A stretch of DNA of 64,000 nucleotides from Yuukianura sp. NJ FZ-2021 (lineage: Eukaryota): positions 5,022,001 to 5,086,000 of the forward strand of contig CM102290.1 in the NCBI GenBank assembly GCA_046563655.1, written 5' to 3'. Shown piece by piece: positions 1 through 64,000 of the stretch (positions are counted from its first letter, which is position 1; every line of letters starts with the position of its first letter). A program made the position numbers and the translations under genes. The notes below the pieces were generated by a model. The model saw only the letters and a program-made list of their open reading frames with translations, was not told where the DNA came from and did not search any database.

Positions 1-3000
1 CAAACTATGTTTTTGGTTTTTATATTTTTTTTGGTGAAGACAAGACATTTTTTTTCTTTGTAACTTTGAAAACTGAAAACTCATCAAGCTAATGCATCAT
101 TTTGTTTTCACTTTTTCACTTTTTGGTCTTTAAATGGTACGAGGCCTTCCAAGAACTTAAGTCGTAAACTATTTTCCAAAGAGACACTCTGTCTCATGTC
201 ACGTTACAATTTTGGAGTTGAACAATGGGGAAAGCGCCGAACTCCTCGCGAGAACTACCTTGTATGGCTTTTTTTTAGGTTTGGTTTTGTTGGACATAAG
301 AATGCTGGCAGTGCGTTTGAAATGGGTTTGTGCCGCCAACGGAAAAATGACCTCATCATTTTAGGAATGGAAGACTTCGTTTCATGTGTCCAGTTTTTCA
401 GGTGTGAAGAATCTTCAGATTCTGCGCAAAACGCTCCAAGAATTTGCAACTTGAAATTTTTCCTCTAGTTTTTTACGTTGATGTTTCAGAAAGTGATAGG
501 TCAGAGGTCAAACGGCTTCACTTTGTCGAGCACCATTTGATCCTTCCGCTCACGTTCTCTTGGCAGTCTGTCGCACTGCACCCAATTATGCATGACGTAA
601 GAGTGGACGCAGTAAACAATTTTTTCATTCGGTGAATGATTTTGTGGTTTTTAGAGGACATTTGATTGAGTGTGAGGACTGAATTTGAGTTTGAGCTTGT
701 TTGAAGAAGCGGCTTGACTACTTTTAATCTTAAAGACTTGATTTTACTGAGAGATACAACAAGAGTTGCTCATCCATCAAATCTGTCGCCCAAACTTACA
801 TGGACTGTTCGGGTACTAGTTCTTAGCGTAACTCAAAGTCCATGTCCCATCATTCCTTGATGGGCCTCGCAAGGTTTCTAAATGGGCTCAAATTCTTACG
901 GGAGAGAGAGACTAACGTTTGACAGAGATGGGAAACTTTTGGCTTCCGAAACAACAGATCAGAGACAACTGGCTACTGATTGTCATTTATAATCAATCAA
1001 ATTGGAAAGCCATCTTGGGAATGCTACCTTCCAACAGCCGTCGGCCATTTCCATTGTGTTTCACCCTACTCTTCTAGTTAGGTTGTTCCTACTAGTTCCA
1101 CACAGTGTCAACTTCGGGTCATGTCCTCCGAATTTGACCTTGGTCCAATAAGTGAATTCAAATTTAGTTACCATTAGATTGTGTTTGGTGTTGAGTAGAC
1201 CCGTGGTGTACTGAGAGACTTATTGTTTTTAGCTGGTGGTTGATAAATGTCGTTGGTTGAAAGATGTTGTGAATTGGATACATAGTGTAAAAATGAGTTG
1301 ATCTGTGGGTTGGTCGGAAGATCTGAAAGTCGTTCCAGCAGTTACATGGGGAGTGTAATGCAATAAGGGAAAAACAAACAAGTCCTAAGTACTTGTCGGA
1401 ATTGAGAAGCTGTTTCAGGCGTCTCCCGCCCTCGGAAAAGTTCCTTCTTCTCTTGTTCCTTTAAGGTTTTTTTTAAACCTGGACTTGTTCAGAGGAAAAC
1501 GATTACACTAACGTACTGCTACAGCCTAACTTTTATTGTACAGTTGACCTAAAACTACGCCAAGAATTTCTTCTTTCTCATCTCTCCATCATCATCCCTC
1601 TTGGGCCCTTATTTAACAATCCAGAATTTGAATTGGGCGGAGAAGATGGACCACCCTTTACTAAAAACCGTTCGCCTCACTTTTCAATCTCTGTGTACCT
1701 AAATTCTTTGGAGTTTCTTAAGATCTATTCCCGTTACATTTTCTTTTAAATTCTGTTTCCCTGTGTTTCTAAGTTCGGTGTTCTCCGGGTTTCTGATCTG
1801 GGTTTTCTAAAACCTCATAAATTGTGGCAATTTTTTAAGAAAAACGAAGTTTCTATACTTGGAGTTGTAAAAGTTTCTGGTTGATCGGAAGACTGAAGTT
1901 GAACACAGACTAGTGTTGTTTATAACTTCGGTTAGGTTTTACTAGGTTTGTTTATAACTTTGAACTTGGGATGACGATGAGGACATTGGGACGTCTTGCG
2001 TTTACGGATGAGTGCTGACAGGAGCAATTTGTTCACCAAGGAAAAAATGCGGGAGTCCGGATGGACATTTGTCGTGATTCTTTATATTTTTTGGCGGATG
2101 TCGTTGATGCGGGAGGGACTGGGAAAGTTTCGTTTTTTTTCTTACTTTGGAATTGTGGCTGTGTGGTTATTGGAATTGATGGAGGCGTAAGTGGCGGAGG
2201 GAGCTGCATTAGCTCCTTTCACTTCCCCATCATCCATTCTCCTTGAACGCCACTTTCTCCCGCACTTTCTGTGCAAAACCCACTCGCCTTTAGTAGGAAC
2301 CAATTTCAGTTGTTGCGTTCTTTTTTGGTGAGGATTTGTATCAAAACGGATCTTGTGTAGAGGGAGAGGCAGAGGAAGATCCTTTGATATCAATCCCGGC
2401 TGCCCTACAACTTACTAACACAAGTTCCAATTTGTCACTGACAAGACTTGACAGTGTAGATTTCAGCCTTTGGAAAGTCTGTCGGAACAGTATAGCATTG
2501 GGCACTTCGGCTTCAAAAACATCAACCATGTCTTGGCCTCACAATTTTTTAAAAGGAGGTTCAAAAGTAATTCTATTTCAAATTCCAGTTTGGAGAAGCA
2601 CAAAAAATGTTCTGTGCAGATCAAAATTGCAATTTAAAAAGGAATTTTTTTTAGGAAACCTAGTTTCATTCAATTAGTTTTTTTTTGTTGAGAGATTTGA
2701 AGTAGGTGCCAAAGGCGCTATGTCATTATCATTAGCCACCACACCAACTAACCATAAGTTAGTTTTTATTTATTAAGGTTATGCCCCTCTCGTTTTTCCT
2801 TGAGACGTCAACCCCCTAATTTCCTTACTCAACTTTATTATTATTTGTCAGCACTGGCAATTGTCATTTGAAAAGTCCGTTCCAATTGCAATGCTTCAAT
2901 TTGTGGTAGGGTTTGAACTCAAATTCAAAACTATATGAAAGTTGTGGTAACAGTAGAGGGCGATAAATCATTTAGGGATAATTTTACCCTTAGGAAATTG

Positions 3001-6000
3001 CTTTCTTGTTTATTTTTCTACGTTATTAACTGTTGGATGTACTCGGGAAGAAGGTTTTCCAACTACCGAATCGCTTCCTGAACACGTATGGAATAAGAAC
3101 AAAACCGAACTTTTAATCAACTAAAGAAAAAAAAATGAAGCAGTTTCAGTTAAGAAAAAGGAAAGGTAGGAAATGTTCGAAACGAATTTTCGAAAGTATT
3201 TCTAATTTTTTTTTTATTTGAGTCAGGGAGCTTTTCAAGTTATTTTTTTTTTAAAAAGTGTTTTTTTAAGTTGGTGGCGGTGGTAGTTACACCAGCCACA
3301 TTTTTCCTGTGAATGTGTTTGTGTCTGGACCAGAATCCTGTCACTGTCAAGTCATGGAGAAATCATTATTCCAGAAGATTGACAAGTGCTCTTGCTTTGT
3401 TGCCGTTGTTCTGGACCTTTCTTGTGGATTGGAAGCGACTTTTCAAAAAGTCATATCTAAACTGTATTATCTCTCGCTCTGTACGACATTTGAAGCGACA
3501 CTTTCCCTCTCGTAATGTCACCCTCCAGGCTGCAGCGTATGGAAATGGAAGAGTCATATCTCCAGGACCGTCAGTTCCAGCACCAAGAAGTGGTTCCAGG
3601 TTCCTTAGAGACGGCAGATTTGGAAGTTGATGGAGTTGTTGCAGTGCAAGTTAAAAGTCTGGAATCATCCCTACTTTGTAACCACAGAAGAGATCGTCTT
3701 GGATCGTTGGCTTACAGATACAAACATAAAAGCCATAACTCATCTCTACCAAGATTATTCAGCGTATTTCAGTGACAGAAGTGTCATGTCTTGGACTTTT
3801 TCCTGCGACACTGTGGATGGATATGTTCCAAAGTGGATTTGGGCCGCTGAAGTGTTCTGTCCTTTGACTCTGTGGAGCTATAGCATAGTGACGCTGGGAA
3901 AAGTTTGAGATCGTAAAGATCTCTCGTGCGACTGTTACCTAGGAAACGAACTCTGGGACGTTGAGGTCCAAGAAGTGGCTCCCTGGTGGGAGTAGGCAGC
4001 TCCGGCGCCAGCTCACCACTGATCTGCTTTCTCGAAGGCTCTCCCCTGCTGACAAGCACAAGCTGCATCATGCAGCGATCCAGGTATGGAGACCCTTGAT
4101 GTCACCCTTGGCACTTGGAACAATGACCAAGGGACAATAACTCCAAAGTCTAAGGACCCTAATTGGATCATCACCAGGCCCCAACACAATCCAAATGCAG
4201 CAGAGGATAGTGAGAGTGTCATTGTTCACGAACTACGTCAACCGGAACCCGCCTGTCATCGCTTCCCATAAACTCCGGACATGACTCTCCTTCCAAACCT
4301 CTAAAAACCTGCCATCTCCTACCTCATCGTCTGTAACTTGAAGTGTCTTGTGAAATTCATGGAGCATGAATTAGAATGAGAAATGATCTAAAATTAAATT
4401 ATTTGCGTTTGTCGCCAATTTTTTGTGCAGTTCCATTCCCAACTAACATATACGTCTTATGTCAAGGTGGAAATGGAAATGCACAAGGGGTAGAACTGTT
4501 GGTCTGAAGGGGATGAGGGATGATCATTTGAGTGCGGAACCATTAAAATGACGAAGATCCCAATTTCTAGAGTCCGCACGACAGAGGGTGAGAATTAGGA
4601 AAAGAACAATGGGATGAACAAGTCTCTTCTTCTGTTTGACTAATTTCAATTCCAAAAGTTCTAAATGTGGGGTGGGAATGGTTTTAAGACTTTTAAGCGG
4701 AACTCGCATATCCGCGACCTCAGCATTCCTTCGGCCCAGGAAGACCTCCGCCATTTTCCGTCCCACCTTAACTTCCAATTCCTCTGGTGGGGAAGGGGGC
4801 TCAGGCGCCACAATCCATCACGAACGACCACGAACCACACCTTCTTCTCCGACAAACCATTACTTTATAACTCATCTGTCAACACTACTCCACAGCTTGG
4901 GCACTTTTACAAGTTGACCAAAGGGCCCTCCAACTCAAACCCTTGTCGAACAAGGCTGATTATTCCCTGTGCTAAACATCCAGACACAAGAGTTACAAGT
5001 CCTAGCCTAACAATGTTACTCTCTGTCCCTTGGGAAGGGGTCTAGCAAACCTTGTCCTGCCAAAGACCCTGCTGGACTTGACTTTATAACGGGACTTTAG
5101 AGTGGAGTCGTATTTTCCCGGGTAACTCCGGAAACTGAACCTGTGAGTGATCCAGGGAGGATAATTAGGTGAGAAGGTGGTAAGTGACGGGAGGGGAAGT
5201 TAATTTGGGGGGTGGGGAGGGTAAAGCAAATAGTGTGTGTATAACAATGGGCATTGTTGGTTACATTCTGGGTTTTAATAGGTTTGGGCCCTGGAGGGTC
5301 ATCAGAGCCGTCAGGTGGAAATGAATTACGGCTGAATAATGGAGGGCTGTTCGTAGGTCCTGCGGGGCCCCTTAACAAGCCTTCTCTTTATTTCAAGAAA
5401 AACTAACAATCTCGCCCCTTGGGTTGACCTTATCCTGCCAACAAATAAACACTAGAATAATAACCCCTACCTACAACACTTCTCAATATCATCTTCCATC
5501 TTCCCAAGGATCCACCAGATACTTCTCAGGACTCAACAGGATTTTCATCAAGGGCCAACAGAGCAAGGGCACCTATTAATTCCTAATTGATGCCTTCTAT
5601 CACTTCCAATACTCAACACCAAATACCCTCAAACCTAACATTCTTAAAAATAAACTAAGGCAACATTGGGAGACGTATCAAATTATCACCTTTGGATTCT
5701 AACGCCTTCTCTAACATCACGCGTGTGGAGGGGAACATTTTGGAGGTGCATCCTTAAATGTTAACGGGATTGATCTGTCAATTTATCACTACTCCTCCCG
5801 GTGGTAATCTTTGTACTGGAATGTCAAAATTTTAGTTACAATAATTCCTTTATATTCCAAAAAATAGTGTGAATAAAATCATATTTCACCGTTGCTGTTT
5901 TTTTTTTCAAATTATTCTGGACTTGTTTCCTGAATTGGAGAAAAATCAATTTTTAGTTCCAACATTGTTTATTTTTTCTCCAATTTGAAAAGAAAAAGTC

Positions 6001-9000
6001 ATTTTAAATTTTTGAATTTTTTTTTCCAGGATTTGAATTCTATTGTTTTTTGAAATTGTTGCTGGTTGGTTGTGGTGGCTGATGAAAGGGTTTTGATTTA
6101 ATTTTGGTTGCTTTCCACGTAGGTGTAACAAGGAGTATCAAGTGTTATGCTAGTAAATCAACTATTCCTCTGCTAACTAGACACTGTTTGGCTTAGAATT
6201 AATTAGCACTGAAGTGAGCAGGTCGAAATTACGCCTCTTATTAGACCAACCCATGAACTACATGCATCTCCAAGTTCTTCCCAGATTCGGTGCAGGATAA
6301 AATCAAGTTGCAAGGGGCCTTGAGCACTTCTGCCTTTGTTCAAACGAAAGGGCTTCTTTCCATTGTTTTACCCCCTCTTACTTTTATGACACCTCAACTT
6401 GATCCTTCAACATGGGAGGAAAGGTGTCAAATCCACTTCCAGGTCGGAAAAATCAAATTGCCAAAATAACATTTAGTCTACTAAAAGGTTTCAATTTTCA
6501 CTACCTCCAACATCAAAATTTTGGAAATTACTCCGTTCTTTGAACTTTGTATTTGAACAAAATTTTGAAAGGATTCCAAATTTGTTTTCATATTGTGACG
6601 ACTGACCTAGGAAGTAGTTGGGCCGTTTGAATTGTTTTTAGAAATAAGTGATCTAGTGGTTGAGGAGCAGTAGGGGTCCAAAGTGTTGGTGCCAGTTGGC
6701 TGACGCCAAGGAAGTAAGCGGGAAGCACAAGCGGTTTACAAACAACGATATACATAGGATTCAAGCGGATTCCCAAAGGTTAAATGCCTTGGTTTCCAAA
6801 ACTTAGCACACCATTGCATTGTTCTAATCGCTTCCAATCTCTGGAAATTCAACGCTTAACTATATAAACAAATCCCACTGTTCTTTCCCCTCCTTAACTT
6901 TCCTTCATCTAAACTTGGCTATGCGTTTCGTTCTCAGGAGAGTCTCATAAAAGCCCAAAGAACATCATCAGGTCATACAATAAAAATGGATTGCAAGGTC
7001 TAGGACTTTTGCCTAGGCACGAAAACGCTTAAAAACCAAAACCTACGTTTCGTTTATGAAGCTAGGTATCCCAATATATATAATGTATACGGCTATTATT
7101 TACGAACATAAACATCTAGGCTAAAAAAATACTGGAAACGGCCACACTGCTTTTGGGACATAAAATTTCAAAGAACTTGGCACGTTGGTGCAGAAGTGTC
7201 CGCATGGTTCTAAATCAGCCCAAACCGCTTAAAATAAGTCCAAGTCCTGGGCCAAAAGTGTTTGGTGGTGTTGATTGTAATTCGGATAAGGGTTATGAAT
7301 AAGTCATAATTCCACACCCGCATACAATTTACGCCTCACACCTTCCTAGCCTGAAAGACGCTTCTCCTCAAAACGCTCTTTGCAAAAGCGTACACTACGA
7401 GTTTGGACTTTGCCAGGAAAAAAAAGTTGTAGATTTTTCTCCCCTAAGCGCCTTAAATTTGTAAAGTGTTGGACCACCTACCTGCGGAAATAATTTAAGT
7501 CCAAACATTTTGCATGCTCCCAGGTCTTGGCTTTTTGGGGGAACTGCTCATGCTTGGTTATTATTCCAATTATTTGGATGAGGTTTACGTGATTATAATG
7601 GGAGTAAAGTTTAAACTGAAAAGACGCCACTTTACACTTCCCATTATACTCTTTAAAAAGCAAAAGTTGTATAGAGAAAAAAGCAAAGTTGAAAGAAACT
7701 TCAAAAAACTTGAAACAATTCAACCTAGGGAATTTTTTCCCAATTTGACTCTGAGCTGAATGTACTAACTCCTCAAAAATTCTGAATGTTTTTCCAGAAA
7801 ACCTGTCAGAAGCACATCAAAAAGTAGTAACTGAAGCCAAAGACTAAGGTGTGAGAATCAAACAATGGAAATATCAAGTGAAGACGGTCGTAAAGACAAA
7901 AGAAAGTAAAAGCTTAGGCTTTAATGAGCTCGTAGCTTTAGTTCCAAGGAAGTCGTCACTTGTTTCCTTCAGATCCTTCACCTCTGATCTCATCTTTATC
8001 CAGAAGGGCCGATATACCCATTAACACCTCAAACAACGACGCACCCAAGGGGGGTCAACTCCGGGAATTTTAATTCAGGAAAAGTCTCCTCCGTATTCAT
8101 TTTTTTTTGTCAGATCACCTACTAGGAATTCTGCAATTTTTGAAAAAAAAATCAACTTTTGCCAAAGTCAGAAAATTCTTAGGGAAAATGGCCAAGATTT
8201 ATGACAGAGGAAAAGTTTACAAAGAACGAGACCACCAAAGATGCAGAAAAATTGGCGCTTCGTGATGATTGGAATCGTTTGTGATGAGGGGATAATAAGT
8301 TGGTTTGGTAGAAATTATGATTGGGTTGTTTAGTGGGTTGGTTCTGGAAGGAACACGGTGGTTCTGGTGATGGCGGTGGTTCTCGTCATCCTCGCGGTGG
8401 GAACTTTTGGAGGGTGGGTATGACTAGTATTTTGTGCGTCTCCCATTGTCTTTTTGGTTGAATTTATAAGATGAATGGATGGTGCTAATAAACATGTTAA
8501 TCAGCCTCATGAACTTAGAGACTCAGAAAAACTTGATTTTTGTTGATTTTGACTTAAGGCAGTTATCCGCCCTCGTACTCATCGACGGAATACCTCATGC
8601 AGGTCTGAGCAGTCAGGGGAACAAAGGATTTTTTCAAACCAATACTTTTTTTTTAAACATTCCTCAATGAGGTAAATTTTTCTAAAGTATTTTCTTGACG
8701 AGTAACTTTTCACTTTAGATATTTAGCTGTGATTTCATTTTCGGTCATTTTAATTCATTTTTTGGTGCGTTGTTTTCTGATTTTGGAAAGATAGGCTTTT
8801 AGGTGTCCGGTGAACAAGATCATGCTGGAGTTTTTTTTTCTGATTTTAATGTGATTTTAAATTTGAGCCTATAAATTGAAATTTTTGACGCTCCGGGATT
8901 TGAAGTGAAAGGTGTGCATGGTGGAGCCGTTTGATGGTGTCAGCTAGCGAAAAGTGTTGGCGCCTCTGGACCGTTTTAATATTGAATGTGCTGGACAGGG

Positions 9001-10619
9001 ACTTAGAGTCTTCGGCGGTGGTGCGCCTGGAAGATACGTTCTGAATGAGATGAGTTATTGGGAATGTCCGTCCTACTGCCACACACTCAGGCACCTTGGG
9101 CTACAGTCTCCACCTTCCCTTACCTCCAATTAATGGGGGACCCTGTAATGAGATCCCTATTTGTTTTTCACTTTCTCAGCTTCATTCCACGGGACTTAAG
9201 GGCCCCTTCGGACAGAGAGACTCCGGCTCTCTCATATTTCATCTCCAGCCAACCTCTGACATTCGTCCCAACCTCAATCAAATTAAACCACCTTCGGAGA
9301 TGCAGATCCACAGCTCTCTCGCTTTCAATCAATTACCACTTGAAACAGTCTACAGGGCTTCAAATCCAGCGTCTCATCAAGATTCTTCGACGGCGGCCGT
9401 TATTCGGTGGTCACCAAAGATTGTTGGAACCTTGGTCTGATCTTGTGAAACTTCTCTCCGGAAACAACGTTGGTTTGAAAGCGACGGCGGAGGTGTGGAC
9501 AGGTAGCATTGTGGGTCGGTGTTGCTGTCCTTGTTGGACCTGTCAGTGTGGTAACCACTGCTAGTACTGCTGATCCTGCTGGAGATTGACATTGACAGGG
9601 ACTTCCTTTGATTAGAGCTTGGGAGCTACCAGAAAAAACTGAAGAAAATAGGCTTGGGAAAGAAGGGAAAGGTTAGGTTAGTAAAGTGTGATAGAGATCT
9701 GAGGGAATTGCGTAAGGTCAATCATGTTTGTTTTTCTAAAGTAGTTCCAAACAGCCCAGCAGAGGAACTTGACACCCCATAATCAGGAGACTTAAGGGAG
9801 ATGAAGATAGTGTCAAAATATAAATGGAAATGAGAGATTTATAAGAGAGTGACATTGGGCCATAGTAAAGTGTCAAGGGGTGCATCCTACTTGGCCACTT
9901 TCGGTACTCGGAGTGTTTCAAATCCACGAGTACTTAACAGTACTGTGTTTCGAAATGAACCCCTTATCCTGTCTCATGTCTGTCATCCTCACTTCCTCTC
10001 GTTTTGATTAGCCCACAAAACAGACGGATCCGACATTTTTGGAAGGACATTTATGGGTTCTCGGAGCTGTTATTAACGTTCCCGCTGCTTCACTAACTAC
10101 TGGCACTTCCAAACCTAACTTAAGTAGTCTGCGATCCAAATAAACCGCCTCTTCAAAATCTCCCGCTTCGTTTTGACGTTCAATTCTAGCGCAGCAAGGG
10201 CATTCGTTGCCAGTTCTTTGCAATTTTTCAACAGACGCGTATATCACTGTCCTCGATATTTTTTTTTCAAAGTCAATCCTCTTGTAATGCGTTGGAACAT
10301 CTTAATTTGGGGTGGCAGGTTCACGCCACGCCGAAAAAAAGTTGATGTGTCGACACTTAAGTGGATTTTCTCACCTAAAATAATGGCGTTTGGGTCATTA
10401 GGGTTATTGATGACGCACATTGGATTGACTCAACACCTCCATGCGATTAGGGAGGCGGATATAACGTTAATGATTCCTACAGTTTTGATAATAGATTTTC
10501 ATTAATTTTACATTTGAACTTATGAAGAGGTCACGTTATATTATTTGGCCTTAAGCAGAACTGGGTTGGATTATACTCATGTGGGCGCATGTTAAAAACT
10601 TAGAAACGAGAAGCTGGTG

Positions 10620-11140
10620 AATGACATCCCCAGACAACCCAAAAAATGACCTCTACAAAAGTTGTTGGTCTTAATGAGGTGACCATTTTTTGTCCTCTGA
10701 CATATGACCCTGTGACATTCCGTTGAGGTCATAGGTCGATTTCAAAGTGAGTTAGTTTAGGTTAGGTTATACCTTCAAATTGACCTATGACCTCAACGGA
10801 ACGTCACAGGGTCATATGTCAGAGGACAAAAAATGACCCCCTCATTTATGACCTCGACTAACCTCTAACAGGGTCAAGGCTCAAGGTCATCGTTTTTCTC
10901 TACAGTTCTGAAACGGATAGACCGAATCATAAGCAGTTCGGAGGAACCGATTTTGATGACCTCGAGTGACCTCTACCAGGGTCAAGGCACAAGGTAATCG
11001 TTTTCTCTATAACTCGGAAACGGATGGAACCGATTCGGAAGTGGCTACCGAGGATGGATGTTTGACGATGGGAGGACTAAGATTCCGAATATTGTTTGAC
11101 CTCTAGTGAGCTCTAACAATATCAAAGGTCTAGGTCAACA
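10620..11140. repeat. Repeat element with a 76-bp-arm hairpin and TGACCT/AGGTCA-rich tandem subunits
   Basis: Arms 10673-10748 and 10771-10846 are near-perfect reverse complements around a TTAGG-like loop. Two to three diverged ~110-bp subunits follow (about 10848, 10957, 11097). 10630-10720 is similar in reverse orientation to 36560-36660. Confidence 0.75.
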
Positions 11141-11296
11141 ATATCCTGCGCGGGAACTCTCTATAATTAATCTGACGATACTTATTTACATCGTCTTTGC
11201 AAGAAGTTTATTTCCTAAACAAATAATGTTCACTTGTTTCAAGATTCGTAAACTAAAAAAAAGTTTTTTCTACACCAGAGGTTATCCAATAACGCT

Positions 11297-11837
11297 TAGG
11301 GATGCCGCGATATGAATTTTTGGCATATCCTCTATCGGCCGATATGTCAGTTCCGCATATCGCCGATAAGGATAAAGGCCGATATATCGGCCGATCGATG
11401 CCGATAGGGAAATATCCCAATTTTTCCCCGACGTCAACAAGTCGACAGCAGAAGACTGTAAAAAAGAGTTCGCCAAAATGTGTTTTTCTGTTTCAGTGCT
11501 ATTCGCTAGTATTTTTTAAGTGCTAGATGCCCTTAAGTCTTTGTAATTAACAAAAACTTAACAAGCTGACGTTTAAATGGAAACGTTTTTGAACAGAAAT
11601 TGTACACTTCTAAACTTTGAATACGAAATTTCACAGTAGAACCTTGTATTTGTAGCGAATTTTAACAAAAATTAATCAAAATGGTACTGTTAGAAACCCC
11701 GGTTAAGGCCAATTCATATCGTAAAATATCGGCATTGACAAAATATGTCAACGGCCGATATCGATAAAGGCCGATATTCTTAAATTCGTGTATCGACGGA
11801 GGATATATCGGCCAGCCGATATATCGCGGCATCCCTA
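11297..11837. mobile_element. hAT-type MITE (541 bp)
   Basis: 17-bp TIR TAGGGATGCCGCGATAT/ATATCGCGGCATCCCTA; perfect 8-bp TSD ATAACGCT (11289-11296 and 11838-11845); subterminal CCGATAT/ATATCGG repeats at both ends. Confidence 0.92.
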
Positions 11838-14800
11838 ATAACGCTAGGGTTTTCAATTTTTTTTTTTTTGTAAAATTTTCAGGAATGAAATCGATTCAAC
11901 TTCACGTCCATTTCTATGGCCGTTTCTTTTTTTTTTTCACTTTTTTTTTATTCCTATGCGATTCAGTTTGAAAAACAAATTGGGGAGAAAAGCTTCAACA
12001 AAATCGGTGCTATACTGATGTTAAAAGTTGTTTCAAGTGAAATTTTTTGGGATCCCTGAGTTATTAGAAAACCTGATGTAGGAAATATAATTCGGTTGCC
12101 AAGAAATCTTGAGTGGTTTTATATTAATTTTGATTCCACCAAACACATTCTTGTGTGTGAAATATCTGACTTTTGAAGTCCACTTCTTTTTTCAAATCTC
12201 CGACTTCTGAAATCGACCATTTTAAAATTCCTGCCTTTTAAAATTTTTGATTTTTGAAATCGTTGTTTCTTCGCTTGATTGGGGTTAGAGATGACTGGAG
12301 ATGAAGCGTGAGGAACTTAGCGAAGAGGGTTCGCATTAAGCCCTAGGTCGAAATTAGAAATTACACGAACCTGCTGCTGGACTGGACTGTTTTACACGTA
12401 ACGTTATTTCTTTGAGTAACATAATGATAGGTTTAGCCTCTCCGTGTTTGTTTCCTTGACGAGTCCTCTGTATGTTTTTCAGAGATCTGATCCCAGAATT
12501 ACAATGATTATAGAGATGAAGATTCCATCAGAACGAGGAGAGTCAGAGCTCAGAGGTGCGAAAAGTTACACTCCAACATCCAACTTAATTGCAACCAACA
12601 ACCCCATCATCCTATGCTTCAACTTCCTAATAAGACGGGGAGGAGATCTCTCTAATGCTCTAATTCAGGGTCTCAACTCTCAAACGCATCTCCCATTTGT
12701 AACAACATACAACATTCTCGTCCTTACGCGGATTGATCTTTATTTGTGCCAATGGCACTCAGATTGGAAATCACGTTCTTCAAGAACTTTGGCCAAAGTG
12801 AAGTTTAATGGTTTGAATTTTGAAATGGTTTGTTAAGGGGATGAAGAGTAGTACAGTAGTTGGCTGGAGTTTGCGTTTGAAGTGATTAACTTTGTGTGTA
12901 ACCTCTAATTAGCCTCTGAAATTTTATGAGGCATAGAGGCACTTGTGATTCATTATTGGTCACTTCCTATTTGAACAAGTTTAAGTGGAAGAGTGGACCT
13001 GGCCTTATTTTAGCAATTATGATTCAAGTGTGGCGCAATTAAGTTTAACTAAAGTTGTTAGACGCCTTGGAAGGGCGCACACGCAATAATTTTTCAGAAT
13101 TTTGATTCAAAATTTTTGGGTGCAACTCTGGTGCATTTTTACATTTCAATCTGCTATTAATTTGTGTAACTAATTGGTCTAATGCGTCTTGTACCACGCA
13201 ACGATGAGATGAGAAATACACTCGAGAAAGAATGTATGCAAATCCTTGCCGTATGCACATCCGATATCTCACAATGTAAAGACATGTAAATTATCTAAAT
13301 ATTTCTTCCCTAGATAGAATAGGTATGCAAAGTATCATTAATTTTCACTGCCACATTCAAACTTTCACTGTCGGTATGTGTAAATTATCAATTGTCTTAT
13401 CCCCATTATTCACAACATGCAAATTATCTCCCGTTTATCTTTTCCAATTGTCTCCCACTATTAACACTATGAGAAAGGAGTCCGGAAAATCTATCTCCCA
13501 ACAAGTGAAACATCAAAATATCACAAGGTTCAAGGTTGTTTGAATTACTGGACATCACCGTTCATTTAAAAAGCCTTGATAAGGTGTATGGAACTCGAAT
13601 TCAAATTGGATTCCGATTATCATTTGTTTTAATTCATACGCATTTTTTTTCTAAAATCCTGGAAAGTTCTTGTTTTTACGAAGGTCTGAGTTGGACCTAA
13701 GGTTTAAATTCTGCAAAACTGAAGAGGAAACTTCGCAATTGGTCTTATTTTTGAGTTATTCTGGGACATGCTGTTATTGCGTGCCGCCTGTTGTTGCGGA
13801 AGCGTTAAGTATTGTAGTAATTCCTTGAGTTGGTGCCAATTTGCGGTTCATAAGTAGCGGAAGTTGGTGTGTACTATTAGGACTAATAAGTATCCGCCTC
13901 CTTGGTTCCATGTCCCAGAGACACAAAGGGTGTCATTCAGCACTTGTTCAATTATTTCCAAAGTCCCACGTTCAAAGAAGTCTTTTTGTGGGGCTTCTAT
14001 CTGCCACCAAGTTTTTCATAAGTACTTTCATCACTGTGCTTCATTTACACGCAAGGGAACTTGGCACCAACGTCTAAACGTTAACCTGAGGAGGCACTTG
14101 GCGTCTTTTGAGAGGAGACCGTGTAAAAACTAAACGGCGGTGGTAGACATGAACGGTTTTTAGATCGAAAGAGATGATAGGGAGGAACACACAAGGAGAC
14201 ATGCCAATTTCCACGACTCTGCCGTCATGACACCTTGGCTGAGAACTTGAACAGGGAGTTACACCTGTAATTGGGAACTCACCACTCCCAAAGTCCAACA
14301 ATTTACAACTTTTAGCTGTGACTCATCTAGCATAAGTCAATGTTTCAGTCATGGTTTTTGCTGAATCCAATCAGGACAAGAGGCGACTCGTTTTGGACGC
14401 ATGTTTTGAATTTATGGACCCTAGTTATGCTCTCAACAGAATTTGTTGGAATAGTTTCAATTGTTGTGATATTAATAATGCTTAATTGAATTGAATGGGT
14501 GACCTTTCTCCGAAAAGACGTGATTGTAATAGGGAGACTGCGTTTTCTGGACTGGAGTCTCCCCCTCGACTCATATTTCAATGTACATTGTCACAAAGGT
14601 CAAATGGACACCCCAACCCTAGCTCCCTTTTGGAACCCTGCCACATAATTGTTGCGTAGCGCAATTTCACTATTTTTTCTCTTTTAGACATAGACACAAA
14701 AAACGAATTTTTAGACATTCAAATCAAAATATTCGTTTTTTTGGGAAAAGAATTCTGTTGTTTCTAGAAAAGCATGGTTCCTTCGTTTCGGAAAAATTTC

Positions 14801-17800
14801 TTGTTTGAAGTGTAAAATGGGAAAAATAAGTGAAAGTTTGAATGCTGACTTTTGTCCATACTTAGGGAGCATAAATGTCAATTGTTGAAACTTAATACTT
14901 CTGCTGGTGTGTCATCCGTAACAGGCTTGAATTTATTCTTAAGTTGCTTGCCGTAATGGTATTATGAAACCTCAGCGTCAAATGAATTTGTTACGGATGG
15001 TTGTTGTAGTGGTTAGGGTGACAGAAATAATGTTTGACATTCTCGTGTCCAATTATATGTCCGAAACTGGAACATCAATTCGTCTCGGGCTCACCCATCC
15101 TATTTTCTCTGGACATGATGCATCGTTTCTTGATTTACGACAATTTCACCAAAAGTCATATCCCAGGCCCTTCTTTTTTTTTTTTGCAAAGCCGTTTTAG
15201 TTAGGAATTTGGTGCAGTCGGAATATTAAGTGAAGGAGAAAGTTTAGACAGGGCATGTGAGAAGGAATGAGCTGTTGGAGACACTTTCCTCAGAAACCCT
15301 GGAACCGATTGAATTGTAATTTGTGTTCAACGTTGTTGGTTTCCTCTGATCCTGTTTCACTTTCACTTTTGCAAATGACAGGCCTCGGAAAAGTTGCTCA
15401 CTTTCACTTGGAGCCTCATGCTACATTGGTTTTCTCCCAAAATCCTCGGAATTGAGAATCCCCGAAATTTCGACAGCGACGGGAGTCTCTGTTAGCCCTG
15501 CCAAGGTTTTTTTTTTGAGCTGGTGTTTACTTTTCCACAGTCTACAAAAACCCATCCTGCCACTTCTGGCAAAATTTTTCCTTTGGCCTGTAGATTTCCA
15601 TTCCAATTCAATTTCAAATACTGCTACTGGGTCCAGAAAATGGAAAAAGTGGAGAAACCACTTAGAAATAGGCCTGTCGCTGCTTTTGGGAGTGAGGAAT
15701 CAACCCACTGGAAAATTGAACCTAATCTCTTCCTTTTCTGTTTCCTAACTTTTAACACAAGGAGTCAAACAATGGAGAAAGGCCGCTTTTAACTTTTAGA
15801 TCTTCTGGAATGTAAAGTGAAAGCAATACAGGATCTCGGTTCAGTTTCTTTCGCCTACGATCAAGTAATTTTGAATAAGAACTGCAAATGAACTTCACGC
15901 CTGCTTACATTTGGTTGGATTAGTTTGGTTTTATATGATATTTGGAAAGTCGGAGAGTTCTAAGAGTTAGGGGGACACAAAAATGCAACAATTTGCAGTA
16001 AATTTTCTGTTCCATTCGAATAGTAAGTGGATATTTTTCGAAACAGTTTAAAAGAGAGGGAAGATGCTAAAGATGAAAGTTGGTCGGAATGAACTTGAAC
16101 CTATTTACACCAGTCTTCTGGGAATTTGTATCAGACCCAAAACGTTGCAAGGACAAAGTAGTATGAAAAAAGAAAAGAGGACCCGGGAAGATTATCAGTT
16201 GACTGGATCCGAATTGAGTTTAAGTCTTTCTACCCATATAATCTGCAAGGGAAAGTCGCCTCATATCCTTTTCGACTTCATCTTAGTTCCCGGAAATCAA
16301 ATTGGGTGTGGGACGTTGTCTTTTCTCCAATTCGAAACACGACCTTTGTCTGTTCCTGTAGTAACTTCATCTCTGCTCCTCCTCATCCTACTATCGATCT
16401 TGATTAATGAATTGAACTTTGTGCTTCGTCACATCTTCTGGTCTCCTGGACTCAATGGCCCTCCTAAAAACTTTTATTTTCCCGGGAGAAAGTTATCTTC
16501 GTCCGATAGACCTTGGCCTCAGGAGCAAGTCCGTTGATATGAAGATATTCATCTTCGTAAAAGCAGCCTGCGTTATTTCTGCCTACCTCTTCCGAATTTG
16601 GTTTTTTCCTAATCATTTCAAGGGATCCGTTAGGTTGAGGACCATAAATAAAAATGCACGAGTCATTGATTAGATTCTTGGAGAGAAGGAGAGGGGAAAG
16701 TTGATGATGGAACATTTTGCAAAGTGGACGATTGGGAAGATTCAGCGAAGCGAAGCGAAAGCAAAAGGAGCCTCATTCGTAAGTTTAGTCTTGGAAGAAG
16801 ATATGTCATGCGGGGTGTCTAGGGGGACTTTTGTATGGAGGCTTTTGGAGGCACTCAAACCTTCTATGGCAAAGAGGCGCCTCTCGAGTGAACTCTCAGC
16901 GCCGACTGCGACACCAATAAAGTTCTCTCCCGCCCCAGCGATGCGATGGAACCAGGCTTCAGCGATCCTAATAAAAAAAAGAGTGGCCCTGGGTTCTTGG
17001 TTTTTGGATTCATAGCAGGGATGATGATGGTGAGGCGATTCACGTTGGGGTTCCTATGGAGGGAGAATGCCCGTTTCTTTTCCTTGCAGAATTCGTCTGG
17101 CTGATCTTGACGGCGGCAGAGTAAAGTTCGAAACTCGCTGGCTGGTTAGCAGGAGACTGCCGCTCGTTGCCGGGTAAAAGTCAGTGCGGCGTGTAATAGT
17201 AAGGAATGACTTGGTGGGGCGGGAAAGGGCGACTCTTCGTGTACCAAAAGTCGAAACGGCACAAAACTCCAACCATCCGCTACATAAATGACTTGTAATT
17301 CACTGAAATATCTGCACTTAATGATTTGGAAAATTTGGCACTAATAAATTCCTTCTTGCCCAACTCCAAGTTCGGGTGGTTGTGCCGAGGGCTCGTCCGT
17401 TGATGGAGCAGTTACACTACTGGAAACTTTTTCCACACCGTCTGCCTTTCCTTCCTCAGACGGACTTTCTCTATACAGTGCATGCCTTCGTTAGTTTGAA
17501 AACGTATAGAGAAAAGTTTAGATGGAAAATTTGAAGTTGGTGGTGCTGGGCTTAGCCATCCCAATTCGATTACTTCCCGTCCAGGACGTCACTTTCGCCC
17601 ATTTTACATCCGGAGAAAAGCGGACCGCTCACTGAGACAAACCTCAACTACAAGTTTCCCTCCGTCCAAGTCACTTCCTCAAATTGATTTCGTTCCTTCA
17701 TCACTCCATTTCCTCTACTGTCAGTTGAGAGGCAGCAGGATAGGCTCAATTAATGGTTTCACAGCCATAGAACTTTATAAACGAATCACCGTTTCCGCAT

Positions 17801-20800
17801 TACAACTTTCTTTTGACTTATTATCCCTCACTGGTCTTGAAAGACATTCAAATTTCCGACATTTAAATTTATCGAAAGCTAACTAAATATCTGGCCCGAT
17901 TTCGAATAGGGAGAAACAAAAATAGAATTACCTTTACGTAATAATAATACTAATGAATTTAACACACAAGCATAAAAAGTAGGCAACATTTTTTGTGTGA
18001 AAACCTTGGCAATGTAATAAATAGTATCCCCATCCAACCTAAGCGATTCGAGCGCTGGAGAAGTTGTTGTTCTGCACCATCAATTCCAGGTTCCTCAAAA
18101 TGGAACTTATTACTGGGAAAATGTGAAATGGGATGTTAGAAAGCGGCTGTAAATGTTGTAAGTAAGTGTTGCGGAATATGCAGAATAATAGGGTAATAGA
18201 ATGGGCTTCCCTTTCACTTGATCCGACTTTAACGTATTCCTCATATCTCCGTCATCCCTAACCTACACTTTTTCTTTTGGGCCTCGACTGGAGTAATATT
18301 TGAATGCGAATGGTGATTCACATCTCCTGCTTGTATTTGGGTAATAGGCGAATCACTTCTGAAACAGATTCCACTTGGAGATTAGACGGAAATGTCAAGT
18401 GACAGGGAATGGAGAAGGTTAGGCTAGGCAGCGCGTGGGGATATGTCATTTGGAGGGAACCAGAATAAGAGAGTGAAAATGAGTCAACTTTCACTTCGTG
18501 GTTCCCCACTCGGCACTTGGTGCCTCATCTTAATCAGCAAAATTAGCATTCCTGTTGTATAAAATTTAGTACTCAATCTGATTCAATTTCAAAAGGTTCG
18601 TCTTGCTAAAAGTATTGCCACCGATGATCTACAAAATCTCCATTGTCGTTGTCGACAAAAACAAATTTGTCCCAATTTCCTAAACTTTGTGAATCGTGAT
18701 CAAACGACTTACTTTTTCTGTGAACTCAATACACACAGGTTGTAAAAATGAAGATTTGTGTCCGCTTGTCGTCGAAGGAGAAAGTCCCAGTTGTGTTATT
18801 GTTAGTCTAGCATGAATTGATAATGGATTTGGCTATGTAACACCTTGGACCAAGAGACGATGGCTAGAATTAGTGCTGTCTAGCTACTCACCCTGGTTGG
18901 AAGAATGTGCGTTTCCCTGGGGAGAAAGTATGACCTTCTGGACAACCGTCCCTGGACAACATTATCGTTTATACCACTTACAGAAACTGAACAAGACGGG
19001 AAAAAGTCAGCCTATGTTACTCATTAAACTTCAATCACCGAATCACCCTAAACATACTTGGAGTTAAAACACTTTCACTGTCGAATTCATTCAAGGATTC
19101 ATCACCCGGAAAAAATTTTTTGTATTTGAGTGTAGATCAAGAACACCAAAAAAGTTTTTGAATGGCAGCACTAGAACTCTCATTTAAGTGTTCTGTTAAA
19201 GCAAACAATGTTTCCAGAAAGATTTTATGTAACCGACGATCTTCTGATGTAGATTTTTGTTTGAATATGAAAATTCGAATTTCTTTTGCTCTGTTCAGTT
19301 TATCGATGTTTCAACACACTTGCAAACTTTTTACGACAAAACAATTAAGAAAAAGTTCTATGCGAAACGTCTCTCATTCTCTCTCTTTCGTTAGTTGGCC
19401 AAATTGAAAAGAAAAATTCTCCGCTTAAAACGTCTCAAGTATTCCTAACGAGTTACAAAATTTTGAGGAAAAAAAACTCTGGTTCAATGGATTAAAATTT
19501 TTGATCTCAAAGTCGCAATGGGAGTTTGAATTACTAATTGCAAACGTCGTGACTAGCCTTACATTTATCTAGTTTGTTTGCTGCTTGCTTGCTATTTCTT
19601 CCAAAATGTTGTGATGGTATGGTTCACTTCGAGTTTTATGCAGAGGCGTTCTTGTGGCGAGGAATGATCCGACGTTGAAACAGGGGAAGCTGTTTGGCTA
19701 AATAGCGTCAAACGAGCGGTTGAATTTAAAAGTTTGAAATGTCAGTTAGGGCAGCCCTTTTCATGTGCTCCTGGAAATTAGTTTCTAGAACGTGGCGGCA
19801 TAGATTAAAAGGTTCGTGAATGAAACCTAGGGCCCTAATCTGTTTAAACTCAAAATTGGAAAGCAGCAGAGACCAAGGAAGGAAGTGGATGTGTGGAGGA
19901 GGGAGATGAGAGTGCCATTTTCTGGAAGATCGCTAAGGCTATTAGATCCTAATGATTTTGCATATAGATCGTGTGGTGGTAAGAGTACATATTCATCAGG
20001 AGAAAGTCGTCAGACTTTAAACCAAGCACTCAGCAAACAGCACTGAAATAACCTTCCCGTTTTAGAGTTTCCGAGACGGAGGGATAGGCGGGAGCTGAAG
20101 CATTTTTTGAGCACTAACATGCATTGGGAGGGTCACTACTTTGAAGGTACCCGGGTCAAATTGAATTAAAAAGATATATGTATGTATGTTAGTAGGATTA
20201 GGCAGAGTAAGAGCTGGATGGAACCCCACGCTCCACTTTCACCGCTTTCACTTCACTATGAAATATTCCAGGTAAAATTATTCCTCCTAATGGAGTTTTT
20301 CTGGCAGACGTGGCCGCTCTATAATTTAATTCGATTGAATATGTTTATAAATGGAAAAAAATAATTAGGTTGGAATAAGCTTAGGTGCTAGTCTCTCTTA
20401 GTTTTTCTCAGTTTTTATTTTTATCCTTTTCCCTCCGAACTGTAATTATTAAGAGCACTTCTTCACTTTATCATTATGTTTGTGCCGCAAGAGAAAGTAT
20501 GGGGATCATGCAATTTCCATGTTTCAAAGTCATAACCACATGCACGCATAAAAAAAATGGCAACGAAAGTGAAAGTCGTTTTTAAGCTTGAAGAGGTTAC
20601 TTGTCAATGAGTAGACCAATTTAGCTCCAATTTGATAAAAAAAAAACATCAAAAAACATAATTATACAGTTGTAAACAATTATGAAACTGTCAGAGGCGG
20701 GTGTTCGGAGTAGAACTTAAGTGAATTTTAGGCCAAATAAAGGTAGCGCTTGATGTTTATGTAGTTACATTGAAAAATTGGACGCTTTGATTATAATTTT

Positions 20801-23800
20801 TGTATATTATTTCCCTAACACCTAGAATCTGGAAGACAATTTCCGAGTTTAGATGAGGCAGAAACAGAATCAATAGAACGAGATGGTGGGGCAGATTAGG
20901 AGTTACCGCAAACACTCGATACTATACTTTCACCTCACCTGAGAAAATTTTAATCAAGATCTACACGAACGTAGGTGCAGAGGGTAGGATTGGAACAAGG
21001 AAAAATACTATGACTAATTAAACAATGGGTGACAACAGGGAGTGTGACACAGGACACCACGACCTTTAAATTTTTTAGTTCCATTATCCTAGAGCAAACA
21101 AAACGGAAACAAACAACACCCCTTCCTACAAACATATCGTGGAAAGTAAAGGTCGCGGTTGTGTCAACTTCGGGAAAGTCGTGTTTTCTTTGACACTTTA
21201 TAACATATCCATCTCGTAGCACTATGCTGTTCAAAATTATGTTAAATTTCAGTTAACTAACTTTGAGGAAACAACATAAAGTCTCTTATGAGCACATATC
21301 TACACTATTGCATCCCTAATTTCATAAACAAAATATTTTTAAATGATGGAAGTTGTTTCGACTTAGATTTCCAAATCTTCGTCTACGGAGAATGCTACGT
21401 GTCCAAGAACATTCTATTGAATTGCATCCGTTTTGTAGCGAATACCCAGACGTTTATAGGACTTCCAACTAAAGAGTCCTACCCTACCAGAGGCCATCGG
21501 ATCGGGGAGCATTTTGGCTTTCGTTAGCGCTCTTTGGACATCACAGAGACACGAAGCGGGTAAAAATACCAACTCCGTTCTTATCACCCTCAAGCTTTCT
21601 CCTATTGCGCTGCTTCTGGTAGCTGATTACTTTCATCTTGCAAGGTTGCTACTGTTGAGTTCATAATTGCAGTAATAATGATACTACGTAACGCAATTAC
21701 ACGTTTTCGCGTATCATAATGGATTTAGTAAGTTCTACTTCGGCTGATCCTCCATTAGGTAATCAAAGGCCTTGTAATTCTCGGTCTCACTGTTTACTAT
21801 CTGCTGGTTCGCGTTGACATTGCTCAAGTCGAATTCGGGGAAAAACTTAATCATTTTGAGTTGGAGGGGACTTTTAGGGAATAAATCTTCTGAATTACTG
21901 AAGACAGTGATTGCCATTGGGAATGGTTTCCACCTTAGTTTGGAATGTTTCACGTACCTTTTGTTTTATGTGAAGAGGGTACCGGGATATAAATGTGGTG
22001 GACATTCTTATGTAAGGTCTACCTGAATACGAACAAAGAAATGTTGAATATTTGTAAAGACGAGAAATGACGGTGTTTTGGAGGTGGATATTGTTTTTGG
22101 CTTCAATAGTGACCAAGTTGGAAGTGGAAGGGACGGTGTCCTGCTGTGAGTCAAGCGTCGCATTGGGAACTTGAAGGGGTAGAGGCAGTAAAGTTCAAGT
22201 GCAGGGGAGCCCTTAGAGGTATTAGGTGACATGATCCCAGAGAGGAGAGAAGACAAAAGAAAGGGACAATGGTTATTGACGCTAAGATGATGAGAAGTGA
22301 AATGAGATTTTTGGGAACAAAATTACGCTCGTCATGTCCACGAATTCTCACATTGTCCGTCCTCTACTTGAATTATTTGTCTTCCACAGCGTAAGTTGAG
22401 GTCCCACCTAACCTAACATCGCATCCAGCCTCCTTTATCTCTTCTCATTATCTTGCCCCCGCTGTCTCCCATCTTCTAGATCCTCAATCATCCGCTTCAT
22501 GACTTTGACCTGCCGGTCAACTCTCCCTCCGTTGGTCCTTAACCTCTAAAACCAAGTTGTCACTATTTTTTCTTTACGAAACAACCTCAATGTCACTCAA
22601 GCGACACTCGAGAGTTCATCACTTTGTTCTCCTCTTCAAAAATTCCAAATTGTTGCACATTCACTTTCGAAAATGTTCGTCGGTTGTAAAAGTTTTTTAT
22701 TTTATTTTACGATATAATGTCAAAAGAGAACCACTAACGTTTTCTTCGGTTTTAAATGGCATTTAAAATCGTCGTTAGACTGGTCAGTTTTGTTTGTGTA
22801 GACGGTCTTCCATGCAGACAAGGTTATGGAAAGGGAGTTTTTAGTTTTCAATAATTTTTGATACTGTCAGTTTACTGAGGGTTTAATGAGTTCATTTATG
22901 ACGTTCTAAAGTGGCTGTAAGGTGTTTCATCCGAGGGTTTTTGGTTTAAAACATTGTTTGTTTTCCACCAGAAATTATGCCCGTTTGAAGAAGTGGAAGC
23001 CCATAATTCTCTTTTAGAGCAAGGCTTTTTAAAAATGAAAACTTTGATGTTAGTTACCTATTTGAAAAGTTGTTTTTTTTTTACAAAGTGAAATAATTTA
23101 AAGGTTAAAAGGATGTTGTCCAGTAAGTGTTTGGGAGTTAAGTTTCCTGAATTTATGTCTGTGAGTTTTCAGGTTTAGATGGACACATTTATTTTCTTGA
23201 ACATTTTTTAATGGTTCGTTCTTCCCTTCTTTCTGGTCCACACAAGAGTTATTTCAGCGATTCTGTTTATGTTAAAAAAATTTTTTTTGAGGCTCAGAAA
23301 TTGCTGTGTTGAGACCAAGTTTATTTACTAAATGTTATGTACTAAATTTTTCGAAGTTGTGAATTAGCGTACTGTTTAATAAATTCTTGTATTCAATAAA
23401 TTTTCATCTTGTCAAATTGCAAGAGTGACAGTGATAATGCCAAACAAAAATTTAAAGCTTTTATAAATGTTATAATTTCCGATTCTTCGAATTCGGAAAT
23501 GGTTGGACCAAAATGGCGGAAAATAGATTACCGAAGTGATATTGATTCCCGTATTTCGCACTTTAGTGCTTTTTCTACTACGTATTTAGCTTAGATTGAC
23601 TTAACGTTATGTACAAGAGCTTACAATATTGGAAAGGTTTTCACTCCATTGTTTGAACAATGAGAGAAAGGTTTTGAAAAAAGAGAAAAGCGATGTTGTC
23701 CTGTATATGATCGTGATGAGGAGTGAAGAATAGGACAGAACCCGCCTCCAAGGGATACTGCCATATCCTATACAGACCTACTGAAGAAGATTCCAGCTGA

Positions 23801-26800
23801 CAAAAGATCCAGGGCCCTTAGACCTTCTCTCCGCCTCCTGCCTCTGTCTCCGGAAGATGAGCCACAGCACAAAAGATCTGGATCAGACAATGCTAGGGAA
23901 TTCAATTTCTCGGCCTCAAACGGCTTCTTTTCAATCTCAGCTCCATCCTGCCATTCATCTCTCCAGAATCTCTGGAATTGAAATTCACATCCATTCAAGC
24001 AACGCTCTGCCCTGCCATTATTCTCACCTCGACCTGTCGTATCCAGTGCCGGAGGATGTCTAGTCTGCAAAAGGAAATCAACTCCCTCAGCATTCAGAAT
24101 GAAGGAAGCCACTTGAAACGTACTCCGCATGACTAAAGCTTCCTTCCATTGATCAATGAGCATGGAAGTTTTTTCGCGTGGTAAATTTCGAAAATATCAG
24201 CTCCAAAATCAACACCTTCCTGTGTTCCTTTTCGAGGGGAATTCACACGCCTGATGTTGTTTCTACTTGTTTTAAAACAAGTTATTTTCACGAATTCCTC
24301 CACATCTTTTTGACATTCTTGGATATTGTATTGTTGTTGGTTCAAATGATTCACTGGCCAGGGCAGAGAGTTGCTCAAGATCTAAATTCTGTTTGATTTG
24401 GCTTGCCATCTGTTTGCGATTTTACAATGGTTTTGTTGCAGAAGCTGGAAGAAAGTAGTCTCAATGAAGAAATCGGGCTCAGATTTGGTGGATTGGAATT
24501 TCGGGAGAGAACTTGCAATATTAGTTATTCAGTGAAGCATGTATTGGAAGTTTTTTTTATTTGGATTGCTCTGCCGTCGGGCCCTTTGTCTTGGTAGAAA
24601 GAACATATAGCACAGTCCCCCGGGGTACGAAAAACGCCTTTTTTTTTATATTTTACAGAAGAATTCATTGGCTGAACTTTAGATCATGTCTAGACCAAAT
24701 CTAAATTTACTTAATGATTTCTATGTCACAGTCAGAGGTCAGGGGTCATGGGCACATGAGATCGCTTCGTACAAAAGAAATCTCTTAGGTCTGTTTTCTG
24801 GGATTCGAGGTCGTTTGTGACGTAGTAGCTTAGCTGAAAAGTTTGAGACTTTGACGTCGACATACTCCACGTCGAGTTGTATATTTTGAAAGTTGAAAGC
24901 AAGTGAAGTGAAACTTGGCTTTCACCAAATACAACAAAGTTTTAGTTTTTTAAACGTAAACTTCAGTTTCATCGTAGAGGTTACACGACAAAACCTGTCA
25001 ACTTGTTCAAAGTATCATTCAATTTATTCTTATAAATAATGGATGTCAGTGGAGCGCCAACTTTCTCCAGTAAATCTGATGGATGTCAAAGTTTTAGCAT
25101 TTCACAGTTCTCTCCTTTGCGACCATCTCATGCATGAGCGAACTTTCTAACTTTTATCCATTTATCCAAACAAGTTGGAATTTTTAAGTTTAGTCAAACT
25201 TACTTTGTAATTTTGTTTTTGGAACTAAAAATGTATTGGTGCTAATAAGATGGGTTATTTAAAAGGAACAAGAAATTTTTGCTAATGGACAATTTCTGTT
25301 GACCTGGACAGGGATAAATCTGTGTAGTGACGACAGAGATCATGAGTGATGGAAAGATCTCCCGCGAAGGACCAAATTAAAGGCCATGGGCAGATAAGGG
25401 CATAATAATGGTGACGTTGCTTTTGTTTTTTAGGAGGCCGCTACTAGTTGACTGACTACTTTTACGTTGAAAAAGTTGTTCATTTATCACTTTCAAATTA
25501 TTCGGAACTCAGTTTGGACGGTTGTTTTGGTTAAGGAGATTGAAGTAGCTGGGTGGGATTGAATGTGAGGATTAGGATAAGGTGTCCCCTTAAGTGGTGG
25601 CGTACACCTTGAAAAAAACATTTGTTTTCGGGGACACAGAGGGTAAAAGTGTCAGTTTCCACATCAGTGGAAGTGGCATGATCAAGGTATAAGTTGGGAG
25701 TGGACACTTTAAGTGCTCTAATGGGATCGGAGACAGCGGTGCTACTGGGTCACTTAAAGACCTCTCCTTCTAATTGTTCCTTCGTACAGGAGCCCTTGGT
25801 CCGCTTTGTTTCTGGATGGATCTGAGGGAGCTTATCCTTATCCGTTCGCCCATTGTCAAACTGTACTTCTCATAACTACCGGCTCCGCTTATTAACCTAA
25901 CCAAGGCCTTCCCTTTTGTTCTTGGCAAAACACAAGAGGCCATTAGGAACATTCGGAGTGCGACTTGGAAGTGTTGCTTTTCTTTTTCAAATCCTATGAC
26001 CCTCTTCTGCTGGACCACACGCAACCAAACTCTCAATTTCAAAATTTCACTAGGTTCAAACAACTCTATGTCTCAATTCCCTTTCGTATGTTGCCGCTTT
26101 ACCGCATGCAGTGATAGCACCACCGTCAACAAGTTTCATTTTGAAGTAATTCCTTTGGAAAACAAAGAATTCCAACTTTCACTTTTTGTAAAATTTTCAT
26201 TTTTCAAATGCAGTTACTCTATGTTCAGTTCCCTAGAAAATTATTGTCTTGCTATGTCCTGCTTTTATGGATTTATGTTAGGAGCGCCTTCATTCACTTT
26301 CAAGTTCTACTCTTTGTAATCACTGCATAAGGATGATTAGTAGAATCTGGGTAAAATTGGTAGAATTTGATGACACAATTTAGTTTTGAGAAATGATGAT
26401 GTAAATTGGTTGAGTCGAAAGACTATACGTTGAGATGTCCAGGGATATTTAGATATTTTGATGGTGTGACAGTGCTGAAGCATAGCTTGATGCACTGCTG
26501 CAGAATGGTGATGAAGATGTTTTGTGTTCCATTGTTTATTGATGATAGAGATTGAGAGGCTAAAGATGCGAGTATTGGGCAGGGTATGACTGATTACTAT
26601 TCCGTGGGAGTTGACAGGGATGCCATAAGAAGTGTCTCCGTGTCAGGACATGCAGGGAATGTCACTTCGCTACTTGTGCTTTACATCTTTGTTTCCCATT
26701 GTCTTTGGTCAAGTGGATTCAAGATAAATGACCAGGAATGTCAAGCATCGCTCGCCGTATTTCTCTTCTGGGAAGGTGGAAGGATGAAGATGACTCTTCT

Positions 26801-29800
26801 TTTTAGAGTTGGTTCGTACAGGCGACTATTTATTTTTAAAAGCCATTGTATGCTAATCTGTCGATGAGAAGGTGATTGAGACCCCGTCATTTCTGGAATC
26901 CGAATCCAAGGAGACCCTGTTCGTTACTTTCAAGTTTCTAAAATGCTACTGACTTGGACAATGGACTTCTTCAGTAGCCATACGGGACGAACTGTTTGGT
27001 TTCCATTTATTGCATCTTGTAAGTCCTGCATAGTTGCTACTGTAAATAGTATAATAATTGAGTCTTTACTCTAAAGGTAATGTATAAAGTGACACGGGAA
27101 TTAATTCATGTCAATCTGAACAATACATCTCTGGTGCTCTGTGAATTAAAATTCAGGGCAGTAGACCACTGACGCTAATTAATAAAAGACGTTCGTTTTT
27201 GTAAACAAATGGCTAACCATAATTTACCCTGATTACCATTGCGAAATATGTAAATTTCGATTTAAGTATAAAGTATCTGTGGAGGAGAAATTAAAAATTT
27301 GTACACATTTATGATTTTTCGAACTCTGGAAACTTCAGCTTTCCAAGGAAAAAAAAATTGCGTGAAGCCGCTTATAATGGGGCATTTGCAGTTCAAATTG
27401 TTGGGATTTTGGAAAGCACAGAGGAAAAAGTTGTGTGAGGGGCGAAGTCGAACGCATCTCACTCGGCCGCCATCTCGTAACACTTCTTGCAACCCACAAC
27501 TCTTTGCATAAAAATAACCAACTTTCGCTTTCTTTTCAACTGAAAAATTAAAATTGGAAAAGGAAGTTCCTCGTTTTTAAAGATAAGTATTTATTTTTAC
27601 AAATTAGTCAACATTTTTTTTTACATAAAAGAAAGAATGTTGTGGGATATCATGGAGAACCCGGTTAAAATGAGAGCTGCAGGCAGATGTGAGTGATACT
27701 TTCTCGTATATTCAAAATTTGAAACTACAGAAAATATGATTTGGATTTTAAGTTCAGCTGCATGTTGGGGAGAAGTATTACGGAAGGATGATTTTCGTTT
27801 GTAAAATTATGAATGTGATGAAGAGGGAGGCGGGGGAAACGGAGTCTCTGCTGCAGTTTCATTTTTTGTCTTGACGTAATTCGGATAATACTAATGAAAA
27901 GAGCTGTCAGAAACTGGGAAGGGGGGACTTGAAGGGATCTCTAGAGATTTCATTGTAAGGAGGAAGAGCCGCCGCCTGGGCTTTACCCTTAGTCCAATTG
28001 AAAGGAATCTATCTCATTGTTAGACTTGATAGGATTTTGTGTTGGCCTTACCCCCGCATGACTAGCTTCGTCTTTCTCTTCAAATTGTCTATAAGAAAAA
28101 ATAATCTGCTCATCATCAGTTTCATCTGCTTCGGTTACCTAACGTTCTACACTATCCTTGGACCCGTAGATGCTGTTGGGGAAGTTGTGAGGGATCGATG
28201 ATTCAGTTCAATAATCTATTTAGATTCTTTTAGTTTTCCAAATCTCTTTGGCTTGACTGGTAGCTTAAGGTTTTATCTCTCCGCTTGGTCATCGTCAGCA
28301 ACTTGAAAGTCGAATAAGGACAAACTCGCTGTTCTTTTGTGGATTTTCAGTGCTGCTAGCATACAGAATTTGTCGTAAGTTTTAAAAATTGAAAGTTAAA
28401 AATGTAGACTTGGTTCATTTGAATTTTTTGTGAAAGTGATTGGAGTGAGGATGATTTGAAATAGTAGAGGGAATTGGGGCGTTGATGTGGATCTGTGGTC
28501 CCAGTGGAGGTTGAAAGGAGCTGGTGAGTCATTTGGGATTGGAAGTAGATGGTAGGATTTTGTTGAATATTTTACAAGTTTTCCCCAGTGGATGGTTGTG
28601 GAGAAAGTGGATAGACAAAAGGGAAAGTTGGTGTGAGGCTGTGTAGTTTATTTGCTCAGGAACTTTGCTCACTCCGCCTGGCGAGTACAGGGAGGGAGAG
28701 TGCTGGGAGGCTGAATGATGGCGTTGAATCAATAGGGGTGCCGGGCGTCGTGGACTGCACATAAGGGCGTGAGGTTGGAGGCGTCTGTGGTGTCCGGGTC
28801 ATCCATTGGCTCTTCGCACCCTCACTTCAACCCGAAAAACCCGGATCCATGGCGGGCATCGCTCCAAGCTCCATGCGCTCCAGTCTCCAGCATATCATGC
28901 TTTCTCTCCAATTCCCAAGCTTTGTCACTCCCAACATCTCTCTCATCCACTTCCACTTCCTTCCATCTCCGCTCCGGGCCTTTTGCAGATGAAAAGACCA
29001 GCTGAAACTCCAAAATATGAGCAATTCTTGTTTGTTTTATGCCGGGCATCTTCCTTTGGAAGAAATCCAGAGGTGATTTCAAAAGAAGAAATCCGATAAC
29101 TTTCCTTTCACATTGCTATTGACTTTTGTCGGAGAAAGTTCCGCCCAATTTTAGTTATTGACTTATTCATTGGTATTACCTGAAATTGCTAAAGCTGCAG
29201 ACGCACCTATAATTGATAAAATATCAGGATTGTGTCTAGGATCGTAAGGCATTTCGTTGCAGATAATTTGCACCGCATTGTCAAAATCAGAATCAAAAAG
29301 TCGTCGAATAGATCGATAAATCAGTCTTGATACTATCACCTCATGACCAGAGAATTTACCTTCCTTTTTTATGAAGCCAATTGCTTAAGTTAACAAAATA
29401 TCGGTTCACAGAAGAATTACTTACTTCTAAAAGGAAAAGAAACTAAAGTTTAATTTTAGGAAATCTATAAGCATAATTACATAATAAGGTATCCAATACA
29501 AAAAGGGAAACCAAAACAATGTGATATTTTGAACAGTATTTTTTTTTTTGATTCTTGTAAACTTTGCTTTCGATTTTCCATCTTAAATTCATACACGGTT
29601 TGTAAAGCTTTGGAATCAGTTTCTACGATTAATGCGACGCCTGAGTCTCATATTTATAGGTTGTTTATGATGTTGCAATTCTTACAAATAATATTGAGAA
29701 AAATATGCTGAGAGTTATGAAGCAATTGCGTCATCATATTTTATTGAAGAAGGTTAAAGTATAATGTTATTTAACTAATTGAAGAAGAAGTGTTTTGGAG

Positions 29801-32800
29801 GAACATTTAACTAAACTTTAAAAAATTCTAGCAGGATTGCTGGCGAAGTTAGTAGGATTTAGCCCTATTATTAATTTCACAGTTAAGGGAGTTGATTGTC
29901 ACTCCTCCCAGGCGTATATTTGGTGGGAAAGAATTGAATGGTTGGAGGGGTCGTGCCCTATGGAGAGGATTATTAGGGTCCCTGCATGGTGGAGGTCCTT
30001 CATCTGTCATTCTCCGTGAAAGTAATTGGGTAGCTCAAAGGACTTCCCTGGCTCCCTTGCTTCCCATTCTTTCCCTCGCAATCTCATCTTCATTCAGATC
30101 AACATCCATCTTCCCACCAAAGACTTTCCAATCAACTCCCCTCCACTTCAACAAAACCCTTTCAGGCTTACTCACAATTCCACGGATCCTCCATCCAAGT
30201 AATTACAATTTTCAGCTTCCTTTTTCATTTTTACTCAAGAGTGAAAGTTCATGCCATTCCAAAGTCCATTGCATCAAAATTCCCAACGTCTGGAATTTTA
30301 AACATTTATTTTGTTCCATATTCAGTTTCGATTGGCTTGTTGAGTCGCTGGCTAACTTATAATTGTTGTATTTTTTTCGAATCATTTTGTATATTTTTAA
30401 AATGGATTATGGTACGGAAATTTGCGAAGATGGGTTCTAAGAACGGCATACTTCTCCGATGTTTGCGTTTGAATTTACGGTTTGTCTGAAAAGAACTGCT
30501 TATCACTTTCCATCTTTCTTTCGTGTTCGCTGTTTTGACAAGGAAGCTTTTTTAAATTCTTGGAGAAGGCCAATTGTTTTCATAGCTTTTCTTTCGAACA
30601 AAAGGTATAGTATTGCCGAGTCGTTACATAAATGCTGTTTCAGCTGTATTCGAAGCTCCTTATGTTTTCTCTTATGGTGCATTATAGTGGGTTGGTATCT
30701 ATTTTCACAATTTATAGAATAATATCTTCATAACGCTCATAAAATTTAATTCGTGTTAGGATTATATTATTCGTTCAATTCCGTATTTTTGAATTGTTCG
30801 TTGTCTATTTCGTCAACTGACATCGAAAACCGTTATGGCGGGCATTAATAGGGTTTCTACTGAGAAACTAAATTGTCCAACTGCAGTTTCTTTGAATAAT
30901 GCCTTTGCGATCGATCGATTCAGGAATGTCGTTTCCAAAATTAATCAACAACTTGAAAAAATCGCTCTTTGTAACAATTTAGCGCTAACTTCAAAGTTTG
31001 AAAGTAGGATTTAGGGTTACTCAGTCTTTAGTATTTACACAAATCTTGTTTTGTCTTGACTGAACACAAAAATGCCTCTAACGAGAGATTAATTTAGAAG
31101 AGGTCTCCAAAACATACAATCTTATTTATGAAATTTGGCACGATTTTTATTTGCCGTCACCTTAAATAGGAATTTAAACTTTAACTTCAAAACTGATGCC
31201 ACACGTACCATCTCATTGCATTTGATGATGCTGAATGCCAAAATTAACTCCGAACGGGAAGCGTTTACTTGATTACTTTGAGATGTGTTTTTAAAATGGC
31301 GGATATTTTGAAGATGGTTTCTGTGTGATTATCGGTGTGTCTGATTGGGAGACTGGGTTGGTTGGGAGCACTCAATCCGAATTGGATGGATGTCTAGTGA
31401 AAGTTAAGTGGTGTGGGGTTGTGATGAGTGGATCCTTTGATGTCAAATTCACTCTCTCTGACTCAGGTTGGAGGTTGGAGCGAGTGGCGTAGGGAGAAAG
31501 GGAAAGATAAATCTTTGAAAATGAAATTCTATTGATGTAATTCCATGTCACTTTCCTCGTGTAATTAGGATTTTGGACTGTTCCCTCGAGTTCTAATATC
31601 ATTTATCCGCCATTCTCTGCTTCGAAGTTAGTCAGAAGGAACGGAAAGAGTTTTTGTCAAGAGAAAGTGGGAGTGAAAGGGTTTTGAAGGAGTCATTTTG
31701 GGGTTCTGGAGACCTGGCGTGCTTGACTCTGACAGCTTTTTTCGGTCGAGCAACTTTGGAGTTAGGTTGTGAGCAGCTTTAGCTAGGGTAGCTGCCTCCA
31801 GTAGAACTGAATAGTAGTGGAAGATGTGGAGGAAATTGGGAGGAGGAGGTTTCCCCTCCGTCGTACATCTCCGCTTGACTCCATCCTGCTTTCACTACTT
31901 TCTCTTTTTTTACTCAGCTCCCTCCATGTTCCTTCCAGGGAGAGAGATATTGAAATCCTTTGTGTCCCAAAGAATTTTCTATTCTTTTTCACTCTCAACC
32001 AAGAGGAAGATGACGACTTGTTCAGTCTCCGGAAGGAAAATGAGCTTAGGGCAGAAACCACAACCTGCCACGACTTTCAAAATAATACTGCTTCTCCAGA
32101 GAAAGTGCACTCTTCGCTTTTCTAAACTTCCCTTTTGTTTTTTAGATCTAAAAACGTAAATAAATGAGCTTACAACATTTAATATCTCTTAGCATTATAA
32201 CGTGTTTTTGTGAAAACAGGATATGGAAAACAGCAGAACGCAAAAAATAGTCTGAGTCAATTGTTCCGATTTAGATGCAACGTTTTGTAAGGGAGAATAT
32301 TTCTCTTTTTGGTATGATCGTTCATTGCGTTGGATTTTTTGTATTTCTGAAGCTTGCGTTGAAGTTACACCCTTCAGAATAATAGGCAGCTGAATTGGAA
32401 CCCTGAAGGGCTGAGAAGGCCAATTTGGTACAATGGAAATCGTCTGTGTTTTCAAGTCACCGTTTAGTCAACTAGACGCTTAGATTTGGCAAGAGCGTTT
32501 GAAAAGTGCCTGGTATTTTATAGTTTTTCATTTCTAGCCGAATAGTTTTTAACGCTTCACGATGATTTTTGTGCTTTGTTGAATTTTTGAATACGAAACG
32601 GAAAAAAACGCTGAAATAAACAACATCCGAAGTTTGCCGATCCAATTAGTGTAGGGAATTTCAGTTGCTGCAATAAAGGGGTTTCACAAACTTATAGCCA
32701 AAAACTATTTAAGAACGTGATACGCGAGGATAGTTGATGAACAAAATTTCTCTGTTTTGTTTCAGCAAAATGATCATTTTGGTTCATCTCGACTTTCTGG

Positions 32801-34797
32801 TTCGGCTAACGAATCATTTGTGTTGTGCAATCTTTGACTCCAGTAATGGTCATCTGATACATGCGCGTCTATTTTCAATTTATTAGACCCAACTAATGTC
32901 TATTTTGGAAGAGGGATAAGACTGGCACGTGGCTATTTCAGTGGTGATCTTCGATCTATGAAGAAGAAAGTAACTTACGTTAGATTTTAGATTCAAAAAA
33001 TTGTTACTCTTCACGGTTTTATTTTCCTTTTCATGTTTGAAAAAATTCGACGTGTTTTTACAAAATAATGCTTTGCGAAAATTTTAAACGACGGAAAATG
33101 AAGTACTACTATTAAATTTTCTCTGGAAAGTATTCAAATTGTAATGGAGGTCTTTGTACGTTGAGCAGTTAATCTTTCTAAAATGAGTTCGCAATTTCCT
33201 TTAATTTTTTGACTTTCTGTAGACTCTTTATACATTCCGGACTTATAACAACTTTGTTTAAAAGGACATAACTTACCAACGTGTTCCTGCATCATTGATT
33301 TTCCGCATTTTATCATCAATTTTCTGACACGGGCGAGTAATGGCAAGGTGAGAAAACATGATTGTTTTTTTAATTTTATAGTTTCTGGAAATATTATGAG
33401 AAAACTAATTCTGGAAATTAGGGTTGTACAAATCTGAGAAATGAAAAGAAAGATGTCCTTTTGATGAGCGTGCTGTTTTCAAGGTTTAAGTTGGAACGCT
33501 TTAAGCTTTATTTTGCCTCGAGAAACGTTCCGTTGGATGAAAACTAAAGAGATGTTCGAGTAGATGGGTTTTCTTTGATATTTTCCTTGGTGTCTCTTAT
33601 TCGTTCTATCTCATTTGGATGTGAATCTCCTTTCCCTTTGTTTTGTTCATGATCAAGGGAGACAGGAACATTGTGTTTGTTAGGTCGACCAAAGCGGTTT
33701 CCCTATGCCCTTTCTCCCCTCCCTTTCTCCTCAATTCAATTCAAGTGAGTCGGGAAAAAGAATATCCTATTTCACAAAAATTATATTTTCCCAAGTAATA
33801 TTCTCCGCCCGCCAGTATCTCCTATCGGTTCCTCGACATTTTACAATAAGTTTACGGAAAAGATTCTTTTCTTGTAGTCACACGCTTCTCATGAAAATGT
33901 TTCTCCTTTGGAACACATTCAATGGAAGTGAATGGAATTTTATTTACTCCTTCTTTTGTGCAGAGATGAAAACTAAAATTTGGGTGTGTGTTTATTCTTT
34001 TTTTTCAGAATTCCAAATGGAAGTACAAGTCTCTAAACAACGTTGTACTAAATTTAGCTTGTTAACCATTTTGACAAAAAGAAGAAGTAAACGTTGCGAT
34101 TATGGCAGATGACGTAAAAATTTCTCAAGTTTTTTTTATGTTTTTCAAACGCCATCGTTATTATTTAAATTCAAGTTTGATGGTGGCGACTGGCGAGGAC
34201 TCTTCATTCAAAAAAAAAATTCGTTAATCTCCTGTGATTTTGTGTTTGGATAAAATTTGAAGTGCTTCAGAAAATGGTTTTAAGAATGGCGTATTATATC
34301 ATCAGTAGGAATTCCTAGAAACTAAATTTGTATTATGGCAGATGCAGTGTAGTGTTAAATGAATAGCTCGTTAAAGTTTGCTGTTCTTTGAGGAGGCTTT
34401 TGGATTTTGTATTAATTTTGGTAAGTAGTTTGTCTCGAGGGAGTGAGGACGAGGGGAATGGGGTTGACTCTATTCACTTTTCCCTGACTTTCCTCGAGAT
34501 CTTCACATCTTTTCTTTCTTGATTAAATAAGTCAACTGTGCGGAGATGGATGTTTCCAAGAGAGTTAATTAAGCGGAGCAATGAGGCGAGGAGAAAAGAC
34601 TAGAGAAAGCCCTCTGGTGGCTTATGTTTTCCAGAGTAAACCTCTGACGTCTCGACTAAAGGAAACTCTTAGCACCGTAATTGATGACTCTAGTGGAGTT
34701 CACCAACTCCGCATATCATGACTTTCAACGTTTACCTTCTGGCGAAGTACCGCTTGACACAAACCTTGAAATAAATGTTTTTTTTTTGTATACAGGA

Positions 34798-34942
34798 CAT
34801 TCTCTAAATGAAGAACTAAAAACCTCAAACCTTTCTCCATTTGTTTTCAATGAGGCCTCAGTGCGGCCATAAAGGAAGCCTCACTGGGGCCTACCAGAAA
34901 TGGAGAAAGGGTTCAGGTTTTTAGTTTCTTATTTAGAGAATG
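34798..34942. mobile_element. Short hairpin MITE (family A, copy 1)
   Basis: Terminal IR CATTCTCTAAAT..AACTAAAAACCT / AGGTTTTTAGTT..ATTTAGAGAATG with core GAGGCCTCAGTGCGGCC..AAAGGAAGCCTCACT; a second copy lies at 45402-45625. Confidence 0.8.
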
Positions 34943-35619
34943 AGGTGTTGGTTTCTTGTAAAGCCTCTGAGGATCGCGGATTTCTTACTAATTTCATTTA
35001 ATTCTTACTGAAGGTTTTTCGGAATTTGAAGTAAAAGTAATTAAAATTGTTTGTTTAAAAGAAAGGACTCTTTTAGAAAGTGGGAAATGGTGGTTTGGAG
35101 CTGAGTGTGAGTCAATTCATGAGACTAGCTGTTGGAAGGATGGTGAAAATTCTGTTGATAACGTTGAATGATGGGTTGACACGATGCTGTGGATCGATAC
35201 CTGCAACCCTTCCACCCGGGAAATAATGGAAGTCTATTATGGAGGATTCGGAAAGGAAATCCTACATTCGAACCAACAACTCTGCGTCTCTTGTCCCCTC
35301 CCCTTTTTATAGAATGTTTTCTACGCAATGGCAACGTCAATCCATTCACGTTAATTCAGAACACAATTATTTCAACGTAGCAAGAACAAATTTTAAAGGT
35401 TTTTTTTCAAAACATGAAGCAAGTTTTTGACTCGGAATGTTCGAAGTTCAAATTTCGCAACGGGAGAAATTTTCATGAACCAGATCCAGATATTAGTAGC
35501 AGAACCGAAGCTATAATACAGCGCCTAAAATAATTATCGAGGAATTTATCATCTTGATCTTGAATCTTATGCCTCCTTGTTTATTTTTAGGTTATACATT
35601 CGACGTTAATCATTTTTTC

Positions 35620-35830
35620 AAATTTCGTATAAATGAGGAAAATACATTTTAGCGAATTTCCTAGCCTAATCATCACTTTTTTCCAAAAGTTATACGCTAG
35701 AAGGTTAGAAGGTGTGATGACGTTTTTAAAGAAAGCAACGTTTCTCATAAATGAGGAAAATACATGTTGTAGAATTTTTTAGCTTAACTACTTTTTTTCT
35801 AAAAGTAATCCGCTCGAAAGTTAGGTATGA
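35620..35830. repeat. Diverged ~118-bp direct repeat (2 copies)
   Basis: ATAAATGAGGAAAATACAT occurs at about 35628 and 35747, each followed by similar AAAAGT..CGCT.GAA.GTTAG sequence. Confidence 0.6.
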
Positions 35831-35994
35831 TGGTGTTTCAAAAAACATCGTTTTGTAATTTTTTATAGAGTATGGCACAAAACTATATGAATGTTGCCGG
35901 TGCGATTCGAACGAAATTTGAGCCAGTTGTTAGGGTCAATAGTCGTATCATTTTAGCGAATTTTCAACCCATTAGAAACATGAGGCCAAATATA

Positions 35995-37140
35995 TACAGC
36001 GTGTGGCACGTAAAAGTAGACGTCTGAAATTCGTTGCTATGGGCAACTTGGCTTAAAACTGTTTGTCATGCGGGCTGGGGACATAATACCAAGGCAACTA
36101 AACAAAAAGACACGATCTTTCTAAGGTAGTCTCACGAGCGGTTTTTTAATTTTTTTTCTTTTTGCGATATTTTTTGGTGGGGCGGATTGTTCGGTTTCCA
36201 AGGAAATAAAACTTATTCGTGCAAATGTTGGTTGAGGTAACAATGATGTGTTAGTTGTACCCAGTGTTCAGTATTTTACGCAAATCAACTATTTATTATT
36301 GAGTTGCATTGAATTCGTAGAAATTATAAGCGTAAATTTTGTTTATTCTATTTTCCAATCCTAAAACCAATGTACACCACTAGCCCGATGATTGGGTACA
36401 CTGGATGGTCACAATGGAGGAATTTGATTTTGTACTCCGACCGAAGGAAAACGTTGTCAGAGCAAGCGTAAAAACAAACAATCCGCCCCACCAAAAAAAT
36501 GTTTAGATTGTCGTTTCTGGGAACTCGAAAATTTCCCCAATTTTTTTTGATTGACTTCTGACCTTAGGGAGGGGTCGTAGGGCCATGGTCCGTAGGACAA
36601 AAAATACTCCCCTTAACATTATGGACAACTTTCGTAGGGGTCATTTTTAGGTTATTTTTCAGTTTGTCAGGGGTGCCCATTTCAGTTTCTGGACTTAGAA
36701 AATTTTCGAGTCCAGATTCTCAAAAAAATGGGGAGGGGGACCATTAATTGGGTTCAAAATTTTTTTTTTGCTCCAAACGTTCCAAAAACGTTTGAAACAT
36801 GATAAAAAGTGAAAAAAACGGGGAAAAAAAAATTTCAAAAATTTTGACCAAAAATCAAAAAAAGTTTCATAGCCCCAGAAACGACAATCTAACCCAAAAA
36901 ATATCGCAAAAAAAGCTGAAAAAACCGCTCGTGAGACTACCTATGAAAGTTCGTGTGTCTTTTTGTTTAATTGCCTTGCATAATACCAAATAAACCGGTT
37001 GTAAACCGCGCATACTGATCCGCTATAGGGACGATTTTTTTTTGTAAAAAAAAAACAGTTCAAAGAAATAACTCAGAAAAATAATTCAAAAAATTTCAGG
37101 TTTTTTCCAGCCCCCTGCAAATGGCGCCCATAGCAACCAA
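35995..37140. mobile_element. Degenerate fold-back DNA element with long internal inverted repeats; Tc1/mariner-like left end
   Basis: Begins TA-CAGCGTGTGGCACGTAAAAGTAGAC, similar to the TIR of the 39491 MITE. About 36092-36175 is the reverse complement of about 36895-36978, and GTTGCTATGGGC (about 36033) pairs with GCCCATAGCAAC (about 37126). The right terminus was not found. Confidence 0.55.
36501..36894. mobile_element. TIR element nested in the fold-back element
   Basis: TIR TTAGATTGTCGTTTCTGG / CCAGAAACGACAATCTAA, flanked by near-duplicated CAAAAAA(A)T. It interrupts the host's right IR arm. Confidence 0.65.
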
Positions 37141-37662
37141 CGCAATTTTTTGTTTGTGACGTCACCAGCTGAAAAATACCGTAATCGTGAATTTGGAACC
37201 CGCTGGCATTTATGTAAACAAGATGTGCCTTACGGGTTTCTATAGGACACCACCAATAATTGGCAGAATTCCGGTATTTTCAGCGGGTGACGTCATTTTT
37301 TTTTCCACATGGCAACCAAACAAACTTTCCATTCGCACTACCTAGTAGTACTCTATTTACCTTGGGTTTTTTCTAAGATTTCTTAAGCTACAAGTTCAGC
37401 CAGCGGGTATAGAATAACAGACTTGCAGCGCAGCTTAGCGTTCATCGACACTTCCTACCAGGGTTCGAAGGCTGTAACTTACGTCCTGTAACTTACGTAA
37501 CTTACGTACGTAAGTTACGTAATTTTCAGAGGGGTTGTAATTTTCGAAATTTTTATTCTTTTGAATTTTACGCGGGAGGGAGACAGCGTAGGAGTCCTAA
37601 AGTCCGTAGTAAGTCCAAAATAACAAAAGAGCAGTGATTTAGATGATTATTTTTTCGGTTTT

Positions 37663-38257
37663 TTCTCGAGCAGACTGCTCGAGAAATACCAGGATATTTT
37701 TCGAGCAGTCTGCTCGAAAAATACCAAGATAATTCTCGAGCAGTCTGCTCGAGAAATACCAGGATATTCTTCTAGCAGTCTGCTCGAGAAATACCAGGAT
37801 AATTCTCGAGCAGTCTGCTCGAGAAATACCAGAATAATTCTCGAGCAGTCTGCTCGAGAAATACCAGGATATTCTTCGAGCAGTCTGCTCGAGAAATACC
37901 AGGATAATTCTCGAGCAGTCTGCTCGAGAAATACCAGGATATTTTTCGAGCAGTCTGCCGAAGAAATACCAGGATATTCTTCGAGCAGTCTGCTCGAGAA
38001 ATACCAGGATATTCTTCGAGCAGTCTGCTCGAGAAATACCAGGATAATTCTCGAGCAGTCTGCTCGAGAAATACCAGGATAATTCTCGAGCAGTCTGCTC
38101 GAGAAATACCAGGATATTTTTCGAGCAGTCTGCTCGAGAAATACCAGGATATTTTTCGAGCAGTCTGCTCAAGAAATACCAGGATATTCTTCGAGCAGTC
38201 TGCTCGAGAAATACCAGGATATTCTTCGAGCAGTCTGCTCGAGAAATACCAGGATAT
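37663..38257. repeat. 35-bp palindromic minisatellite, about 17 copies
   Basis: Unit TCGAGCAGTCTGCTCGAGAAATACCAGGAT(ATTCT/AATTC/ATTTT); the core TCGAGCAG-T-CTGCTCGA is an inverted repeat; there are no unique spacers. Confidence 0.97.
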
Positions 38258-38302
38258 GCTTCGTAGCTTTTCTTTCTGTTGTTTTAACTGGCTGTTATTG
38301 AA

Positions 38303-38503
38303 ATGCCACGAGTCAGAGATCCGATTTGGAACGATTTTGACCTTGAACCAAACCCAGGGAGTAAGATCCCCTGGGCAAATTGTAAGTTGTGTGATTGGAG
38401 ACATGCAGGAATCCCGGACAGGATGAAATCACACTTACAGAAACATCAAAACGTTGGCAAAGACTCCGAATCAATTGGGCCAAGTACGTCATGTTCACTT
38501 TAA
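38303..38503 (+). pseudogene. Truncated hAT transposase N-terminus (BED zinc finger)
   Basis: MPRVRDPIWNDF...ANCKLCDW....RMKSHLQKH fits the BED pattern (W..F, CxxC, HL..H). It lies within the hAT TIRs, and no catalytic domain is visible downstream. Confidence 0.75.
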
Positions 38504-38817
38504 CATTTTCAGAGTCTAATTGTTGAGAGCGAGCAGCGAGCCTGAGGAAGAGTTAGATGTGATGGCAGTGGAATAATTAGTGTTATGTTTCTCGAACTAT
38601 TTGTGTTAATTGCGTTAAGTGTGTTAGTTTAGTCTTAAAAATAAAATAGTAGTAAATATTGTCTGCCGCAGTATATTTCTATCAGGCCTTGGTTTGATTT
38701 TTAACGCAATTAGATAGTAGATATTAATAGTTTATGGTTTGGGGATGGGAGTGGGGTGCAGGCGGCTTGTTTTGAAAATTACAATCTTACGTAGATTACG
38801 TAAGTTACGATAATTAC

Positions 38818-39889
38818 CAGGCCTGTCAAACATATGTACTTACATATAACATATTTTTTAAATATTCAGGAGCTTTCGACGGAAAAAAATATTTACGTTT
38901 TTAGTAAATATTTACGTACATATTTTTGCTTTTTCGTCACTTTTTTTGTGAAAAACAGCTGAAAAACGACAGTTTTCGGACTTTTTCAAGACTTTTCGGA
39001 CTTTTTCCTCTAACCTAACCTATGTCTGGGCGGCGATCCGTTTGATCGGTAAAAATGGCGGTTTCTAGAAAGGAAACCGGTCAAAGTAAACCAGAATTTC
39101 GCCCGTTCGATTACAGCGCGTGCCGTACGCCACGGTATTTGTAACCACACAATCGATACACTGAGCGGATGCAATGAGAAATGTTTTTCCACAACTAATC
39201 CTGTTATGTTTGTTTTAATTAAAAGCGTTTTAATTTTTGTATTAAGTAGCCCCTTATACTTTTCATAGACCAATGAATGTGAGTTCATGTCAGCCGAAGG
39301 AAAACCCGAATCCGAAAAAAAAACAGTATCCTCATTTTAATTTGCCGTGTCCATTTTGTCGGTGGCAAGTATGCCTGAGTCTATATTGACGCACATAGCG
39401 CAGAGGTTCAAGGAATACAATTCACGGTTACGTCGTACATTGTTCTCCTGCCGTGCCCTACATGCTTTATACGACAAACACATAAATGTACAGGGTGTAG
39501 CAGCCAAAAGTAGACACCTTAAATTCGTTGTTAGGGGTGACCGACGAAAAAATGGTAAATAATGGGGCGAGAATTTAGCCAAATTCAAAAATTGTCAAAA
39601 GTCAAAACAATTTTGCACCGAAGCGCAAAAAAATTTTGCGCTTCGGTGCAAGTTTCCTCTCATAGTTACGAAAATAAACCAAATATTTATAATTAAGGTG
39701 TCTACTTTGGCTGCCACACCCTGTATTTATAGTTTCACAGGCTTAATAGCATCAGGAATTTTGCGATTCCTTTTTAAATGTCATAAATATTGAACTTTTA
39801 GTAAATATGTTAGTCCATATTTCACGGTTTTTGATACATATTTAAATAAATATTTTGGTGGTTTTTAGCACATATTTTTGACAGGCCTG
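38818..39889. mobile_element. hAT-type MITE nested in the 37459-39944 element
   Basis: TIR CAGGCCTGTCAAA(C/A)ATATGT; perfect 8-bp TSD ATAATTAC (38810-38817 and 39890-39897). Confidence 0.9.
39491..39723. mobile_element. Tc1/mariner-type MITE (233 bp) nested in the 38818-39889 element
   Basis: TA TSD; ~30-bp TIR CAGGGTGT(A/G)GCAGCCAAA(A)GTAGACACCTTA; internal palindrome TTGCACCGAAGCGCAAAA..TTTTGCGCTTCGGTGCAA. Confidence 0.9.
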
Positions 39890-39963
39890 ATAATTACGTA
39901 AGTTACGTAGTTTTCGGCAAAAATACCGTAATTTTCGAACCCTGCTTCCTAGTAGGTTATTGT

Positions 39964-40344
39964 CAGGGTTCGCTGAATCAAACATACATATACGAAACAT
40001 ACGTTTTAAACGTCGTTTTAAACGTTGAGGAAAAAGACGTACGTCTTTTTCGTCTGATTCACAAGGGCTAAATTTGAATATTTTTGACCGGTTTCAACTT
40101 TTTTGAAACAAAACGAAGAGTTTATTAGAAGTTTGCTTGGTTTTACCTTTGGGCAGTGACTTCAGTATTCATGTGATTAGGTGTATTGTAAGCTAAATTT
40201 GAATTTAAGCGTAGTTGAAATGAAAATACCTCGTAAAACGATTTAATATCAATATTGATTAAGACGGGAAAAAGACGGGCGTTTAAAACGAAAAAGACGT
40301 ATGTTTCGTATTTTTCCCAAAAAAACGTTTTTTTCCGAACCCTG
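39964..40344. mobile_element. hAT-type MITE (381 bp)
   Basis: TIR CAGGGTTCG/CGAACCCTG; perfect 8-bp TSD GTTATTGT (39956-39963 and 40345-40352); subterminal ACGT/AAAACG repeats. Confidence 0.88.
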
Positions 40345-40375
40345 GTTATTGTATAGCAACCCTTGACCATGACCA

Positions 40376-40587
40376 CCCTAACTCTTCGGTCAAGAAAATA
40401 CTAAAGATAGGCATTTCGTGTGAGGGGAGATCGGCTGCTTTTCAGCACGATTTACTGCAACGGATTTTTGGCTTTGTATTTTTTTTTAAAAAAAACTTGC
40501 AAGAAGTCGTGCTGAAATTAAAAAGCAATCAAGCTCTCCTCATACGAAGTACCTATCTCCAGTTTTTTCTTGACCGAAGAATTAGGG
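40376..40587. mobile_element. Hairpin MITE (about 212 bp)
   Basis: CCCTAA(C/T)TCTTCGGTCAAGAAAA pairs with TTTTCTTGACCGAAGAATTAGGG, and the pairing continues inward for about 85 bp. Confidence 0.8.
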
Positions 40588-41211
40588 AGATTTTTAATAC
40601 ACAATAAATTATTAGAATTTAAATATTTTTAGTAGTATAAAAGCCTCTGCTTCACACATTCGCATAATCCTTTAGTGATTGAGAAGCAAGAAGCTGCCAC
40701 TCATCTCTCACATCCCACATACAGAAAGGGTATGGCACAAACTCCATAAGGAAGTGTCCTCGGTGGTTATTCGAAAGAAATTTTTCTGCGAAACGAAATG
40801 AACGAAGAGAGAGAGAATTGAGATATGAGAATTTTTATAAAAAATTTCACAAATTAGAAAAGTATAGGGAATTTTATAGTCTAAACTTCAAGCTTCATGA
40901 TTAGGTTCAAAGGCCACAAACTTTTAAGTTTTATGGCGTTTCTTCAGGTAAGAAAACCATTGCAAACTGTTGCAATACTTTGCATATTTCACCGGTGTCG
41001 TTAGAAAAATGTCTCTTGAAGAAAAGTTGAGATAAACTAAATAAATGACACCAGAAAAAAAACTTGAAGAATTCAATGTACTGGCAGCTGTAGTAACCAT
41101 GTTTAATATAAAAATTAACAGATTTATCGGTCTTCGTTGATATTTAAAGACATAACCATATGAAGTATGCAGTAAGCTTAGTCTCTATAATAAGATTATA
41201 CTAACTGAAAG

Positions 41212-44200
41212 CTATGACTTGAGAATACTGGCAGTATGTGTTGGTTGTGGACGTCTGCGCACAAAAAATCCCCATCTGTACAGGCAGAAAATTATTAGAA
41301 GGAGAACGAGAATTCCGATGATACCTGCAAGAAGGTAAATGAGCCAAGAGACGCCTTCTGCTTCCACCTAGAATTTAAACAACAAAAGTGCTGTCTTATT
41401 TCCCAGTTTTCTGGATTCGCATTTGTGATTAATAAAATTGCGAAACGTGGACGAAATGAAATCTTCCAAAACTTGCTTACCTTTAGCTTCAAATCCGGTT
41501 GGGAAATCGTTAAAGCGTTAACAACGTCATTCACCGGATCCTGCCGGTTATCACCAGGGATTCGGAGTTGAGCTCTGGAATAAATATGAACCGCATCAAC
41601 CCCTGGATAATCTTCTACCAATGTGCTGTTCCAAAGTCTAAAAATAGAACACAGTATTGTCACAATTTAAACATTCTCGCAATAATTTTTCTGGCGTACA
41701 AATAACTAGCGTTTCTAGAGCGTACCTTGAGTGGACCTTAATGTGTGCACTGTCGGACGGTAACAGGCTTCGGACAACACAGATAATCGTCACGCAAATT
41801 GCAGAACCCCGGAGACAATCCTAAAGGAATTGAATATAAAGAACAATTTCAGAAATTAAATATTTAAAATGAAAATTCTTATTTTACCATTTTAACGATT
41901 TTCTGTTTCCGCCCACTACTGTCGATGAATGTTTCTGGAGAAACAACGATCTCACTTGCACGGTTGACCCTCTGACGTTGCGTTTCGGCTTGCTGCGGGC
42001 TTTCGACTGGAACGTATGGTAAGTCTCCCCCAGGCAAATCCAAAACATTGACTACGCCCGGCGGAACGAAACACTCTCCATCACCACTAATCTCGACCTT
42101 CTCCAAATACAAGAGCCACTTGCCCTCGGCCCAGAACACGGAATTGTTGTTTCCCACTTGATGAGGCCATCGTATTTCTATGTTGAAGTGTGAAGCTCTG
42201 GACGGACCATCGTTGAAGACTTCGTAAGTATGGACTACTTTACTCCCGATGTCACTAAGACTGCGCATAGCTGTTTCGCCCTTTACTGTTCCGCTATATG
42301 TAACTTCCATTGGCGTCGAAAGCCAACTGAGATAAAGTTCAGCGACCTTGACCACGGTCACAACCACCGACCTGTAGTTATTCGATTCCTCGTATTCGAT
42401 GGACGTTGAATTCGCCCAAACGTTAAAATCAAGTTGCGTTTCAATTTCCTTTAGAGCACTGGCATCGAAACGCATGGCCAGAACGTCGTCAAAGTCTTTT
42501 CGTTTGTAAGGATTGGCGATTGTACAAACAATGAGCGTTGAATTGAAAAGAGAGCAATCCAGATTTGTAACCTACATCAAACACAAACAATTAATTCAGC
42601 TATAACTATTCTAATACATGAGATTGCAATTTGCAAACATGCTAGTTATTTCGAAAATATTTACCAATAAATAATGCCAAAAAAAATCCTACACCTTAAG
42701 CAACAGAAAATAACTCAAGAAGCCGGAGTTTGTTGCATGAATTAAAGAATTGCTTCATTACGTTTTGGACTTGAGCAATGAAAGGCATCGACTTCGGATG
42801 CTCAATGAAGAGTTTCGCCTCGTAAGCTGGCTCGTCTAAATTCCGAAGAGTGATATTCAAGATAAACTCCTTCTGCTTCCCTAAGATGAGGACATAACGA
42901 CCAGTTTCATCCTCATCCAAGTCAGTAGTTGCGAGTACAAACAAATCACTTCGACAGAGGTCGTCCACTCCACAATCTTTCTCGAAGAAGGCTTGAAACG
43001 ACTTAAAGGCCTCTTGCTGATTCAGAATTGGGAAGTTTTGAATAGAAGGTAATGGCATGTTAGGAATGTAGCGTGGTTCTAGCTGCACAAGGGCGAACGT
43101 CATAGTGAAAGTTATTGGCGTCAGGATATCCTTCATGGGTTTCTGCTCAAATACGAACAATTAGATTTTGGAATTGGATATTAAACATTATTAGAGCTCA
43201 TCTTTAGTAGAAAATATGTACCCTCAAATAAGCAACTTCTTTTTCGCAATGTTTTCCAACTTCATTTTGCCTAACGTAAATAACCTTCTGAACAGTGTGG
43301 TTCATGTTCTCAAGGCCATTTTGGAAGTACACACGAGAGTATTTCTTCCCAGGCTCTGCCTTTGCCTCTAGTGTATAGTTTACTCCCAGATTCGCTACAT
43401 GTACTTTGGCTGCATCCCGAATTTCAAAACATGTAATAATTCTGAAACTGTCAAACAAATAAATTTGATCATCCTAGCCCTTTACTAACTTCGATAGAAT
43501 TGAAGTATCGCCATATTAAGGTATTACCATACAGTAGGGGCATCTACATCTTCAGGACATCCATCGACGCTTGGATCAATCCCTGTTAGGTTTCCGTACA
43601 CTTCAGTGCTAATGTCAATGATTGGCCTGGCTCGAAGTAGAATCGCAGTGCTGGACTCGTAAGCCCCAACTAGAAGGTCCGGATAAGAATTCCCATCTAA
43701 ATCCACTCCTCCACTCAACGAGTACCCGAACGTCAACACATCCGGAAAATATTGTATAGCACGAATCACCTGCACAAATTAAATCCATCATTAAATCAAC
43801 CACTTTTATGTAACAGTCCTACGAAGTAGTATGTTACAAACTGAACCTGAGCTGGTTCCGTGACAACACCGAGACTGGAACCAAGATAAATATAAACAGC
43901 TCCATGTCCAGCGTCATCATACGGTGCTCCCACGGCCAAATCCTCAAACCCATCATGATTCAAGTCCCCAAGAGAGCTCAGCGCAAATCCAAATCTGGAA
44001 TCCGAAGGTCCCGTCAGCTTAACAAAGGGAGTCTTCACACTAAACCCGGTTCCGTCATTAATGTAGATATACACAGCTCCGCTGTCCCCGCCAACCTTGG
44101 GATCCAGCATGTAAAACGGTGCTCCAACTGCTAAGTCCGTCCGACTAAAATTAACAAAAATGGCTTTTAGCTTTTTCCAATGGCTGAGTTTTGAATCCTT

Positions 44201-47200
44201 ACTTGTCTCCATTAAGATCCAAGGCAGCCAGTTCGTAACCGTATGAGGACGCGAATCCTTCCCCCGTCAGTACTCCTTCAGGCTGCAGCACTTCGCTAGA
44301 ATTCTAAAAACAGATAAGAAGCATTAATTAACTGAAACAGCTTTTACAAATTTAGCGTGAAGTGTACGCGTGTCAATAAATAAAAGTACCAAATTCAGCA
44401 TTTGTACACAACAACAAACAAATGTTTTGGAAAACATAGTACTACTGTTGCATGTACCTACGAATAGTTAAAAAAAGCTACAACTGAGTGGTTACGATAG
44501 TTTAGGTTATGTGTGAGAACAATGTAACCTACATTAGTTCCGACAAAGTATTATGGCAAGTAGGTAAGTGAACAATGTACCTACATTTATGTTATGTTCG
44601 ACTACATAGTTTTAAGTTCTGTACTTTTGCTCCTGGAGGGAAGACACCCATTTTTTTTTCTTTGAGTTCGACTGGACTAAACTAAATTTCTTTTTCGTGT
44701 CTACTCAGTAATTGGTACACTCAACTTAAGTTCTTGAAATGACAATGTTTGACCGCGCCCCATCACATTCGGCTGGAAAGTAATGATTATACTAATAAGA
44801 ACCGGCCATAGTTTCGGTCGCCTGATTTGGTCGTCTGACTTCAATTTGGACACTCTCGATAAGACTGTCTTAGAATGACTTTGAATTACCTTGGAGAAAA
44901 AGAGAACTTGACCGGATCCGTTGGCAGCTTTCGGAGCCCCTGTCGCATATGAGTATTTACTGGGCCCGAAGAACTTTCCTCCAGTGACAGACATGCCAAG
45001 GTATGAATACTTGTCAACGGGACTTAGGATCCCAAAGGGAGAGTGGTAGTGCTGTCGGTCCTTGTTCAAGTAATCATCAGATACGGAAATTCCATAAATC
45101 GTTCCACGACAAGTGTAGGCACCAGGAGCACCCATCAGAGCAGTGTCGTCATCCACCAAATGTCCCGCCGTACCCACTTGACAAAATCCAAAGTCCTCCA
45201 AACCCTGACGCTGCTTATTGCGACATGGCTCAAGCGTCTGGCTATACGATAAATTTTCATCCAGGAAGTGACACAAACCAAGACCCCAACGAAAGTCATC
45301 ACCTTTGTGAACGTACCGATGAGCACAGACCTACAAGTCCAAAAAAAACTAATTATATGTACAGCATAGGTGCAAACGAAAATCAGAATCTTAATACAAA
45401 ATATTCTCTAAATAAGTAACTGAAAACCTCAAACTCTTAATAAAATATAAACTTCATGGTTGCATAATATTAAATATTATATTATATTGCATAGCAAAAG
45501 AATATAAACTCCATTTCTTTTTAGTGAGGCCTCAGTGCGGCCGCAAAGGAAGCCTCACTTGAGGCCCACGCCACAAGAAATGGAGAAAGGGCTGAGGTTT
45601 TTAAAATTTGCTTATTTAGAGAATGTTACTGTAATTTGCGATGTCCTGGCTTTGAAACTTTCACTTTTCGGTGACTTGCTCTAATTTATCACTACACTTA
45701 CCATGACCTTCCCTCCTTTGCCTTGGCTTTTGACAGTGACCCCAAGCCACTGCCCATCTTTGTACTCGTCATTTGAGGGTTGGTACAGATTATCTGATCC
45801 AATTGCTGTTGAAAAAATACAAAAAGTGAAAATTTCGGTCGGAATTACTAATTTAGAGCATGCACTAATAAACTCGATGGTTGCCAAACGTTGGTTTGGA
45901 ATTCGGGAGTTCATTGCAAACAAAAACCATTACATATTCACAAAAAAACGCAGATTTCGAGCAAAAATCATGCCCAGTCCTTTTATATTTGCAAAATTCA
46001 CAAACCCAAGCACATTCCTTTCCGATTTGCTGATCTTGTCAAGTGGTTTTTCTAAGTGAATTTGAATGCCCACCCGTACGCTTCACGTAATTATTTCAAA
46101 TCCACCCTAGCCAAGTTCAGAGCCCTTTAACATGCACGAGCATAAAACTAAAAACTTTCAAACTTCACACATTTCCGAACTTAGTTTTGTCGCCCCTCCC
46201 ACACAGGCTTGTGTACATCCGTTGTTGGTCCATACATGATGCAAAACAAACGCGAAAAATGCTTTTACCTCTTTACTCCAGCATGGCATACATTGGTCGT
46301 TTTGTTTCCAATCTTGGCATTTCTCAGGGTCAAACCATCTTCCCATCCCATAAAAAATGGAATTCAGAGGGGTGAAAGGATATTAATTTTGTGCAACTTA
46401 GCGTGCGGAAATTGTGCTAAAAGTGTTACTTCTTGTAGCAAGCGTTAGTAATTTTAGATCTTACATAGCAAACGAAATACTAAGGCACAGTCAGCCATGG
46501 AGTCCGAGCAAAGAATATCTAGCGACTGCATATCGCTTGTTTCTCTCTCTTCTACGCAATTAAAATGCTTCAAGTCCCACTAAGGAATCAAACAGCTAAA
46601 AAATTCAACTTTAAGTTCTCGATTTCCTAGGTAGATTTACGTTTTTACATGCACACGCTGTTAAATGAAATCAATCGTATCTGGACATGCGGTTCGATTT
46701 TTAGTAGGAAATTCGTTCCGCATGCAACAAATCATTAGAGCATGTACCACGCTTAATTCCCAGCAACCACACCGATGAATTTGAAGTCAAAATTTAGCCT
46801 CACTTACAGGAATCATAACTTTTGGAGACTGGATCTACAATGAAAATAGAAACATAAGTAAGAAAAAAAAAACAATGAGATTTACATTTTTTGTGTAACA
46901 AGAGCCGAGTCCAGAAGGTTCTGTCTGTGTCTGAACCAGCGCTAACGCAAGTGAATGTCGGTTGATACAGTACAGTAACCGTCCAGTTGACATGAACATG
47001 TAGGATAACGTACACTGATTTTTGAAAAGTTACTACAAAACTAATTCGGTGTGGTAAAAACAATTTTGCAGTTACCATAATATACCGATAACGACGCTTG
47101 GTATTTTCGTTTTTGCGAGTCCCGTCTTAAAATACCAATTCTACCAGCGGTATGTTCGGTGGGAACGGGAAATGCAAAAAAAGTTACGACCCACTTAAAC

Positions 47201-49916
47201 CCTGCTCCCTAACCACTATTTCCGACTAAAAGGCAAACAAAAATTTTTGTCGCCATATTTTTTTTTCTGAATTTGTGCGCCCAAATTAAGCTTAACTTGG
47301 TTATAACTGATAGTCTTTCTCAAGACATATCTCGCCAGAAGAGTTAAGTCAACTTACTTCGTTTCCCATCCGTCACGACTTGGATACATTCTTCTTCGAC
47401 AAGAGTCAAGGGACATTTGAACAAAGCTCCAGATTTAGTTGTATTTGGTTGAAGATTTTGACCCAATGGCGCACCCACTAGAATCCTGCAGAATATAAAC
47501 ATTGGCGTAAATCAAACAATCGAATGTCTCTCGCTTCTCAATTCTAGTCCAAGATTAACTATAACCCTACTTTTTTTTAAAAGTAAAAGCACAGACGAAT
47601 TTTATGAGTTAAAGTTTTTAAATTCAAGAGTTCGTAGGGTCCAGTAATCTAACTGTCATATTAGATTACACACAGACATAAAATCTAAGTAATTTCGACA
47701 CCCAACCCAGTATCCAAATTACTTCAGCGTTTTTATTTCCGATCGGTGGTGCAATGAACATGAAGACATAAGTGAAAACTTCATCTTCTTGCCCGCATAA
47801 AAAAAACATTTTTCGAAGTTTTTGAATTTTGAACTGTTGAACGCTTCTGAATCATGAAGAGGCTAAAAGCAATCTAAAACAAAAACCATAATCAATTTCA
47901 AGCGACTTTTTGGATACCTTCGAAACCCTATGCAGCCATAATAGCCATTCTTAATGAGGCGTGAATTCCATTAACATTTAGAATCTAGACGCAGTGGTAG
48001 CCTACCCCAAATGTCATATTGCTCATCGACGCCAAGCATCATATTTAGCTAACATCAGTAAATACGGGTTCAAAATCCAAATCACATTAAGGCTCCAAAC
48101 TAAGCACCCACAGCATCATCATTAGGCAATAACTGAACACTATCATAAAGTGAATAAAACAAATGTAAATGTGATGTAATGCTTAAAATATTAAACGAGG
48201 AAAAAATCGTCATCACAGTCTGCAAATTTACAAGAAACGCAGAGTAAGAGGGTGGGTCCTTTAAAACATTTCGAACCCTAATGGGATAACTATTAATTTA
48301 CTTTTTCGTGCTGTACCCTAGACAGAGAGCAATAAACAAAGCACCAAGTTCAACTGATGCCGGAATAATTTCAAAATGAAAGTGTTATTCTCCCAAAGTG
48401 GCAGACATTGGTTCCTGAAACAAACTTTGTGCGTGTTTCCGTTTCACAAATTTTTGGAAATAAAAATGACTTTCATTTCTTTTCTACATTCACAAATCAC
48501 AACATGGTATGAATTCGGATGGTATGGCAGCAAATAAGCTTCCAACCCCACCGCTTTTTGAATCAGACTTTGAGCTGACTCACAGTTAAGCAAACCTTTT
48601 CCACCGTGTTTACGCAGTAACCTTTAGATATTGTTTCTATTTTCACGTGGAGAGGAAACTATAAGCGAAACACCCTCATTTTAAACAAATTCATAGCACC
48701 TACACCTAAACCATCAAACTTGATATATTTGTTTCATACTTCATGCACTCCGGTTGCCCTTGCCATTGCAGCTTTTTGAAGTGGCAGTCTATTCTTACCA
48801 AGAACATCTCTAAAAACAAGGCTTAAAGAGAGTTCAATGATTGACTCCTTTACATGGCAAGAAAAAAGCAGTGCCAACAGAGGAACTCAAAAGAAAACGC
48901 CCGAACAGAACACAATCTTTGGGATGAAAATAAGGCTTAACCTCAATCTGGTTCTTGTTCCAATTGGCTTTCTGAGAACAATTTTGTAATATAGAGTAAC
49001 TTCTAAAAAAAAAAACTCCTCCAACGCTATACAAATATATGTCCAAAGATAAACCACGGAAAATGACTAAAGTTCTTGACTTTTCCTAGACTCTTTCAAA
49101 GTTCAACCAATGATCAATGGTTTGTTTTTCTCTGACTTCTTTAAAAAAAAGTTGAAGTTGCACTAAAGTTAAGTGACTCATACATTCCTGTTTCGAAACC
49201 TATCAAACTGATAGTCTTTTCTCTATTTTTTAAAGTTTCGAAATCGAATGAGTGAGAAGGGAAAAGCATGAACACGGTATTAACCGACAAAAGTGTAAAC
49301 GTTGATATTAATGTTTGTATTCCGACAACTGTGTTTGTCTCCTCCGTCTTAAAATGTTTACATGAGATATCCTTGAATCTGAAAAGATATTATTTTCCTT
49401 CCATGGAACTAACGAAATGGATCCATGGAAGGAAATTAATTTAAAGAGCTTTAGCCAATTGAGCATTACAATGTAACAAGTTTAATGACTTCCTCGCCCT
49501 CTACTAACCTTTCCCCCACCTCTTTTGTGCGAAGAGGGAGGAAAGGCTTTTATGGTATCCTCCATTCGCACAGAATCCAGTAAATTATTTAAGACTTTAA
49601 ATCTTTAGCTAAATCCGTACAGTTGCAACTGCTTCAAATCCCTCAACTTAGTTTACTTGTTCATGCAGGATGCCCAACTAACATAAACATTCAATTAATT
49701 GCTTGGATTTCGAATAAAGAAGACGGTTACTCACCAAGGTACCTTGTCACTTGTAAGGTGTTGAGCTACAGAGAATCCGAAGTATGACTCGGGTATCCCC
49801 TTCTTGATGACTGGTAGATTGGGTTCAAGGTTGAATGTGTTGACCCCTGTTAGTGAATGTTGACCCACAAGAAGGCAGACGGCGACATTAGCCCACAACA
49901 ACAATGACTTCTTCAT
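41212..49916 (-). CDS. mew: Integrin alpha subunit, alphaPS1 (mew)/laminin-receptor type; about 1064 aa (1073 aa with microexon)
   Basis: Exons read by hand with GT-AG junctions and consistent phases: 49735-49916, 47358-47485, [46808-46834 microexon], 45702-45805, 44890-45330, 44203-44303, 43847-44144, 43528-43769, 43222-43447, 42762-43142, 41888-42571, 41726-41820, 41481-41637, 41212-41367. The protein has a signal peptide followed by FNLE..., FG-GAP repeats ([54 protein letters not shown]), thigh/calf regions, a TM helix and the tail [10 protein letters not shown]. The segment [24 protein letters not shown] resembles Drosophila alphaPS1. Confidence 0.92.
45402..45625. mobile_element. Short hairpin MITE (family A, copy 2) in an integrin intron, with an AT-rich internal insertion
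   Basis: Same TIR and core as 34798-34942, plus about 75 bp of extra AT-rich sequence at about 45436-45510. Confidence 0.78.
46808..46834 (-). CDS. Candidate 27-nt symmetric microexon of the integrin alpha gene (NPVSKSYDS)
   Basis: Minus strand reads ...tttctattttcattgtag|ATCCAGTCTCCAAAAGTTATGATTCCT|gtaagtg. Phase 1-1 matches both flanking exons and there is no stop codon. Confidence 0.65.
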
Positions 49917-52834
49917 CCCATGCGCCACCTTCTCTTCGAGCCAGTTGCCAAACAATTTTCTATCGTCGTCACCGGTAAAAATAGAACTTAGTCACTCGGA
50001 ATTTGTTGCAGTAACAGTCTTGAGAGTGGCACTGAATTCCTCAAATGATGTAGGCCACGGTATGCCTAGGAACAAAAAATGATGAATTAGAATTCATTAA
50101 TACTGCACTAAACTGGATTTAAATCGTTTGGTTTTAGAACCTGGTACGTGGGTTACATCCAGAACCGACGTCCTTGCCAGTCTGTGTCCTGTACTGACCG
50201 TGTCACTGCTGCATACACAATAAAAATGCAGGAACGAAACGAACACGGAGAGATATACGGAAAGACTAGACAAATATTCTGCTTGTTGCCTTTCCTTGGC
50301 TCTTCTGAATTGTCGACGATGATGATGATGAGACGAGAGAGAAGACGAGACCAGACGAGAGGGTAGGAGGGTAGAAGAGGGAGATGAATTCGAGAAAGAT
50401 GAGCTGAGAACAAAAATGCATCATTATATTTGTACAAAATTCGAAATAACTTGGAGATGGAATTCCGGCGTCCCGAGTCGCCCAAAAGACCTGTAAAGTC
50501 TTGAAACAAAAATACAAATCGTTGGCGTAAATAAATATATAAATAGTTTTACATTTTATAACGTATATAATTTCCAATTCTGCCAAAAACGTCCATATGG
50601 CCTATGCCGTCTGCCAGAAACAGTATGAATATAAAAGGGTGATGGCAGCTCTTGGTAATAACCTCAATCATGGTAGTGCAAACGCCGAGCAAAGAGCGGT
50701 CCCCGTACTGGAGAAAGCGCATGCGTGGGATCCTAACACACCGCCAGTACGCTATCCGCATTAGCAAACTCCCACTTTATCTAATTTCCAATGAATACAA
50801 AATGGTTTAAAGTATTTACACTTGTTCAAGTTCTTCATTTCTTGATTCAGGACCTTCTTTTGGCATAAGATGCGACGTTTTTCAAATTCCTGGACTATTG
50901 TTTTCTTAAATGAAAAAACGAACTTAAGTTGGAGAGCAATTAAACATTTCTGGGAATTTCCAATTAAGTCGCAAACTCGCAAGCGCAACAGCCTCCGCTC
51001 TGCGTATTCCAAAAAAATTCCGCCCATTAATATAAAAAATAGAAATAGAAATAGAATAATATAAATTTAATTTAATTTAATATAAATTAAAATAGAAAAA
51101 TATAGCTACTAAAGAATTACACATCTACAATTACTAAAAAAATTTTTTTAGTAGTACTACTGACCGTTAAATGAGAGTTTTATGAAGCGCCTCGCAGGCT
51201 GTATTTAATTGAAAACGCGTATTTTGAGGGGATCCAGTGTTAAATTTATGTCCAAAACGCTCTTCTACAAAAATGATTTAATTTCAAACCAAGACACCCC
51301 TCATGCACTTTTCCAAAACGTTTTGGAACGAACACGTAACGAATAATGGAGAAAAGAATAATCTTCATATGTCAAATATCATTTTAACCCAGGATAAACA
51401 AACCAATTGAGATGAACGTGACCGTCTTCCAAAAAGAAAAGCTGTCACTGTGTCATTGGCATTCTACCAGCACTAAACTTTTTGCCGAATTTGAAAAGAA
51501 AAACTATTTAGCGTTTTTAGCTTGTCATTTCCGGAGAAAGATTCTCTCAAGTTTCAACTCCGAAGAGCAATTCTTGAACGATAACCAAACTCACAAAATT
51601 TAATTCTTCACATTGTAATGTATTGTTTTTTAAACACTTTAGGGTACACTCTGTCATTGGTCAAAAATTTTCTTCTGCTAATGAGTTGGATTTCTATGGT
51701 AAATGCATATTCTATTAGTTCAAAACCTTCTAGAAACTAAGTCCTCGGGTTTTTATACTATTTTCGTAATGATTTCTTCTGCCCATGCCCTACTTCTCAG
51801 TCCGACTCCGAAGCTCCGTAAGTCTTGTATCAGACTCAAAGACCACATGAGCGCATCTCCACGACATGTTAGCAACGTAAAGAAGACATTTGGACCTGGT
51901 TCGGGCGGGCGTTTGAGCAAACACACCTTGCTAGGCAGTCGTCGTTTTCAACTCCTTGAGTTCACACCGCTAGGAGATGAAATCAAGTTTGCTGATTGCC
52001 TACCGCTTACGTGATGTGATTTATACTTTTTGCACTATTATTTCTATGAAGAACTAAATCGACGTTGTTGTCGGATCGGAACACTTAATATGGCAACAGC
52101 GAAATGTCGCCGGGGGTCTTCACGCATCAGTTCTCGGAGACGTAAATGTAAATTTTAAATTTGTATATTATTCACCTACTTTTATTCTTAAGTTCTACTA
52201 CCTTATTTCACGGCGTTCACCACGCGCGATGCGCGTTATCTGGTGCTTTAATGGCGCGATGCACAAAATACAAAACGTACACTTCTTCAAAACTTTTAAT
52301 TAATATCTCCAACTTTAGAAAATATCAGAAATCCCCCTAATTTCGAACCGGCATGGCATCATCTGTATGGTTTAATGATAGACTGTCTTAGAACATTTTG
52401 CTTATAAATTGATCTTTAGTCTGAGAACAATAGCTAAATAAAGACAGGTTTCAGTTCAAAGCGTCTTGATATGCAAATAACGCCAAAAGTAATAATGTAA
52501 CGATTAGCACGATAATATTTTATAAAATAATTGGTGCAAAGTGTCCTTTTTGTTGTTTCTGGCCATATTTTTTGAAGAGTGGCCGTACTCGTAAATCAGG
52601 AGAATATTGTGAACGTATTCATCTTAATTATTGAAATTGGTGAAGGTGATGAAGTTGATAAAGTTGCATCTTCTAACTTTGGGCATATGAACTCATAAAT
52701 CATGAACACGCAGATCCAAAAAATTGACTGAGAAAACGAGTTACTGTTATTAGCAGTTATCCATTTTATGCTACACAGTGGTGGTTTGATCTTACTGACC
52801 TTGACATCTGACATATGTGACCCGGGATACTAAT

Positions 52835-53618
52835 AGGGAGGACAAAAAGTTGATTCTATGTAATAGTCGAAATAATTTGGTCAAAGGTAATAAGGCGGAA
52901 GTAAAAGGCAAAAGAGTGAAATGGTCGCTATTTAAAAATATCAAAATATCAGAACGTCGAAAAGTAAATAGATCAAAAGTAAAATGGTCGCAACAGCAAA
53001 TGGTCGAAACGTGAAAATATCAAAAAAAATTAAAATAAACCATTGAAGCATATGTCAAAATTTAATAATTTTTGAAAAAAAAACCTGTTATTGTTTATTC
53101 TACCAAGATTTCAAAAGTTTAGGGAATAGAAACACGAAGTGGGCCCTTGTGCGTTTTTTCTCCATAATAAGAGCACATTAGGGCGAAGGACACGGGTTTC
53201 TATTCCCTAAACTTTTGAAATTTAAATAACCTAACGCGTGTCTTCGGGGCGGAGACATAGGTCACAATTCTAAAAAAAAAATTCTCATTTTGTATGTGAA
53301 TTTCCATTGTTAATTACAATCTTAATTAATCAATCTTACGAAAAAGGAGGTGTGACTGCCAAAAACGAGTTTCAGATTTGAAATCTACGCCAACGAATTG
53401 ATATACAAAAATTCAATACCAAAAATCTCAGTGCCATATTTTCGACCTTTTCATCTTTCGGCCATTTGTTTTTGCGACCATTATACTTCCGATCAATTTA
53501 CTTTTCGAGTTTTTCATATTTGGATGTTTTTACATTGCGACCATTTTACTTGCGACCTTTTCACTTTTTGGACTTTTTACTTTCGACCATATTACTTGCA
53601 ATCAAATTATTTCGCCCT
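52835..53618. mobile_element. Fold-back element with long degenerate IR arms built from ~15-bp subrepeats and an inner hairpin
   Basis: About 52865-53025 (AAAATGGTCGCAA/AAAGTAAA motifs) is the diverged reverse complement of about 53437-53615. Inner IR ATTTCAAAAGTTTAGGGAATAGAAAC at about 53108 pairs with about 53196-53221. Confidence 0.7.
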
Positions 53619-54895
53619 TAGTACCTGCTACGGAAAAGTTACATTTCAAAGAGTGGCCTCTTATGTTGCCTTAAAATAAAAAGCTATATATTAGCTTCTG
53701 GTCACTTCCGGTGAAACTAAATGCAAACGCACACAGAGAAAGCAATATTAACACTTTTAGCATTCCAATTAATAACGAGTAGCAATGTTTATACCGCAAC
53801 AGTATTCATCATTTTACCTCCTTTAATTTTTGAGTTTTTGGCTAAGCGTCTGCTACATTCTCCGTAAACCTCAGCCGAATGGTTGAGACCTGACTTTTAG
53901 CGCGGTTGATTGATTAATGGGGAATGAATGTAGGAATATGGGCTTTCCACCTGTCACACTTTTCAAACAGTAGTTTTTCAGGGCTCGACTTTGGAATCAA
54001 GGTTTTACGGTTTGAACGGTTGATTTTGGCCATGTCTCAGCTTTCGCCAAGTCAGGCACGTAGTGTACGGAAAAAATACCTTGCCGGTAAACATCGCCAT
54101 GACGTAGAGATACCACGAAATTAAAGCACGAAAATTCATCAGACTCAAAATTTCCTGCAACGTGTAGGTTAGGTTTTAAGTTTCGTCGCAGCTGAAAACT
54201 TTATAAACGCTTGAAGGTGCATGGGACAGCATTTCCGCATCAACAAAATTTGGCAAAAGCAGAAAATGGACATCTGACGTAGACGTTTGACGTACGAATT
54301 CGGTTTATTCTGCGAATTTAAGATCTTTTGCATTGGGTTCATCCGGGTTTAGCATTGCGGATCTCAAAAAACGTATTATTTTGACAGAAGTCTCAAAACA
54401 TCCACCTGGTTTCAGTTCAGACGCTGTTTACTTTTACGAAGTTACTCCACAGTTTTACACAGGATTTCACCTCGTCTTTCAGAAAAAAAGGCACGCCTTT
54501 CACTTTGATAGACAAAGTGATGAAATACGAACTGTACTAACAGTGTCAGTCAGTCATGTTCGTCCTTTGCTAGAATCTATTGCCCTTTTCTTACGCTTTT
54601 CACGCTCAACATTATTATGGAAAACTAAGATTCAACACCATAAACTCAAATTGGTTTGGACCTTTAAAATAAAATTAGACTTAAATTAATACCTTGTAAA
54701 TTGTTGGCTTCTCGCACAGATTTCGCTTCCTACGTACTGCGTAAGTATTCTGTTTTTACAAACAGGGTTTGGGATTGGCGGGAGCAGCAGGTTCTACTCC
54801 AACCCCGTCCTCACATTATTAACGGCACTGATAGATCCGACGTAACCAAGTATTCCTAAGAAATAAAAGGAAATTTAACTGGAGTTTTTTTTTAG

Positions 54896-57800
54896 GTGAA
54901 GATGGAGAAGCGATTGCCTTGGCTCCGCCGCTGGAAGTGCTGGACGTAGTTCCAGGGTATGAAGCCTTATCTTTTGAATCAGGTTAGTAATACCCCAACT
55001 TTCTTCCCCTACTTTCACCTCAGATAACGTGTATGATTCCGATTCACCTTGCATTTACGCCGATTTTCTACACCTACCGTAAAACTTCTAATAAACGCCT
55101 GGCTGTCTATTTAAAATCTCAACTTTTACCCATATTTTTCCTAACTTCTGACTAATAATGACTTGTGACCTGTGCCCATAAACCTTTAAAATTCCACTTA
55201 AGATGAATCGAAGTAGAACGCAGTAGAAATTTGGCACCATATAACGCCGGCCTTTCTTTGCAAGACAAGTATTGTGGAACTGGAGTCTCGTCGCTTATAA
55301 TAAGTTTTACGGTAATAGAAACCATCCACATAAACACTAAAATGTTGGTAGGTATGTATTGTAGCTATAGTGGGTGTAGGACGCAATATGTTTTAACTCT
55401 GTATCTACGACATTGTTTATTTAATTGTTCCGTTCGTCCTTTGTTTAACCTTATGTCATGTAAAATGTACAGGTAAAGGTTATGTAGCAGTATTTTCTCT
55501 GGGTTTTAAATCAATCACTCTTCGTGAAGCTAGTATACGATCCAATGCAACTAACGAAGAATCAGGTTTCTTTCGGTTGTTTTAACTGGCAAAATTCCTG
55601 CGCTTTCCTCTTTTCCTAACCTTTAAAAATAGCGAACAATAACTCTATTCCAACGATATAAGTTTTATGTAAGCATAAGCCTTAGGTCTGGAAGGAGTAG
55701 TCAAGATGTGCCAGTCATAAATTCAAATCAAAAGCCAGCACGAGTACAAGGTGCAAGGTAGCTGAAAGCATTTTTAAGATTACGCCAAAGAAAAACAACG
55801 TTGCAATATGGGACGGAAGGCGAGATTTTGCAAAGTGCTGAACAGGATGCGTGACAACAACTGATGCGCGTTAGTTATGTTCAAAGTGAAGTGAGCCAAG
55901 GTTTCCGCACTGACGAGATCTTTTCGGATCATTTCCATCACGGAGAGCGTTGCGAAAGAATATATAGTCAGGAGGCTGTTACGTTCGAGTGCCAAAAATC
56001 GAAAGATTTGCTAAAACATAACTATCACAGCGTTTGTGGCTCATTTATTTTCGCGGGACAACATAAGGACACCTCAAGCGACATTTTCTGTGCAAAGAAA
56101 ATAATGTGGCCAGAAGACTCACTGAAGCTTATCCTAGCTTAGCCTTCACCCTAACTTTATTCCAGAACTTTTACGTTTCAATTTAGTCCCTTGGTGAACA
56201 AACACTTAAAGAAGAAAGCACCTAGCTAGTAAAATTTCCACTTCAATTAACTAGGCTCAACCAGTGCGAGAATTTCAATGAGAAATAAATAGCATAGTAA
56301 TAGTAAAAAAAAATAATACAGTAATAAAGTGATTGTCTTTCATGTGTCTCAAATAAAAATGAAAACAATTCTTGTCATTGAATTTTTTAGTTACTGTACC
56401 ACCGCCAGTCCCATACGGTGAATTTATCGTTTCTGAACCAACGGAGAAAAAAGTCGGCTTGCTAACCCAGATGAAGAGCGATATTCGTCTATCCATTCCA
56501 CAGGTCAGTTTATTATGGAGTTTACGTTATAAATCGTAGAAATTAAAGAACGTATGGAATTTAGAAAGTCCCGCCACTTTCTACCTCCTGACATCCGTTT
56601 TGTAACGCCCCATGCGGTTGGTCGATTTTAAATCCTTGATGCTACCTTCTAAACGTTTCGTATTCAGTTATGGAACGTTTATTATCCCACGTTAATAATC
56701 TTCATGAATCCTAAATGTTTGAAAAGTGACGTCACCACCCGTGATAAATTGTATACTTTCTTCAATTTATTTAAAATGCAAATTCCATATAATTGTTACA
56801 AACCTACGCTACCTGCTAATAAATGTTTCATGCGGCAAGGTATGGGGCATGAGCGCATAATTTTTGGTTCATAACGGTCAAATTATCCTGTCGTAAGTTA
56901 ATAACTTTTCCAAAGCGATCACTGCTGAGAGAAGTCAAAATTAAAAAATCAACGGCACGGTCAAGCAAAAAAACCGTGAAACGAAGAGCTTATATATAAT
57001 GCCTACCTTAGTAATAACCAGGGTTGTCAAAAATATTTGCTAAAAATCCCCGAAATATATGGACGAAGAATGTATATTTTTTTAAATTTAATATTTACTT
57101 ATTTAACATTAAGGGCATTGGCAAAGGCAAATAAATAAATATATAGTAACAAAAAACCCGCAAAATTTTTTGTTAACAGTAAGGAAATGGACTCAATATG
57201 TTTGACATCCCTGGTAATAAGAACGTTAAAAGATGTTACTATAGTCGCGGCGACCAATTTAGCTCCGGTTTTTCTTTTTTGAGAGAAATACATTTCTCAC
57301 TCCAAACCCTTTAACACAGATAGTTAGTTATTCTCAATATATAATACCCTCTGGTTATTCTTTACTTTTGTTGTTTTGAATTAGCCGACGCTAAACCGGT
57401 GCTAAACTGGAGCTAAATTGGTTGCCGCGACTTATGATCTAAACTTATAATCTAAACTGAATCTAAACTGCTTTTTGGTTCATTCAGATGACAGAGGAAA
57501 TGGTGAAGGATGCTTTGTTAAGTCATGTTAAGAGTCAATGTTGTTGGGGCCTTGGACCAGTACATCACATGACCCTGAGCAGCATTCGAGACACTTATGC
57601 CTACCATTACATACTCCATACGTTCACAGAAAAGAGAGAAGCGAGGTGGGCCTGGACACCGCACATGGGCATGGGCAGTGAGGTTGACGGGCGGGAAGAA
57701 GGCCGTGTTGCTCCAGCTCCGTGGGACATACCGGCTCAGCCGTCCAAGCCCTTCCATGGAGAGGTCAAAGCTTTCGAGGTAAACTCCTCATCAGTAAATA

Positions 57801-58801
57801 CTAACCGAGTGCGTTTAACTAAATAAGTACTAAAACAGTAATCTGGAGTCTTTTTTGTGCGAAGGTACCTTACACGGCCTCAGTGAAACCGTGCTATCGC
57901 TGCCGCGGGATTGGTACTCTGGGGTGTCCCGTGTGCCACGGAAAGGGCTGGGTACGTAGTAGTATTAACAGTAAGACAAACAACCTGAAACGCCAAGTGC
58001 TTAATTTGTGAATGTATTGATTAGTCACGCTGTCTCGCTTGTGCTGGGGAAGGTTTTGGACTTGGTGTAGGCGAGTCCAGGGAACGCTGTATTGTGTGTA
58101 CAGCGTCTGCGCACGGTCACGGACGACAAGACTGCCCACGCTGTGGAGCCAAAGGACGGATTCCTTGCTCCATCTGTGATTCTTACGGACAACTGAAATG
58201 CTACGTTCAACTTACTGTTTCCTGGTAAGGTAACGATTCCAGTAAAACAGACTTATACTCTCTATACTTATAGGTTCTCTGATTAATACTTAATTGTAAC
58301 CGGATTTAAATAGGAGGGTGGCCGTTGGGGAATACGTTAGTGGTGGTGATACTTTGTCGCCTGAGTTCATAAGACAAGGGGAAGGACAAGTGGGGCTGGA
58401 GGAAACTGGAATACGTTTAACGGCACTACCGCCCGATACCTTCGGACCGGATGAAAGCCTCGCCTTGGCATCAACCCAACTCATCAATGAGCATTTGGAA
58501 AATTCCGCTGATGCGCTACTACTTGCTCAAGTAAATGATTAACTATTATAGTTGCCTAAAGTTAAAAGTGACGCAATTGTACATAATAAAGTTGAATCCC
58601 ACCAATGCAACTTGTCGCCACCGAGGCTGACTCTTTATTTTCTAAACTTTGTAGCGACATCAAGTGCGCATGGTTCCAGTGACGGTGGTTGACTACCAAT
58701 GGAAACGACACCAGGGGAAATTCTACATATATGGCATGGAAAAGCGAGTCTGTGCTCCGAAGTACCCACAGACATGCTGTTGTGGCTGTTCCATTCTATG
58801 A
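54896..58801 (+). CDS. SSUH2: Protein SSUH2 homolog (DnaJ-like CxxCxGxG zinc-finger repeats, C-terminal CaaX); start exon not resolved
   Basis: Exons 54896-54982, 56391-56503, 57488-57778, 57865-57951, 58025-58224, 58314-58530 and 58655-58801 join in frame. Motifs: APPLEVLDVVPGYE, IPQMTEEMVKDALLSHVKSQCCWG, YILHTFTEKR, PWDI, VPYTASVKPCYRCRGIG..CPVCHGKG, CPRCGAKG, FYIYGMEKRVCAPKYPQTCCCGCSIL*. AATAAA follows at 58927-58932. Confidence 0.88.
57019..57213. mobile_element. hAT-type MITE (195 bp) in an SSUH2 intron
   Basis: TIR CAGGG(T/A)TGTCAAA(A/C)ATATT; 8-bp TSD GTAATAAC/GTAATAAG (7/8 match); the TIR is related to that of the 38818 element. Confidence 0.8.
57243..57432. mobile_element. MITE with ~29-bp TIR in an SSUH2 intron
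   Basis: AGTCGCGGCGACCAATTTAGCTCCGGTTT pairs with AAACTGGAGCTAAATTGGTTGCCGCGACT (2 mismatches). Confidence 0.75.
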
Positions 58802-58926
58802 ACCAATCTTTGGGTATCACATGAAGAACTAATGAGTAATGACATGAAATTGCAAATTCGTACCTTTCACCTTATCCACCGATGTTATTTTATTGACGTC
58901 AAAATGAAATGAATATTTATTTCTGT

Positions 58927-58932
58927 AATAAA
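58927..58932 (+). promoter_or_regulatory. Likely polyadenylation signal of SSUH2
   Basis: AATAAA about 125 nt downstream of the stop codon. Confidence 0.5.
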
Positions 58933-59339
58933 GCAACATTTTCCTTGACCGGTGACCATGTTATGAACTTATATTATAGATGCTTAGGTACCATGGGGCA
59001 AAATACTCCGGAATAATCAGTATTTTGTAATAACTCTACGCTATCAGAGCAAACTAAAGAAACGACCTCTGGATATCTGGATCAGGATATCTGGCCTCTC
59101 TCTGGATAAATGAAAACTATTGAACCCTTGATAATAACGTGATGAGTATAAATGCGAATCTTCTAGAACGAATTTAGAACCAACGAACACAAACTTTTAA
59201 TTCAGGTGATATAAATATTTAGGAAAGGGTAAGAACTGAGAATAAATCTTAAGTAGTATTGTTGGAATGAAATGCTCCATAGCTATTTCTATGAGTAATG
59301 TAGGACACTTCCGTGAATCAATTCATTTCCAGGTTGTGT

Positions 59340-62300
59340 TCACGGGATTTTTGCAAGATGCTTAGCGATGATAGTTGTACTGAGCACATTTGGCTTTTCA
59401 TCATCATCCTTTCCAGAATCCATGTTAACGTCGCCATTGGCGTCCTGCTCCGGTTGCAATCTCAAATCTTGTTCCAATTTCCAGCCCCACAAGAATCGAT
59501 TCATCAGACAAAACCTACAGGAACATAACAAAGTTAAACATTATCGTATCGTACTTTCTGCGCTTATCATCATAATGAGTGTATTTCCTTAAACTACACA
59601 ACTTATATCAACATAACAACTTATCAAAAAAAAAAACGTGAGTCTGGATCATAATTCTACACAAAGTTGGAGAACATTCCTAATGCTATTAAATGATTAT
59701 TTTAACTACGTAAATAGTATGCTGTAGCAGGAGTAGGATACTACTACTACATCATTCATACTAGTAAGCATTACTTACAAGGCATCTGCCGGTGCAAATT
59801 TTTCTTTCACAATTCTCATGAACATGATTCCAACGGCGCAATAGACAGTCCCATCATTCTGATGAAGTTGAACTGGTGCCAAAAACTTTGGAGGACCTTC
59901 GTTTTCTTCAAACGTTCGAACGCGTTCATTTTCTTCCACGCTGAACAAAGACAAAAATGGAAACAGTTTAAAGTATTATTTTGCCAATAATAAGGTTACT
60001 AAACAATGAAATTACACTCACTGTTCCATGTGCTTCAGGAAGTACGACAACTCGTAACGTGGTTTAGCTCTGATTTTTGCCAAATCTGGACGGCTGGCCT
60101 TGTTCATGGACGTAGCGTACTTGACAATCAGATCATAACGCTCATTAGCAGCCAATGCACGAATGTCATTTCCACCTTGTAATGAACATATAAAATGAGG
60201 TGCGATTGCGAAAAAGACACTGTATGAGAGGTTGTAATTTAAATTAAAATTACCAAGAATAAGAGCATCAATGATGTGAAAGCCAGTAGTAATAGATTGG
60301 TTTGCCCCGTTCATTTTGATTTCGTCCACCAAATCAGCGTAGACAAGCGTGTTGTTCATCAATTCGATCTTTTCGTTCACTTCGTTCCATTTTGCTCCAC
60401 CAAAACTGTAGTTAAGTGTTCCGCCCAAACACAAAAAGAAAGCACGCATGCGGCCAACAGTAACGAAAATCCATTCCTTTGAATTGGTCATTTCTTCAAC
60501 CAAGTTCATTGGATTCAAATCCATCTCGCCTTGCAACTCGCAATCGCGATAAAAATCTAGTAACAACAAACAAATAACGATCATTAGAAACTATTAAAAA
60601 TCCGAAAATAAAACACATCACATACTTGGCGCGAGGAAAATAATTTTAATTACCAAACGGGTACGGGATGACCAACTTCATTGCTCGCAAATCCGCAGTA
60701 GATGCCTTGGCGTATTTTGGTTTTTGTCGACATTGTTTCGGAATCTGCCACTGTTCGTTGCACTTATTTTGAATTTGTCGAAGACGCTGATTGACATACT
60801 CATTTTCCATTCCAGCCTCCATTTTTTGGAGAAGATATTTTGTTTCTGCATGCTGGCGACGCCCAAGCCTGAAAAAAACATAATAAATAATAATGAACAT
60901 AAATAAAATGAAAATAAATAATGAATTAAACAAATATAGTACATTCAAAACCTATGCATAAATGAGGAAATTGGCTTACTCGGTATTAGTCCGGTAAATG
61001 TAGTCGCAGAATGCCCTGGTGTCTTTAATTCGTTCACGAGCCACCAAATGTACTATATCAGCTGGGTCCTCGGAGCCACGACTATTACGTCGAGAACGCT
61101 TAGCGAGCCAATCGACTTTGTGACACTCCGAAAGGTAGTTGATAATCTCCCGAGTATGGTATTCAGACTTACGCCACTTACAAATGATGTATCTCTCGGA
61201 ACTTGCCGGAAGTGAAGACTCCGGTTTGAAGATAGCGACATCGTCGAAGCAACGGTACATGAGGTAAATAAGTCCAACCGTAAACGGCGTGTAACTGTCG
61301 TAAATGCGACAAACGTAGTGACCACCTTGTCTGATGCATCGAAGGGCACAAAGAAACTCAGCCAAGAATAGGTATTTGCATCGCACTTCTTTCTGATCTT
61401 CATCGACAAAGTCGTTGCGGTCGCCGCCACTGGCAATGCAGAAATGGACGCCTTTATTGTTGGTGCAGTCTTTGACAAACTGTGAGAACTTGGCCACGTT
61501 GTAGGGATTGCTGATGTCCCCAGTCCCTTCAATACCGTCATCCCCATAGAATGCCTCGAAGCTCTCTCGCGGGTAGTGCTCCGCTTGCATCAAATTGTAG
61601 TCCAATTTTCCCCGAGGACTGATCCCGAAGCCTTTAGTATGCCACTTCTTCTTCCAAAGGAAGTACTCTGCAGTACCGCCTGGTCCACCATAAATATCAG
61701 CAAAGTAGAGAAGTTCGTTGGGTCCAATCATGCTCGTGCCATTCCTATCTTTAGGGTTTGATAACCCGTATTCCATTAGTGCATCAATGTTCGCCATTTT
61801 GATAGCCGCTCCGTGATGAAAAATAGCCCCACGCTCAAATTCGAATTCGTTGTAACGATTTCGCACGCTTGCAAACTTCTCCGCACTGATTCGTTTGATG
61901 TGTCCTTTCGCGTCCATCAATTGCTCGAGTGATCGTCTATCGCAGTAAGTACAGTCGATGTACATAGCAGGAGCCTCGGGTGCTACAATACGTTCCATCA
62001 GAAGCATGCTGAAGGTTAGCGGAACCAAACTATGTTCCGGCGGAATCCAATGAATTCTACTTCGCTCTCCCTCTAGCTTTTCTTGGTTAAGTGGAGAAAC
62101 AGTGACGTGTGTTGCGCCAGATACATAGGAATCCTCAGAAGATGATTCCGACATTACATCCATGGCCATACGCCTTGGACTTCCGTCCGTAGAAGATTCG
62201 TCGGACGAAAACTCCAGTTCCCGCTTGTTGCCAGAGAGTAGTTGGCTTCGGGATGGCCCAGGCACCGGAACTGGTGGACGCAGTTGATCCTGATTCACAA

Positions 62301-62562
62301 CTGGTGCCGGACGTCTCAACTTGACGGACACACCACAGTTGTAGAGCTGGCAAAACACCCGAAACGGAGGTGATAGAAGAAGGGTGGCCCATGTCAATCC
62401 ATATTTCTCCGGGTACACGTATGTCTTGAACTGGCTAAAGTACAAACGACCTAATTCCGGAATATCATACCCGTCTGGTGCCCGCTTTTGCAGCAATGAC
62501 CGGATGTTGTTGATGACGTAGTCCGGGATTTCTTCGTTCCCGGGATGTTGAGTACGAAGCAT
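59340..62562 (-). CDS. CMTR1: CMTR1-like cap-specific mRNA 2'-O-methyltransferase (FtsJ/RrmJ fold plus degenerate guanylyltransferase-like region), divergent paralog with a putative N-terminal LOTUS domain; about 863 aa
   Basis: Exons 60980-62562, 60654-60868, 60254-60556, 60022-60175, 59779-59940 and 59340-59514 join in frame (2592 nt). CMTR1 hallmarks: AAIKMANID, LLYFADIYGGPGGTAEYFLWKKKWHTKGFG, FEAFYG..GTGDI, TPFTVGLIYLMYRCF..VAIFKPESSLPASSERYIICK, HIIDALILG..DIR, SRPDLAKIRAK. The first in-frame ATG is at 62562, with an in-frame TAA upstream. Confidence 0.87.
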
Positions 62563-63928
62563 TCTTGATCCTGTTTGAATCCCTCGTTTGTCGTCCACTC
62601 TTTTGACCTCCGAATCAATTCGTAATTAAGCCACTCCTGATGCCGCCGTCGTCGAATACTGCTAATCCAAAGTCTTGCTCTCTCTCCCTCTTTCCAAACC
62701 GCACTGAAGAAGAAAAGCTCTCCTTTCGTCTCCTCTCGTCTTCGGCGTCTCTTCTTCACATATGAAGATGTTCTACGCTAATCCTCTGAAAACTCTGAAA
62801 ATTATTGCATGCGTTAGGTAGTACCATTTCAGGTTTCTATTCTGAAAGACCACGAAACCGAGCTCGAATGATTTCTTTCGTCCTCACTTGGTCAATTGTT
62901 TTAAACAATTATTACGTTGATGTATGTTTAGATTATTACTTAAATATTAATTATTAATACCACAATTATTATAGTACCTAGGATTTTGGAGCAGTTAAGT
63001 AACTCGAGTTGACGACAACAATGGTCACTGCGGCTATCAGGTCGGTGGATGTATTTAGTAATTATTGTTTTTGTCGTTTTACTCGTATAGGCGAAAAGGA
63101 AATGAAAATTGGCTTTAAATCACATTGCATAATGAAAGTTTGAACATAAGCATGCTTGTTGCTTTCCCCAAACTAATCAAAACCATTTACTATTAAACTA
63201 CTGAGTCTTGAAACCAACCTGTACACAAAAGCTATAAATATTAATTGAAAATTGTAAATTCCGAACACAGAGAGCGGATTTCGCATACTAACGTAGGATT
63301 GCTTGGTTTCTAAATTGGGTATAAATATTCTGCCAGTTGTTCTTGAAAGAACTGGCTTCTTTTTTTTAATGAATTTTGCAATTCCTAGCTCAACGTGAAC
63401 AATTGAACCTAAGAGTTAACATACTTCTATGGGATTGTATTATTTTAACCCAATAAGCCGTTGAATAGTAGATAATCTATAATAGAGTACTAAATTCAGT
63501 TCTCACCACAACACTATAAAATTTCATGGATCGAATATCGTTGTTTCAAGCATGACTATAATAGTACTTAATGTCAAAGGAAATTATTGTATCGTTTCTG
63601 CCTATGAATTCGTGTGTAAAAATTGCGTAATTGATTACTATCCAATTTTCATTTTAAAAAGAACAGCATGCTGGAACAGCGTAGGCAGAAATCGTGATAT
63701 GCTGACATTTCAGACGTCACAGAGTATTAGGGACGAACCATTTACAACTTTTGCTTCTTCCTTTCTCCGGTTGACGTAAACTGTAACACCCTCGTATGTG
63801 TAGCCGCACATATAGACTCCAGAAAAAGTTTACTAGTGGCTTTTCCCAATAAGGGAAAAAATCACGATTGGAGGATTGGAAGTAGGCTCCTCCCCCAGTA
63901 CCGTAAGATTTCTGGTAAACGGTCAGTC

Positions 63929-64000
63929 TGTGCGCAGTAGCGCAGATTGTGCGCAGTAGCGCAGATTGTGCGCAGTAGCGCAGATTGTGCGCAGTAGCGC
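63929..64000. repeat. 19-bp tandem repeat running off the window end
   Basis: Perfect copies of TGTGCGCAGTAGCGCAGAT, about 3.8 units visible. Confidence 0.92.

Follow-up and report, generated by a model that had tools for sequence, protein, structure and literature searches.

The window, that is, the whole stretch of 64,000 nucleotides of Yuukianura sp. DNA analysed here, carries on its minus strand a paralogue of the cap methyltransferase CMTR1 (59340..62562, stop codon included). The coding region consists of six exons (62562-60980, 60868-60654, 60556-60254, 60175-60022, 59940-59779, and 59514-59340) that together encode 863 aa. Every intron has GT-AG borders, and the spliced reading frame runs through without an internal stop; the model agrees with the six exons and 863 aa put forward in the original prediction. 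Exon 1 (60980..62562, minus strand) by itself encodes the N-terminal domain, an acidic and Ser-rich linker, and the entire methyltransferase (MTase)-like domain. A tblastn search of the 64-kb window with the product matches only its own locus, and an Rfam scan of the same window gave no match. The closest named NCBI protein is 47% identical.

The core of the protein is a CMTR1-type Rossmann-fold MTase-like domain (aa 166-527; 60982..62067, minus strand), which matches human CMTR1 with an E-value of 3e-75. In a phmmer search of PDB sequences, aa 169-526 match chain 4N48_A (E 3.4e-75) and the full-length chain 8P4E_O (E 1.9e-74), and Pfam FtsJ matches aa 252-463 (E 3.4e-16). The protein is a member of a small family of CMTR1 paralogues that had not been described before. 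In the literature covered, which leaves out most subscription journals, no description was found of a protein that combines a LOTUS/OST-HTH domain with CMTR1 or a cap methyltransferase.

Domain organization outside the methyltransferase-like core

The two ends of the paralogue differ from those of canonical CMTR1. The N-terminus bears a weak resemblance to an OST-HTH/LOTUS domain, and the probable LOTUS-like segment (aa 12-84; 62311..62529, minus strand) stands in place of the canonical G-patch. The only Pfam match of the N-terminal 95 aa is PF12872 (E 0.011; score 16 bits, cut-off 23.8; positions 8-44 of the 71-position profile), with an E-value of 0.087 when the whole exon-1 protein is scanned. 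In the ESM Atlas, the best clusters for the N-terminus are arthropod OST-HTH clusters (score 0.92, 194/256 features shared), a likeness to be taken as a lead only. The segment is conserved in the metagenomic orthologue L001. Among PDB sequences, the N-terminus matched an esterase and designed repeat proteins, all with weak E-values, but no LOTUS protein; a homologue search with the N-terminal 95 aa yielded no candidate, and a Pfam scan of the two N-terminal exon pieces of L001, which are short and split the domain, found no OST-HTH match. AF2 models of the N-terminal 95 aa are of low confidence, both for the segment alone (pLDDT 45.8) and with the L001 exon as a second row (44.5). The LOTUS-like core is followed by Pro-rich sequence, and the low-confidence model has no helix past residue 80.

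The linker between this segment and the MTase-like domain (aa 85-165; 62068..62310, minus strand) is rich in Pro, Ser, and acidic residues and has no G-patch: there is no PF01585 match at E-values up to 0.1 and no counterpart of the canonical block in the alignment. PF01585 is carried by 64 of the 73 matches of the homologue search. Downstream of the MTase-like domain lies a guanylyltransferase-like domain (aa about 528-800; exons 2-5 with their introns, 59796..60981, minus strand). Exon 3 alone matches residues 595-666 of human CMTR1 (E 0.0029), and P0070, an orthologue, matches the human protein over residues 394-742 (E 2e-49). The WW-domain segment that would follow is missing. The chain runs through ...FAP/ADAL... 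(aa 800-806; 59779..59798, minus strand) and continues into exon 6 at 59514; the WW block of about 35-45 residues is present in 6/6 canonical rows and absent in both the window protein and P0070. In CMTR1, the G-patch is the module that recruits DHX15, and the WW domain binds the Pol II CTD. The recruitment of DHX15 to CMTR1 is reported in PMC6071836.

Catalytic tetrad, SAM motifs, and cap pocket

The original prediction held that the catalytic tetrad of this protein is broken, and the alignment to human CMTR1, which has no gap near any tetrad position and leaves residue equivalence unambiguous, bears this out: the paralogue has K-S-R-E where the human enzyme has K239-D364-K404-E441. K255 (61798-61800, minus strand; AAIKMAN aligned with AAMKMAN) is the retained equivalent of K239, and E456 (61195-61197, minus strand; SSERY aligned with NSERY) that of E441. 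The catalytic Asp, D364, is replaced by S378 (61429-61431, minus strand; IASGG aligned with MADGG), and the catalytic Lys, K404, by R419 (61306-61308, minus strand; CRIYD aligned with CKTFD). The coordinates of all four codons, recomputed here, agree with those first given, as does the reading SLPASSERY for SRPANSERY; only the number of the last human residue had to be corrected, from E432 to E441, by counting along the full-length chain. The Arg at the Lys position keeps the positive charge.

Among 217 related proteins, K-D-K-E is present at the aligned positions in 189, another 19 have at least one tetrad position unaligned (truncated or gapped), and 9 have a real substitution. In the paralogue family the substitutions are fixed. 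K-S-R-E is also present in L001 and L002, the two metagenomic orthologues with all four positions covered. Position by position, K255 is K in 5/5 orthologue sequences covering it; S378 is S in 3/3 (window, L001, L002), the D in 189/189 canonical proteins at this position being true by definition of the K-D-K-E set; R419 is R in 7/7 distinct orthologues (window, L001, L002, P0070, P0219, P0220, P0222); and E456 is E in 7/7 orthologues. A distant member of the family from Allacma fusca, P0001, has R, Q, K, and D at these positions. With R-Q-K-D in P0001 alongside K-S-R-E elsewhere, the catalytic Asp is absent in every member seen. The charged tetrad positions remain charged across the family, P0001 included. 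Since alanine substitution of each K-D-K residue is reported to kill both hMTr1 and hMTr2 (PMC3113572), the cap1 activity of the paralogue is predicted to be lost or altered, and the earlier suggestion to this effect is a reasonable one.

The SAM-binding loop had been described as largely intact, and it is so in the whole family. Motif I (FADIYGGPGG for FADVCAGPGG; aa 287-296; 61675..61704, minus strand) keeps D289, G293, P294, G295, and G296 across the family, and every member, even the divergent P0001, has kept motif I (D-x-x-G-x-P-G-G) and motif III (G-D-I). The equivalent of canonical C277 is Y or F in the family (Y in the window protein), and that of F283 is T in the window protein.

The loop after motif IV, on the other hand, is rebuilt. 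The sequence GGDRNDFVDEDQKE (aa 379-392; 61387..61428, minus strand) replaces canonical GGFSVEG-QENxQE, and the family form is a conserved GGDRNDxVDEDQKE; this pocket-lining loop is one residue longer and more acidic than the canonical one. It includes D381 at +3 from the Ser, E388 (human E373, kept), D389 (N374), and K391 (Q376); D381, R382, N383, and D384 are identical in the window protein, L001, and L002. In human CMTR1 this loop is reported to contact the first-nucleotide base and the m7G (PMC3941023). An Asp elsewhere in the catalytic position had been named as a finding that would speak against a dead enzyme. The tetrad Asp is indeed gone, but an acidic residue is present at +3 from it in all four covering members (SGGD; QGGE in P0001). 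Given this residue, and given that the motif-I Asp of hMTr2 is shifted by three positions according to Werner et al. (PMC3113572), a relocated catalytic Asp is conceivable.

Beyond the tetrad, 10 further residues are in contact with the m7G, the triphosphate, or the RNA in the human structure, and 7 of these differ in the paralogue (D207 to K, N234 to H, R235 to G, N374 to D, Q376 to K, R436 to L, N439 to S), and 3 of 10, the equivalents of K203, R218, and E373, are kept in the window protein. The human residue is found at these 10 positions in 140-184 of the 189 canonical proteins. Two of the three arginines of the cluster, or sandwich, formed by R218, R235, and R436, which grips the RNA backbone and the triphosphate of the cap, are lost. 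One is lost at H250-G251 (61810..61815, minus strand), which stands for human N234-R235 in this RNA-holding cluster; R235 is R in 176/189 canonical proteins, and the pair is H-G in the window protein, L001, L002, P0221, and P0224. The other is replaced by L451 (61210..61212, minus strand) at the R436 position, which is R in 184/189 canonical proteins and L in 8/8 distinct family sequences with coverage there, among them P0001. One of the three contacts kept in the window protein, the equivalent of K203, is not conserved within the family, as L002 and P0221 have Q there.

Orthologues, selection, and expression

The reading frame is under purifying selection. In other public runs, 15/15 exonic differences are synonymous: 13/13 in organism B, for which the probability under neutrality is 1.9e-9, and 2 more in runs X1 and X6. 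The same comparison gave 16 intronic substitutions, and all 6 indels are intronic. A narrower alignment (A2) in a metagenome locus search identified the orthologues L001 and L002, which are about 65-70% identical to the window protein and saturated at synonymous sites. A third locus, L003, was set aside as unrelated (43% over 30 aa). Against both L001 and L002, pN is far below pS; the overall pS against L001 is 0.85-0.90, a saturated value. In the comparison with L001, no other part of the protein is as constrained as the MTase-like domain (78% aa identity, pN 0.137, pS 0.90). The original prediction took the open frame as a sign of selection and suggested dN/dS among orthologues as a check; the synonymous differences and the comparison with the saturated L001 are both in favour of selection. 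Conserved replaced residues of this kind fit any constrained new function, catalytic or not.

At least seven distinct orthologues have frames intact in the parts seen and the same residues. In a phylogenetic tree, the family is its own clade (SH-aLRT 100) that branches among metazoan CMTR1s; its stem is very long, at 2.45 substitutions per site, and its internal branches are short. The MTase-like part has giant-virus FtsJ clusters as its ESM Atlas look-alikes (0.97). On account of the metazoan guanylyltransferase-like domain and of the position among metazoan CMTR1s in a tree that held no viral sequences, the likeness is read as confined to the domain and not as a sign of viral origin.

As for expression, the 1,564-nt P0070 contig is colinear with all five exon junctions and too short for five introns, and it appears to be derived from mRNA. 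In the metatranscriptome run X6, two contigs (61792-62060 and 62118-62368, depth about 3) lie inside exon 1 and cover no junction; libraries of this type can contain DNA, and these contigs fall short of proving transcription.

Possible functions and comparison with known systems

The explanation that we favour, with somewhat better than even confidence, is that the gene is a neofunctionalised CMTR1 paralogue, predicted to be dead for cap1 2'-O-methylation and acting as a candidate binding module. Because both the catalytic and the cap-gripping residues are replaced and the partner-binding ends are swapped, the normal cap mark is probably no longer made, and a new, RNA-related role has probably taken its place. 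The family would have passed through a burst of change on its stem and then remained constant under purifying selection. In this process, the paralogue would have dropped co-transcriptional cap1 2'-O-methylation, and its MTase-like domain would have turned into a non-catalytic module, possibly SAM-bound, for binding RNA or protein. The LOTUS-like domain would bring the paralogue to its targets, and the ligand would differ from the canonical cap0 5' end.

The main, though less likely, alternative is that the protein has remained a SAM-dependent methyltransferase but works by changed chemistry or on a changed substrate; it may act on another 5'-end structure, on a base instead of the 2'-OH, or on the 2'-OH by means of D381 and the Arg. 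This is what one could read from SAM motifs I and III being conserved even in P0001, from substituted positions and a rebuilt loop that are invariant among the window protein, L001, and L002, and from a +3 acidic residue in all four covering members, for which the three-position shift of an Asp is a family precedent (PMC3113572); constraint within the protein is also strongest in the MTase-like domain. The kept SAM motifs fit an enzyme as well as a binder, since the non-catalytic RFM domain of CMTr2 is reported to have lost them (PMC3113572). However, a single conserved catalytic mechanism is hard to reconcile with P0001, whose R-Q-K-D differs from K-S-R-E at all four positions. Arg is moreover a poor general base, and two of the three substrate-holding arginines are gone. 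The K-D-K alanine mutants of hMTr1 and hMTr2, all of them dead (PMC3113572), speak against activity as well.

It is improbable that the protein is a reader that binds canonical m7G-capped 5' ends in the manner of CMTR1 without methylating them. This proposal, made in the original prediction, presumes an intact cap site, and 7 of the 10 contacts are changed, R235 to G and R436 to L among them. The fold and the SAM site are kept, as are the equivalents of K203 at the floor of the pocket, of R218, and of E373, which stacks on m7G, and K203A is reported to strongly reduce binding in the human enzyme (PMC3941023); yet the K203 equivalent varies within the family (Q in L002 and P0221), and the pocket loop is longer by one residue and more acidic. 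To a functionless gene, whether a pseudogene (young or decaying) or an artefact of annotation, we assign next to no probability. The broken catalytic residues, the thin RNA evidence, and the lack of a close annotated orthologue among NCBI proteins (the best named one being 47% identical) would be in keeping with it, but it is ruled out by the selection data: all 863 codons can be read without interruption through the six exons and their GT-AG introns are intact, 15/15 exonic differences are synonymous and 6/6 indels intronic, pN is far below pS against L001 and L002, and the same residues recur in the intact frames of at least seven distinct orthologues. The neutral young pseudogene that would have spoken against the original prediction is thus contradicted.

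The favoured reading of a non-catalytic binding module has a speculative extension, which we regard as rather unlikely. The paralogue would be a convergent Oskar-like organiser in an arthropod lineage, in which a LOTUS domain and an enzyme-derived, dead RNA-end-binding domain nucleate or sort RNPs in germ plasm, nuage, or similar granules; what was once the cap-MTase pocket would now accept a protein ligand or an RNA with a non-canonical 5' end, perhaps depending on SAM. The germ-granule role had already been proposed for this protein; we do not adopt it as it stood, its basis being an N-terminus of weak LOTUS likeness (a sub-threshold Pfam match, E 0.011) and a language-model look-alike.

In animals, CMTR1 is generally regarded as one unvarying housekeeping enzyme. 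The family described here is a conserved set of paralogues that keep the fold and the SAM motifs; their tetrad is fixed in a non-canonical form, their cap pocket is remodelled, the two recruitment modules known from CMTR1 are missing, and a LOTUS-like segment has been added at the N-terminus. Such paralogues would be pseudo-enzymes that arose in nature from a cap methyltransferase, or else methyltransferases whose chemistry is new. They also call for caution in annotation, as UniRef labels P0001 'Cap-specific mRNA (nucleoside-2'-O-)-methyltransferase 1' despite its R-Q-K-D.

Among known systems, metazoan CMTR1 (hMTr1/FTSJD2; PDB 4N48, 4N49, 8P4E) is the closest. Its MTase domain is homologous over the full length, with about 42% identity in the aligned part, and the likeness extends to SAM motifs I and III, the K239 and E441 equivalents, and the inactive guanylyltransferase-like domain that follows. 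The paralogue differs by Ser for D364 and Arg for K404, the 7/10 changed contacts, the rebuilt motif-IV loop, the absence of the G-patch and the WW domain, the LOTUS-like N-terminus, and its separate clade. The C-terminal RFM domain of CMTr2 (hMTr2/FTSJD1) is, like the paralogue, a Rossmann-fold domain of the same superfamily without a K-D-K site. It is reported to be needed for function and substrate binding (PMC3113572, PMC3941023) and is thus a precedent for a dead RFM domain as a binding module. That domain, according to PMC3113572, has lost SAM motifs I-III and shares a chain with an active domain, whereas the paralogue keeps motifs I and III and is predicted to have no active MTase domain. 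A non-canonical triad also occurs in other cap-MTase family members found in nature, namely uncharacterised fungal relatives of hMTr1 and hMTr2 without K-D-K and Plasmodium variants with Y-(N/D)-K, which Werner et al. read as cases of changed specificity or inactivity (PMC3113572). Compared by description only, they belong to other lineages and have other substitutions, and no LOTUS-like domain is reported for them in the relevant part of that source.

The likeness to LOTUS/OST-HTH proteins, such as Oskar, TDRD5/Tejas, TDRD7/Tapas, and MARF1, lies in OST-HTH as the sole Pfam match, which is below the cut-off, and in the ESM Atlas clusters. In Oskar, a LOTUS domain is combined with an inactive domain of enzyme origin. 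Binding of LOTUS domains to G-rich RNA has been reported (PMC7498356), and the Vasa-binding eLOTUS class is defined by a helical C-terminal extension (PMC5458760). In the paralogue no such extension is evident and a Pro-rich stretch is found there instead; the N-terminus, if it is a LOTUS domain, looks like one of the minimal class.

Gene structure and the catalytic tetrad

The CMTR1-like gene lies on the minus strand of the window, and a model with GT-AG introns, built from the sequence, places its six exons at 62562-60980, 60868-60654, 60556-60254, 60175-60022, 59940-59779, and 59514-59340. When joined, they form an open frame of 863 codons, reproducing the six-exon ORF of about 863 aa in the original prediction. 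In a tblastn search of the product against the window, its own locus is the sole match. The catalytic-site finding falls in exon 1, whose 527-aa protein matches FtsJ in Pfam (E 3.4e-16) and human CMTR1 in PDB (4N48, E 3.4e-75; full-length 8P4E, E 1.9e-74).

The alignment to human CMTR1 has no gaps around any of the four catalytic positions: K255 (AAIKMAN; human AAMKMAN) corresponds to K239, S378 (IASGG; human MADGG) to D364, R419 (CRIYD; human CKTFD) to K404, and E456 (SSERY; human NSERY) to E441. It bears out the original claim that the tetrad reads K-S-R-E in place of K-D-K-E. The codons that the claim named for the four residues were exact on recomputation; its human "E432" was a numbering slip, as counting along the full-length human chain (8P4E) gives E441. 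Among 217 relatives, the tetrad is K-D-K-E in 189, has an unaligned position in 19, and carries a real substitution in nine. Two related proteins, P0189 (693 aa, K-S-Q-E; a long branch beside dipteran CMTR1s, SH-aLRT 97) and P0186 (734 aa, K-S-K-E; a very long basal branch), broke their tetrads independently of the family, and degenerate CMTR1 copies may be recurrent.

Elsewhere in the window, minus-strand ORFs at 41879-45330 are integrin alpha exons, encoding FG-GAP repeats (E 1.7e-15) and the domains Integrin_A_Ig_2 (E 1.7e-13) and Integrin_A_Ig_3 (E 4.2e-24); they mark the window as animal DNA. Just downstream of the CMTR1-like gene, short ORFs on both strands (57823-58230) carry recurring CxxCxGxG-type cysteine motifs, without a Pfam hit at E up to 0.001. 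A 19-nt tandem repeat (63929-64000; 3.8 copies, 100% matches), some 1.4 kb upstream of the start codon, continues past the window end.

Orthologues and phylogeny

Word-indexed protein searches returned no close annotated orthologue. They found P0001, a protein named for Allacma fusca (47% identical), the partial P0070 (61%), and the fragments P0175 and P0219-P0225 (59-77%). An exhaustive representative search added no family member, its top matches being canonical CMTR1s at ~41% identity. A metagenome scan with the family alignment yielded two loci, which tblastn resolved as a near-complete orthologue (L001) and a partial one (L002). Both have K (AAIKMAN), S (..IAS and ..VASG), R (CRIYD and TRVYD), and E (SSERY and SAEKY) at the tetrad. 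Across distinct orthologues the first position is K in 5/5, the second S in 3/3, the third R in 7/7, and the fourth E in 7/7, with P0223 and P0225 (on the L001 contig) and P0175 (on the L002 contig) counted once with their loci. The MTase-like domain lies within one 1,583-nt exon in the window and is split in L001/L002 by extra introns after GGPGGxAE, after ..AS, and after the R.G preceding GHYV, suggesting that introns were lost in the lineage of the window.

A quick IQ-TREE analysis (LG+C20) used 46 rows (five family, 27 named canonical, and 14 unnamed or odd-tetrad), leaving aside ~180 other related proteins and containing no viral sequences. It unites the window protein, L001, L002, P0070, and P0001 in one clade (SH-aLRT 100), whose stem measures 2.45 substitutions per site and arises within an unresolved metazoan CMTR1 polytomy; long-branch effects on this placement are likely. 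Branches inside the clade are short, P0001 excepted. This distant member reads R-Q-K-D at the tetrad. P0001 (CAG7724277.1) bears the UniRef name cap-specific mRNA 2'-O-methyltransferase 1 despite R-Q-K-D and the loss of R436, so its functional annotation is likely wrong; its contig measures 3.2 kb, and contamination of the Allacma fusca assembly is possible. In the ESM Atlas, residues 166-527 of the exon-1 protein, its MTase-like part, are closest to FtsJ clusters of Nucleocytoviricota (0.97), which we read as a resemblance of stand-alone domains.

Selection and expression

The locus was found in public sequencing runs of two organisms. Contigs of organism B (run X5) differ from the window by 29 substitutions, 13 exonic and 16 intronic, and by six indels, all intronic. 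All 13 exonic changes are synonymous (neutral probability 1.9e-9, given that 21% of the exonic sites covered are synonymous), and single further synonymous changes in X1, possibly the sample behind the window's own assembly, and in X6, a metatranscriptome, bring the count to 15/15. Synonymous divergence to organism B (2.6%) is similar to that of introns (2.9%). Of these intronic differences, intron 2 (60557-60653) accounts for 12 of 16 substitutions and five of six indels, the other introns being far less variable. Between the window and L001, pS is saturated (0.85-0.90); pN is lowest, at 0.137, for the MTase-like domain (78% aa identity), rising to 0.216 for the C-terminal part and to ~0.43 for the N-terminal part and linker. 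Thus, no other part of the protein is as constrained as the catalytically "broken" domain.

P0070 spans all five exon junctions uninterrupted on a 1,564-nt contig, of which at most ~205 bases lie outside its 453-aa ORF; introns interrupt those junctions in both the window and L001. Such a contig would look mRNA-derived, with an intronless copy as the alternative. The metatranscriptome offers weak evidence of expression, namely two short contigs of low depth, both confined to exon 1.

The cap pocket, domain architecture, and possible function

According to Smietanski et al. 2014 (PMC3941023), human CMTR1 contacts m7G through K203, D207, E373, and N374, the triphosphate through R218, Q376, and residue 439 (printed as D439; N in the PDB chain sequence), and the second nucleotide through N234, and has an arginine sandwich of R218, R235, and R436. 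In sequence order, the window protein has K, K, R, H, G, E, D, K, L, and S at these ten positions, keeping three (the K203, R218, and E373 equivalents) and changing seven; the human residue occurs at them in 140-184 of the 189 K-D-K-E proteins. H-G replaces N234-R235 in the five orthologue sequences covering the site (N-P in P0001), L replaces R436 in all eight distinct family sequences covering it, P0001 included, and S replaces N439 in seven of eight (G in P0219); L002 and P0221 have Q at the position of K203. Motif IV is followed by a loop, GGDRNDxVDEDQKE, that is one residue longer than the canonical one and is the same in the window, L001, and L002, save x and one L001 residue at an intron. 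Motifs I (D-x-x-G-x-P-G-G) and III (G-D-I) are kept in all family members, with canonical C277 and F283 replaced. The site is remodelled beyond the tetrad.

In a MAFFT alignment of the window protein and P0070 with six canonical proteins, the canonical G-patch block has no counterpart in the window protein (nor does Pfam match a G-patch in the exon-1 protein), the guanylyltransferase-like domain is retained, and the WW-containing block is cleanly deleted in both family proteins. The homology of the guanylyltransferase-like domain is confirmed in PDB, where exon 3 aligns with human CMTR1 595-666 (E 0.0029) and P0070 with 394-742 (E 2e-49). The G-patch and WW domain presumably attach CMTR1 to its known partners, so their loss would uncouple the window protein from these. 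The sole Pfam match of the N-terminal 95 aa is OST-HTH/LOTUS (E 0.011), whose score of 16 bits falls short of the 23.8 cut-off. In the ESM Atlas, residues 1-90 are closest to arthropod OST-HTH clusters (0.92, 194 shared features), and L001 conserves this segment, with 51% identity over its second exon. Vasa binding by LOTUS needs a C-terminal extension, as shown by Jeske et al. 2017 (PMC5458760); a Pro-rich stretch follows the putative LOTUS core, and thus this extension is not evident. No paper pairing LOTUS/OST-HTH with CMTR1 or cap methyltransferases was found in the literature searched.

Werner et al. 2011 (PMC3113572) show that replacing any one of the K-D-K residues with alanine inactivates hMTr1 and hMTr2, which makes canonical cap1 methylation by the window protein very unlikely. 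We favor, by a modest preference, a non-catalytic binding module. The same paper describes fungal relatives without K-D-K and a C-terminal RFM domain of hMTr2 that has neither active site nor SAM motifs yet is essential. With most cap contacts gone (7/10 positions changed), the case for a module reading the canonical cap, as originally proposed, is weaker, and such a module would be rather improbable. A pseudogene without function is scarcely credible, being ruled out by the selection data. The serious rival to the non-catalytic binding module, less probable though plausible, would be a methyltransferase with altered activity: the SAM motifs are retained, the replacement residues have become fixed, and the family has an acidic residue three positions after the lost Asp, which echoes the shifted Asp that Werner et al. 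2011 (PMC3113572) describe in hMTr2.
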